Assembly: GCF_963921235.1 (NCBI RefSeq)
Contig: NC_086108.1
Span: 88,414,001-88,478,000, forward strand
From: Mobula hypostoma
Taxonomy: Eukaryota
Direction: 5' to 3'
Length of the DNA stretch: 64,000 nt
Positions 1-64,000 of the stretch are shown one piece after another. The notes beneath the pieces were generated by a model that worked only from the letters and a program-made list of their open reading frames with translations, made no database searches and was not told where the DNA came from. Each line of letters begins with the position of its first letter. Positions within the stretch are counted from its first letter, which is position 1. A program made the translations under genes and the position numbers.

Positions 1-1020
1 ATAAGTTTTTGCCTGCTGCCTGCCTTTCCGTTCATCCTCTTTTTTGCCATTCATCTCCAGCCACGCTCACGCCCTCGTCTGCATCCCAACTCTATCTCTG
101 TGCCAGTGTCCTGTGTTTGGGTTCACCCATTCTTCGCAACAGAACGATCTGGCCACCATGGACCCAGCGGACACAAACACCCTTCAACAAGCCCTCACCA
201 GCCAGGGTTCCCTACTGGGACAGCACGACCAACTCCTCCAGGAGGTCATGGAGAACCTTCGTTCCCTGTCTGCTGACGTCACACAGATCGGTAACCAGAT
301 GGACCGTGTTTCCACTCATATCACTCAACCCATTCCTGGAACCCAGCCTAGCCAGCCCAGACCGCCTGTAGTGGCAAACCCCAAGCTTCACCAACAGCCC
401 TACCCAGACAGCCTCATGTACCAGAGCCAGAGCACTATGCGGGAGATGTGGGGAAGTGCTGGGGTTTCCTCCTTCAATGCTCCCTGGTGTTTGAACAGCA
501 GTTGTTGACTTACTCCACAGATAAGTCTAAAATTGCTTATGTCATGGGGTTGCTGCGGGGGAGCGCATTAGCGTGGGCCACAGCAGTTTGGGACAACCAA
601 GTTTATCGCGGAGATGAGAAAAGTTTTCGACCACCCCGTCCATGGTAAAGACGATGCCAAGTGTCTACTCATTCTCTCCCAGGGCTCCCGCAGTGTTGCT
701 GAATTTTCGGTGGAGTTCCAGACGTCAGCAGCCGATTCGGGTTGGAGCAATGAGTCACTCCGGGGATTTTTCTGAATGGACTCAGCCACCTGGTGAAGGA
801 CGAGTTGGCAGCAAGAGACGACACTAAGTTTTGTTTCAATATTGAGGTTTGCCTGTGTAACTCTGTCTCTCCATGTCAAGAGAAACATTTTCTGCCACCT
901 GCCTTTCTGTTCATCCTCCTGTTTGCCATTCAGCTCCAGCCACGCCTACGCCCTCGTCTGCATCCCAACTCTATCTTCATGCCAGTGTCCTGCATTTGGG
1001 TTCACCTGTTCTTTGCAACC
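1..1020 (+). mobile_element. Internally deleted Ty3/Gypsy (sushi/PEG10-like) LTR retrotransposon: end of 5' LTR, frameshifted gag, partial 3' LTR
   Basis: Diverged direct repeats at 1-141 and ~884-1020. Gag starts at ATG 158 (MDPADTNTLQQAL...; [12 protein letters not shown]...[23 protein letters not shown]). No pol sequence. Confidence 0.85.
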
Positions 1021-1290
1021 AATTTAGTGATTCTTGAAAGATTATTACTAATGTCTCCACAATCTCTTCAGCTACCTATTTCAGAGCACTAGAGTGTAGT
1101 CTATCTAGACCAGGAGACTTACCTACAGTACCTTCAGCTTCCTAAGTACCTTCTCCTTAGTCATGACAACTACACTCACTCCTGAATTTCTGGCCTACTT
1201 CTGCTGTCTTCCACACATAAACTGATGCAAGATACTTATTAAGTTCATCAGGCATTTCTTTGCCCCCTGCCCTGCCATTACTACCTCTCC
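1021..1290 (-). mobile_element. Old CR1 ORF2 fragment
   Basis: Translation EMPDELNKYLASV resembles CR1 [13 protein letters not shown]. Confidence 0.65.
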
Positions 1291-1699
1291 AGTATATATG
1301 TACTTTGAGAATAAATTTACTTTGATTTTGAACTTTGAAATACAACAGAATTAATGAAAAGTTACACACAAATGTGACTGACAATCAATGTGCAAAAGAA
1401 GACGAATTGCAAATAAAATAAATGCATAAATAAATAAGACTGAGAAACATGAGCTGTAGAATCCTTTAACGCGAGTCTGCGGGTTATAGAATCTATTCAG
1501 AGATGAGGTGAGTGCCATTATCTTTGCTGGCTGAAAAGCCTGATGATTATAGGTTCATAAGTTCCTGAACCTGGTGGTGTGGGAGGTAAGGCTCCTGTAC
1601 ATCCTTCCTGATGTCAGCAGTAAGAAGAGAGCATGGCTTGGGGGTCCTTGATAATGGACACTACTTTCTAATGGCAGCTCTCTTTGCAGATGTGCCTAA

Positions 1700-4600
1700 T
1701 GGTACATGATTGAGAGCAGAAATGGCAGCTCAGTATTCCAGGATACAGATGCTACAGGTGTAACAGAGGTAGAGGTAAGTGAAGAGGGGGTGTACCATTT
1801 TTGATAAGGGAGGACATAACAACAGTACTTGGAGATGGCATTCTTCGGTACCTCATGAGGTCATATGAGTCGAAATTACACACAAGAAGGCAAGAGTTAC
1901 TACTGGAGCTGTATTATGGACACATACATAGTCAGTGGGAACTTGAGATGCAGGTGTGTAGAGAAATTGCTCATATTTTTTAAAAATAATAGGGTTGTAT
2001 TTGTCAGAAATTTTAATTTCACTGGTATTGTCTGGGCCAGCCAATAAACAGGAAATTAGAAATGTGTGCAATAAAGGAACAGCAGTTATAATGGGTGACT
2101 TCAATCTACATGTAGACTGGGTGAACCAAATTGGTAAAGGTGCTGAGGAAGAGGATTTCTTGGAATGTATGCGGGATGGTTTTTTGAACCAACATGTCGA
2201 GGAACCAACTAGAGAGCAGGCTATTCTGGACTGGGAATTGAGCAATGAGGAAGGGTTAATTAGCGATCTTGTCGTGAGAGGCCCCTTGGGTAAGAGTGAC
2301 CATAATATGGTGGAATTCTTCATTAACATGGAGAGTGACATAGTTAATTCAGAAACAAAGGTTCTGAACTTAAAGAGGGGTAACTTTGAAGGTATGAGAC
2401 GTGAATTAGCTAAGATAGACTGGCAAATGACAGTTAAAGGATTGACGGTGGATATGCAATGGCAAGCATTTAAAGGTTGCATGGATGAACTACAACAATT
2501 GTTCATCCCAGTTTGGCAAAAGAATAAATCAAGGAAGGTAGTGCACCCGTGGCTGACAAGAGAAATTAGGGATAGTATCAATTCCAAAGAAGTAGCATAC
2601 AAATTAGCCAGAGAAAGTGGCTCACCTGAGGACTGGGAGAAATTCAGAGTTCAGCAGAGGAGGACAAAGGGCTTAATTAGGAAGGGGAGAAAAGATTATG
2701 AGAGAAAACTGGCAGGGAACATAAAAACGGACTGTAAAAGCTTTTATAGATATGTAAAAAGGAAAAGACTGATAAAGACAAATGTAGGTCCCCTGCAGAC
2801 AGAAACAGGTGAATTGATTATGGGGAGCAAGGACATGGCAGACCAATTGAATAATTACTTTGGTTCTGTCTTCACTAAGGAGGACATAAATAATCTTCCA
2901 GAAATAGTAAGGGACAGAGGGTCCAGTGAGATGGAGGAACTGAGTGAAATACATGTTAGTAGGGAAGTGGTGTTAGGTAAATTGAAGGGATTGAAGGCAG
3001 ATAAATCCCCAGGGCCAGATGGTCTGCATTCTAGAGTGCTTAAGGAAGTAGCCCAAGAAATAGTGGATGCATTAGTGATAATTTTTCAAAACTCGTTAGA
3101 TTCTGGACTAGTTCCTGAGGATTGGAGGGTGGCTAATGTAACCCCACTTTTTAAAAAAGGAGGGAGAGAGAAACCGGGGAATTATAGGCCGGTTAGCCTA
3201 ACGTCGGTGGTGGGGAAACTGCTGGAGTCAGTTATCAAGGATGTGATAACAGCACATTTGGAAAGCGGTGAAATGATTGGACAAAGTCAGCATGGATTTG
3301 TGAAAGGAAAATCATGTCTGACGAATCTCATAGAATTTTTTGAGGATGTAACTACTAGAGTGGATAGGGGAGAACCAGTGGATGTGGTATATTTGGATTT
3401 TCAAAAGGCTTTTGACAAGGTCCCACACAGGAGATTAGTGTGCAAACTTAAAGCACACGGTATTGGGGGTAAGGTATTGGTGTGGGTGGAGAATTGGTTA
3501 GCAGACAGGAAGCAAAGAGTGGGAATAAACGGGACCTTTTCAGAATGGCAGGCGGTAACTAGTGGGGTACCGCAAGGCTCAGTGCTGGGACCCCAGTTGT
3601 TTACAATATATATTAATGACTTGGATGAGGGAATTAAATGCAGCATCTCCAAGTTTGCGGATGACACGAAGCTGGGTGGCAGTGTTAGCAGTGAGGAGGA
3701 TGCTAAGAGGATGCAGGGTGACTTGAATAGGTTGGGTGAGTGGGCAAACTCATGGCAGATGCAATTTAATGTGGATAAATGTGAAGTTATCCACTTTGGT
3801 GGCAAAAATAGGAAAACAGATTATTATCTGAATGGTGGCCGATTAGGAAAAGGGGAGGTGCAACGAGACCTGGGTGTCATTATACACCAGTCATTGAAAG
3901 TGGGCATGCAGGTACAGCAGGCGGTGAAAAAGGCGAACGGTATGCTGGCATTTATAGCAAGAGGATTCGAGTACAGGAGCAGGGAGGTACTACTGCAGTT
4001 GTACAAGGCCTTGGTGAGACCACACCTGGAGTATTGTGTGCAGTTTTGGTCCCCTAATCTGAGGAAAGACATCTTTGCCATAGAGGGAGTACAAAGAAGG
4101 TTCACCAGATTGATTCCTGGGATGGCAGGTCTTTCATATGAAGAAAGACTGGATGAACTGGGCTTGTACTCGTTGGAATTTAGAAGATTGAGGGGGGATC
4201 TGATTGAAACGTATAAGATCCTAAAGGGATTGGACAGGCTAGATGCGGGAAGATTGTTCCCGATGTTGGGGAGGTCCAGAACGAGGGGTCACAGTTTGAG
4301 GATAGAGGGGAAGCCTTTTAGGACCGAGATTAGGAAAAACTTCTTCACACAGAGTGGTGAATCTGTGGAATTCTCTGCCACAGGAAACAGTTGAGGCCAG
4401 TTTATTGGCTATATTTAAGAGGGAGTTAGATATGGCCCTTGTGGCTAAAGGGATCAGGGGGTATGGAGGGAAGGCTGGGTTCTGAGTTGGATGATCAGCC
4501 ATGATCATAATAAATGGCGGTGCAGGCTCGAAGGGCCGAATGGCCTACTCCTGCACCTATTTTCTATGTTTCTATGTTTCTATGTAAAATGTGAGGAGTC

Positions 4601-4770
4601 TAGATGGGGTGGAATTTGTGATAGATGTCCAGCAAAGGTTTCTAAGTCAATATACAGCGGGCCCTTTTCAGGAGGTTGCAATACTGGACATCCTCTTTGG
4701 GAACGAGGCAAGGCAAATAACTAAAGTGCAATCTGGGACCACTTTGGCTCCAGTGACCATAATTCTAATT
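1700..4770 (+). mobile_element. Old degenerate CR1 endonuclease fragment (~1700-2044 and 4586-4770) split by the young CR1
   Basis: Degraded APE-like coding before 2044 resumes after the young element's tail (LDGVEFV...FLSQY...AILDILFGNE). Confidence 0.6.
2045..4585 (+). mobile_element. Young 5'-truncated CR1 LINE (partial APE endonuclease plus reverse transcriptase)
   Basis: About 780 open codons with [27 protein letters not shown] and FADD motifs; 2-bp deletion near 4351; (TTCTATGT)n tail. Confidence 0.97.
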
Positions 4771-4893
4771 CTCCTCTTTGTTTTATGCCTTTATTGTAAT
4801 GGAATTCAAAACACTGAGGGTTGATATCAATACATATCATGCACATTGTTTCATTTCTTTCCCCATTTGTTTATTTGTTCCCTGAAGACTTAC

Positions 4894-5037
4894 TTGCTGA
4901 ATTTGCTCTTTCATCTCTTTTATGTCATTTTCTCGTGGCTCAATCTGCTGTTTTAACTCCTTAATCTTGTAATCAAGAACAAATTTAAATTTCTCCAGTT
5001 CTTGATTCTTCTTCTTGAGATCATAGATGCGCTTTTC
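4894..5037 (-). CDS. cfap57: cfap57 coding exon 17 ([48 protein letters not shown])
   Basis: CAG|GAA acceptor, CAA|GTAAGT donor, 144 nt. Confidence 0.95.
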
Positions 5038-8000
5038 CTGTAGAAGATCAGAATGTTAGATATAATTTTTGGAGTTGTCATTCCTTGCTTATGTGGAACT
5101 TAGAAGGTAATTCTGTCCTCCACTGGAATGACACTGAAAGCAGCAGAGTTCAAAGAAATTTACATTCATTATGTTGGACTATGCTTAGTTCTATGCTGAT
5201 TTGCTGTAAGTGAAAATGTGCTGTTTCCAATAACCCTTGCTGAAATAGCTAGTCTTATTCAATGATTGATATTACATCATTTGAAGATCGTCAAATCTTT
5301 GTCACTGTTCAGCACAACACAGCACTTTTATTTTCTTCCCAAAGCAATATTTGTATAATTTTCAATGATATGAGTGTTTTGCCACTGATCATTTTTGGTC
5401 TCAGAAGTTAAACAGATTCCTGCATGTTGATATTTGAATGGGATTCCAGTTGAGCTCACAGAAAGACAAGGAGCATCTCACCATATTATTCTGCCTGAGA
5501 ATTACCCAATATTGTTGCTCCTAAGGTGTTCCAAAAGTAAGTGTTATCAGGCCTGGCTTTGATCTTGATAAAAGTTTTGAAGTAACTAAAGTTTATGGAA
5601 AGAGAAGCATAGAACATTATTATTTAACTTTGGTAACAAATGACCATCAGACGATAAGACATAGGAGAGGAATTAGGCCATTCTGTCCATAGAGACTGCT
5701 CCGCCATTGCATCATGGCTGATTTATTAACCCTCTCAACCCCATTCTCCTGCCTTCTTCCCATATCCCTTAACATCCTGACTAATCAAGAATCTATCAAC
5801 CTCTGCTCTAAATATACTCAGTAACTGGCTTCCATAGCAATCTCTGTGATGTACTCCATGGATTCACTATCCTCTGGCTAAAGAAATTTCTCTGTTCTAA
5901 AAGGATGTCCCTCTAGTCTGAGGCTGTGGTCTGTGATCCTAGGCTCACCCACCACAGAAAACATCCTTTCGACATCCACCTAATCTCGGCCTTTTAGGAT
6001 TTGATAGGTTTCAATAAGATTCCTCCTCATTCTTCTAAACTGTACAGGCACAGAGCCATCAAACACTCCTCATATGTTAACTCCTCATACATTTCTGGAA
6101 CAATTCTTGTGAATATTCTTTGGATCCTAGCATATCTTTTCTTATCTTTTCTTAGACAAGAGGTCCAAAACTGCTCACCATTCTCCAAGTGGGGTCTAAC
6201 CAAAACCTCATAAAGCCTCAACATAAGATCCTTGCTCTTATATTCTAGTCCTCTTGAAATTAATTCTATCATTGCATTTGTCTTCCTTATCACCGACTCA
6301 ACCCGCAAGTTAATCTTTAAGAAATCCTGCACAAGGACCTCAAGTCCTTATGTACCTCTGATTTCTGAACTTCTTTATTCCTTCTGAACGTCTTTATTCC
6401 TTCTACCAAGGTGCGTAACCATACACTTCCCTACACTATATTCCCTCTTCTATTAAGAAGAGCTTATTATAAAGGAAGGAGAATATTTAGATTCAAAACT
6501 TGCACTACACGATTAACATCACTAATTATTTTTAAACATGATAATACACGTGTGCATTTTTGCATAATCCCATTCTTTGCTTTGTGTATAATTGCCATTG
6601 GGTTCTCTTCCACTTAGGCAAATTCATTTTCCCTTCCTTGTTATTTCCCAGCTGCCTCACCTTGTCCTGTATCGTCTCATCCCGTTCTAAGATTTCTTTC
6701 TTCAATCCTTGGATATCTTTCTCTAGAGATTTGATGACTCCATGTAACTTATGATGTTCTGCCTTCAGTTTCTCAATTTCTCCTTGTCTGTCTTCAATTT
6801 CCTTTTGCAAGCTGGTAAACTGTGATAAGGAGGAACATTGGAAAGAGATGAAAGGATGGACCAAAATCATTAGACTTTCACACTCAGAGAATCACAAAGC
6901 AATTTTCAAGATAACTAGGTTTCTTGGGTAATTATTCAATGATTGTTAGTGATATTATTGAGAAGATAATATTCTATAAAATAATATCATTGTACCATAT
7001 AAGACAATAGGATTTTAGTTCAGAAAAAGATAGAATGCTCATCATTTTTAGATAACTTGCTGACACACAGATCAAAATTTTTTTCCAACTGCCGAGGGGA
7101 AATATGGAAGTGACAATCTTGTAACCCAAATTGTTTTTTTATGAAAAAGGACCTTTCCATACCTTTTTTCGCATGATTCCTGTTTCTCCTTTCAGTCGGA
7201 GATTTGCCTCCTTCTCATCTCTCAAATCCCGTTCATATTTAATTTTAATGTCCTGAATTTCTCGGTCACAATCCTCCTCTATTTGTTTCTTTGTTTCATC
7301 AGACTCTTTAATCTGCTGCCTGGAGTCATCCTGCAACTAAAATAATTAAGAGTGGAATGATTAGTACAACAGTCAAAAATTTATTAAACTTATTAAGCTG
7401 TGAAAGTGTATGTTTAACTTCTAAGAGGTTAATTAAAATTAATTCCTATTTCATGTTCTTCTATTTTACCTGTGTAATAAGTGTGCCCCTCTCCTGTAGT
7501 TTGGTCTCGTAGTACTCTGTCAGCTCCTCTAATGCTTGGGTCTTACTCTCATCCATTTCACTCAACTGTCTTTCATAATCTTCCTGCATTCGCTGGGACT
7601 TGATTTGCAGCTCCTGGTATTTTTCATATTCCAACATTAATTTCTGATTGTTCATTGTTTCTAAAATTAGAAATATGCATGGAAGTAAATTTGTCTATAA
7701 ATGCACGCAATAGATAACTTGATTCCAGCCTCCACTGGATTATGGCATCTTGAATATATGCATTACACCAAGGAACACAATGAGATAGGACAGGGCAACT
7801 GGAGTGACCATCACCTTGACTTATTCATTGCTTCAGAATCACTTGTTTAACCAAGATTTTAGTTTCTGACCAAGATATTAACCTATACTTTTCCTTTACG
7901 TTCTAATAAGCCTGTTGCATACTTCTCATAAATCTTTATGTGTTTTTTATTGCCATCTAAGCACACAAGAGTGGTGAATCCATGGAACTCTTTGCCTCAG

Positions 8001-11000
8001 GCAGCTGTGGAGGCCAAGTCTGTATGTATTTTAAGGCTGAGGTTGATAGATTCTTCACTGGGCAGGGCATGAAGGGATTCGGGGAGAAGGCAGGAGATTG
8101 GGACTAAGAAGAAAATTGGATCAGCCATGATGAAATGGCAGAGCTGACTTGATGGGCCAAATGGCCTAATTCTGCTCCAATATCTTACGGTCTTATACAA
8201 ACATATATTATAACAACAAAACATGAAATGGCTACCAGTAAGCAGAGGGTCCCAAAACTTTGTAAGCTGCTGTCAGCTTGAACAGCTTCCAAGATCAATA
8301 ATAAATAAAGGTCAATTAGAGAACTGACCACAAGTATAAGATTTTTGCAGTATCATCTATGAATGTATGTCTCCCTGTCAGAAAGGATTCCAAGGCTGAT
8401 TAGTGAAAATGGGAAGCTGTATGTACCCTCTGCTGGCAAGAAACGGCAGATAAAATTGTGAATTTTATCAGTGGCAGGCTGCAGGACAGGGCGCAAGCTG
8501 ATGTTTGGCTCCATTTCTTCGAGTAAAACTCCCATTGTTTGCCGATTACAATGAGGAGGGAGACTGAAGCATTGAAGTGAGTACAGACGGTGAACGCCAG
8601 CTGCCTTTCTTTTGATTCGGTTGCTCTGTACTGGAGAGGGAAGGGTGGAGAGCCTGCTGCTGTGTCTGGGCCAGAAAGTACTGTCCAGGTTTTTTTCTGC
8701 ATTTTGAATTTGAACTTTGGACTACAGACTCTATTTTTCAGTCTTATAGATTTTATATTTTGTGTTTTTTCACCTGATCTTTTTTTTTGTTGGAAGAGGG
8801 GGATCTGGGGGTCATCGATGGGCCTGTTCCATTTTGTTCGTTTTTTGTCTGGGATGAGGGATTTGGGGGGGTTCAATGAGTCGTTTTGTTTTCTTTTTGT
8901 GCAGTGAGAGGGATTTGGGGGTTGATGTGCCTGTTCCATTTCTGTTCATCTTTTTTTTTTGCAGGGAGATGGGATTTGGGGGTGATGACCTTGCTGCCTT
9001 TCTTTTCTTTTTCTTTCTTGGTGTCATGACTACACGGAACATTGTAGAATTTCAGAGATGTATATTTTGAAAATAAATGAAGCTTTGAATTTAATACATG
9101 AAGAACAATTAATAGTAGAAAAGGAGAAATTAGAATAATGCTCTAACATTGTTTTTTGCTATTGTTATTGAATATGTATTTTTATAAAATTGCACTTCAA
9201 CTAATTAGCTTAATTGACTTAAGGAAAGAACTTTTAATTTCAATCTACAATATACATTCAGTAACCACTTTATTAGGTATCTCATGTACCCAATAAAGTG
9301 GCCACTCAGTGTATGTTAATGGCCTTCTGCAGCTGTAGCCAATCCACTTCAAGGCTTAATGTGTTGTCCATTCAGAGATGCTCTTCTGCACAACATTGTT
9401 GTACTGCACGACTATTTAAGTTACTGTTACCTTCTTGTCAGCTTGAACTAATTTGGTCATTCTCCTCTGATCTCTCTATTTACAAGGTGTTTTTGCCCAC
9501 AGAACTGCTGCTCACTGGAAGAAGCACAGTCGACGTTTCAGGCCGAGACCTATGTCAGTACTAACTGAAAGAAGAGATAGTAAGAGATTTGAAAGTGGGA
9601 GGGGGAGGGGGAGATCCAAAATGATAGAAGACAGGAGGGGGAGGGATGGAGCTAAGAGCTGGAAAGTTGATTGGCAAAAGGGATACAAGGCTGGAGAAGG
9701 GAGAGGATCATGGGACGGGAGGCCTACGGAGAAAGAAAGGGGGAGGGGAGTGTCAGAGGAAGATGGAGAGCAGGCAAGGAGTAATTGTGAGAGGGACAGA
9801 GAGAGAAAAAAGAGAGAGAGATAAAAAAGGGGAAAATAAATAAATAAATAGATAGATAAATAGATAGATAGATAGATAAATAAATAAATAAATAAGGGAT
9901 GGGGGTAAGAACGGGAGGAGGGGCATTAACAGGTTAGAGAAGTCAATGTTCATGCCATCAGGTTGGAGGCTACCCAGACGGAATATAAGGTGTTGTTCCT
10001 CCAACCTGAGTGTGGCTTCATCTTTACAGTAGAGGAGGCTGTGGATAGACATATCAGAATGGGAATGGGATGTGGAATTAAAATGTGTGGCCACTGGGAG
10101 ATCCTGCTTTCTTTGGTGAACAGAGCGTAGGTGTTCAGCGAAACTGTCTCCCAGTCTGCATTGGGACTCACTAATATACAGAAGGCCTCACCAGGAGCAC
10201 CGGACGCAGTATATCACTCCAGCCGACTCACAGGTGAAGTGTCGCCTCACCTGGAAGAACTGTCTGGGGCCCTCAGTGGTGGTGAGGGAGGAAGTGTAAG
10301 GGCATGTATAGCACTTGTTCCGCTTACAAGGATAGGTGCCGGGAGGGAGATCGGTGGGAAGGGATGGGGGGGACGAATGGACAAGGGAGTCGCGTAGGGT
10401 GCGATCGCTGTGGAAAGCAGAAAAGGAAAGATGTGCTTAGTGGTGGGATCCCGTTGGAGGTGCTTAGTGGTGGGATCCCATTGGAGGTGGCAGAAGTTAC
10501 GGAGAATTATATGTTGGACCTAGAGGCTGGTGGGGTGGTAGGTGAGGACAAGGGGAACCCTATCCTTAGTGGGGTGGCGGGAGGATGGGGTGAGATCAGA
10601 TGTGCGTGAAATGGGAGAGATGCATTTGAGAGCAGAATTGATGATAGAGGAAGGGAAGCCCTTTTCTTTAAAAAGGGAAGACATCTCCTTTGTCCTGGAA
10701 TGAAATGCCTCATCCTGAGAGCAAATGTGGTGGAGACGAAGGAATTGCGAGAAGGGGATGGCATTTTTGCAAGAGACAGGGTGGGAAGAGGAATGGTCCA
10801 GGTAGCTGTGAGAGTCCATAGGCTTATAGTAGACATCAGTAGATAAGCTGTCTCCAGAGACAGAGACAGTAAGATCAAGAAAGGGGAGGGAGGTGTCGGA
10901 AATGGACCAGGTAAATTTGAGGGCAGGGTGAAAGTTGGAGGCAAAGTTAATGAAGTTAACGAGCTCAGCATGCATGCAGGAAGCAGCGTCAATGCAGTCA

Positions 11001-14000
11001 TCGATGTAGCGAAGGAAAAGTGGGGGACGGATACCAGTATAGGCTTGGAACATTGACTGTTCCACAAGGCCAACAAAAGGGCAGGTATAGGTGGGACCCA
11101 TACGGGTGCCCATGGCTACACCTTTAGTTTGGAGGAAGTGAGAGGAGCCAAAGCAGAAATTATTAAGAGTAAGATTAACCTACGCTCTGTCCACCACGGA
11201 AAGCAGGATCTTCCAGTGGCCATACTTTTTAATTCCACGTCCCATTCCCATTCTGATATGTCTATCCATGTCCTCCTCTACTGTCAAGATGAAGCCACAC
11301 TCAGGTTGGAGGAACAACACCTTATATTCCGTCTGGGTAGCCTCCAACCTGATGGCATGAACATTGACTTCTCTAACTTCCGTTAATGCCCTTTCTCCCA
11401 TTCTTACCCCCATCCCTTATTTATGTATTTATATATTTATTTGTTTGTTTGTTTGTTTATTTATTTATTTATCCATCCATCCATCCTTTTTTTCTCTCTC
11501 TGTCCCTCTCATAATTGCTCCTTGCCTGCTCTCCATCTTCCTCTGGCACTCCCCTCCCCCTTTCTTTCTCCCTAGGCCTCCCATCCCATGATCCTCTCCC
11601 TTCTCCAGCCTTGTATCCCTTTTGCCAATCAACTTTCCAGCTCTTAGTTCTAACCCTCCCCCTCCTGTCTTCTCCTATCATTTCCGATCTCCTCCTCCCC
11701 CTCCCACTTTCAAATCTCTTACTATCTCTTCTTTCAGTTAGCTCTGACGAAGGGTCTTGGCCCGAAACGTCGACTGTGCTTCTTCCTATGGATGCTGTCT
11801 GGCCTACTGCGTTCCACTAGCATTTTGTGTGTATTGTTTGAATTTCCAGCATCTGCAGATTTCCTCATGCTGCTCACTGGATGTTTTTTTGGGGTTTTTT
11901 TGCACCATTCTCTATAAACTTTAGACACTGGAGTTGTGAAAATCCCAGGAGATCAGCAGTCTCTGAGATACTCAAACCACCCCATCTGGCACCAACAATC
12001 ATTATCACTAACAATGCTCTTATGCATTGAATTGCTGCCACATGAATGGCTGATGAAATATTTGCATTAACAAGCAGATGTACCTAATAAAGTAGCTACT
12101 GAGTGTATGTCTGCCATTTACTGATTGATTAATTAGCAGTCTGTTTGGCTTTAAAGACATTATGATTAAAAAATGCACTAGGCAATTTACCTAACTCCTC
12201 AATTTCTTTGGAGTGGTTATCCAGAATCATCACTGTATCCTCCTTATGTTTTACCTCGACCTTATCTTTCTCAGTCTTCAGAACCTGTAGCAAATCACAA
12301 TATTTCATTATTTTGAGGTATTGATTTAATAATCACCAGTTAACATATCTCAGGTCTCAAGTGGTATATATCTTCTCTAATGATTTTGTTGAAGAGTCAG
12401 TGGAATCGAATTGTGACCTTGATCATTTGCACTGAATGTGTAATGGCGAGTCGGCTACGCATCATGAGCAACACCCACAAACTGCTGGAGAAAATCAGAA
12501 AATCAGGCAGCATTTATGGAAGGAAATAAACAGTCAATGCAGTCAAACCCGCTCATCAGAACTGGAAAGAAGGGGGGCAGAAGCCAAAATAAGAAGGGGA
12601 AGGAGTTGAGTGGGAAGGGAAGAGCTGAGAAGTGATTGAGGGCTCAAGGAAAAGTAATCTATTAGGAGAGGACAGTAGACCATAGAATAAAGGAAAAAGG
12701 TGGGGACCCAGATAGAAATAACGGGCAAGTCATGAGAACTATGGAGGAAAAGAGAAGGGGTGAGAGCGCAGTGGAATGTGGGGAGAAACAGTAAAAGTGA
12801 TGGGGGTGGGGACAGTGGGCAGTGGTTACAGGAAGTTGGAGAAATCAATGTTCATGTCACCAAGTTGGAGACTACCAAGATGGAATATGAGATATTGCTC
12901 CTCCAACTTGGGTTTGGCCTCACTGTGGCAGTTCAAGAAACAGATATGTCAGTGTGGGAATGTGAAGAGAGAATTGAAATGGGTGGCCACTGGGAGATCG
13001 TGAGTATGCATTGTGTCCTGCTTCTTACATTACGCTTAATCAAACAAGGTGGAATATCTACCATAATCATTCCATATTCGTACATATTATTCAACCAAAC
13101 AGGTGTCCTGTGTCAAAGTTAAAGGAATTTAAGCAACAAATATTCTTCAAGCATTTTTTCTGGCCTCGATTTTAGCTCCCTGTTTCGTTACCTACCTGAT
13201 TTTTTGTTTTCAGAACTTCCATTTCCTGAATAAATTTCTCAGTTAATTCTTTGATTTTATCATTATAATTCATGTCCTTCAGTCTGAGTTGATATTCATT
13301 CTCCATCTTCAGTTCCTCAACACGGCTTTTCAACTCCACTGTTAATTGATTCTGTTAAAAAAGATTAAATATTTTTCTGCTGTCAGATTAACCTTGATCA
13401 CAAATTGTACCAGTGACACCAACGCCAAACAGAAATATGAACTTCCAGCATCTTTTCTCTTCCTGTGCCTTGTCTCCAGCAAGCAAGGGGCCTGGGATTA
13501 AACCTGGAGTATATTTGTCAGTAATACAAATGCACACACTAAATTATCAGTTCTATTGATGGGTTTTCAACCATGCATTAGTGCAAGTGTGTAACTCATT
13601 TAAAATTGAAAGTTGGAATGTTTGGGGTGAGGTAAAGGCCAATAAGAAATTTAAATATAAATAGAAGAATTTTAATATTTATGTGTTGGGGAATGTGGAG
13701 ACTGTAGTTTAGCAAGGATAGACAATGAATAAATAGAGGTTAATGCAGGATTAGATATAGAAAGCAAAAGTTTTAGACAAAATTATGTTAATTAGGATCA
13801 TACAATGGAAAACCATGTTTTTTTTTTCATGCCATTACAGGTAATTCCATTGTATATGAAGAATGAATGAGAATAAAAGTTAATGCAGTTAACTCACATG
13901 ATACTCAATGATCAGCATAGAAACATAGAAAAACTACAGCACAATACAGGCCCTTCAGCCCACAATGCAGTGCTGAACATGTAGTTGCTTTAGAAATTAC

Positions 14001-17000
14001 CTAGGGTTACCCATAGCCCTCTATTTTTCTAAGATCCATTTACCTATCCAGGAGTCTCTTAAAAGACCCTATCATATCTGCCTCCATCACCATGGCCGGC
14101 AGCCCATCCACGCACTCACTACTCTATGTGTAAAAAATTTAACCCCTGACATCTCCTCTGCACCTACTTCCAAGCACCTTAAAACTGTGCCCTCTTGTGT
14201 TAGCCATTTCAGCCCTGGGAAAAAGCTTCTGACTATCCACATGATCAATGCCTTTCATCATCTTATACACCCCTATCAGGTCACCTCTCATCCTCCGTCG
14301 CTCCAAGGAGAAAAGGCCAAGCTCACTCAACCTATTCTCGTAAGGCATGCTCCCCAATCCAGGCAACATCCTTGTAAATCTCCTCTGCACCCTTTCTATA
14401 GTTTCCACATCCTTCCTGTAGTGAGGTGACCAGAACTGAGCACAGTACTCCAAGTGGGGTCTGAGCAGGGTCCTACATAGCTGTAACATTACCTCTCAGC
14501 TCTTAAACTCAATCCCACGGTTGATGAAGGCCAATGCACCGTATGCCTTCTTAACCACAGAGTCAACCTGTGCAGCAGCTTTGAGTGTCCTATGGACTCG
14601 GACCCCAAGATCCCTCTGATCCTCCACACAGTCAAGAGTCTTATCATTAATACTATATTCTGCCATCATATTTGACCTACCAAAATGAACCACCTCACAC
14701 TTATGTGGCTTGAACTCCATCTGCCACTTCTCAGCCCAGTTTTGCATCCTATTGATGTCCTGCTGTAAACTCTGACAGCCCTCCACACTATTCACAACAC
14801 CCCCAACCTATGTGTCATCAGCAAATTTACTAACTTGAATGAATAAATTCAGTCAATGAATAAATAGCAGAATGAACAAAATAGAATAGCCAGGTTGCAC
14901 ATAAAATAGCACAAAGAAGGTAAGACAAGATGGGAAGATATATTTACTAGTAGATAGAAAGCCATTGTTTTAAAATGTTTACGTTTCCTCAGTCATTGAC
15001 TATCATTTCCTTTTTTTTAATCCTTGTTACATTAGTCTTTATAGATTTTTATCTCTCTTCTCTTCCATTTTTACTCTTTCTCATCAGTCTTCTTTGATAC
15101 ACTGTCCCTTTTCTTTACATTGAGGGCATTACCTCTCTGTTGCTCTCACCTGGATTTTCTGTTTGGTGCAGAGAGGTTAATAAGCCTAGAGAGTAAATTA
15201 GCTACTTTTAGCTAAAGTGCAATCTTTAAGTTGTTGCTTTAACTGACTATTAAGCAAAGCTGTCATGCTCTCAAAAGCCATATTCTGGAGCACGGATGTT
15301 TTATCATAATTTTTGTGTCACATGGGGATGTGGATGAATTAGATATCCTCCACTAGTACAGGCAATATGTTTAGGCTTAAAATTATTATTGAAGGTAGTG
15401 TTCATGAGGAGCCAGTGAGAATGAGTTTGAGGTATTATAACGGAAAAAATAAACTATAAGGACAATTATGTTTATTATTATATTGTAAATGTTATTTAAA
15501 GTGGTTTATGATACAGAGGACAAAACATTTTGCTGAATGTCTTAAAGACTTTTGGTACAATGTAATTAACAATTTGAATTAAAAATCAAAAATAATACAA
15601 CAATTAACCCTGCAATCTGGTTGTAAATTTCAAACAAAAATATATAATTAACAATCTTCAGGATAATAAACTTGGTATTGAAGGTGTCAATATGTCAAGA
15701 ACTTTGAGAAGAGTATCCCAATGCCTGAAAGTACTGTACATTCAATTGGCTGCACCTACAGGACATAAAAATGATTGCATTGAGCAGCTGCTTCTGTATT
15801 TTTTTTTACAAAGTGCATGCCTTTGCAAAATTTGCTCAAAGAATTTCATGACATATGGTCCAAAATCTAGAAGAGAAAAGGGCTAGGTTTGGGTCCAGGT
15901 CAGCGGGGACATTGCATGGGGCTGAGGAGCTGGTGGTCACTGGCAGATATCTGAGACGTCAGTCGGGGATAATAAAAAATCTTGAAGGTTATGTTAGGGT
16001 TTTAGAAATAGTCAAGTTTGGCAATTTGTTGGAGGGTTGGTGTCATAATAACATTGGCATGAATTTATGACTATTTGGATAAACATTACCTTTTTCCTGT
16101 TAATCTTTTAAAATTATGTGGCAAACCATGGGAATAAAATCTAAAAGTTACATTCATTTTACATAATTCTTTATAGCTTTTGCATTTATAGTCCTCATCA
16201 ATATTTATAGCCAATACATCACCTTCTCTAGCAAATCTGACTTCGTGATCAGGATTTCTTCTGAATGACCAAGTCCCTTATCTTGTTTCAGCACCCTTCC
16301 CTCTTTATCAGTAATCTTCCAGATCATAAGACATGAATCTTCTGAAACCGTCAGCAAGTACTGGTCGTCATAAGTAATGGCCATCTGTGGGGAGAAGAAG
16401 GACTGGCTATAACAAGATAGAAGATGTCTTCTGAGGATTTTGAAAAGAAGACTTTGTTGAGAAAAAAATGTTAATATTTAGGAAAAAAATTGGAGAAACT
16501 GTGGGTCTCATTATATTTCAACTGATGTGTGTTCATGTGAGGGTAGCTATTTTGAAATTAGGTTCCTGGTTGATGACAAGGCAATTAATATTGACACAAG
16601 AAGATGCAGATTCTGGATCGCGGTGTGTTGCTGGCAATGGAAGAAGTGAAAAAAATGAATAGGCAAGTGAAAAATGATGGAGCGATTTTAATGCAATAGG
16701 TGACATATAACAGAATTAAAATCAGGATATGTATACTGTAATAATTACATGTGTGCAAAACAAAAGCATTTTGATAAAGTTGTTTTAAAGGTTTTTCTGT
16801 ACATCAGCTGAAAATGTTATTAAAAGGCCAATCAAGTCCAAGAACAACTGATTGTAAGTTGAGCCAGGTCATTTTAATCACCTGCAAAATCATTGTTAAT
16901 GCTATATTTACATTATTGTGTAATTTTGCAAAAACTATTCTTATAAGACACTTGCTTCATGAAGGAATTTTCAGGACAAAACATGAAGTTTAACATTCAT

Positions 17001-20000
17001 CAGAAAAAAATACACTTGCTCTCTTCTACATAGCCACAGTGGAATTGCAAAATATAGCAGAATCTGCTTTTGCTCATATTGGAATAAGATTATTTGATAA
17101 TAGGTAGGAAATTATAATCTAGTCTTTACATAAGCAACAGTACTTATGTATTAGTCTGGAGGAACATTGTTTCTTTTGGCAGTATACATGTATATGGTTG
17201 AAATTACAATAAACTTGAACTTGAGATACATTAAAAATAAGAGTAAGACTAAGAATGTAATATAATATCCAGATTGCTGGTTGCATTATAGCTTATACAT
17301 AAAATCACTACTACACCTTAGTAATTGGCCCACGGTGTGCCTCATATTCATTCCATTCCTGCTTTATAGACAGTGGGACTTTCATACTTCGTACTGTTCC
17401 ATTGGCAGTGCCAACAAACAACATCCGCCCAGAACGTGATAAAACAATGGAGGTATATGCAACATCATATGATGGATATTCACGAATAATCTGGATGGGT
17501 GGAAGCAAAAAAAAGATAATGATTATGGGAGATCCAAAAATAGAAACAATGCTAATCTGTTAAGGACAAAGTATCAACCAGAAAATAAAACTCTTAATTT
17601 TGGTTGTTTAATAAGTTGAGAATTGCTAATATTGGTGTTGAAGTATACCATTTAGGAATATTCGACAATTCAACAAAACTTCACATAGAAGAGTAAACTA
17701 TATGATCTTGCTGATATATGAAATTAATATACTGCTTCTAACATTCTTTCTTTGAACCTCATGTACTTCCTTTCCTAGAATCAAAATTTAAATTATGTTT
17801 CTTGCATTGGTGATGCTCAAATTATAATGCAGATGCATGAATCATTATTACCCCATTCATACTTATGCATCAAAAATAGTGCAAAGAGAATGTAGTGCTT
17901 TATGCACTAATGTAGAAATATTAAACAATATTCCGGGGAATTTGGGCCAAATTTTCTACCTTTCACTTATTTATGAACAGAACAGTTTTTCAATGCCAAT
18001 TAGCCACATGATATAACAGCAATTCCATTTCACTTCATTCTACACACCTGGGAGTCAGTAATTTCTTTCAAAGTTCGATCAGATCCTACTGCAAATATGC
18101 ATTTCCCATCAGGTGAGATACTAATACCAGTATAACTGCAGGTCTTCAGTACACATTCAGATTCTCGCTTTCCAGAGAGTGTATTCCATTCATATACTGC
18201 ACCATCCATACCGCAGGAAACCAATTTACTGTCATCTGAATTCCAGGCAATAGCACGAATCTGCAGGATGATGAAAATGAACAGTATCAGTATGTAATCT
18301 CTCAACTGCTTACATTGTTCCATGTGTTTTACTATAATCAGATACAATGCTATAGGATTTACTATTTATATTGGACAGATGCAGACTTAAGGAGCAACAC
18401 TGGAGCCACAGCTTTCTAAGTATAAATGAATAGGAATAGCAGTCTTCATGCACAGGCCAGTGCCTATAAAAAGTATTCAACTCCTTGGAAATTTTCATGT
18501 TTTATTGTTTCACATAATTGAATCACAATTGATTTAATTTGGCTTTTTTCGACACTAATCAACAGAAAAGACTCTCATGTCAAAGTGAAAACAAATTTCT
18601 ACAGATTGGTCTAAATTTATTACAATTATTAAACACAAAATAATTGATTGCATAATTACTCACCCCCTTTAAGTCAGTATTTAGTAGATGCACCTTTGGC
18701 AGCAATTACAGCCTTGAGTCTGTGTTGATTGTTTTCTATTAACTTTGTACATCTGGACACTACAATTTTTCCCCACTCTTCTTTACTGCTCAAGCTCTGT
18801 CAGATTGCATGGAGATCATGAGTGAACAGCCCTGTTCAAGTCCAGTCACAAATTCTCAATTAGGTTGAGGTCTGGACTCTGACTTGGCTAACTCAGGACA
18901 TTAACTTTATTGCTTTTAAGCCATTCCTGTGTAGCTTTGGCTTAAAAACAAATAAGCTGGTTGTGAACTACAGGAGGAATGGAGACAGACTAACCGCTAG
19001 ACATCAATGGATCTGGGGTCAAGAGGGTGAACAGCTTTAAGTTCCTCGGAATAAACATCACGGAGGATCTCACGTGGTCTGTACATACCAGCAGTGTGGT
19101 GAAAAAGGCACAACAGTGCCTCTTTCACCTCAGATGGTTGAGAAAGTTTGGTATGGGTCCCCAAATTCTAATAACTTTCTACAGGGGCACAATTGAGAGC
19201 ATCCTGACTGGCTGTATCACTGCCTGGTATGGAAACTGTACCTCCCTCAACTGCAGGACTCTGCAGAGAGTGGTGCGGACAGCCCAGGGCATCTGTAGAT
19301 GTGGATTTCCCACTGTTCAGGACATTTACAAAGTCAGGTGTGTAAAAAGGGCTTGAAGGATCATTGGAGACCCAAGTCACCCCAACCACAAACTGTTCCA
19401 GCTGCTACTATCCAGGAAATGGTACTGCAGCATAAAAGCCAGGAACAACAGGCTCCGGGACAGCTTCTTCCGCCAGGCCATCAGTCTGCTTAATTCATGC
19501 TGACACAACTGTATTTCTATGTTATATTGACTATCCTGTTGTACATAATAGTTATTATAAATTACTATAATTGCACATTTTACATTTAGATGGAGATGTA
19601 ACAAATATTTTTACTTCTCATGTATATGAAGGATGTAAGTTATAAAGTCAATTCAATTCAATTATGCTTGGGGTCATTGTTATGCTGGAAAACAAATCTT
19701 CTCCCAAGTCATAGTTCTTTTGCAGAGTGCATCATGCTTCCCCCATGATTTCCCTGCATCATGCTGCATTCATTTTCTCCTCTATTTTCATAAGCTTTCC
19801 AGGGCCTGCTGCAGTGAAGCATCCCCACAGCATGATGCAGCTGCCACCATGCTTCATAGTAGAGATGGTGTGTTTCTGATGATGTGCAGTGTTTGGCTTA
19901 CGTCAAACATAGCGTTTAGTCAAATGGCCAAAAAGCTGAATTTTGTTTTCATCAGATCATAGAACCTTCTTTCAGCTGAATTCAGAGTTTCCCACATGCC

Positions 20001-23000
20001 TTCTGGCAAACGTTAAGCAAGATTTCATGTGAGTCTTTTTCAACAGTGGCTTTCTCTGTGCCACACTCCCATAAAGTTGCAACTGGTGAAGTACCTGGGC
20101 AACAGTTGTTGTATGCACAGACTCTACCATCTCAGCCACTGAAGTTTGTAACTCTTCCAGAGCTGTCACAGGTCTCTTGGTGGCCTCTCTCACTTAGTCC
20201 CCTTCTTGCATGGTCGCTCAGTTTTTTTAGGATGGGCTGCTCTAGTCTGATTTACAACTCTGCCATATTCTTTCCATTTCTTGATGATTGACTTATCTGT
20301 ACTCCAAGGGATATTCAGTGTCTTGGACATTTTCTTGTACCCATCTCTTGACTTGTGCTTTTCAAAAACCTTTACGCACGGTTGCTTGGAGTGTTCTTTT
20401 GTCTTCATGGTATTTTTGCAGGATACTGACTCACCAACAGTTGGACCTTCCAGATATAGGTGGATTTTTACTATAATCAGTTGAAACACCTTGTCTGCAT
20501 ACATCTCCAAAAACAGATATTCATTTAGCTAATTGTGTGACTTCTAAAACCAATTGACTGTACCAGTGATGACTGCGTGTCATACTAAAGGGAGTGAATA
20601 CAGATGCAATCAATTATTTTGTATTTTATATTTGTAATTAATTTAGATCACTTTGTAGAGATTTGTTTTCACTTTTGACACAAAAGAGTCCTTTTCTGTT
20701 GATCAGTGTCAAAAAAGCCAAATTAAATCAACTGTGATTCAATGTTGTAAAACAATAAAACATGAAAACTTCCAAGGGGAGTGAATACTTTTTATATGCA
20801 CTGTACCTCATGTGGTGAACCTAATTCAATCATTATGACTTTCAATCTTCACTAAAATGATAGAAGTTCCATCTCTGAGATTGGTGTAAGCCCCTACTGA
20901 TACAGCAATTTGGATGTACATAACACAATGAATGTGACAGACTGAATCAATCTGGTCCACATGAACATAATAAGAAAAAAAATTGAAACCGAGTCATCTA
21001 GGGTAAATGACAAAAATGAGGATCAGAGAGAGGATTTTAAGGAGCATAGGACTCAAGATATCTAAGTGCTATTGTGCTGGACAAAAGTACAGAGATGAAT
21101 CTGAAACCAAGCATGAGAATTTCTAAACTGAGTTGTTCCTGGAGTGCTGCGAGCACAGGTTTAGGCTACACAGTGTTTTGGATTACCTTAAGTCTATAGA
21201 TGGTAGGACACAGGAGTCCTGCCAGAATTGCACTGGCAAGTCTAATTCTGTTAGAATAAAAGGCCCGGATGAGTATATCAATTGCACATGAAATGTGGCA
21301 AACATAGAATTGGACCGTATTTTCATTTGAGGTGGAATACACATATGGTTTGAAGTTTCTATCAAAATCAATTGTGCCACCAATGTGAATCCTATAAAAC
21401 CCTACAAAAGGTAGTGGATTTGGGCCAGTACATCATGGGTAAAACCCTCCCAACCATTGAGTACATCTACATGAAACGTTACTGTAGAAAAGCAGTATCC
21501 GTAATCAAAGATCCTCACCACCCAAGCCATGCCCTTTTTACGCTGCCATCAGGTAGAAGGTATAAGTGCCTGAGGTTTCACAACACTAGGTTCAAGGAGA
21601 GTTACTATCCCTCAGCCATTAGGCTCTTGAACAAAAAGGGGATAGCTACACCCATTTAAGGACTCTTTTATGTTGTTATTTCATGCTCATTATTTATTGC
21701 TATTTATTTATATCTGCATTTGCAGCTTGTTTATAATCTACAGTTACTGTTCTATAGATTTGCTAAGTATGCTCATAGAAAAAGAATCTCAGGGTTGTAT
21801 GTGGTGACATAAGACCATTAGACCATAAGACAAAGGAGCAGAAGTCGGCCATTCGGCCCATCAAGTCTGCTCCGCCATTTTATCATGAGCTGATCCATTC
21901 TCACATTTAGTCCCACTCCCCCGCCTTCTCACCATAACCTTTGATGCCCTGGCTACTCAGATACCTATCAATCTCTGCCTTAAATACACCCAATGACTTG
22001 GCCTCCACTGCTGCCCGTGGCAACAAATTCCATAGATTCACCACCCTCTGACTAAAAAAATGTCTTCGCATTTCTGTTCTGAATGGGCGCCCTTCAATCC
22101 TTAAATCATGCCCTCTCATACTAGACTCCCCCATCATGGGAAACAACTTTGCCACATCCACTCTGTCCATGTCTTTCAACATTCAAAATGTTTCTATCAG
22201 GTCTCCCCTCATTCTTCTAAACTCCAAGGAATACAGTCCAAGAGCGGACAAACGTTCCTCATATGTTAACCTTCTCATTCCCGGAATCATTCTAGTGAAT
22301 CTTCTCTGTACCTCTCCAACGTTAGCACATCCTTTCTTAAATAAGGAGACCAAAACTGCCCAAAGTACTCCAAGTGAGGTCTCACCAGCACCTTATAGAG
22401 CCTCAACATCACATCCCTGCTCCTATACTCTATTCCTCTAGACATGTATGCACTCTGATAACAAATTTTATTTTGAACTTTGAATACTCAATCTCAAAGT
22501 TGCCAGAGAAAAGGATGGCATCAGTGATAAAAGGATAGAGTTTATGCTGGGAATCAAAGCCATCAGCTGCTATTACTGTAATATTTCATTGCAACAAATT
22601 TCTGCTTTTCCAGTACTGAATATTGACAAGTATCTAGTATGTTACCAAAGTCACTCGCTAATATCTACAGATGTACCTTGGAGAGCATTCTAACAGGCTG
22701 CATCATTGTCTAGTATGGGGGGAGGAAGAAATGTACAGGATTAAAATAACCTGCAGAGAGTTGTAAACTTTGTCGGCTCCATCATGGGCACTAGCCTTTG
22801 TAGCATCCACGACATCTTCAAAAAGCGATGCCTCAAAAAGACAGTATCCATCATGAAGGACCCCCATCACATAGGTCATGCCTTGTTCTCATCGTTACCA
22901 TCAGGAAAAAGGTACAGAAGCCTGAATGCACACTCTCAAAGCTTTTTCTTCTTCTTCTTCTTCCCCTTTTCCATCTGATTTCTGAATGGACATTGAATCC

Positions 23001-26000
23001 ATGATCACTACCTCACTACTTTTTTATATTATTGAGGAGCTTCATGTAGATTAGAAGTGGGCCACAGGCAAGGATTAATTCCTGGAATACAGAGATAGCA
23101 GTAGTATTAGAGAAAGAAGAGTCTACAAGTAATTCTCTATGACTGGACTGATAACTAGGATCAAGCTGGAGTGGTTCCACCTTGGTGGATACTGTTGGAG
23201 AAAGACACTGCCACCAACTGTATCAAGAAGTTGGTCAAGAAGTATGACCAAGAAGTCTTCCTTTTCTTCTTTGAGATATACCTTTTCTGAACTGATGATT
23301 GATTGCAACCAGTAATTTTCCTTATAAAGACATATTTTAGAGTAGACTAAACTTTTGCGATCTCCTAGGGTATTCACTGAGGATGAGAGCGGAGTGTGCA
23401 GCTGCGGCTAGGGCGGCCTTTGCTGGGGTTGGCTGCATCAATTCCTGATGATGGAACATGAACCCGTGATTGGCTCCATTACTCCGCCTGGATTAAAGCA
23501 TTGAACAAGATTAAAATCGTAGGAAGCAAGAGCAGAAAACAAATGCCATCGGCCTGCGTTTGACCAGTCTCCCTCTCTTCCTGCTGCTACCGGAGCGGGA
23601 GATGCAGGAATCTTGAGTTCCACACCGCCAGGTTCAGGTGCAGTTGTTGGGCTGTAGCGATCAGGCTTTTTTTTAGATTATGAGAACACTTGGTCCTCTT
23701 TTATTGTCATTTAGAAATGCATACATGCATTAAGAAATGATACAATGTTTCTCCAGAGTGATATCACAGAAAACAGGACAAACCAAAGACTAACACTGAC
23801 AGAACCACATAATTATAACATATAGTTACAACAGTGCAAAGCAATACCATAATTGGATGAAGAACAGACCATGGGCACAGTAAAAAAAGCCTCAAAGTCC
23901 CGAGTCGATCGACTCCCGAGTCCCCGACAGCAGGTGGCAAAAGGGAGAAACTCCCTGCCATAAACTTCCAGGCACCATCAACTTGCCGATACCTTGGAAG
24001 CAGCCGACCTCAGTCGACCCTGAGTCCATCCGTCCGAAAACTCTGAGCTTCCAGCCAAGCCAACCAGTAACCCCCAATTTAATCCTAGACTAATCATTGG
24101 GCTTGCATTCACTCTATCTATACCCATCATAATTTTATATACCTCTATCAAATCTCCCCTCATTCTTCTACGCTCCAGGGAATAAAGTCCTAACCTATTC
24201 AACCTTTCTCTGTAACTGAGTTTCTCAAGTCCTGGCAACATCCTTGTAAACCTTCTCTGCACTCTTTCAACCTTATTTATATCCTTCCTGTAATTTGGTG
24301 ACCAAAACTGAACACAATACTCCAGCAACATACATCAAAGTTGCTGGTGAACGCAGCAGGCCAAGCAGCATCTATAGGAAGAGGCGCAGTCGACGTTTCA
24401 GGTCTTCGTCAGGTCTCGGCCTGAAACATCGACTGTGCCTCTTCCTATAGATGCTGCTTGGCCTGCTGCGTTCACCAGCAACTTTGATGTATGTTGCTTG
24501 AATTTCCAGCATCTGCAGAATTCCTGTTGTTTGCGTTTAAACAATACTCCAGATTCGGCCTCACCAATGCCTTATACAACCTCATCATAACATTCCAGCT
24601 CTTATACTCAATACTTTGATTAATAAAGGCCAATGTACCAAAAGCTCTCTTTACGACCCTATCTACTTGTGACGCCACTTTTAGGGAATTTTGTATCTGT
24701 ATTCCCAGATCCCTCTGTTCTACTGCACTCCTCAGTGCCTTACCATTAACCCTATATGTTCTACCTAGGTTTGTCCTTCCAACGTGCAATACCTCACACT
24801 TGTCTGTATTAAACTCCATCTGCCATTTTTCAGCCCATTTTTCCAGCTGGTCCAAGTCCCTCTGCAGGCTCTGAAAATCTTCCTCACTGTCTACTACACC
24901 TCCAATCTTTGTATCATCAGCAAATTTGCTGATCCAATTTACCACATTAACATCCAGATCATTGATATAGATGACAAATAACAATGGACCCAGCACTGAT
25001 CCTTGTGGCACACCACTAGTCACTGGCCTCCACTCAGAGAAGCAATTTTCTACCACCACTCTTTGGCTTCTTCCATTGAGCCAATGTCTAATCCAATTTA
25101 CCATCTCTCCATGTATACCTAGCGACTGAATTTTCCTAACTAACCTCCCATGTGGGATCTTGTCAAAGGCCTTACTGAAATCCATGTAGACAATATCCAC
25201 TGCCTTCCCTTCATCCACTTTCCAACTTGACAGCAGAGGTTTAAGGTGAGAGGAGACAAAATTAAAGGGGACCTCAGGGACAACTTTTTCACACAGAGGG
25301 TGGTGGATATGTTGTATGAGCTGCCAGAGAAAGTGGTAGAAATAGGTACAATTATGACATTTAAAATACATTTGTATAGCTACATATGTAGGAAAGGTTT
25401 AGAGGGATATGGGTCGAACACAGGTACAAGTTGGGCTGAAAGGCCTGTTTCCATACTGTATAACACTCTGACTCTTTGATGTACAAACCAGAACTGTCAA
25501 GTTAATATTGCCTGAAAAAATAGTAGTTATGAAGAGAAGTTAAAAAAGGAAATATATTTAAATATAAAGGTGCAGCCACATTTATGGAGAAGTTAAAACA
25601 AAGTGATTGCCTGAAATTGTCAAATTCTACATTAACTGCAGATGGAAGATGAGAGACTGTTCCTCAGATGTACAGATACATAGAAAAACATAGAGAATAG
25701 GTGCAGGAGTAGGCCATTCGGCTCTTCGATCCTGCACCGCCATTCAGTACGATCATGGCTGATCATCCAACTCAGAACCCTGTACCTGCCTTCTCTCCAT
25801 ACCTCCGATCCCTTTAGCCACAAGGGCCATATCTAACTCCCTCTTAAATATAGCCAATGAATTGGGCCCAACTGTTTCCTGTGGCAGAGGATTCCACAGA
25901 TTCACCACTCTCTGTGTAAAGAAGCTTTTCCTCATCCCAGTCCTAAAAAGCCTTCCCCTTTATCCTCAAACTGTGACCCCTCGTTCTGGACTTCTCCAAC

Positions 26001-29000
26001 ATCAGGAACAATCTTCCTGCATCTAGCCTGTCCAATCCCTTTAGAATTTTATACGTTTCAATAAGATCCCCCCTCAATCTTCTAAATTCCAGTAAGTATA
26101 AGCCTAGTCGATCCAGTCTTTCATCATATGAAAGTCCTGCCATCCCAGGAATCAATCTGGTGAACCTTCTTTGTACTCCCTCTATGGCAAGGACGTCTTT
26201 CCTCAGATTAGGGGACCAAAACTGCACACAATACTCCAGGTGTGGTCTCACCAAGGCCTTGTACAATTGCAGTGGTACCTCCCTGCTCCTGTACTCGAAT
26301 CCTCTCGCTATAAATGCCAGCATACCATTCTTTTCAACTGCCTGCTGTACCTGCATGCCCACTTTCAATGACTGGTGTATAATGACACCCAGGTCTTGTT
26401 GCACCTCCCCTTTTCCTAATCGGCCACTATTCAGATAATAATCTGTTTTCCTGTTTTTGCCACCAAAGTGGATAACCTGACATTTATCCACATTAAACTT
26501 GCCCATTCAGCTAACCTATCCAAGTCACCCTGCATTCTCTTAGCATCCTCCTCACAGCTAACACTGCCACCCAACTTCATGTCATCCGCAAACTTGGAGA
26601 TGCTGCGTTTAATTCCCTCGTCTAAGTCATTAATATACATTGTAAACAACTGGGGTCCCAGCATTGATCCTTGCGGTACCCCACTAGTCACTGCCTGCCA
26701 TTCTGAAAAGGTCCCATTTATTCCCACTATTTACTTCCTGTCTGCCAACCAATTCTCTATCCACATCAATACCATACCCCCAATACTGTGTACTTTAAGT
26801 TTGCACACTAATCTCCTGTGTGGAACCTTGTCAAAAGCCTTTTGAAAATCCAAATATACCACATCCACTGGTTCTTCCCTATCCACTCTAGTAGTTACAT
26901 CCTCAAAAAATTCTATGAGATTCGTCAGACATGATTTTACTTTCACAAATCCATGCTGACTTTGTCAGATGATTTCACCGCTTTCCAAATGTGCTGTTAT
27001 CACATCTTTGATAACTGACTCTAGCATTTTCCCCACCACCGATGTCAGGCTAGCCGGTCTATAATTCCCCAGTTTCTCTCTCCTTCATTTTTTAAAAAGC
27101 GGGGTTACGTTAGCCACCCTCCAATCCTCAGGAACTAGTCCAGAATCTAAAGAGTTTTGAAAAATTATCACTAATGCATCCACTATTTCTTGGGCTACTT
27201 CCTTAAGCACTCTGGGATGCAGACCATCTGGCCCTGGGGATTTATCTGCCCTTAATCCCTTCAATTTACCAACACCACTTCCCTACTAACATGTATTTCC
27301 CTCAGTTCCTCTATCTCACTAGACCCTCTGTCTCCTACTATTTCCGAAAGATTATTTATGTCCTGCTTAGTGAAGACAGAACCAAAGTAGTTATTCAATT
27401 GGTCTGCCATGTCCTTGTCCCTCATGATCAATTCACCTGTTTCTGACTGTAAGGGACCTACATTTGCCTTAACCAATCTTTTTCTTTTCACATATCTATA
27501 AAAGCTTTTACAGTCAGTTTTTATGTTCCCTGCCAGTTTTCTCTCATAATCTTTTTTCCCTTTCCTAATTAAGCCCTTTGTCCTCCTCTGCTGGACTCTG
27601 AATTTCTCCCAGTCCTCAGGTGTGTCGCTTTTTCTGGCTAATTTGTATGTTTCTTCTTTGGAATTGATACTATCCCTAATTTCCCTTGTCAGCCACAGGT
27701 GCACTACCTTCCCTGGTTTATTCTTTTGCCAAACTGGGATGAACAATTGTTGTAGTTCATCCATGCGATCTTTAAATGCTTGCCATTGCATATCCATCGT
27801 CAACCCTTTAAGTATCATTTGCCAGTCTACCTTAGCTAATTCACGTCTCATACCTTCAAAGTTACCCCTCTTTAAGTTCAGAACCTTTGTTTCTGAATTA
27901 ACTATGTCACTCTCCTTCTTAGTAGAATTCCACCATATTATGGTCACTCTTACCCAAGGGGCCTTTCACGACAAAATTGCTAATTAACCATTCCTCATTG
28001 CTCAATACCCAGTCTAGAATAGCCTGCTCTCTAGTTGGTTCCTCGACATGTTGGTTCAGAAAACCATCCCGCATACATTCCAAGAAATCCTCTTCCTCAG
28101 CAGCCTTATCAATTTGGTTCACCCAATCTATATGTAGATTGAAGTCACCCATTATAACTGCTGTTCCTTTATTGCATGTATTTCTAATTTCATGTTTAAT
28201 GCCATCCCCAACCTCACTACTACTGTTAGGTGGTCTGTACACAACTCCCACCAGCGTTTTCTGCCCCTTAGCGTTATGCAGCTCTACCCATATCGATTCC
28301 ACATCCTCCCGGCTAATGTCCTTCCTTTCTATTGCGTTAATCTCCTCTCTAACCAGCAATGCTACCCCACCTCCTTTTCTTTCATGTCTATCCCTCCTGA
28401 AAATTGAATATCCCTGAATGTTGAGCTCCCATCCTTGGCCACCCTAGAGCCATGTCTCTGTGATCCCAACTATATCATATTCATTAATAACTCTCTGCAC
28501 TTTCAATTCATCCACCTTGTTACGAATGTCCCTTGCATTGACACACAAAGCCTTCAGGCTTGCTTTTACAACACTCTTAGCCCTTTTACAATTATGTTGA
28601 AAAGTGGCCCTTTTTGATTTTTGCCCTGAATTTGCCTGCATGCCACTTTTACTTTTCACCTTACTACTTTTTGCTTCTACCCTCATTTTACACCCCTCTG
28701 TCTCTCTGCACTTATTCCCATCCCCCTGCCACATTAGTTTAAATCCTCCTGAACAACAGTAGCAAATGCTTCCCCTAGGACATTGGTTCCAGTCCAGCCC
28801 AGGTGCAGACCATCCTGTTTGTACCAGTCCCACCTCCTGCAGAACTGGTTCCAGTGTCCCAGAAATTTGAATCCCTCCCCCTTGCACCATGTTTCAAACC
28901 ACGTATTCATCTGAAATATCCTCCTATTTCTACTCTGACTAGCACGTGGCACTGGTAGTAATCCAGAGATCATTACCTATGTGGTCCTACTTTTTAGTTT

Positions 29001-32000
29001 ATCTCTAACTCCCTAAATTCACCTTGTAGGACCTCATCCTGTTTTTTCACCTATATCATTGGTACCTATGTGCACCACGACCACTGGCTGTTCACCCTCC
29101 CACTCCAGAATGTCCTGTAGCCACTCAGTGACATCCTTGACCCTTGCACCAGGGAGGCAACATACCCTCCTGGAGTCTCGTTTGCGGCCGCAGAAACGCC
29201 TATCTATTCCCCTTACAATTGAATCCCCTATCACTATAGCTCTCCCACTCCTTTTCCTTCCCTCCTGTGCCGCAGAGCCAGCCATGGTGCCGTGAACTCG
29301 GCTGCTGCTGCCTTCCCCTGATGAGACATCTCCCCCAACAGTATCCAAAACAGTATATCTGTTTAGGAGGGAGATGACCTCAGAGGACTCCTGCACTACC
29401 TGCCTACTGCTACGCTGTCTTGTGGCCACCCATTCCCTTTCTGCCTGTGTAGTCTTTACCTGTGGTGTGGCCAACTCACTGAACGTGCTATTCACGACTT
29501 TCTCAGCATCGCGGATGCTCCAGTATGAATCCAGTCGCAGCTCCAGCTGCTCAATGTGGTCTGCCAGAAGCCGCAGCTGGACACATTTCCTGCACACATA
29601 GTCGTCAGGGACACTGGAAGTATCCCTGATTTCTCACATGCTGCAGGATGAACAAACCACGGGGCCGATCTCAGCTGTCATGAACTACCCAATACGCTAC
29701 AGCCTCGCCGCCTTCCTTGCTTCAAATAAAATACCGCTGCAGACCGTTCTCTTTTTCCAATACGAGGGGTGATTGATAAGTTCGTGGCCTAAGGTAGAAG
29801 GAGTCAATTTTAGAAAACCTAGCACATCTATTTTTCCTAGATTTACACACTTAGTCCAGTGGTGGTGGAGCATACAGATCCCTTCTTTGTAGAAGTCAGC
29901 GTCTTGGACCTCTAGAAGTGGTCCACAGCAGACGTGATTGATAAGTTCGTGGCCTAAGGTAGCTGGAGATGAGTTATTAACTTCAAACATTCTGAATTTT
30001 CATTCAAAGTGTTGAACTGCACGTGCATGTAACGAGAGCTGTATAACTCATCTCCTTCTACCTCAGGCCACAAACTTAATAATCACCGCTGCTGTGGACC
30101 ACTTCTACAAAGAGGGGATCCGTATGCTCCACAACCGCTGGACTAAGTGTGTACATGTAGGAGGGGACTATGTTGAAAAATAAATATGCTAGGTTTTCTA
30201 AAATTGACTCCTTCTACCTTAGGCCACAAACTTATCAATCACCCTCGTAGGTCAAAGTGGGAGAGGGATAGAGCAATAAAATGATAGGTGACTGGGAGCT
30301 CAGGGTCACCACTGCAGACTGCTTTTGATGGAAGCACAGAATGCAAATTCACATGGGGGTAGGCTTGAGTGAGTAAGGGCAGTAGAAAATTTAAAATAAT
30401 CAATGTTGCACAGCCAGTTAATAAAGAATAAATCTTGAGACAGGAGCAGTTTGGTTAGCAGAAAATACAAAGGAATTTAATATCACTTAAAATATCTACT
30501 TTTTTGATATTTCAAATGTCATTAAAGGATGTTTTTCAAGTTCAGGTTCAACTTCAAGTTTATTTTCATTCATCCATACACATGTATAGAGCTAAATGAA
30601 ATAATGTTTTTCAGGGACCAAGGTGTAAAACACAGTACAAGTATCAGATATAGCACATAAAATAAAATTAACACAATAATATTAATAAATAAATAAAGTA
30701 TTCTGTAGATGTACAATTTGACATAAAGTGCATGTACAACATAGAGTTAAATAAACAACAGTATTACAGTTACTGGTGCCGTCATAAATAATGTTTACTG
30801 GGTGGTAGCAAGGTGTTTAGAAGTCTCACATTCTGGGAAAAGAAGCTGTTATCCAGACAACAGTCCTTGTTCTTATACTACAGTACCTTCTATCTGATGG
30901 TAGGAGGTTAAAGAGATTGTGGGACGGATGGGAGATGTCCTTGACAATGCTGAGGGTTCTGTGAATGCAATGTTTCTGATGTACATATGCCCTGGATGGA
31001 GTGGAGAAGGAGACCCTGATGACTCTCTCAGCAGTCCTCACAATCCATTGTAGGGTCTACGGTCAGATACCTTGCAATTCCCATAGCAGCTGGTCAGGAC
31101 ACTGTCAGTGGTGCTCTGGTAGAATGTGGTTAGAACGGGGTTGGGGAGGCTTCACCTGTCTTAATTTCCTCAGAATGCCAGAACACTGCTGAGCTTTCTT
31201 CACTAAAGAGGTGATGCTAAGGGACCAAGTGAGATGTGCACTCCAAGGCTTTATGTGCTTGGGCTCTATGTCTCAATTTTATTGAAACTGAGTAGTTTCT
31301 CGGACTGTTCAATATGGATGAAATGTTAGTCATCACCTCAATTTTCTGTTTCCGTGATTACATTGCAGCTAAATATGCAGCAATAGTAAATATAACTTGT
31401 TTTTGTTTCTATTTAAAATCTACTTTATCGCTCCTATTATTATCCTTAATATCCTTTTCTATAACCATTATCAACATAATTTTAATATGTGTATACTGAA
31501 TGAAATAACTATAACTTTTAATGCCCTTATTCGTTCACATGAAAGTTTACATATGTCTAATTGTATATATCCACCTGAGAGTCCATAATCTGAAATTACC
31601 CTTGGTGGTTTATTAATCTATTGTAAACCATATTATTTTTGCAGAGCAGAGGAATATCATATTCATTTGGATTTAACCCTACTTACTGATACTGAATTGC
31701 ATTTCCCAAGTCTCACAAATGTACCATGTTTAAAAGATCCATAAATCTTCATGGCAGCAGCCACAGAAGATCATAAATCAATAAAATTACTAGATTCTAT
31801 AATTGCCCCAATTCTCACCTTTCCATTATGGCCTTTAAGATTAATCAGGTTTTCAAATGTGGTTGTAGAATAAATATGAATAACATTTCCATTTACAACA
31901 GCAAATAGGTGTCCACCATGACTGAAGGAACACTAAAAAAAAGCAGAAAAAATTAAGTTCCATGACAATAACAGTACAGTAGATTACAAATGACAAAATG

Positions 32001-35000
32001 ATTCGAGTTATTAATTTCATTTATTTGTTATGATCTGGGTTGTGAAAGAAGGATAGACATTTATTGCCCGCATGATATATCCTCAAGAACTTGGTTAGCA
32101 CAGCACAGTGTGGCATTCTGAATGAATCACAGCATCTGCCCTGAATCACTTCAGGCAATAAAATTTTACTGTGAAAAGAACAATGATATTTTTCATACTA
32201 TCCTGGCACCTCGAAGGCTCCTGTTGATTCTACGTTCAACTACTTTCATTATTGAGCAAATTAATGTGAGGATCCAAGGAAAAGGTGAATAACCCTGGAC
32301 TCCTGGAATCCATCACTTTAGTACTGGCCACTAAAATTGTCTGGCAATGTGGATTCCCTCAGAACAAAGCTGTCTTCCCAGAAATGTAATGCTCACTATG
32401 ATGGAATTTTCACATTATCTTGAACCATCTGCAAATTGAGGGAGTGGAAATGTTTCCTTTCCAGCAAAGGGTCCAGGGTTTTAAGGGGATCCCTTCTGGG
32501 TATACCGGCAGTCAATGTTTTCCTGTACTTATGGGAAACCAACAATGATGAGAGAAAAATAGGCATCGCAAATGTCTGGGCAATTTTATTTTTGAAATGA
32601 AATAAATACGTCACTAAATAATGAAATATCAATGCAAGTGATTTGACTAGGATGTCATGTTGCAGCTATGAAAACATTGGTGAAGTCACACTTGGTGCTA
32701 TGTACAGTTCTGATCTTAATTAAAATTAATTCAGAATATACCAAAGCTACTTAAAATCACTCTTGTTAATTAGTTGACAGCATATTGTTTGAGTTTTGTG
32801 ATTCTTGAAATTAGGGTAAGAATTGAGTGGTAGAAATGATGGTATAAAAACACAGATTACAATAGTCACAGATTTTAATTTTATCATTAAAAAAGACCAA
32901 GGAAGTTCAAGTCTTATAATAAAAACAAATCTGTCTTGTTCAGCCATCCCATTTTTTTGTATTGAATTGATCTTTTGAGACAAGTTGGAAACAGATAACT
33001 TGTTAGAAATTATCTTTAATATCATACTTTATTCTAACAACATCATCAATAGGATACAGACCTCTCGACAGCTGCGAATTGTGAATTCTTTGAAAGATCG
33101 GATATCATCAATTAGAAGATTCATAAGCCGTAGCTTGTCAGAAAATCCAACAAGAATAAACAGACCAGATGGGTGCAAAGCAACACTGTATGCCTCTTCC
33201 TGGAACTCCTTATAAAGCTCCAAAGCACTAGAAGAAAGAATAAACACAAATAAAAATAATTATTTAAAAAATACTGAGAAGGAGTTCACCCAGACCTAAT
33301 CATGTGATAACGGTATTTAGCTCACAGTATATTAAACAATGGATTGTTTTATTCCAGACGAAGTCTATAAATTTTATTACATAGTTTTATTCAATACCAA
33401 AGAGAATTTTATTCAAACTGGAATACTAAACACAGTGGTGTATTTAGTATTCCAGTACCATATTTTAGTTCCACATTGTAGCATAAACACAAGAAATAGG
33501 AGCAGGTGCAGCTCACAGCTTGAAGGCAGGTTTTTGTACTGACATTTACCATGTGAGATTTCCATGTGCCAGCACTACTAGTCATGCAGGGAGATATCAG
33601 ACAGCAAGTAATATTTATCTCGAAGTCATTTGCACTAAGATGGGCGTGTTAAGGCAGAGGTCTCAAACTCTAAACGTGCCTGTAACCCGGGGAAGACCCG
33701 TCACATTGAAGGGGAATATGGAGGTTCCAGCTTCTTCCTGCTAAGGTCTTGTTTGTGTGATTTTCCCAGCTTTCAGTTCCATAGCATGCCACACCACCCC
33801 CAAAGTCTTCTGTGTATTATAATAGTCATAGTCATACTTTATTGATCCCAGGGGGAAATTGGTTTTCGTTACAGTTGCACCATAAATAATAAATAGTAAT
33901 AGAACATAAATAGTTAAATAGTAATATGTAAATTATGCCAGTAAATTATGAAATAAATCCAGGACCAGCCTATTGGCTCAGGGTGTCTGACCCTCCAAGG
34001 GAGGAGTTGTAAAGTTTGATGGCCACAGGCAAGAATGACTTCCTATGATGCTCTGTGCTGCATCTTGGTGGAATGAGTCTCTGGCTGAATGTACTCCTGT
34101 GCCCACCCAGTACATTATGTAGTGGATGGGAGACATTGACCAAGATAGCATGCAACTTAGACAGCATCCTCTTTTCAGACACCACCGTGAGAGAGTCCAG
34201 TTCCATCCCCACAACATCACTGGCCTTACAAATGAGTTTGTTGATTCTGTTGGTGTCTGCTACCCTCAGCCTGCTGCCCCAGCAAACATGATAGCACTGG
34301 CCACCACAGACTCGTAGAACATCCTCAGCATCATCCGGCAGATGTTAAAGGACCTCAGTCTCCTCAGGAAATAGAGACGGCTCTGACCCTTCTTGTAGAC
34401 AGCCTCAGTGTTCTTTGACCAGTCCAGTTTATTGTCAATTCGTTATCCCCAGGTACTTGTAATCGTCCACCACGTCCACACTGACCTCCTGGTCTTTAGC
34501 TTCTTAGTCTTTTTCACATTAAGCTGCAGATAATTCTGCTCACATCATGTGACAAAGTTTCCTACCATAGCCCTATACTCAACATCATCTCCCTTGCTTT
34601 CTTTCTTTTTAAATCTTTTTATTGAATAAGTATACAAAAAGGTAAGCCATATAGGCACTAATACACTGTTAGAATATAATAAAATTACAGGAGATATTAA
34701 TACAAAAAAAATGATACAAACAATGTAATTTAAACATAACTTACTAAGGTAACATAATAGTATACTAATTTATATATATATATATCAATAAAGAAAAAGA
34801 AAAAAAACCCACTGTGCAACTAACTAAAAGCAAAGCAAAGCAATGGTCTAACTTGGAACCAAGCAGAGTTAAAAAACTTAAAATCACGTCCTCAATCCCG
34901 ACCTCCATTAAAAACAGTAAAAAAAAAACAAGAAGGGTATATAAATATGGAGCAAAAAAAAGAGGAGAAAAAAAAATTACATTAAATGAAAATATTGAAT

Positions 35001-38000
35001 AAAAAATCTCCAGGTCTGTTCAAATTTAAGTGAGGAATCATAAAGATTGCTTCTAATTTTCTCCAAATTCAAGCATAATATCGTCTGAGAAAACCAAAAA
35101 AAGGTAGTTGGAGCATTAAGCTCTTTCCAATGTTGTAAGATACATCTTTTCGCCATTAAAGTAAGAAATGCAATCATTCTACGGGCTGAAGGAGAAAGAT
35201 TACTGGAAATTTTAGGTAGTCCAAAGATAGCAGTAATAGGGTGAGGAGAGATATCTATATTCAATACCTTGGAGATAATATTAAAAATGTCTCTCCAAAA
35301 AGTTTCCAGAGTAGGACAAGACCAAAACATATGAATTAAAGAGGCTATCTGCCCCAGACATTTATCACAAAAAGGATTAATATGAGAATAAACATCATCT
35401 CCCTTGCTGATGCATCCAACTATGGCAGTCATCCGAAAACTTTCTAAGATGACAAGACTCTGTGCAGTAGTTGAAGTCTGAGGTGTAAATGGTGAAGAGA
35501 ACGGGAGACAAGACAGTCCCCTGTGGAGCCCCAGTGCTGCTGATCACTCTATCGGACGCACAGTGTTGCAAGCACACATACTGTGGTCTGCCAGTCAGGT
35601 AGTCAAGAGTCCATGATACCAGGGAAGCATCCACCTACATTGCTGTCAGCTTCTCCCCCATCCTTTAGCATTTCCTTAACAGGTACTCCCTGTAATATCA
35701 CTTCCTTGTCCAAACCCCCCAGAATAATCATTGTTCATATACAAATCATTCTTCTGATCGATTCTCTTGTAATTCTCTCTACTTTTTGTACTATTGTCCA
35801 TCTGCTTGTAGATATCTTCTCTCTGAGCTTCTTTACCAACCCATCCCACACCTACATTTACCTTCCAAGCTCTTGTCTGAATGACCTTACTTCACTTTAA
35901 TTGCACATAAACTCAAAGAGGGCAAATAATCCATGTATGTTTTATATTTCTGCTATGTTTAGTGTGCAAAATCCTTAGAACGGTTAAAAGAAATAGAAAG
36001 CATAGGGTAGAGTGGCCTGTAAAATGCTCAAAAGAAAATTATTACTCTTAATTTACATACTGAGTGGTCTACATTTTTTTAGATATTTGCGACAATAGGA
36101 TGGTCACTGAAATAAGTAAAGCCGTATATTATTCTCTATATATTCATATTTTAAACTTCATACTTATTTTCATAGTTCCACAAGCGAACAGATCGATCTA
36201 TAGAGCTGGTGACAAGGAGAGGTTTTCGAATGCAAACATCCAGACCCGTGATTACGTTGGAGTGGAAGGATTGTGAGAGTATTTCAAATTGTGGTATTTC
36301 TCCCTGTTAAAATGTCATAAAATATGCTTTTAAATATGCTGTTAAGTAGAATACAGAAACATCAGCTTCCAAACAGACGGAATGTATGCAGGGCTCTCCT
36401 TCACATGTTCTACCACACTGTTGTTGCCAGTACAATCTCCTATGCAGTGGTGTGCTGGGGGAATGGCATCAACACCGGTGATGCCAACAAAATCAATAAA
36501 CTGATTAGAAAGGCTGGCTCTGTTATTGGAGTCAAGCTAGACACACTAAAGACTGTGGTAGAACAAAGCACCCTCCAGAAAATCCTGGCAATTCTGGACA
36601 ATGTTTCTCACCCTCTACATACCACCTTGACTAAACAGAGGAACACTTTTAGTGATAGACTAAGACAACTGCACTGCTCCAACGAGTGCTATATGGGGTT
36701 ATTCTTAGCCTTAGCCATTAGGCTCTATAATGAGTTAACTGATAGCCAGGGAAGTGGTGACCCCCTCCTGTTAGACTATTTGAGGTAACTTATTTTTTAT
36801 TCTTTCTTACTTCTCTTCTAATATTTGTATATCTGTGCTACCTGTAATGCTACCGTGACGCTAATTTCCTTTGGGATCAATAAAATATCTCTCTGTCTAT
36901 GTTGATAATGCAGTGAAATACCACTGTTGGGCAAATGTTTATAACTTAAATCCGGGAAATTGTGAAGTGATTCACTTTGGAAATTTGAACTTGAATGGAG
37001 AATACAGGGATAATGGCAGGATTCTTAGCAGTGTGAAGGAACAGGGGGACCTTGGGGTTCATATCCATAAATCCCTCAAAGTTGCAGTAGAAGTTGATAA
37101 GATGGTTAAGAAGGTGAATAGTATGTTGGCCTTCATTAGCTGTGTGTTGAGTTCAAGAGCTGCAAGATAATGTTGTAGCTGTATAAAACACTGGTTAGAT
37201 CGCACGTGGAGTATTCTGTTCATTTCTGGTTGTCTCATTATAGGAAGGATGTGGAAGTTTTAGAGAAGGTGCAGAGGAGATTTACCAGGATGATGCCTGG
37301 ATTAGAGAGCATGTCTTATGAGGGTAGATTGAGAGAGCTAGGGCTTTTCTCTTTAGAGAGAAGGAAGATGTGTGATGACTTCAGAGAGATAACAGGCATA
37401 GATAAAGTGGATAGCCAAAGACTTTTCCCAAGGTGGAAATGGCTAATACAAGGGGGCATAAAACTTTAACGTGTTTGGAGAAATTTTAGGGAGGATGTTG
37501 AGGTAGTTTTTTTTATGCAGAGTGGTAGGTGCATGGAATGCACTATCTGGAGTGGTGGCAGAGGCAGATACATTAGAACCATTTTAAAAACTCCTAGGTA
37601 GGCAAATGGATGAAAAAAAAGTAAAGGGCTACGTGGGAGAGTAAGGTTAGATTGATCTTGGAGTACATTAAAGGATTGAACAACATTGTGGGCCAATGGG
37701 TTTGTATGGTGCTATAATGTTCTCTTTTCTATGTTTTATGTTGTATGGTCATTAAATTACCACTTTTGGTATGTATATGTATATATTGTATATATTATAT
37801 TTAGATTTAATTCTGTTCTGTATATTTCTGATTGCTTGTTATTCTTGAGCAGCTTACCTTGCTCATTTCTCCATAAGATAATGTGAGACTATACAGCTGA
37901 TTCTTATTGGTGCCGGCAATTAGAGTCTCTTCTGAAGGGCTAAGACACAGAGTTAAAATTTCTTGTTGTTCTGCTTGGGTTGGATCTGTGCTGAATGGAT

Positions 38001-41000
38001 CTTGTGGAATCTGAAAGAAACAAAGATTTTAGTCCACAAGTTGACATCATTGTTGAACCGTGAGGCAGGGAATGGGGGGCCTGATCCCTCATATGATTAA
38101 ATATTAATATGAGAAGTATCTCATACGACATTGCTAAACAGAAAAGGAATTCATTATCTTTAATATTCTGGGGAAATTTAAGACTGAATTGCTTTGCCAA
38201 TCTGATTCATGCAAGGAGATGAGGATTGTCCATTTGATCCCTATATCAATCTAAGGAAAAGATACCCCCAGGGGTGCCTGAGGGGGTGGGGGGGGGGTCG
38301 GATGAGCACCCCAGTCAGATGGACACAACGACATCAGACCCAGGCAATAAACAAACGACGATGAGGAAGCAGTGTGCATGTGGCAAAATCTGCAAGAACG
38401 ATCGCGGCTTGAAGATCCACCAAGCGAGGATGAAGCGTTTGGCGGGAGCAGGAGCAGCACAACACACAGGTGTCCAACCTGGTGAGACGAAGGAGGGGCC
38501 AGGCCCAGAGTCACTCCATAGTGCCTGGAACCTCCAAGTGTTGCAAACTAATCCCTCGAACATGAAGTCTAACAGGAGGCGGATCAAATGGCCTGCAGCT
38601 AACATGACTTCACTGTGGAAGCAGTTTGATGAAGATGTTAACCAAATTCTGGAGGCAACGGCGAAGGGAGGTGTTGATAGGAAGCTGCAAGCCATGACAA
38701 CAATTATTGTCAGTATCGCAGCTGAACGGTTCGAAGAGGAGAAGGAAGGCTCCAAAATATCTTACTCAAAGAACCAAAGAGCATTGAGGATCCACAACAT
38801 CAGGCAGGAGATGAAAGCGCTGAAGTCCCAATACAAGGAGGCAGGAGAAGAGGAGCAGATTGGCTTGGCCCAGCTGATGTGCACAATACGAAAGAAGATC
38901 AGGGTCCTCCACCGGGCAGAGTGGCATCGGAGGCGGTGTCGTGAAAGGGCCCGAAAAAGTGCTGCCTTTATCGTCAACTCCTTCAAGTTCACCAAGGAAT
39001 TGCTGGGGGAGAAACGCAGTGGGAAACTGGCCTGTTCACAGGAAGACATAGACCAACATCTGAAGAAGATATATAATGATCCTGAAAGAGAGCAGGAGTT
39101 GGGAGAGTGCGACATCCTAATAGACCCACCTGAACCGGATGTGCAGTTCGACATGTCAGAGCTGCAACTAAAGGAAGTCAGAGAGGTCGTCCGCAAAGCA
39201 AGGGCAAGCTCGGCTCCAGGACCAAGCAACACCTCGTACAAAGTGTACAAGAATTGCCCCAAACTCCTGCTGCGTCTGTGGAAGGTCCTGAGAACCTTTT
39301 GGAGAAGGGGGAAGATCCCAGAACAGTGGAGAGTGACTGAAGGGGTGTGGATCCCGAAGGAGGAAAATGCCACCCAGATAGATCAGTTTCACATCATCTC
39401 CCTGCTGTGTGTCGAGGCGAAGATCTTCCTCAGTGCAGTTTCTAACCGGCTGTGCACCTACCTAGCAAAGAACACCTATATTGATACATCAGTCCTGAAG
39501 GGTGGCATTTCAGGGATGCCGGGCTGTCTGGAGCACATCGGTGTGGTGACACAGCTCATCAGGGAGGCCAGAGAGAACAAGGGCAACCTGTCAGTGTTGT
39601 GGCTCGACCTGGCAAATGCATATGGCTCCATTCTGCACAAGCCGGTGCAGCCCACAATGACCAAATATCACGTCCCCAGAAGAATCAGAGACCTTATTGC
39701 TGATTATTACAGCAACGTCAGGATGAGGGTCTCTTCAGGAGCAATTACATCAACCTGGCACAAGGTGGAGATCAGCATCATCACAGGGTGCTCTATCTCA
39801 GTGACACTGTTCTCCCTAGCCATGAACATGCTCACTAAGTCTGCTGAACCAGAGTGCAGAGGGCCCAGAATGAATTCCGCTCAATGGCAACCACCTATCA
39901 GGGCATTCATGGATGACCTCACAGTCACCACAGAATCAGTCCCAGGCTGCCGGAGGATTCTGCAAGGGTTCGAAAAGCTGGTGGAGTCGGCCCGGATGCG
40001 TTTCAAACCTGCCAAATCAAGATCGATGGTGCTGAGGAAAGGGAAGGTGGAGAACAAGTTCCGGTTCAGCATCGCAGGCACAGCCATCCCAACCATCACA
40101 GAAAAGCCAGTCAAGAGCTTAGGCAAAGTTTTTGACAGCTCTTTAAGGGACACAACATCCATTTAGGCAACCTGCACCGAGTTGGATGGCTGGCTGAAAT
40201 CTGTGGACAAGTCTGGCCTACCTGGGAAGTTTAAAGCCTGGCTGTATCAACATGGCATTCTTCCCAGAATCCTGTGGCCCCTCCTCGTCTATGCAGTTAT
40301 GATCTCAACAGTCGAAACCTTAGAGAGGAGGGTTAGCAACCACCTCAGGAGATGGCTGGGGCTGCCAAAGAGCCTGAGCAGCATCACACTCTATGGACAC
40401 CACAACAAACTGCAACTGCCGTTCAAATCCTTGGAGGAAGAGTTCAAGGTAACAAGAGCCAGAGAAGTGCTACAGTATAGGGACTCAAGTGACCCGAAGG
40501 TGGCTAGAGCAGGGATCCAAGTAAGTACTGGCAGGAAGTGGAGGGCAGAGGAAGCTGTTCAGGAGGCAGAGGCGAGGCTGCGTCACAGGAGGCTGGTGGG
40601 AGTGGTCACACGAGGCCGAGCTGCGCTAGGATCCTTTCCAACTCCCCAAATGGACACGAGAGGGAAGGAAAGACGTCGTCTAGTTCAGGAGGAGGTGAGA
40701 GCAGTAGTGGAGGAGATGAGAGCCTGCAAGGTGGTGGGAATGAAGCAACAGGGAGCTTGGACAAGATGGGAGAATGCGGTTGGGAGGAAAGTGACCTGGG
40801 CTGATCTTTGGAAAGCCGAACCACACCGCATCCAATTTCTCATCCAGGCAGTGTACGATGTGCTTCCAAGCCCATCAAACCTGCTGCACACATGGGGCAA
40901 GGCAGAGTCATCTGCGTGCCCACTGTGCTCCAAGCGAGAAACCCTGGAGCACATCCTCAGTGGCTGTGCAAGGGCACTTGGTGAGGGATGGTACAGGTGG

Positions 41001-44000
41001 AGGCATGATCAGGTCCTGAAGATCATCGCTGAAGCCGTCAGCGCAGGAGTTGAGTGGGCGAAGCGGTCCCGACCCTCCAAGCAGACCATTGCCTTTGTCA
41101 GAGCTGGGGAGCAGCCAATACCTGCCAAAAGAACATCTGCAGGCATTCTGACCTCTGCAAGGGACTGGCAGCAGTTGGTGGACCTCGAAGGGCAGCTGAA
41201 GTTCCCCAGCCATATCGCAGCCACCACCCTGCAACCAGACATTGTCCTAGTGTCTGAGTCTACTAAGCAAGTGGTGCTGCTGGAGCTGACAGTCCCATGG
41301 GAAGATAGCTTGGAAGAGGCCTTTGAAAGGAAGCTCTCCAAGTACGCAGGACTGGTCAGTAACTGTCAGCAGGCTGGATGGAGAGCGAGGTGTCTCCCAG
41401 TGGAGGTTGGTTGTAGGGGATTCGTAGCCCATTCTTTAGTTAGAGCCTTCAGCATTTTGGGCATCGAGGGAGAGAGGAAGAGGAGAGCCATCCGCTGTAC
41501 CACCAATGCGGCAGAGAGGGCCTCAAGATGGCTGTGGCTCAAAAGAGGGGAGCCATGGAGTCATAAGTAGCTAGCCATCTGGACACAAACTGGGGTCTGA
41601 TCAACCCTGGCTTGGTCACCTAGAGGAGGTTGTATGATGTTGAAAGACCTGAAGCACCCAATGATTCCAGGAACATCACTGAAGATGTGTCCAGAAGCAT
41701 CAATAGATGTATGTACACAGCATTAATGGGATTTGTAATGGTGAACTCCCTGAGGTGAGTTTTTCCATGGTTAATTACAAAAAAAAATTTGCACTCCAAT
41801 GCTATAATCAAAAACCGATTCTTCCTGAACACTACTACTACTACGTTGACTCAGGTCTAGGGGGCCGGCGTCGGGCACGATGATGGACTTTCCACTTCTC
41901 CTTCTCCCTCATCAGTGTGTTCAGTTCATCTACATTAGCCGTGCCACTGTCTTCTAGGAGCGTGTTGACCATAGTCTTGTGGGCACCCAGGGTTCATCCT
42001 CCCATGCTTGGGCTCCCATATGATGACTAGGCTGGCAGGTAGCTCAGGGTGGCGTAGACAGTGCCCCGCGAGTTGCAGTCTTCTCACCTCGATTTTAGTG
42101 GAGAGTATCGGTAAGTTGTTATAGAGCTCAATGTTCGTCATGTGCTGTTGCCAACTCACATCAAGAGCCATCCGGAGCATTCGTGTATAGCAACCATCTA
42201 GAGACTTTCACATAGTCTTGGTGAGTGTCCACATCTCACATCCGTACTTGAGAATAGACTCTATGACTGCTAAAAAAAAATCCTCTTTTTCAGCCCTCTG
42301 GTCAGGTTCGATTTCCAGATTTCCTTCATGTCATTCATAGCCCTCCACGCCAGCGCCTTCTGTATCTTTATGTCCTTCTCTGAACTCATCATTTTTGACC
42401 CGCGGTACTTGTAGTCGAAGACTTTCTTAATGGTATCATTCTCTACGGTCTTGAGAGTACCTTCGTCGCAGTTAAACGCCATGTATTCTGTCTTTTTAGC
42501 GTTTAGGTGAAGTCCAACTTTATTGCATTCTATTTCCACTTTTGTCAGTAGCTGCTGTGCTTCCTCCAACTAGTCAGAGAGTAGGACTATGTCATCTGCA
42601 AAATCGAGATCTGTGAGTGTAACTGGTCTGACCCTTTTGGTTTGCCCTGGTTTTATGGTAAAACCAAGTTTGTCATGATCTTTACTGGCTTGACGCAGAG
42701 CGTAATCAAGGACGATTATAAAGATGTAGGGTGCCAGAGTGTCTCCTTGCAGCACACCAGCTAGGAGCTCGAACACTGCTGTTTCTCTGTCTGGTGATAC
42801 AACTTTCGCCATGGTTTTGGTATAGCTGGACTCTATTGCTCTCAGTAGATGGTCTGACACTCCGTAAGCTTTCAGGATCTTCAGCATTTTACCTTCCTGA
42901 ACAACTAGCCAGAAATTTACAAACACTGTGTATTGGAAAACATTCTACATTTAACTGGTTAAATTTTAGCAATATTTCACTGCATACTTCAGTCCTTAGA
43001 CCTCAGATGCCAAGATATGCATAATTAAGGATGCTTGTTCTATGACTAGTGATACAAGATTGCTACTCAACTTCTGGCATCTTTCAGTAATACCAGCCTA
43101 GAAATTGGATTGGCCAGATAAGGCATGATTTTGGTCCTGTTTGGACATGTTTACATACATTTCCTTTTAAATGTCCATTGGTTGGGAAACTGGTCAAGCA
43201 TTTTTGAGTAGGATTTTTCAATGTGATTAATGTTGCGGATCATATTATTGATGAAGGGTCTGACGAAGGGTCTCAGCCCGAAACGTCGACTGTACCTCTT
43301 CCTAGAGATGCTGCCTGGCCTGCTGCATTCACCAGCAACTTTGATGTGTGTTGCAACTTTGATCTGCTCCAGTTTGAGAGAAATCTGCAGTGACTACTTG
43401 TTATTGACAAAGTTCAAAGTCAATTTATTATCAAAGTGTGCATGTACCATATATACCTTGAGATTCATTGTCTTGCAGCCACTTAAAGAAAAGAAAAATA
43501 AATACAATATAATTTATGAAAAATTATACATAAGACTGACAACCTATGAGAAAAAAATGCAAACTGAGCAAATAAAAATAATGACACTGAGAACAAGAGT
43601 TGTAAATAATCCTTGAAAGTGAATCTGTAACTTATAAATGAGTTCAGAGTAGTGGTGAATAAAGTTATTCACACCTGTTCAGGAACTTGATAGTTGCAGG
43701 GTAATAGCTGCCTGAACCCAGCAGTGTCATGATGAAGAGAAAATTGTCAACTTGTAGAATCCTGTTGCCACTGGAGGCAATGAGATGCTCATTAGTATCC
43801 TTCCTGTGTCCACTTACAGCTAAAATCTGTTCACAGAACATCAATAAGAAGAGCTCATCCATTGCAGCCTTTTGCATTACAAGAACATCAAGTTGCTTGC
43901 AAATGGAACTTTGCATTCCCTTATAGTACAAAACTGTGCACATATGACAAATATCTACATTCCTCAAGTAGTCTTCCTTTGTACCTCCATACAGCTGTGC

Positions 44001-47000
44001 ATTTTACCAAATGGATAGGGTTGATGCTGAGCCTATGTAAGGAAGTGGTAATCAATTCCAGAGAAAAGGCTCCTGGAAGAACATAGAGACGAATTCCACA
44101 TGTTTCTTGTCATCTGCTGTAATTGCTCTGGAAGGTTCAATTTGCATTCAGGGTTCACATGATTGTTGCCATGAAAACATCCCAGTTATGGCTCTCATCC
44201 AAGAGCACTGGGGCGATATGGGTGCATGAAGCCACACACCCAATGGTGGAGACCCCTGCCGCAATTGCACACAACCCCATATTGATGCTGCCTGAGACTA
44301 TACTGTTGGGTGACAGGCATAATGACACCTGTGCTCAACATCTCTTTCTTCAGTCCTTGAGCTAATGATTTCTTTCCACTTGCTTCCCTTCCAAATTCCC
44401 TCTTACCCCAGCATCCCAAGAAGATCCTCCTACTCTGTTTCCTCATCCTCCTCAGAAAGGAGGAGAGTAGGAGACATCTGCTGATAACTGCAGGGACAAA
44501 GCAAGTATAATTGCTGACATGAGAAAATCTGCGGATGCTGGAAATCCAAAGCAACACACACAAAATGCTGGAGGAAGTTGGCAGCCAGGCAGCATTGATG
44601 GAAAAGAATAAAAGTTGATGTTTTGGACCGAGACCCTTTATCAGCACTGGAAAGGAAGGGGAGAAATCAGAATAAGAAGGTGGGGGAGGGGAGGAGGAGT
44701 ACAAGGTGCAGGTGACAAGTGAAACCAGGAGAGGGGGAGGGATGAAGTAAATAACTGGGGCGTTGATTGGTGAAAGAAGCAAAGGGCAGGAGAGGGGGGC
44801 AGCTGATAAGAGAGGACAGAAGTCCATGGAAGAAAGGGAAGGAGGAGGAAAACCAGAGGGACATGATTGGCAGTTAAGAAGATGATGTGTGAAAGATGGG
44901 GGGGGCAGTAAAATCAATGTTCACGCCAATCAATGTGTCCAAAATGGAACAGATGTGGATGAGGGCAGCACTGACGGTGGAGGAAAGGAAGCCCCTTTCT
45001 TTGAAGGAGGACATTTTAGTTGTTCTGGAATGAAAAGCCTCATCCTGAGAGCAGATGTGGTGGAGACATTGGAACTGAGAAAGGGGAATGGCATTTTTAC
45101 AAGTGACAGTGTGGGGAGAAATATAGTCCATATGCCTGTAAGAGTCACTGTGTTTATAAAAGATATCAGAAGATAAATTGTCTCTGGAGATGGAGACAAC
45201 AGAAATCAAGAAAGGGGACAGATATGTCAGAAATGGATCACGTAAGTTGAAGGCAAAATTGATGAAATTGACAAGCTCAGCGTTGGTGCAGGAAGCAGCA
45301 ATGTAGTGTAGGAAGAGTTGTGTAGCGATGTTAGTGTAGGCTTGGAACATAGATGACGAAAAGGCAGGCATAGCTGGGAACCATGTGAGTGCCCATGGCT
45401 ACATCTTGGGTTTGAAGGAAGTGGGAGGAACCGAAGGAGAAATTGTTGAGGGTGAAGTCTAGTTGCACTTGATGGAGGAAAGTGGTGGTGGAGGGGAACT
45501 GGTTGGATCTATCGTCCAGAAAGAGTCTAAGTCTAAGGCCTCCGTCGGTCAGAGTTGACCATGACTATTGAATCCTAGCTGTATAGATGTGCAAGCCTGG
45601 ACAGAACAATATGGAGAGCAAGCAGTTGCCCATGTAGCAAACTCCTCCTCTCCATGTATCTGATAAACCCAAAGGAATGGCAGAGACCGATACAGTTTGG
45701 TACCAGAAGTGATGCAGGAGTTGCCAGTCAGCATTGAACTCAACGTAGGACTGCCTTAGGGACTCCAGCTCCGGATTTTTCTCTTGGGGTTTACTCCCGA
45801 AGCCTTCCCCATGACTGGGTATAGCTGCAAGGCAGCAGAGGTTAGAAATCAGAGTTTTCCTTCTCCGAGTTGAGCTGCCAACCTCAGCTGATGAGCCCCA
45901 TCTGCCCGAAGCGACTGGTTTTAAGGTACCAGGGCCTTTGTCCCTTCCTATATCAATAGAAATGGTTCCACTGAGCTTAGTAGCTAAGCCACATGTGAAG
46001 GCCAGGAGCTGGAATTGGTTGTCAGAGGCTACTTGAGGCACATGCCTTTGGGAGCGCTTAATAAGTAGTGAGAGCTTGCCCCCCATTACTTCACCCAGGT
46101 ATAACAATCCAAAAAGAAGAGGAGAGCATTAAGGCCATCCTGATGGGAAATAAAGTGTATAGGAACTAGATATCCATAGTGAAAATGAGATGATTGGATC
46201 CAAGGAACTTAGTGATTGAAAAGATCAAGAGCACGTGAAATGTCATGAATGTAAATAGGAAGGGACTGAAACAAAGGGAATAAAGCAGAGTTGAGGTATG
46301 CAGACATGAGTTCAGTGGGGCAGGAGCAGGCAGAAACAATGGGTCTACCTGGAGAGTCAGGTCTGTGAATCTTGGATAGGAGGTAGAAATGGGAGGTACA
46401 GGGTAATTGTTGTTTTGAGCTGGAGTAGAAAGAGTTTTATGTCGGTGCAGCAAGACAAATGGCAATGAGGGTATGCGCAGCTGATAAAATGCAAGGGGGC
46501 ATACTGAATATTTGTTAGTGAGTATACCAGATACATTCCTTATTTTAATGACTATACAGATCTCACAGCCCTTAAGTCTTAAGATAGCAATTTCCATGAG
46601 TGAGAAGAGGTGGAATTGACTGGAAAATCGCAAATGTAACTCCACTCTTCAAGAAGGAAAAGAGGAAGAAGAAAAGAAATTGTAGGCCAGTTAGTTTGAC
46701 CTCAGTGGTTGGGAAGATATTGCAGTCAATTGTTAAGGATGTGACTTTGGGGTACTTGGAGGTACATGTTAAATAAGTCGTAGTCAGCTTTGTTTCCTCA
46801 AGGGAAAATCTTGCCTGACAAATCTGTTGAAATTCTTCGAAGAAATAACAAGCAGGATAGACAAAGGAGAATCAGTCGATGTTGTGTACTAGGATTTTCA
46901 GAACCTTTGACAAGGTGCCACATGTGAGCCTGCTTAACAAGCTACAAGCCCATGGTATTCCAGGAAAGATTCTAATATGGATAAAACAGTGGCCAATTGG

Positions 47001-50000
47001 CAGTAGGCAAAGCATGGGTATAAAAGGAACCATTTTTGGTTGGCTGAAGGTGACTGGTGGTGTTCCACAGGAGTCTGTGTTGGGACTGATTTTATATTAT
47101 ATGTCAATGACTTGGGTATTAGAATTGATGGCTTTGTTGCAAAGTTTGCAGACAATAATTAGATAGGTGGAGGGGCAGATAGTTTTGAGGAAATAGGGAG
47201 GCTACAGAAGGACAGACAGATTAGGAGAATGGACAAAGAAGTGGCAGATGGAATACAGTATTGGGAAGTGTCCGGTCACACACTTTGATAGAAGAAATGT
47301 AAAGGTTGACTATATTCTAAATGGACAGAAAATACAAAAATCTGAGGTGCAAAGGGATTTGGGAGTCCTTCTGCAGGATTCCTTAAAGGTTCATTTGGAG
47401 GTTGAATCTGTGGTGAGGAAGGCAAATGCAATGTTAGCATTCTTTTCAACAGGACAAGAATATAAAAGGCAGAATATAGTATTAATGGTAAGACTCTTGG
47501 CAGTGTGGAGGATCAGAGGGATCTTGGGGCCCGAGTCCATAGGACGCTCAAAGCAGCTGCGCAGGTTGACTCTGTGGTTAAGAAGGCATACAGTGTATTG
47601 GCCTTCATTAATCATTGAATTGAATTTAGGAGCCGAGAGGTAATGTTGCAGCTATATAGGACCCTGGTCAGACCCCACTTGGAGTACTGTGCTCAGGTCT
47701 GGTCGCCTCACTACAGGAAGGATGTGGAGGCTGTAGAAAAGGTGCAGAGGAGATTTACAAGGATGTTCCCTGGATTGGGGAGCATGCCTTATGAAAACAG
47801 GTTGTGTGAACTCATCCTTTTCTCCTTGGGAGCGACGGAGGATGAGAGGTGACCTGATAGAGGTGTATAAGATGATGAGAGGCATTGATCGTGTGGATAG
47901 TCAGAGGCTTTTTCCCAGGGCTGAAATGGTTGCCACAAGAGGACACAGGTTTAAGGTGCTGGGGAGTAGGTACAGAGGAGATGTCAGGGGTAAGTTTTTT
48001 TACGCAGACAGTGGTGAGTGCGTGGAATGGGCTGCCGGCAACGGTGGTAGAGGTGGATACGATAGGGTCTTTTAAGAGACTTTTGGATAGGTACATGGAA
48101 CTTAGAAAAATAGAGGGCTATGGGTAAGCCTAGTAATTTATGTTTGGCACAAGTTTGTGGGCCAAAGGGCCTGGATTGTGCTGTAGGGTTTCTATGTTTC
48201 TATAAAAGGAAGGATGTAATGTTGAGACTTTAGAAAGCACTGGTGAGGCCTCACTTGGAGTGTTATGTGCAATTTTGGACCCCTTATCTTATAAAGGACG
48301 TATTAAAATTGGAGAGGGTTCAAAGGAGATTTACAAAAATGATTCCAGGATTAAATGGCTTGTCATATGAAGAGTGTTTGATGGCTTTGGGCCTGAATTC
48401 ACTGGAATTTAGAAGAATGACGGGTGACCTAATTGAAACCTATTGAATGGTGAAAGGCCTTTATAGAGTGGATGTGGAGAGGATATTTCCTATGCTGGGA
48501 TTGTCTACGACCAGAGAACGCAGCCTCAAAAGAGAGGGGCATTCTTTTAGAACGGAGATTAGGAGGAATTTCTTTAGCCAGAGAGTGGTGAATCGGTGGA
48601 ATTCATTGACAAAGGCAGCTGTGGAAGCCAAGTCTTTACATATATTTAAGGCAGATGTTGATAGATTTTTGATTGTTCAGTGCATGAGGGATACAGAGGG
48701 AAAGCAGGAGATTGGGGCTGTGAGGAAACATGGGTTAGCCATGGTGAAATGGCGGAGCAGACTCAATGGGCCAAATGGCCAAATTCTGTTCCTATATGGA
48801 CTTAAATGTTCCTTAAAACTATTACCAATCTTTTATTCCTCCAGCATTTTGCGTGTGTTATACAGCTTTTATTGTGATCTTTTCGGAAGGTCAACTTTAT
48901 TTGCACAATTTATCTTCTTTTTCACATTGATTGTTTGTCAGTCTTTGTTCATGTGTAATTTCTCAATAAACTCTATTTCATTATTTTCTTGTAAGTGCCT
49001 GCAAGAAAATGAATCTCAAGGCTGTATTTGGTGACGTAAATATACTTTAATAATGTATTATATAAGATGAGGTATAGTTAGAATATATATGGTGAGGTGA
49101 GATGGAAGATGGTACAGGAAGGAGAGTTGTGCATGTGTAGATGGAGTTATTTAGCATGTGACTATCAGTAAAATGTTTGTGTAAGGAGTAGTATTGAAAT
49201 ACAAATGTAGATGAGAAGATCACCCTGACAAATCTAATGAGTCTTGAGATTTCTTCCGGCATTGTTCCATTGTGAGTGGATTCTAAGTCCTGGAGGTGAC
49301 TCTTCTGTCAGATCTTTTCCTGTCAGGCTTCTTGTTGGATGGTTGTGGTAGGTAGCTTGTTTCCCTGCTCCAGAGAACTTCACTCCTGGCCTCTATCACT
49401 GTCATGAGTAGCATCCACTGCATAAACCTGAAAGCCCTACCTGCACCATGAAAATCATATTATCCTCCCTATTGCCATAATGTAAGTTGATGATATCTGC
49501 ATATGAAAAGGAATGTGCCTTGAACATCCAACACCTCTGCAGGATTCTGGTGCAAGAATGATGAAAACATATCTCATATTTCCTTTTTCAAGTTACATGG
49601 TGACTTTCAAACTTAGACCCTACTAGTATAAACATCTCCAATTACTTCAAAATATATAAAATACTGGAGTTATTCGCTGCCTTACTCATTTGTAGCATGC
49701 ATTACTTATCTGTTACTGTCACATTTAGTGTGAAACTTACTTTAAAGACTCTGGTTTTCTTGAAGGTATCCCTCTCCTCTCCTTTTTCAAACACATACAC
49801 CACAGCAGGTGCAGGAGAGCATAAGAAGCCTTTGGAATATACTGTCATTGCTGTAACCTTGGGTATAGGGGGTGGAAGGGAGGTCAATTGGCTGTAGGAC
49901 ATAAAGAACACAGATGCCATTGTTTATTCCACAATAAGAGTTCCAAAACAATACTTCAACCAGAGAATCTCATTTTCTACAATGTTTAGAGAATCTAAAC

Positions 50001-53000
50001 ATTATAGAAAAACTGAACTACTAAAAATGTGTGGCTTGACAAAAATTGTTTAAAACACTTGATGCAAGAGAATAATCCACAATGTACTACATGTTAATCT
50101 CAAGAGCTCAGCAAGTCTTCAGTTAGCTTAATTGCAAACTCATTTGTCACATGAATGCTCAAGTATGCTAGAAGCGATATATTTCTGTTTTTCAAACCTA
50201 GTAAATTTATTTAAGATGCTAACATTCCTAATAATGTTTCCTAAAAAAGTAGCATTCCTTTCACTAAGCATCTCAAGAATTCAAAAAGGAAGGTCATAAG
50301 ACACAGGAACTGAATTAGGCCTTCGGCCAATCGAATTTGATCAGCCATTTGATCATAGCTGATTTATTTTCCCTCTCAGCTCCAAATCTCCTGCTTTCTC
50401 CCTGTAACCTTTGACACCCTTATTAATCAAAATCCAATCAACCTCCTATTTATAGATACCAAATGGCTTGGCCTTCACAACTGTGTGCGGCAATGAATTC
50501 CACAGACTCGCCACCTTGTGGCTAAAAAAAAAAAATCCCTCCTCATTTCAGTTCTAAAGGGATGTACGTCCTTGTATTCTGAGGCTGTGGCCTCTGGTCC
50601 TAGACTCTCCCACTAATGGAAACATCCTTCAAACATCTACTCTATCTTGGTATTTCAGAATTTGATGGGATTCAATGAGATCCCTCCTCATGCTTCTAAA
50701 CTCCAGTGAGTGCAGACTCAGAACAATCAAACACTCCTTATACATTAACCCTTTCATTCACAGGATCTTTCTTGTAAACCTCTTCTGGACCCTCCCCAGG
50801 ATTTTCCAAGAGTTTCTAAATATTTAAGTAATCAATAATATAAAACATTATTGAGAAAATAAAGAGAACATGTAAGAGGGTTATCATTCCAGTTGTACCT
50901 GTCCTCCAGTGTGATTTTGCATTCCCAGCGTAGCTCTGTCAACTCGAAAAGATAAAGTTTTCCCTTATCAGTGCCAACAATGATGTGGTCATCAGGCATC
51001 CAGGCATGTGTGAGGAAGTTCTGTAACTCTAACTTTTGGAAATTTGTCTGTTTGAGATTTCCATCAGCAAATCGCAACAGCTTTAAAACACCGTCCCCAA
51101 CCACACAGATCTGTGCATTATCTTGAGGGTTAAAGCTGACCTAAACTCCAAAAAGAAAAAGTACTAGTTAGTGTACGGTATAGTACTGGAAAGACAGTTC
51201 CTTATAAGATACAGTTCAGTAGGCTCTGTGACACTTAAGGTTGATACAGAAGGAGAACTCTGCAATAGATCCAATTATAGGATCACAACTTGTACCTTTT
51301 CAATTCTAATAGAAAGACAATCTTTGAAGATCAAACATGAAGAATATGTGCTAATAAAGGAGTCAGAATTGGAATCAGTAGAAAATAGTGTATTAAGATA
51401 ATCCACAAATTAAAGTGTTGCACCAACAGATCTTCAATAGATCTGAGTCAGTCATGTAAAGTAACCAAGGACTGGGCTACAGCTGTAACCACAGGTCAGC
51501 TGACACACTACTGTGTGGAGTTCTCCAGCGCATTTTCAAACTGAGTCTCAGACTGAAAAAGGTCCCGACAGTGTGGAAAACATCATGTGTGGACCCAGTG
51601 CCCAAGAAGGGCTGACTGAAACTCCTGAATGTCTACCGTCCAGTGTTCCTGACTTCACACATCTTAAAGGCCCTAGAGAGGCTGGTCCTGGCTCACCTCC
51701 GACCCCTGATCAAATCAGCCCTTAATCCCCTGTAGTTTGCCTACCAGGAGTACATTGGAATCAATGATGTTATCATCTACCTGCTGAACAGAGCATACTC
51801 CCATTTGGTTAAGAGGGGCAGCACTGAATGTTATTTTGATTTTTCCAGTGCCTTCAATACCAGACAGCCCTCGATGCTGGGGGAAACGCGCCATTTAATG
51901 CAGGTGGACACTTTCATTGTGTCCTGGATAATGGACTACCTGCCTGGCAGACCGCAGTTTGTGTGGCTTCAGAGCTGTGTGTCAGACATGGCTATTAGCA
52001 GCACTGAGGCCCCACAGGGGACTGTGGTGGTTCTCTTCCTGTTTACTCTGTGTCATCATCATCATCGTCAGGTGCCGTGCCCAGTTTGAGCTTTGACTGC
52101 CATGGCCCACACACTCCTGTTTCAGGTCAAGTGGATCAATTCATTGGTACTCATTTCCAGTTCTCTGGCTCCTGTCTCCATCATCATTTGTCCTTGTCTT
52201 CCAATTGCTTTCTTTCCTTCAATCTTTCCCATAATTACCATGAATTCTAACTCCTTGTTCTATTAGAATGTTCATGACATCCTCATTAGATATTCGTTTC
52301 ATCCATGATATTCTTTGCATCCTCCTCAAAAACCACATCTCTGCTGCTACAATTCATTTCCTCATGTTACTAGATATTGTCCAACATTCTGAGCCATATA
52401 ACATAACTGGATAAACGTAACATTTCAGTGCTCTGAGGCGGGTTGTCATGCCTAGTGTAGTATTGGTCAATATACTCTTCATTCTTGTAAAGGTGTCTTT
52501 TGCCATCCCTACTCTTCTTTTGATGTCCATGTCGCACCTGCCATCTGATGTCACCCAGCTTCCTAAGTAGCAAAAATTCTGTACTTGTTTTATGTCTTCC
52601 CCGTTTATTCTCAGCCTGCAGATAGGATTCTCCTTGTCTTTGAATATCACCATACATTCTGTCTTTTTGCAATTGATAGATAGACCCATTTTTGCACTTT
52701 CTTCAACAATTATATCAATTAAGTTTTGTAGTTCTCCCTCTGTACTTGCAATTAACACTGTGTCATCTGCATATCTGAAATTATTGATGTTTTCACCGCC
52801 AACTTTGATTCCCAAGAAGTCTTTTCTTTTTGTAATATTGTTTCACTGTACACATTAAATAAATCAGGGGAGAAAACACATCCTTGTCTAATGCCTTTCT
52901 TGATTTTTGTAAACTGACTCACTTCTCCATCTATTCTTACAGCAGCAGTTTGTTCCCAGTACAGATTTCTGATTAGGCGGAGGTCTTTCAAATCTAGTTC

Positions 53001-56000
53001 TAGAGTTTTCTGTAATTTTTCAAATAACTTATTGTGTTTCACTTTATTAAATGCTTTTGTGTAGTTGATAAAACAAACAAACAAATCTCTTTGCACTTGA
53101 ATAGCTCTTTCTGATAGTATCCTTAACATCAATATTGCATTTCTTCGACCTCTGTCGTTCACAAAACCACATTGTTCTTTACCTATTTCAGCTTGTATTT
53201 CAGATTTTAGCTCTTGTCATCAAAATTCTTAGAAGTATCTTGGTGATATGACTCATTAAACTTATGGTCCTATGTAATTCACATTCTATTGCTCCAGCTT
53301 TCTTAGGAAGAGTGATAAATACTGATTTTTTTCATCTCTTCTGGTATTATTCCAGTCTCATAAATGTCATTGATTAAATCAGTAAGTTTTCCAATTCCAT
53401 AATCTTCAAGGGTGATAATTTGTTCTATTACTAATTCATCAGGACATGTTGCCTTTCCTTTCTTCATCTTATTTGTTGCATTACGAACTTCAGATTTTAA
53501 AATACTTGGACCTTAAATATTTTTCTTAATTTCTGGTTTTTCACCTCAATCGTCTTCAAACAATTCCTGAATATACTCAGTCCATCTGTTCATAATCTCA
53601 TCTTTTTCCATAATAATGGTACCGTCCTTTGATTTCAAACATCCACCTGAAGAACAGAGGAGCTTTTTACTGGTGATATTCTTGATTTGTTGATGTAACC
53701 TTCTTTGATCAGTAACAGGGATTCTTTCTATTTGCTCACATTCCTGGTTTAACCACTCTTCTTTGGCTTTTTGACATAAGCTTTTAACTTTTTAATCTAA
53801 GGAGATATATTCTATAGGATTTGCTTTCTTCCGTCTCCTTTCTTCTATTAGATTTTTGATTTCATCTGCCATCCATTTATTCTTTGTGCTTTTTCCTTTT
53901 TTTAGGAATCACTGACTTTGCTGATTCTACCAAGGCATCCTTTAGAGTTAAATTTCATTTCTACATGATTGCTATCATCTTCAACAGATTCTGTTTCTAG
54001 ACTTTGAAATCTATTCCTTACTTCAATTGTAAATTTTTGTCTTAAGTTTTCTTCTTTAATTAATTGCAAGTAGTCAGGGATTGGTCAGGTTTTTGCTCCT
54101 TTAGTTTTTTAAGTTTTACTTTTACATGACATATACTGGGTTATGGTCACTATTACAGTCTGCACCTGGATATGTTTTGCATTGAGTCACTGAGTTTCTA
54201 AATCTTTGGTTTATAGCAATAAGGTCAATTTGATTTCTAGTGTTATCACCTGGACTTTTCCAGGTCCACAAGCGTCTTGGATGGTTTTTAAAGTAGGTAT
54301 TCATAATGACCTGATTATTTATCTTGCACCATTCTACCCATTTCTCACCTCTTTCATTTCTTTCCCCTAGTCCAAATTTTCCTATGATATTCCCATCAGC
54401 ACCTTGTCCTACTTTAGCATTTAGATCTCCCATGACAATAACAATATCTTGAGATCTGCATCTATTCTTTGCTTGTTCAGGCTCTTCATAGAATTTATCT
54501 ATATCTTCATTTGTTCCATCTGTTGTTGGTGCATATACCTGTATAACTGCTAAATCAAATGGTTGTCCTCTGAATCTAACAAGGAGCATTCTTTCTGATA
54601 TTGCCCAATGTCCTAAAACACTTTTTCCCATGTTTTCATCCTTAAGAATTCCTACTCCATTAGTATGGGACGTTCCACAAGAATAAACTAGTGTTTTATT
54701 TCTAATCTAACGTGTTCCAGCACCTATCCAACGAACTTTGCTAATTCCCATGATGTTAATCTTTAGTCTTTCCATTTCATTTATCAATCTTCCTGCTTGA
54801 TATAGGGTTCTTACATTCCAAGTGGCAATAATTTTTTTTTGTGTTATTTGAATTTTATGAGCAGTAGTTTGATGACGGTCAGGGATCCCCTGCTGGCCAG
54901 AATCAACCCTATCGAGTGAAGCATCGTCAGAATTGTCTTGAAGATCTTCTTGACGCTATTGTTGTGTGATATATTTTGTGAGTTTGACCATGTTTTTCTT
55001 AGCAAATAGATTTTAATATCTAGCAATGGTGGTTTGCTATTGCCTACCGTTGGGCGAACTGAAGAAATCGCCATTTCTCCTCCCAAATGTTCATCCGCCT
55101 GTACTATAGCCATTGACATTTGAGTTCCTAGCTCATCCGCCTTCTCCGTCATGTTCAGTTACTGAACCTGCCAGATCTGCCGTTGGCCTTCACTCGTATC
55201 CTGAGCAGGAACCCTTGCAGGTGCTACGACTCCAGGTCAGAGCGGCCCTGGGAGCAATGAATGACTAAGGGGTAACTCCACTTTCCCCAAAGCTCTGAAA
55301 GTCCCCAGTCAGAGCCTCATCACCAGTTGCAGTTTAGAATCATACCCAGGACAATTACTCTGTATACCTCAGACTTTAGATACAACACTGACTCATGCCA
55401 TCTTCAGAAAGTCTCTGATGACTCAACAATAATTGGGTGTATAAAGGGAGGACAAGATGATGAATGCAGGGCCCTGGTGGAGGAGTTTGTTGAATGGTGA
55501 AAACTGAATCATCTGCAGCTCAACATCAGTAAGACAAAGGAGATGTTGATGGACTTAGGAAGGCCAAGCCTACACTGCTCCCTCTTACTATTGATGGTGA
55601 GGATGTAGATGTGATGAGGACCTATAAGTACCTGGGGGGGGGGGGGATGCAGCTGAACAACAGACTTGAGTGGAGAACAAAAAACAAAGGCTGTGTATAA
55701 GAAGGGCCAGAGTCACTTCTACTTCTTGAGGAGACTGAGGTCCTTTGGAATATGCAAGCCTCTTCCTTCAGTCTGCTGTTGCCAGTTCAATCTCCTATGC
55801 AGTGGTGTGCTGGGGAAATTGCATGAACATGGGTGATGTCAACAGGCTCAATAAACTGATTAGAAAGGCTGGCTCTGTTATGAGTGTCAAATTGGACAAA
55901 CTGGAGGTTGTGGTATAACAAAGAGCCCTCTGGAAAATCCTGGCAATTCTGGATAATGGATACTCCGCATGCCACGTTGGCTGAACAGAGAAGCACTTCT

Positions 56001-59000
56001 AGTAATAGACGAAGACAACTGTGCTGCTCCAAAGAGCACTATATAGGTCATTCTTACCCTCAGCCATTAGGCTGTATAACAAGTCAAGCTGTAACCAAGG
56101 AAGTGATGACCCCTTCTTGTTAGACTGTTTGAGGTAACTTTTTTTTTATTCTTCTTACTTCTCTTCTAATATCTGTATATCTGTGCACCTGTAATGCTAC
56201 TGTGACACTGCAATTTCCTTCGGGATCAACCATGTTGAGACAATGGAAGATCAACAAGTAGGTGAAGAAGTGGCTTGGAGTACCGAGCAGCCTCACCAAT
56301 GTTGCAATCCACAGTAGCCAGACAAAGCTTACCGTCCCAGTGCAATCCCTTGTTGAGAAGGTCAAGGTGGCCAAGGTAAGATCATTCTTGATGCTTCGAG
56401 ACTCAAAAGACCCTGTCATCAAGAACTCCCAGCTGGATGTGAGATCAGGCAGGAAGTGGTCAGCCCGTGTAGCAGTTGATGAGGCAGAGTCTAGATTGAA
56501 GCACAAGGAGACGGTTGGGGCTATCCAGCTAGGCTGCTAGGGACTTGGATGGACAACCCACAAGTGGTGGTCATCTTCTACAGGTAAGGAGCGCCGTGAG
56601 CTTGTAACACAAGAAATACGAGAGGTAGAAGAGGAGAAGAAGTTAACTAAAACAGCTGGCCTGGCCAAACAAGGGGCTTGGACCCGGTGGGAAAGTATTG
56701 AACAACGACACCTATCTTGGAATGTTCTGTGGCAGATGGAATCGCTCTGCATTTCTTTTCTATGCAGAGCAGCGTACGATCTGCTCCCAACACCTGCCAA
56801 CCTCAGCACCTGGTATGAAGATAAGACAGACAGGTGTGCTGCTTGTGGCGAGAAGGGAACACTTCAACATATCTTGAGTGCATGCAGAGTCAATCTTTCC
56901 AGCGGCATGTACACTTGGAGACATAACAACATTCTCAAAGTTGTAACAGAAGCGGTTGAGCAGAGAGTACTGCAGCACAACTTATCTCATGCCCCATGCT
57001 GCACAGAACATCGCATATCACTTGTGAAAGAAGGCTCCAAGTCAAGGGTCTACAGCACAGGCTCACGATCAAGCATGTTTTCTTCAGCCAATGGTTGGTG
57101 TGTCAATGCTGACCTGGACGGGAAAGGCAATTTTCCAGAGCAAATAGCTTTCACAGCGTTGCGTCCAGATATAATCGTATGGTCTAACACCAGTAGAAGA
57201 GTGGTTATTGGTGAACTCACAGTCCCCTGGGAAGACAACATCGATGAGGCCCATGAGCGCAAGTTAACCAAGTAGGCAGAATTAAGATCAGAGTGCAGAG
57301 ACAGAGGGTGGAAGGTCTCATGCTATCCATTTGAAGTAGGCTGCCGTGGGTTTATTGCATTCACTCTCCAGAATGGCCGCGTGACCTTGGCTTCACTAGA
57401 AGAGAGATCAAGTCAACCAGCAGGGCTGTAGCTGAGGCAGTAGAGAAAGGATCAGCATGGGTATGGACCAAGTATGCCCAGAGGGGCAGATAGTCAGACA
57501 GTGTATACATCTTTTGCAAACCCTTCAGTAGTTTCATAGACACCTGAAGAGCAGACTATCTGTTGGATGGAAGTGACCAACAACTCTGATAGAGGCAGAT
57601 GCCAAGTTTTTAAGCTCACCAGTGGGAGGTGGTGCTTTAGCACTGCTGGCCCATCACCTCGAAGGAGTCTTGCCGATCAACTGATGATCCCACTGGTGAT
57701 AGCACAGGACAGTTAACATCTTAGTCCACGTGTATTCTGTAACTCTATCTATCTATGCTGATAATGCAGTGAAATACCACTGTAAGACAACTGTGCTGCT
57801 CTAAAGAGTGTTATATGAGGTTATTCTTACCCTTGGCCAATTAGGCTCTATAATTAGTCAACCTATAGCTGGGGATGTGATGACCCCTCTCCTGTTAAGA
57901 CTGTTATTAACCTCTGTTTATCACACTTCTGTTTAAGCTCTGTTTAGTTCTGTTTACTACAGCCTGCTATTGCAGACACCCTGTGCAATACTACCATCAC
58001 TTCCTATCTGGATGGTGTGAATGTGCACCTGTTACTGTATAATATTACGGTATTTCTTGCACTACCACCTTATCGGTGTGAACTTGGTAATCTTGTAAAT
58101 CTTGCAATCGTTGACTTGTAAATTTTGTACATCTTATTTTAAAGTAACATTTGTTTTTTCTGTCTTCTCTTCGAATATTTGTATGTCTGTGCACTTGTAA
58201 TGCTACTGTGGCACTGTAATTCCCTTTGGGATCAATAAAGTATCTATCTATCAAATTATGTTCACCCAGGAACACATTTTGTTGTGTTCTGTGTTGTTCT
58301 GCAGAGCATTGTGAGCATGCTATGGTGTTGCTGGAACGTGTACCCCGTGTGTGTTGGTTGCTAATACAAATACAGCATTTCATTGTATGTTTAAATGTAC
58401 ATGTTATAAATAAATCTGAATCTGAAGAGGCACCAAGGTTTAGTTAGAAGAGTGACCTGTGCAAATATTCTCAGGACACAGGCTATATGGCCCCTTCCAG
58501 TTAGATAGTAGTGCACATACACACAGCCGCCTCTGGGGGGCCAACTGAAGGTGCTTTTTTCCATGTTACCTGTGTTTTTATACATAGTAAGACTATTATT
58601 GACTCCAATAACTACCTGTACAGCATGTTCACCACATCAGTGAGCTGGTTATTGTTCAGAGTAGCCAGCCAGCAGTTTGGAGAAGAATTGGGTCATTGGG
58701 CCGGCAAGGTGGAGATAGGCTGTTGGGCTGGGGAGGTCGACATGAGCCATTGGGCCACAGGAGACTGAGTTTGGAAGAGCTGACCTGAATGGAGACTGTG
58801 CTGCTACATGCTAGTCAGAGGCACTGGAGTTGGTGCGAAGGCAGCATGCCAGACATCCCACCTCTCCCGGAAGTTCCGGGAGTCTCCCGCATGTTAATAG
58901 CGGCTCCCTGATGCCCGAAAATTATATACAATATCTCGGAAATCAGTTTTTTTGAGAGCGAGCGCGCGTGAGAGAGAGAGAGAGAGAGAGAGAGAGTAAA

Positions 59001-62000
59001 GTGTACCCCTGCCTAACAGGGGTGAAAAATAATGACAGTGTTGCTCACTGCACTGTTTGCTACAGTGACTTTTCTATTGTCCATGGTGGGTTAAGACTGT
59101 AAGACATGTTGAGGTAAGTTTATCAGGTGTCATTCGTTCATTAGCATAGCTAACGTTATTTAAACTAGCTGGTTAGCTGCTAAGGAGCTACTCTATTGCA
59201 GACATCCTACCTCTCCCAGAAGTTCCGGGAGTCTCCCGCAAATTGATGGTGCTACCTCCCTGAAATGAGTTTTTGCAGGGTGGGATGTCTGGCATGCAGA
59301 ACTGTGAATGAGTGACTGTCTTGGACATTTCTTTTGCGATTGCAAGACCATGTTGGACATTGATTGCTGCAGGCCTGCTTCCCTTGTTTGGTGGTGAGAC
59401 AGGTGGCAAGGCAGCAGTGTCACCTCAGGTTAAACTAGGACCAGGCCTCAGTCCTCCAGCTTGCATTGTAGCATAGCGTCCGAGCTCGGTTGAGGGTGGC
59501 CTATCCTGTTGGTGCTGCCCTCCAGTGGTAGATCAGTGGAATTACAAGCAGGACTGCTGGGAACCATCAATTTTTGGGACTTGTCACTTAGGAATTTGGT
59601 CTAAAATTTGTTTTCTTATGTGACTAGGTTCTTTTTTGCCTTTCTAGTTATTTTGAATATTTTTGCACTTTGTCCTTAGAGGAATACTGTTTCATTCAGC
59701 TGTATCCATGTATGGTTTGAATGACAATTAAACTTGATTTGATTTGAGTTGCAGAAGGACTCTGCTATTCTAATGTTAGTAAGAAACAATGTTAATGAGA
59801 ATTCTCTCTCTTTATGCTTGCAGGTCCACAAGATAAACACCTCTGTTCTCAAACCAGCTCATGTCCCTAAACAGAAATCCCAGGTCATTTTTCCCAAGTT
59901 TGATTAAAGCACTTGGGCTGCATTAATTCTTCTTACTGTTTATGTTTAACCTTATGCCTTCCATGAGAAATATGCTTGGAAGGTTGAGCATTCTTCAGGA
60001 TATACAAATATGGACAGTTATAACTTGCTGGGAATCTGACAAAAATCCAGCCATAATCATTTATATCACATATCTGTAATATATTGACAATTCTAATACT
60101 TTGCACGTTATTGAACCTTTCCTTCTATTTTACGAAGGAGAGCTTTACAAGTTAGAAACATCTATGTTTAACTTAATTGTCACTTTTCTCAAAAAGATGT
60201 TTTTCTCAAAAACATGGCAGCTGAAGCTACTGTTCAGAAGTACTAAAATTACCTGGTAAATTGGGTTTGTATTGATAGTAGTTTTCATGACACCCATGAT
60301 TTTCTGTTTCTTCCATAACCAGTAAATCAGTGTCCAATCTGGTTGTCCAGACTGTGCAATCAAGTATTTAGAGTCCGGCGAGAAGGCAATACTGATGAAC
60401 TCTTGGGCTTGGAGATCATTCACACTAAGTGACTTTCTCTTTCTACTTTGATCATGCTGAATATCATAAATGCTCACACTAGCTTTTTCACCTTTTTCAG
60501 AAATGGCCAGATATCGCCGATTGGGACTTAAGGCAAGAGCCAATATTCCTTGGCTTTTTTCAGAACCTGTATTCAATGCAAAACAGGTTATTGGTTAGTA
60601 CATTGTAGAACTGTGATATGATGTGGCCCCATGTCAGAAGTAAAATTTTATATTTTCTTTAATGTAAGAATGAAAATGTGATCTGTTGGTGTTGAACTAA
60701 GAGCCAAAAAGCACCAAGGTGTGATGGATGGCAAAATGTAGATTGTTGCATGGTAATCCCACAGAGATCTAGTTTAGGTAATGAAAATAAAAATAAATTC
60801 AAGTACTAGGAATCTGAGACAAAAACAAAAAACAAGCTGGAAACACTCAGCAGATCAGGCAACATCTGTGGAAAGAGAAACAGAGTTAAGCATTTAAGCA
60901 AAATCACTTTGTCAGATGCTACCTGACCTGCTAAGTGGTTCCAGCACGTTATGTTTTTATTTCAAGCTCAGGTATACAGAGTAAAGCTTCTTCCAATGTA
61001 AAAGTGAACCATCTCAGATGCTATGGTTGACTTGCTGATTTCAGAAGCATAGCAACAAGGGAAGTCTTAACTTTAGGAACTTTAACTTTGTGCTTAAGGG
61101 AAGTCTTAACTTTAGGAAAAAACAAAAAGGAAGACATTTTCATTAAATAACATCGTTTCACCTCATCCCAGGTCTTAAATACACAAGGGTTGCAAGTGGG
61201 AGATCAGGGGAACAAGATAGTGGACAGCAGATAAAAAAATAAACTTATAAATCTCTGTGTAAAATGTGGTACTTCATCACTATTTCTGCCAATGCTAGTA
61301 AATGAGTGCTGAATACCAATGTAAAGAAACTCTGATCAAGGAGAATCCATGCAAATACAAGGAAACTCTTATCTACTCTGAAATAACAATGTATATTAAT
61401 GTCAATCTCAAGATCAATTAACCAGGATTTAATTTAAATCTAAATAAAAATACAGATGCTGGAAAACTAAAACAAAAATGGAAAATGCAGGAAAACCTCA
61501 ACAGGTCAGACAGCATCGGTGGGAAAGCAACTGACCGCAGTTTGGGTCTGTAATGTAACTCTTTGTTAGAACTCACACCAGTTCTACGCAAGGAGTTCAC
61601 ACCTGAAACCATGTTGTTATGGATGCAATGATTATTTTAAACTGCCTTTGTAGTAGAACTGACTAATACAGCTACAACCTTTAACCTTTAATAATTGCTC
61701 CTTTTGCAAGTTCAAACTGTTGTATGTTATTTATGTCACACGTTATTAATAATATACACGGTACCTGGTTACCTTTTCAGAATGGCAGGCGGTGACTAGT
61801 GGGGTACCGCAAGGCTCAGTGCTGGGACCCCAGTTGTTTACAATATATATTAATGACTTGGATGAGGGAATTAAATGCAGCATCTCCAAGTTTGCGGATG
61901 ACACGAAGCTGGGTGGCAGTGTTAGCAGTGAGGAGGATGCTAAGAGGATGCAGGGTGACTTGGATAGGTTGGGTGAGTGGGCAAACTCATGGCAGATGCA

Positions 62001-63386
62001 ATTTAATGTGGATAAATGTGAAGTTATCCACTTTGGTGGCAAAAATAGGAAAACAGATTATTATCTGAATCGTGGCCGATTAGGAAAAAGGGAGGTGCAA
62101 CGAGACCTGGGTGTCATTATACACCAGTCATTGAAAGTGGGCATGCAGGTACAGCAGGCGGTGAAAAAGGCGAACGGTATGCTGGCATTTATAGCGAGAG
62201 GATTCGAGTACAGGAGCAGGGAGGTACTACTGCAGTTGTACAAGGCCTTGGTGAGACCGCACCTGGAGTATTGTGTGCAGTTTTGGTCTCCTAATCTGAG
62301 GAAAGACATCTTTGCCATAGAGGGAGTACAAAGAAGGTTCACCAGATTGATTCCTGGGATGGCAGGTCTTTCATATGAAGAAAGACTGGATGAACTGGGC
62401 TTGTACTCGCTGGAATTTAGAAGATTGAGGGGGGATCTGATTGAAACGTATAAGATCCTAAAGGGATTGGACAGGCTAGATGCAGGAAGATTGTTCCCGA
62501 TGTTGGGGAGGTCCAGAATGAGGGGTCACAGTTTGAGGATAGAGGGGAAGCCTTTTAGGACCGAGATTAGGAAAAACTTTTTCACACAGAGAGTGGTGAA
62601 TCTGTGGAATTCTCTGCCACAGCAAACTGTTGAGGCCAGTTCATTGGCTATGTTTAAGAGGGAGTTAGATATGGCCCTTGTGGCTACAGGGGTCAGGGGG
62701 TATGGAGGGAAGGCTGGGTTCTGAGTTGGATGATCAGCCATGATCATAATAAATGGCGGTGCAGGCTCGAAGGGCCGAATGGCCTACTCCTGCACCTATT
62801 TTCTATGTTTCTATGTTTCTACTTTGTGGTCCTTAGGCTGGCAATCAATATGGTTGAAACATCAGGTTGAAACAATATGTTGTAATCAAATATACTAGAA
62901 AATAGTGTTCATTTTTGCTCAATCATTTGTTTCTCTAGTATTCTGTTCAGTTTAATCCATAGAAATTTCCCCTTGGTGCATGAGAACTACAAATCAGAAG
63001 ACTATTTTTTCAATAATTCTGGATGTTACACAGGGGTTCAGAATAAATTACAGAACAGAATATTGGAAATCAGCGAAATGATCTTTAACTGGAGACAAAT
63101 GAGGCATAAATAAATTCTGACATTTTGATTGAACATTGCTTTCCTGTGAGTAGCTGAATATCGAAACATTTGTTTTATATTTTTCAGCTGGTTAAGTTCA
63201 AACATTCCCAAGTTAAAAATACTTCTTACCTGTAATGAATTTCTGCCATTTTTGGTCAATGTTGTAACGCACACAGCCGCTCCCAGAAGGGAATATTATA
63301 CTTTGATCATCAAAATAAAAAACATTATTGACAACAGAGCTTTGAAACCCAAAAATATGATGAGCCTGGACCACTGGAGTTGTCAT
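4894..63386 (-). CDS. cfap57: cfap57/WDR65 (WD40 repeats plus C-terminal coiled coil); multi-exon gene with 17 coding exons in the window, 3' end not found in the window
   Basis: Exon translations match vertebrate CFAP57 as I recall it (e.g. [58 protein letters not shown]). All junctions are GT-AG, phases are consistent, and the total is 2904 nt in frame. Confidence 0.97.
5650..6440 (-). mobile_element. CR1 3' fragment
   Basis: [13 protein letters not shown]...LYSLE translation; CR1-like 3' UTR. Confidence 0.85.
6661..6819 (-). CDS. cfap57: cfap57 coding exon 16 ([19 protein letters not shown]...ERDETIQDK)
   Basis: CAG|TTT acceptor, AAG|GTGAG donor, 159 nt. Confidence 0.95.
7163..7336 (-). 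CDS. cfap57: cfap57 coding exon 15 ([22 protein letters not shown]...GETGIMRKK)
   Basis: TAG|TTG acceptor, AAG|GTATG donor, 174 nt. Confidence 0.95.
7470..7660 (-). CDS. cfap57: cfap57 coding exon 14 ([19 protein letters not shown]...TLITQ)
   Basis: TTTTAG|AA acceptor, CAG|GTAAA donor, 191 nt. Confidence 0.95.
7965..8197 (+). mobile_element. CR1 3' end fragment
   Basis: AGAGTGGTGAATC...AATGGCCTAATTCTGCTCC...TCTTAT, like the other CR1 tails in the window. Confidence 0.8.
9520..11867 (-). mobile_element. Penelope-like retroelement: minus-strand RT/GIY-YIG fragment plus an inverted plus-strand 3' copy, with 14-bp TSD
   Basis: MGTRMGP...[10 protein letters not shown] motifs; HFNSTSHS...[24 protein letters not shown]-terminus on both strands; TSD TGCTGCTCACTGGA at 9506-9519 and 11868-11881. 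Confidence 0.92.
11735..11776 (+). ncRNA. Minimal type I hammerhead ribozyme motif of a Penelope pseudo-LTR (stem I mutated)
   Basis: CTGACGA-A-GGGTCTTGGCCC-GAAAC-GTC-GACTG. Confidence 0.75.
12191..12284 (-). CDS. cfap57: cfap57 coding exon 13 ([31 protein letters not shown])
   Basis: CAG|GTT acceptor, G|GTAAA donor, 94 nt. Confidence 0.92.
12460..13000 (-). mobile_element. Degenerate Penelope 3' fragment
   Basis: Similar to the 9520-10130 arm, but decayed. Confidence 0.7.
13196..13351 (-). CDS. cfap57: cfap57 coding exon 12 ([52 protein letters not shown])
   Basis: CAG|AAT acceptor, CAG|GTAGG donor, 156 nt. Confidence 0.95.
13916..14835 (-). mobile_element. CR1 3' fragment (second subfamily)
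   Basis: WAEKWQMEF and [14 protein letters not shown] translations; CATAGAAA tail repeats. Confidence 0.92.
16223..16384 (-). CDS. cfap57: cfap57 coding exon 11 ([54 protein letters not shown])
   Basis: CAG|ATG acceptor, AAG|GTGAT donor, 162 nt. Confidence 0.94.
17317..17490 (-). CDS. cfap57: cfap57 coding exon 10 ([28 protein letters not shown]...HRGPITK)
   Basis: CAG|ATT acceptor, AAG|GTGTA donor, 174 nt. Confidence 0.95.
18048..18260 (-). CDS. cfap57: cfap57 coding exon 9 ([25 protein letters not shown]...EITDSQ)
   Basis: CAG|ATT acceptor, CAG|GTGTG donor, 213 nt. Confidence 0.95.
18458..20803 (-). mobile_element. Full-length decayed Tc1 transposon with ~200-bp TIRs, interrupted by a LINE fragment
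   Basis: TIRs CAGTGCCTATAAAAAGTATTCA... and ...GAATACTTTTTATATGCACTG-TA; transposase remnants MKTKEHSKQ...[24 protein letters not shown] and [13 protein letters not shown]. Confidence 0.92.
18944..19662 (+). mobile_element. Rex1/Babar-like LINE 3' fragment inside the Tc1
   Basis: [16 protein letters not shown]...[21 protein letters not shown]; (ATTCA)n tail. Confidence 0.85.
21373..22485 (+). mobile_element. Rex1-like 3' fragment interrupted by a CR1
   Basis: [21 protein letters not shown] translation; the tail resumes at 22446. Confidence 0.75.
21811..22440 (-). mobile_element. CR1 3' fragment with GACAT TSD
   Basis: [19 protein letters not shown] at 21806-21810 and 22441-22445. Confidence 0.85.
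22650..23030 (+). mobile_element. Rex1-like 3' fragment
   Basis: [24 protein letters not shown]. Confidence 0.7.
24100..25224 (-). mobile_element. CR1 reverse-transcriptase fragment
   Basis: [20 protein letters not shown] and FADD motifs; split by the 24326-24540 insert. Confidence 0.93.
24326..24540. mobile_element. Palindromic Penelope pseudo-LTR-derived mini insertion with 12-bp TSD
   Basis: Inverted arms of about 80 bp; TSD ACAATACTCCAG at 24314-24325 and 24541-24552. Confidence 0.85.
25676..29760 (-). mobile_element. Near full-length CR1 LINE: ORF1 (zinc finger, leucine zipper, SGNH esterase) plus ORF2 (APE plus RT), disrupted
   Basis: ORF1 ATG at 29681 with CSSC...[13 protein letters not shown] and [11 protein letters not shown]2 fragments closely similar to 2045-4585; several stops and frameshifts. 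Confidence 0.95.
29763..30247. mobile_element. Mariner-derived foldback MITE (TA TSD)
   Basis: TIR CGAGGGGTGATTGATAAGTTCGTGGCCTAAGGTAGAAGGAG...; arms encode the mariner C-terminus [26 protein letters not shown]. Confidence 0.9.
30535..31250 (-). mobile_element. Rex1-like 3' fragment
   Basis: [24 protein letters not shown]. Confidence 0.7.
31819..31932 (-). CDS. cfap57: cfap57 coding exon 8 ([38 protein letters not shown])
   Basis: TTTTAG|TGT acceptor, AAG|GTGAG donor, 114 nt. Confidence 0.95.
33062..33227 (-). CDS. cfap57: cfap57 coding exon 7 ([21 protein letters not shown]...RSCRE)
   Basis: TAG|T acceptor, GAG|GTCTG donor, 166 nt. Confidence 0.95.
33822..35657 (-). mobile_element. Rex1/Babar LINE fragment interrupted by an L1 fragment
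   Basis: [11 protein letters not shown]...[22 protein letters not shown]...KFSDD; (ACTATG)n tail. Confidence 0.88.
34599..35390 (-). mobile_element. L1-clade 3' fragment with A-rich tail and 18-bp TSD
   Basis: CDKC...LIHMFWSC zinc knuckle; TSD AACATCATCTCCCTTGCT at 34581-34598 and 35391-35408. Confidence 0.88.
36164..36303 (-). CDS. cfap57: cfap57 coding exon 6 ([46 protein letters not shown])
   Basis: ACAG|GGA acceptor, AA|GTATG donor, 140 nt. Confidence 0.94.
36375..36927 (+). mobile_element. Rex1/Babar 3' fragment
   Basis: [19 protein letters not shown]; similar to 55740-56229. Confidence 0.8.
36930..37745 (+). mobile_element. Degenerate CR1 3' fragment
   Basis: CEVIHFG and [14 protein letters not shown]. 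Confidence 0.85.
37858..38010 (-). CDS. cfap57: cfap57 coding exon 5 ([51 protein letters not shown])
   Basis: TTTCAG|ATT acceptor, AAG|GTAAG donor, 153 nt. Confidence 0.94.
38250..41720 (+). mobile_element. Hero-type (R2 group, RLE) non-LTR retrotransposon; single ORF 38274-41570 broken by one in-frame TAG at 40164-40166
   Basis: N-terminal [16 protein letters not shown] zinc finger; RT motifs [10 protein letters not shown] and AFMDDL; CPLC...LEHILSGC zinc knuckle; PDIVL...LELTVPWE...KLSKY RLE nuclease; the two listed ORFs share one frame. Hero clade assignment is from recalled similarity. Confidence 0.88.
41578..41695 (+). ncRNA. Candidate permuted, pseudoknotted hammerhead-like RNA in the Hero 3' UTR (core mutated in this copy)
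   Basis: GTA followed by helix TGATGTT/AACATCA, then CTGAAGA; GAAG-CACCC pairs with GGTTG-T; closing helix TCTGGACACA/TGTGTCCAGA. Confidence 0.55.
41832..42892 (-). mobile_element. RTE-group LINE 3' fragment with (TAG)n tail and 11-bp TSD
   Basis: [19 protein letters not shown]...[22 protein letters not shown] at 41821-41831 and 42893-42903. Confidence 0.9.
43249..43357 (+). mobile_element. Penelope pseudo-LTR fragment with hammerhead core
   Basis: CTGACGAAGGGTCTCAGCCCGAAACGTCGACTG starting at 43260. Confidence 0.8.
44515..46400 (-). mobile_element. Degenerate Penelope-like element interrupted by an RTE-derived insert
   Basis: [10 protein letters not shown]...[11 protein letters not shown] translation; pseudo-LTR at ~44515-44660. 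Confidence 0.8.
45525..46107 (-). mobile_element. Non-autonomous SINE-like element, probably RTE-derived, with (TTAGAC)n tail
   Basis: Imperfect TSD TCCAGAAAGA/TCCAAAAAGA at 45515-45524 and 46108-46117; short-repeat tail; no credible ORF. Confidence 0.6.
46560..48800 (+). mobile_element. Degenerate CR1 RT/3' fragment with a nested CR1
   Basis: [15 protein letters not shown] and [11 protein letters not shown]. Confidence 0.88.
47470..48200 (+). mobile_element. CR1 3' fragment nested in a CR1, with 9-bp TSD
   Basis: TSD TATAAAAGG at 47461-47469 and 48201-48209; same subfamily as 13916-14835. Confidence 0.88.
49741..49891 (-). CDS. cfap57: cfap57 coding exon 4 ([23 protein letters not shown]...TRVFK)
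   Basis: TACAG|C acceptor, AAA|GTAAGT donor, 151 nt, phase-compatible with exon 3. Confidence 0.9.
50293..50800 (-). mobile_element. Degenerate CR1 3' fragment
   Basis: Similar to 5650-6440 and 21811-22440. Confidence 0.75.
50899..51140 (-). CDS. cfap57: cfap57 coding exon 3 ([17 protein letters not shown]...WECKITLED)
   Basis: TAG|GTC acceptor, AG|GTACA donor, 242 nt, ends in phase 2. Confidence 0.9.
51720..56229 (+). mobile_element. Rex1/Babar LINE split by a full-length RTE, with a Hero fragment in its tail
   Basis: FDFSSAFNT...[11 protein letters not shown]...APQGTV; resumes at 55355; the tail resumes near 57745. Confidence 0.85.
52052..55354 (-). mobile_element. Full-length (~3.3 kb) decayed RTE-clade LINE with (TGA)n tail and 9-bp TSD
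   Basis: APE motifs [16 protein letters not shown] and SDHNP; RT motifs [14 protein letters not shown] and RYADD; TSD TTACTCTGT at 52043-52051 and 55355-55363. Confidence 0.93.
56230..57745 (+). mobile_element. Second, divergent Hero-type RLE retrotransposon, 5'-truncated
   Basis: [38 protein letters not shown]...ELTVPWE; homologous to the C-terminal half of 38274-41570. Confidence 0.88.
58850..59291. mobile_element. MITE with CAGACATCCCACC TIRs, flanked by GCATGC on both sides, with an internal (GA)n
   Basis: TIR pair CAGACATCCCACC/GGTGGGATGTCTG; GCATGC at 58844-58849 and 59292-59297; internal copy of the left end at ~59199. Confidence 0.75.
60253..60566 (-). CDS. cfap57: cfap57 coding exon 2 ([24 protein letters not shown]...NPIYQ)
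   Basis: ACAG|GT acceptor, CAG|GTAAT donor, 314 nt. Confidence 0.95.
60836..60946. repeat. Short decayed palindromic repeat resembling Penelope pseudo-LTR sequence
   Basis: GCTGGAAACACTCAGCAGATCAGGCAACATCTG is inverted relative to CAGATGCTACCTGACCTGCTAAGTGGTTCCAGC. Confidence 0.6.
61771..62821 (+). mobile_element. Young 5'-truncated CR1, near-identical to ~3535-4585, with intact ORF2 C-terminus
   Basis: 310-aa ORF ending RGYGGKAGF*; same 3' UTR and (TTCTATGT)n tail. Confidence 0.97.
63230..63386 (-). CDS. cfap57: cfap57 coding exon 1 ([52 protein letters not shown])
   Basis: ATG at 63386 with an in-frame TAG three codons upstream; donor G|GTAAG; 157 nt; not in the ORF track. Confidence 0.93.
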
Positions 63387-64000
63387 TGTGGACTACTGTC
63401 AATATTATTTTCTTTATCTATACTTTTTAGTATCAATCATTCAAATAAACTGTATATTCATATCCCTAGCACACTTTGTCTTTCTCCTCTCTGTTGTATA
63501 TTCATTCTACCTCTATTCTTTACACACTGTGTATTTATCACTTATACTTTCTCAATAAACCGTCACTTTATGTTCCCCTTTCTTCGATTTTCTAAATATC
63601 ATTCAATATTGTGTTGTACACCTTTCTCATATAACCTCTGATATATTTCCTATCTGTCATAGATTTTATAATATTATCTCCTCTTCTTTCAAGCAAGCCT
63701 GTCTCATTTTAATGACCTTTATGTCTAAAATTTATTGAGCTTTATCCACTGGAGTTTTCCCCCTTGTCCTCTAACTCACTCTCTATCTAATGCACAGCGA
63801 ACCACTGCATTCTCTCTACCACACTCCCTCTGCAGGTCTCCAGTAATCTGTTCTTTTGCACTCGCCCTGTCACTTTCCTTCTTTCTTTATCTGCAGTAAT
63901 CACTTTTTCTCTAAATATCCACGCACCACACCTTTTAATACCCCTTTATCATTATTATTCTTTCTTAATCCCTTTACTTTCTCTATTACTCGCGCTATCA

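Follow-up and report, generated by a model that had tools for sequence, protein, structure and literature searches.

A predicted hammerhead with a four-way junction in the 3' UTRs of an animal R2-group retrotransposon family

The locus described here raises two questions: is the RNA motif that follows the stop codon of a retrotransposon a hammerhead ribozyme, and if so, how could the element use a ribozyme whose predicted cut lies inside sequence that its insertions retain? The window (the whole stretch of DNA that was analyzed, 64,000 nucleotides from Mobula hypostoma) contains, at 38248..41570 (+), the single ORF of an R2-group non-LTR retrotransposon, identified by domain search, sequence motifs and structure matches. 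As is characteristic of this group, one ORF combines a reverse transcriptase (RT), a CCHC knuckle and a PD-(D/E)xK restriction-like endonuclease (RLE). The domain search returned a match to RVT_1, with zf-RVT below the cut-off, and the best PDB matches of the protein were R2 proteins. Protein relatives of the element come from fishes, amphioxus and bivalves; none were found in the viral contigs searched, and six loci with relatives in prokaryotic genome contigs are probably contamination. The element is a putative member of the Hero clade. Hero elements insert in a dispersed, not site-specific, manner, and the 3.5-Gb genome holding the window, in which our genome-wide counts were made, contains 2218 3' ends of this element with unrelated flanks.

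The RNA motif starts 8 nt after the stop codon (TAG, 41568-70), and each of its parts was found where a preliminary description of this sequence had placed it, with two helices refined in extent. The first junction helix, P0, is the closing helix of that description and pairs 41578..41587 (+) with 41686..41695 (+), the first base of the 3' strand lying directly after A9. The second, the P1 hairpin (41588..41612, +), had been given as 41590-41610; it is present, extends over 41588-95/41605-12, and adjoins both P0 and stem II without a linker. Stem II had been given as GGTC (41614-17) paired with GACC (41646-49); this pairing also exists, as part of a 5-bp helix (41613-17/41646-50) whose 5' strand (41613..41617, +) is displaced upstream and whose core-closing pair is mutated on both sides in the window copy, G10.1 being U. 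The helix formed by 41619..41624 (+) and 41666..41671 (+), earlier listed as an extra helix, is the stem I-II interaction helix, the equivalent of helix "I" in type-SGC hammerheads. Block S (41628..41641, +) holds a stem III strand, U16.1 (41633), N17 (41634) and a stem I strand, with the predicted cut 3' of N17 (41634, +), and block G (41646..41659, +) holds the stem II 3' strand, the GAAA segment and the other stem III strand. The stem I 3' strand and CUGAnGA (41672..41685, +) make up block C minus its stem II strand. Comparative pairing placed the stem II 5' strand, block S and the P0 3' strand, and alignment pairing placed the 3' strand of the interaction helix. Stem I (41635-41/41672-78), the NUH triplet GTA (41632-34) and CTGAAGA (41679-85) stand as described, as does a stem III with one mismatch. 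After a 3' tail (41696..41721, +), the element ends ~86 nt past the predicted cut, ragged over a few bases.

The window copy had been suspected to be dead, and it is: it has one in-frame stop near 40164-66, a 5' UTR shortened by ~165 nt, GAAG (41651-54) in place of GAAA, and the core lesions G10.1U, C11.1U and A15.1G relative to the family majority. Folded alone, its energy is unremarkable (z -0.15). The expectation of a family-conserved fold with an intact GAAA was nevertheless borne out, as 27 of the 30 best genomic matches keep GAAA. A strict pattern of the whole core was passed by 13 of these 30, or by 23 if CpG decay at position 11.1 was allowed, and the core pattern had 2502 matches in the genome compared to 358 for a control. 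The main family of the genome has a fixed mismatch in stem III.

We collected relatives by a protein-only search, which is blind to the RNA. Of 529 relatives, the best 80, with identities of 35-86%, yielded 79 metagenomic loci. When a covariance model was trained on 40 sequences, it matched 64 of the 79 loci, a count that includes the training sequences and some partial matches. Among the 15 loci without a match, eight have almost no DNA past the ORF and five have only 131-501 nt, and the motif may be as far as 675 nt away; in one (L118) the motif is present by eye with an inserted hairpin, and in one (L077) there is no hammerhead motif over 2.5 kb past the ORF. The motif also occurs in a second, related family (~42% protein identity), with an internal deletion of ~35 nt in the window (57616..57698, +) and in perfect form elsewhere in the genome. 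This second Hero-like family occupies window positions 56200-57760 (+) and has 954 first-look candidates in the genome. From these comparisons, we conclude that the RNA motif is a deeply conserved predicted hammerhead that is widespread in an animal retrotransposon family.

To score pairing, we used a block parser, which placed the motif blocks in 60 loci. We manually removed nine of these, which were mis-parsed, truncated or had a variant junction (L034, L039, L044, L077, L078, L083, L092, L104 and L111), and ten near-duplicates, leaving 41. Strands paired better with their own partners than with foreign ones in every helix scored (own/foreign: P0, 0.91/0.47; P1, 0.91/0.62; stem I, 0.95/0.51; stem II, 0.99/0.65; stem III, 0.92/0.75). 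When stem II was instead paired with the strand after CUGAnGA, the values were 0.52/0.46 at best. As the parser itself optimizes pairing, the test was repeated on a sequence-only MAFFT alignment of 40 sequences (39 of the 41 loci, two long ones being left out, plus the window copy). In this alignment, 86.8% of cells were paired, compared to 62.3% in shuffles and 36-41% in slid controls, and two-sided change was seen in 373 cells versus 131. All six helices covaried, and each was 80-97% paired. The preliminary description had named covariation of stems I-III as a check on the fold, and these stems were 96.6%, 89.3% and 93.6% paired, the value for stem II being that of its upstream partner. Its extra helices also proved real, with two-sided change in 8/8 pairs of P0 and 7/7 pairs of P1, and with 81.4% pairing in the interaction helix. 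Two-sided change in 31 of 35 pairs overall was reached by 16 of 500 shuffles and is the weakest of the five measures. A plain-SGC stem II pairing was rejected (55.8% paired; four of its pairs are present in only 0-2 of the 41 loci).

The base after A9 is the first P0 pair, which is paired in 38 of the 41 loci with five pair types; no base separates P0 from P1, or P1 from G10.1. P0, P1, stem II and the core are thus predicted to form a four-way junction without unpaired bases, a pattern from which L083 and L104 deviate. The minimum-energy fold of one copy (L009) contains P0, P1 and stem II. The evidence that the motif exceeds chance is comparative and does not come from single-copy folding.

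The conserved core that had been named in advance as support is present: CUGAnGA and GAAA each occur in 39 of the 41 loci. G10.1-C11.1 is found in 37, with G-U in the remaining four, and N7 varies freely. The NUH triplet is likewise retained, with U16.1-A15.1 in 38 of 40. N17, which the parser does not constrain, is C in 16, U in 14, A in 11 and G in none of the 41 loci, and a quick tree of 38 of these loci requires 16 or more changes at this position. Among 78 complete cores, 73 match CUGAnGA, three are U3 variants from one group of families, and two look decayed. One of the three (L062) has U3-A8 and its relatives L097 and L082 have U3.G8; the same U3-A8 swap has been reported for hammerheads in PMC4209133, and the C3/G8 pair is used as a test of hammerhead activity in PMC11167929. 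We conclude from these alignments that the N17 and U3-A8 patterns are the expected marks of selection on an active site.

The motif has the CUGAnGA, G12 A13 A14 A15.1 and NUH elements of a hammerhead, together with covarying stems and a stem I-II contact. Its departure from the hammerhead definition is that A9 does not lie within 1-2 bases of G10.1, as P0 and P1 intervene. Single-base insertions at A9/G10.1 are common in SGC ribozymes according to PMC10085705, and we infer that the active site tolerates a four-way junction at this position. It is therefore likely in our judgment, on the evidence of sequence comparison, that the RNA cleaves 3' of N17 in vitro, and the tail of the element probably contains a self-cutting RNA.

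The block order S-G-C lies outside hammerhead types I, II and III (CGS, GSC and SCG), as previously noted, and types I-III have circular order and no core pseudoknot. Eckert et al. (2023; PMC10085705) define six permutations, taking CUGAnGA to be inseparable from its two stem strands, and report no SGC type from genomes of known organisms. Their type-SGC motif, HRIMA-1, resembles the present one in its order, in stems I-III that form pseudoknots, in a helix that joins the distal ends of stems I and II at one base from stem II, in a 5-bp stem II, and in a short linker from stem I to stem II. It differs in that its stem II strand directly follows CUGAnGA(U), block C being assumed indivisible, whereas here the stem II and interaction strands lie 5' of block S and P0 and P1 close a four-way junction. 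HRIMA-1 is described from metatranscriptomes only, and the present motif from animal retrotransposon DNA. We conclude that the motif, as predicted, follows the type-SGC cyclic order with a break between A9 and G10.1. Only the distant relative L127 (and, weakly, L088) has its stem II strand immediately after CUGAnGA. In L127, a short contig from a 29% identical relative, the 3' UTR holds a plain SGC form that was matched in 0 of 20000 resamples, with 2 matches in 619 kb scanned; being one sequence without covariation, it is a lead to the ancestral state and not proof of it. In the L127 motif (L127:1185-1280, in the 3' UTR of a distant RLE element), stem II and the interaction helix, of 7 bp, are separated by a hairpin, and a TAG repeat follows; the contig, filed in a bacterial MAG, is probably contamination.

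Standard descriptors miss the motif, as had been anticipated: Rfam contains no matching family (two chance matches in 8 kb of the window and none in 8 loci, with no hammerhead match), and the published SGC descriptors cannot match it. In the open literature searched, including passages of PMC3088659, PMC13580325, PMC10162972, PMC6155905 and bioRxiv 10.64898/2026.09.16.752053, we found no link between hammerheads and these elements, in keeping with the earlier remark that none was known. Hammerhead variants that carry additional helices are attributed to Weinberg et al. 2015 in PMC13725137, and a related opening of the core could be among them. On this reading of the literature, the predicted wiring and its setting are undescribed before.

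Three further systems offer parallels. Penelope-like elements with pseudo-LTR hammerheads (PMC4209133; PMC11167929) are also autonomous retroelements with partial head-to-tail tandems, a ribozyme in the repeated part, an internal RT start and a proposed circle model; they differ in having minimal type I hammerheads, often dimeric, a GIY-YIG endonuclease and a telomerase-like RT, compared to the full, predicted monomer-competent fold and R2-like protein seen here. The R2 HDV-like ribozyme (PMC6765202) is a self-cleaving RNA in a restriction-like-endonuclease retrotransposon, as is predicted here, but it is of another class and sets the RNA end from the 5' end, where the present motif is a hammerhead in the 3' UTR with its predicted cut inside retained sequence. 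Non-LTR retrozymes (PMC7229834) are hammerhead-processed tandem repeats with circular RNA in animals; processing is a prediction in our case, and retrozymes are short, non-coding and equipped with type I hammerheads.

In near-complete insertions of the element, the 5' UTR is usually preceded by a precisely joined copy, of variable length, of the insertion's own 3' end. Among 25 loci that match the ORF start, the match extends, by eye, through the whole 5' UTR in 13, of which 12 run on, at the same junction, into a copy of the element's own 3' end, leaving a free end in one. This precise junction occurs 152 times in the genome, with 14 for a control, against 2218 3' ends. We compared the upstream copies at 72 junction records, made up of 60 from the first 100 listed and 12 others (one locus appears twice and one is mis-aligned): 20 end before the cut, 2 at it and 50 beyond it, with 24 of this last group reaching the edge of the DNA examined. 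No pile-up of insertion ends was seen at the cut, and none of 40 ordinary insertions begins there. In 25 of 38 loci checked, the distance to the downstream 3' end is ~3.6 kb, and paired copies of one insertion share 29 derived variants compared to 7.5 by permutation (0/5000). Of 48 metagenomic loci that have 200 nt or more of downstream sequence, 13 continue into a 5' UTR motif or the ORF start; as short-read contigs can loop repeats, this shows that the junction exists and not how long arrays are. Read-through of 3' ends into 5' UTR letters was 29/53 at the first base (9.8 expected) and 12/29, 6/12 and 2/6 at later bases, and since the later bases are only weakly enriched, we do not count it as evidence. 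Together, the junction, pass-through and shared-variant data indicate a template that is continuous over the junction and the cut site.

We lean slightly toward a model in which a rewired hammerhead cuts after N17 and a circular unit RNA is copied from an internal start. P0 would stack on P1 beside the stem II/core stack, which would keep the active site and let the RNA cut after N17, possibly with a need for the element's protein. Transcription through a partial tandem would give an RNA with two ribozymes, and two cuts would free a unit RNA of ~3.6 kb, the ends of which may be re-joined to a circle by the ribozyme or by a host ligase such as RtcB. Target-primed reverse transcription would then start internally, ~86 nt past the joint, and may exceed one round, giving 5'-truncated copies and new partial tandems, so that the ligated circle would renew the upstream copy in each generation. 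Copying of a circle from an internal start would explain why the cut site is intact in every insertion. A circle model was proposed before for Penelope-like elements (PMC4209133). The preliminary description had offered re-ligation and dimerization, among other options, for the retained cut: re-ligation fits the head-to-tail insertions best, and nothing favors the dimer. A dimer is not needed, as all stems form within one copy. The model is weakened by L077, whose copies stand head-to-tail without the motif, by the fixed stem III mismatch in this genome's main family, and by the rarity of U3-A8, which occurs in 1 of 78 complete cores.

The same structural and core evidence is shared by a different model, in which the ribozyme is active but reverse transcription begins internally on a multimeric transcript that has not been cut. 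Cleavage would then have another purpose, either freeing the downstream unit from host transcripts and licensing cap-independent translation, as R2's 5' ribozyme does, or destroying surplus RNA. The genomic head-to-tail pattern fits such transcripts equally well, in tandems the upstream ribozyme lies ~250 nt before the next ORF, and precedents appear in PMC11167929 and PMC13725137; the former reports that Penelope-like insertion in vitro needs no cleavage and that uncut RNA is the main template. However, cut RNA as template would pile 5' ends at the cut, where 2 of 72 were seen; linear masters would be expected to produce common break points next to common host flanks, and no such case was found by eye among ~48 listed; and without circles the upstream copy could only shrink, yet tandems persist in distant families. 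We consider this model unlikely.

Retention of the cut site in all insertions is also accommodated if a non-catalytic, hammerhead-derived fold docks the RT at the 3' end, with the junction helices holding the core inactive. In favor of this, P0 does occupy the strand that follows CUGAnGA, and folded 3' UTRs are bound by R2 proteins (PMC6765202). Four of the 24 sequencing runs listed showed 0 RNA ends and 0 records bridging the junction by 31 letters on each side, but all of these runs were contigs and uninformative on this point. However, stem II is not missing and is completed by the upstream strand at the high pairing noted above, a scaffold explains neither the exclusion of G at an N17 that is repeatedly swapped among C, U and A nor the U3-A8 pair, and L127 has the plain SGC form in the same place. 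We thus regard a docking role without catalysis as improbable.

A last alternative, in which the tandems form when the reverse transcriptase jumps from one linear RNA to another or when new copies insert at the 5' end of the element itself, the ribozyme being unrelated to them, is very improbable. The junction does not vary, in contrast to the ragged 3' ends of insertions, a free 5' UTR start was seen in only 1 of 13 loci, and paired copies share variants. In its favor, the R2 reverse transcriptase copies non-continuous templates.

Our circular-template model can be extended, tentatively and with somewhat less than an even chance of being right in full, to a seventh, active natural hammerhead wiring in which the junction is maybe a protein-controlled switch, with clade-wide replication via a coding circle of ~3.6-3.8 kb and descent from a plain SGC form as in L127. 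The predicted motif breaks a published rule of hammerhead architecture, that block C is inseparable, and non-circular permutations would move from metatranscriptomic RNAs into animal genomes. As Rfam and the SGC descriptors do not detect it, ribozymes of this class, present in many copies in the genomes of fishes and marine invertebrates, would have been missed. If true, the reading would tie viroid-like SGC ribozymes to animal LINEs, and the circle model of retrotransposition could be tested on a full-size ribozyme combined with an R2-like protein, which belongs to a group under development for gene insertion.

Several further observations were made along the way. L077 is head-to-tail yet without the motif; no hammerhead is detectable between its stop and the next 5' UTR (L077:1148-2450), and it may use another ribozyme class or none. 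The L048 contig starts 1-2 nt past the predicted cut of its own ribozyme (L048:1-90 and 3684-3773), a single case that may be an assembly branch point. A repeated, conserved motif of ~22 nt that can form small hairpins occurs in 5' UTRs (L141:1347-1520 and, among other metagenomic loci, L052, L053, L062 and L077); it is common to distant families, even the ribozyme-less L077, and is a candidate promoter, translation element or protein site. Long 3' UTRs with an abundance of short GGATTA/TAATCC words upstream of the ribozyme are present in L103, L111 and L113, and L260:910-5425 contains long arrays of a ~34-nt tandem repeat interleaved with second-family fragments. Elsewhere in the window, an ORF at 1962-4394 (+) with APE-type endonuclease and RT domains is that of an ordinary LINE.
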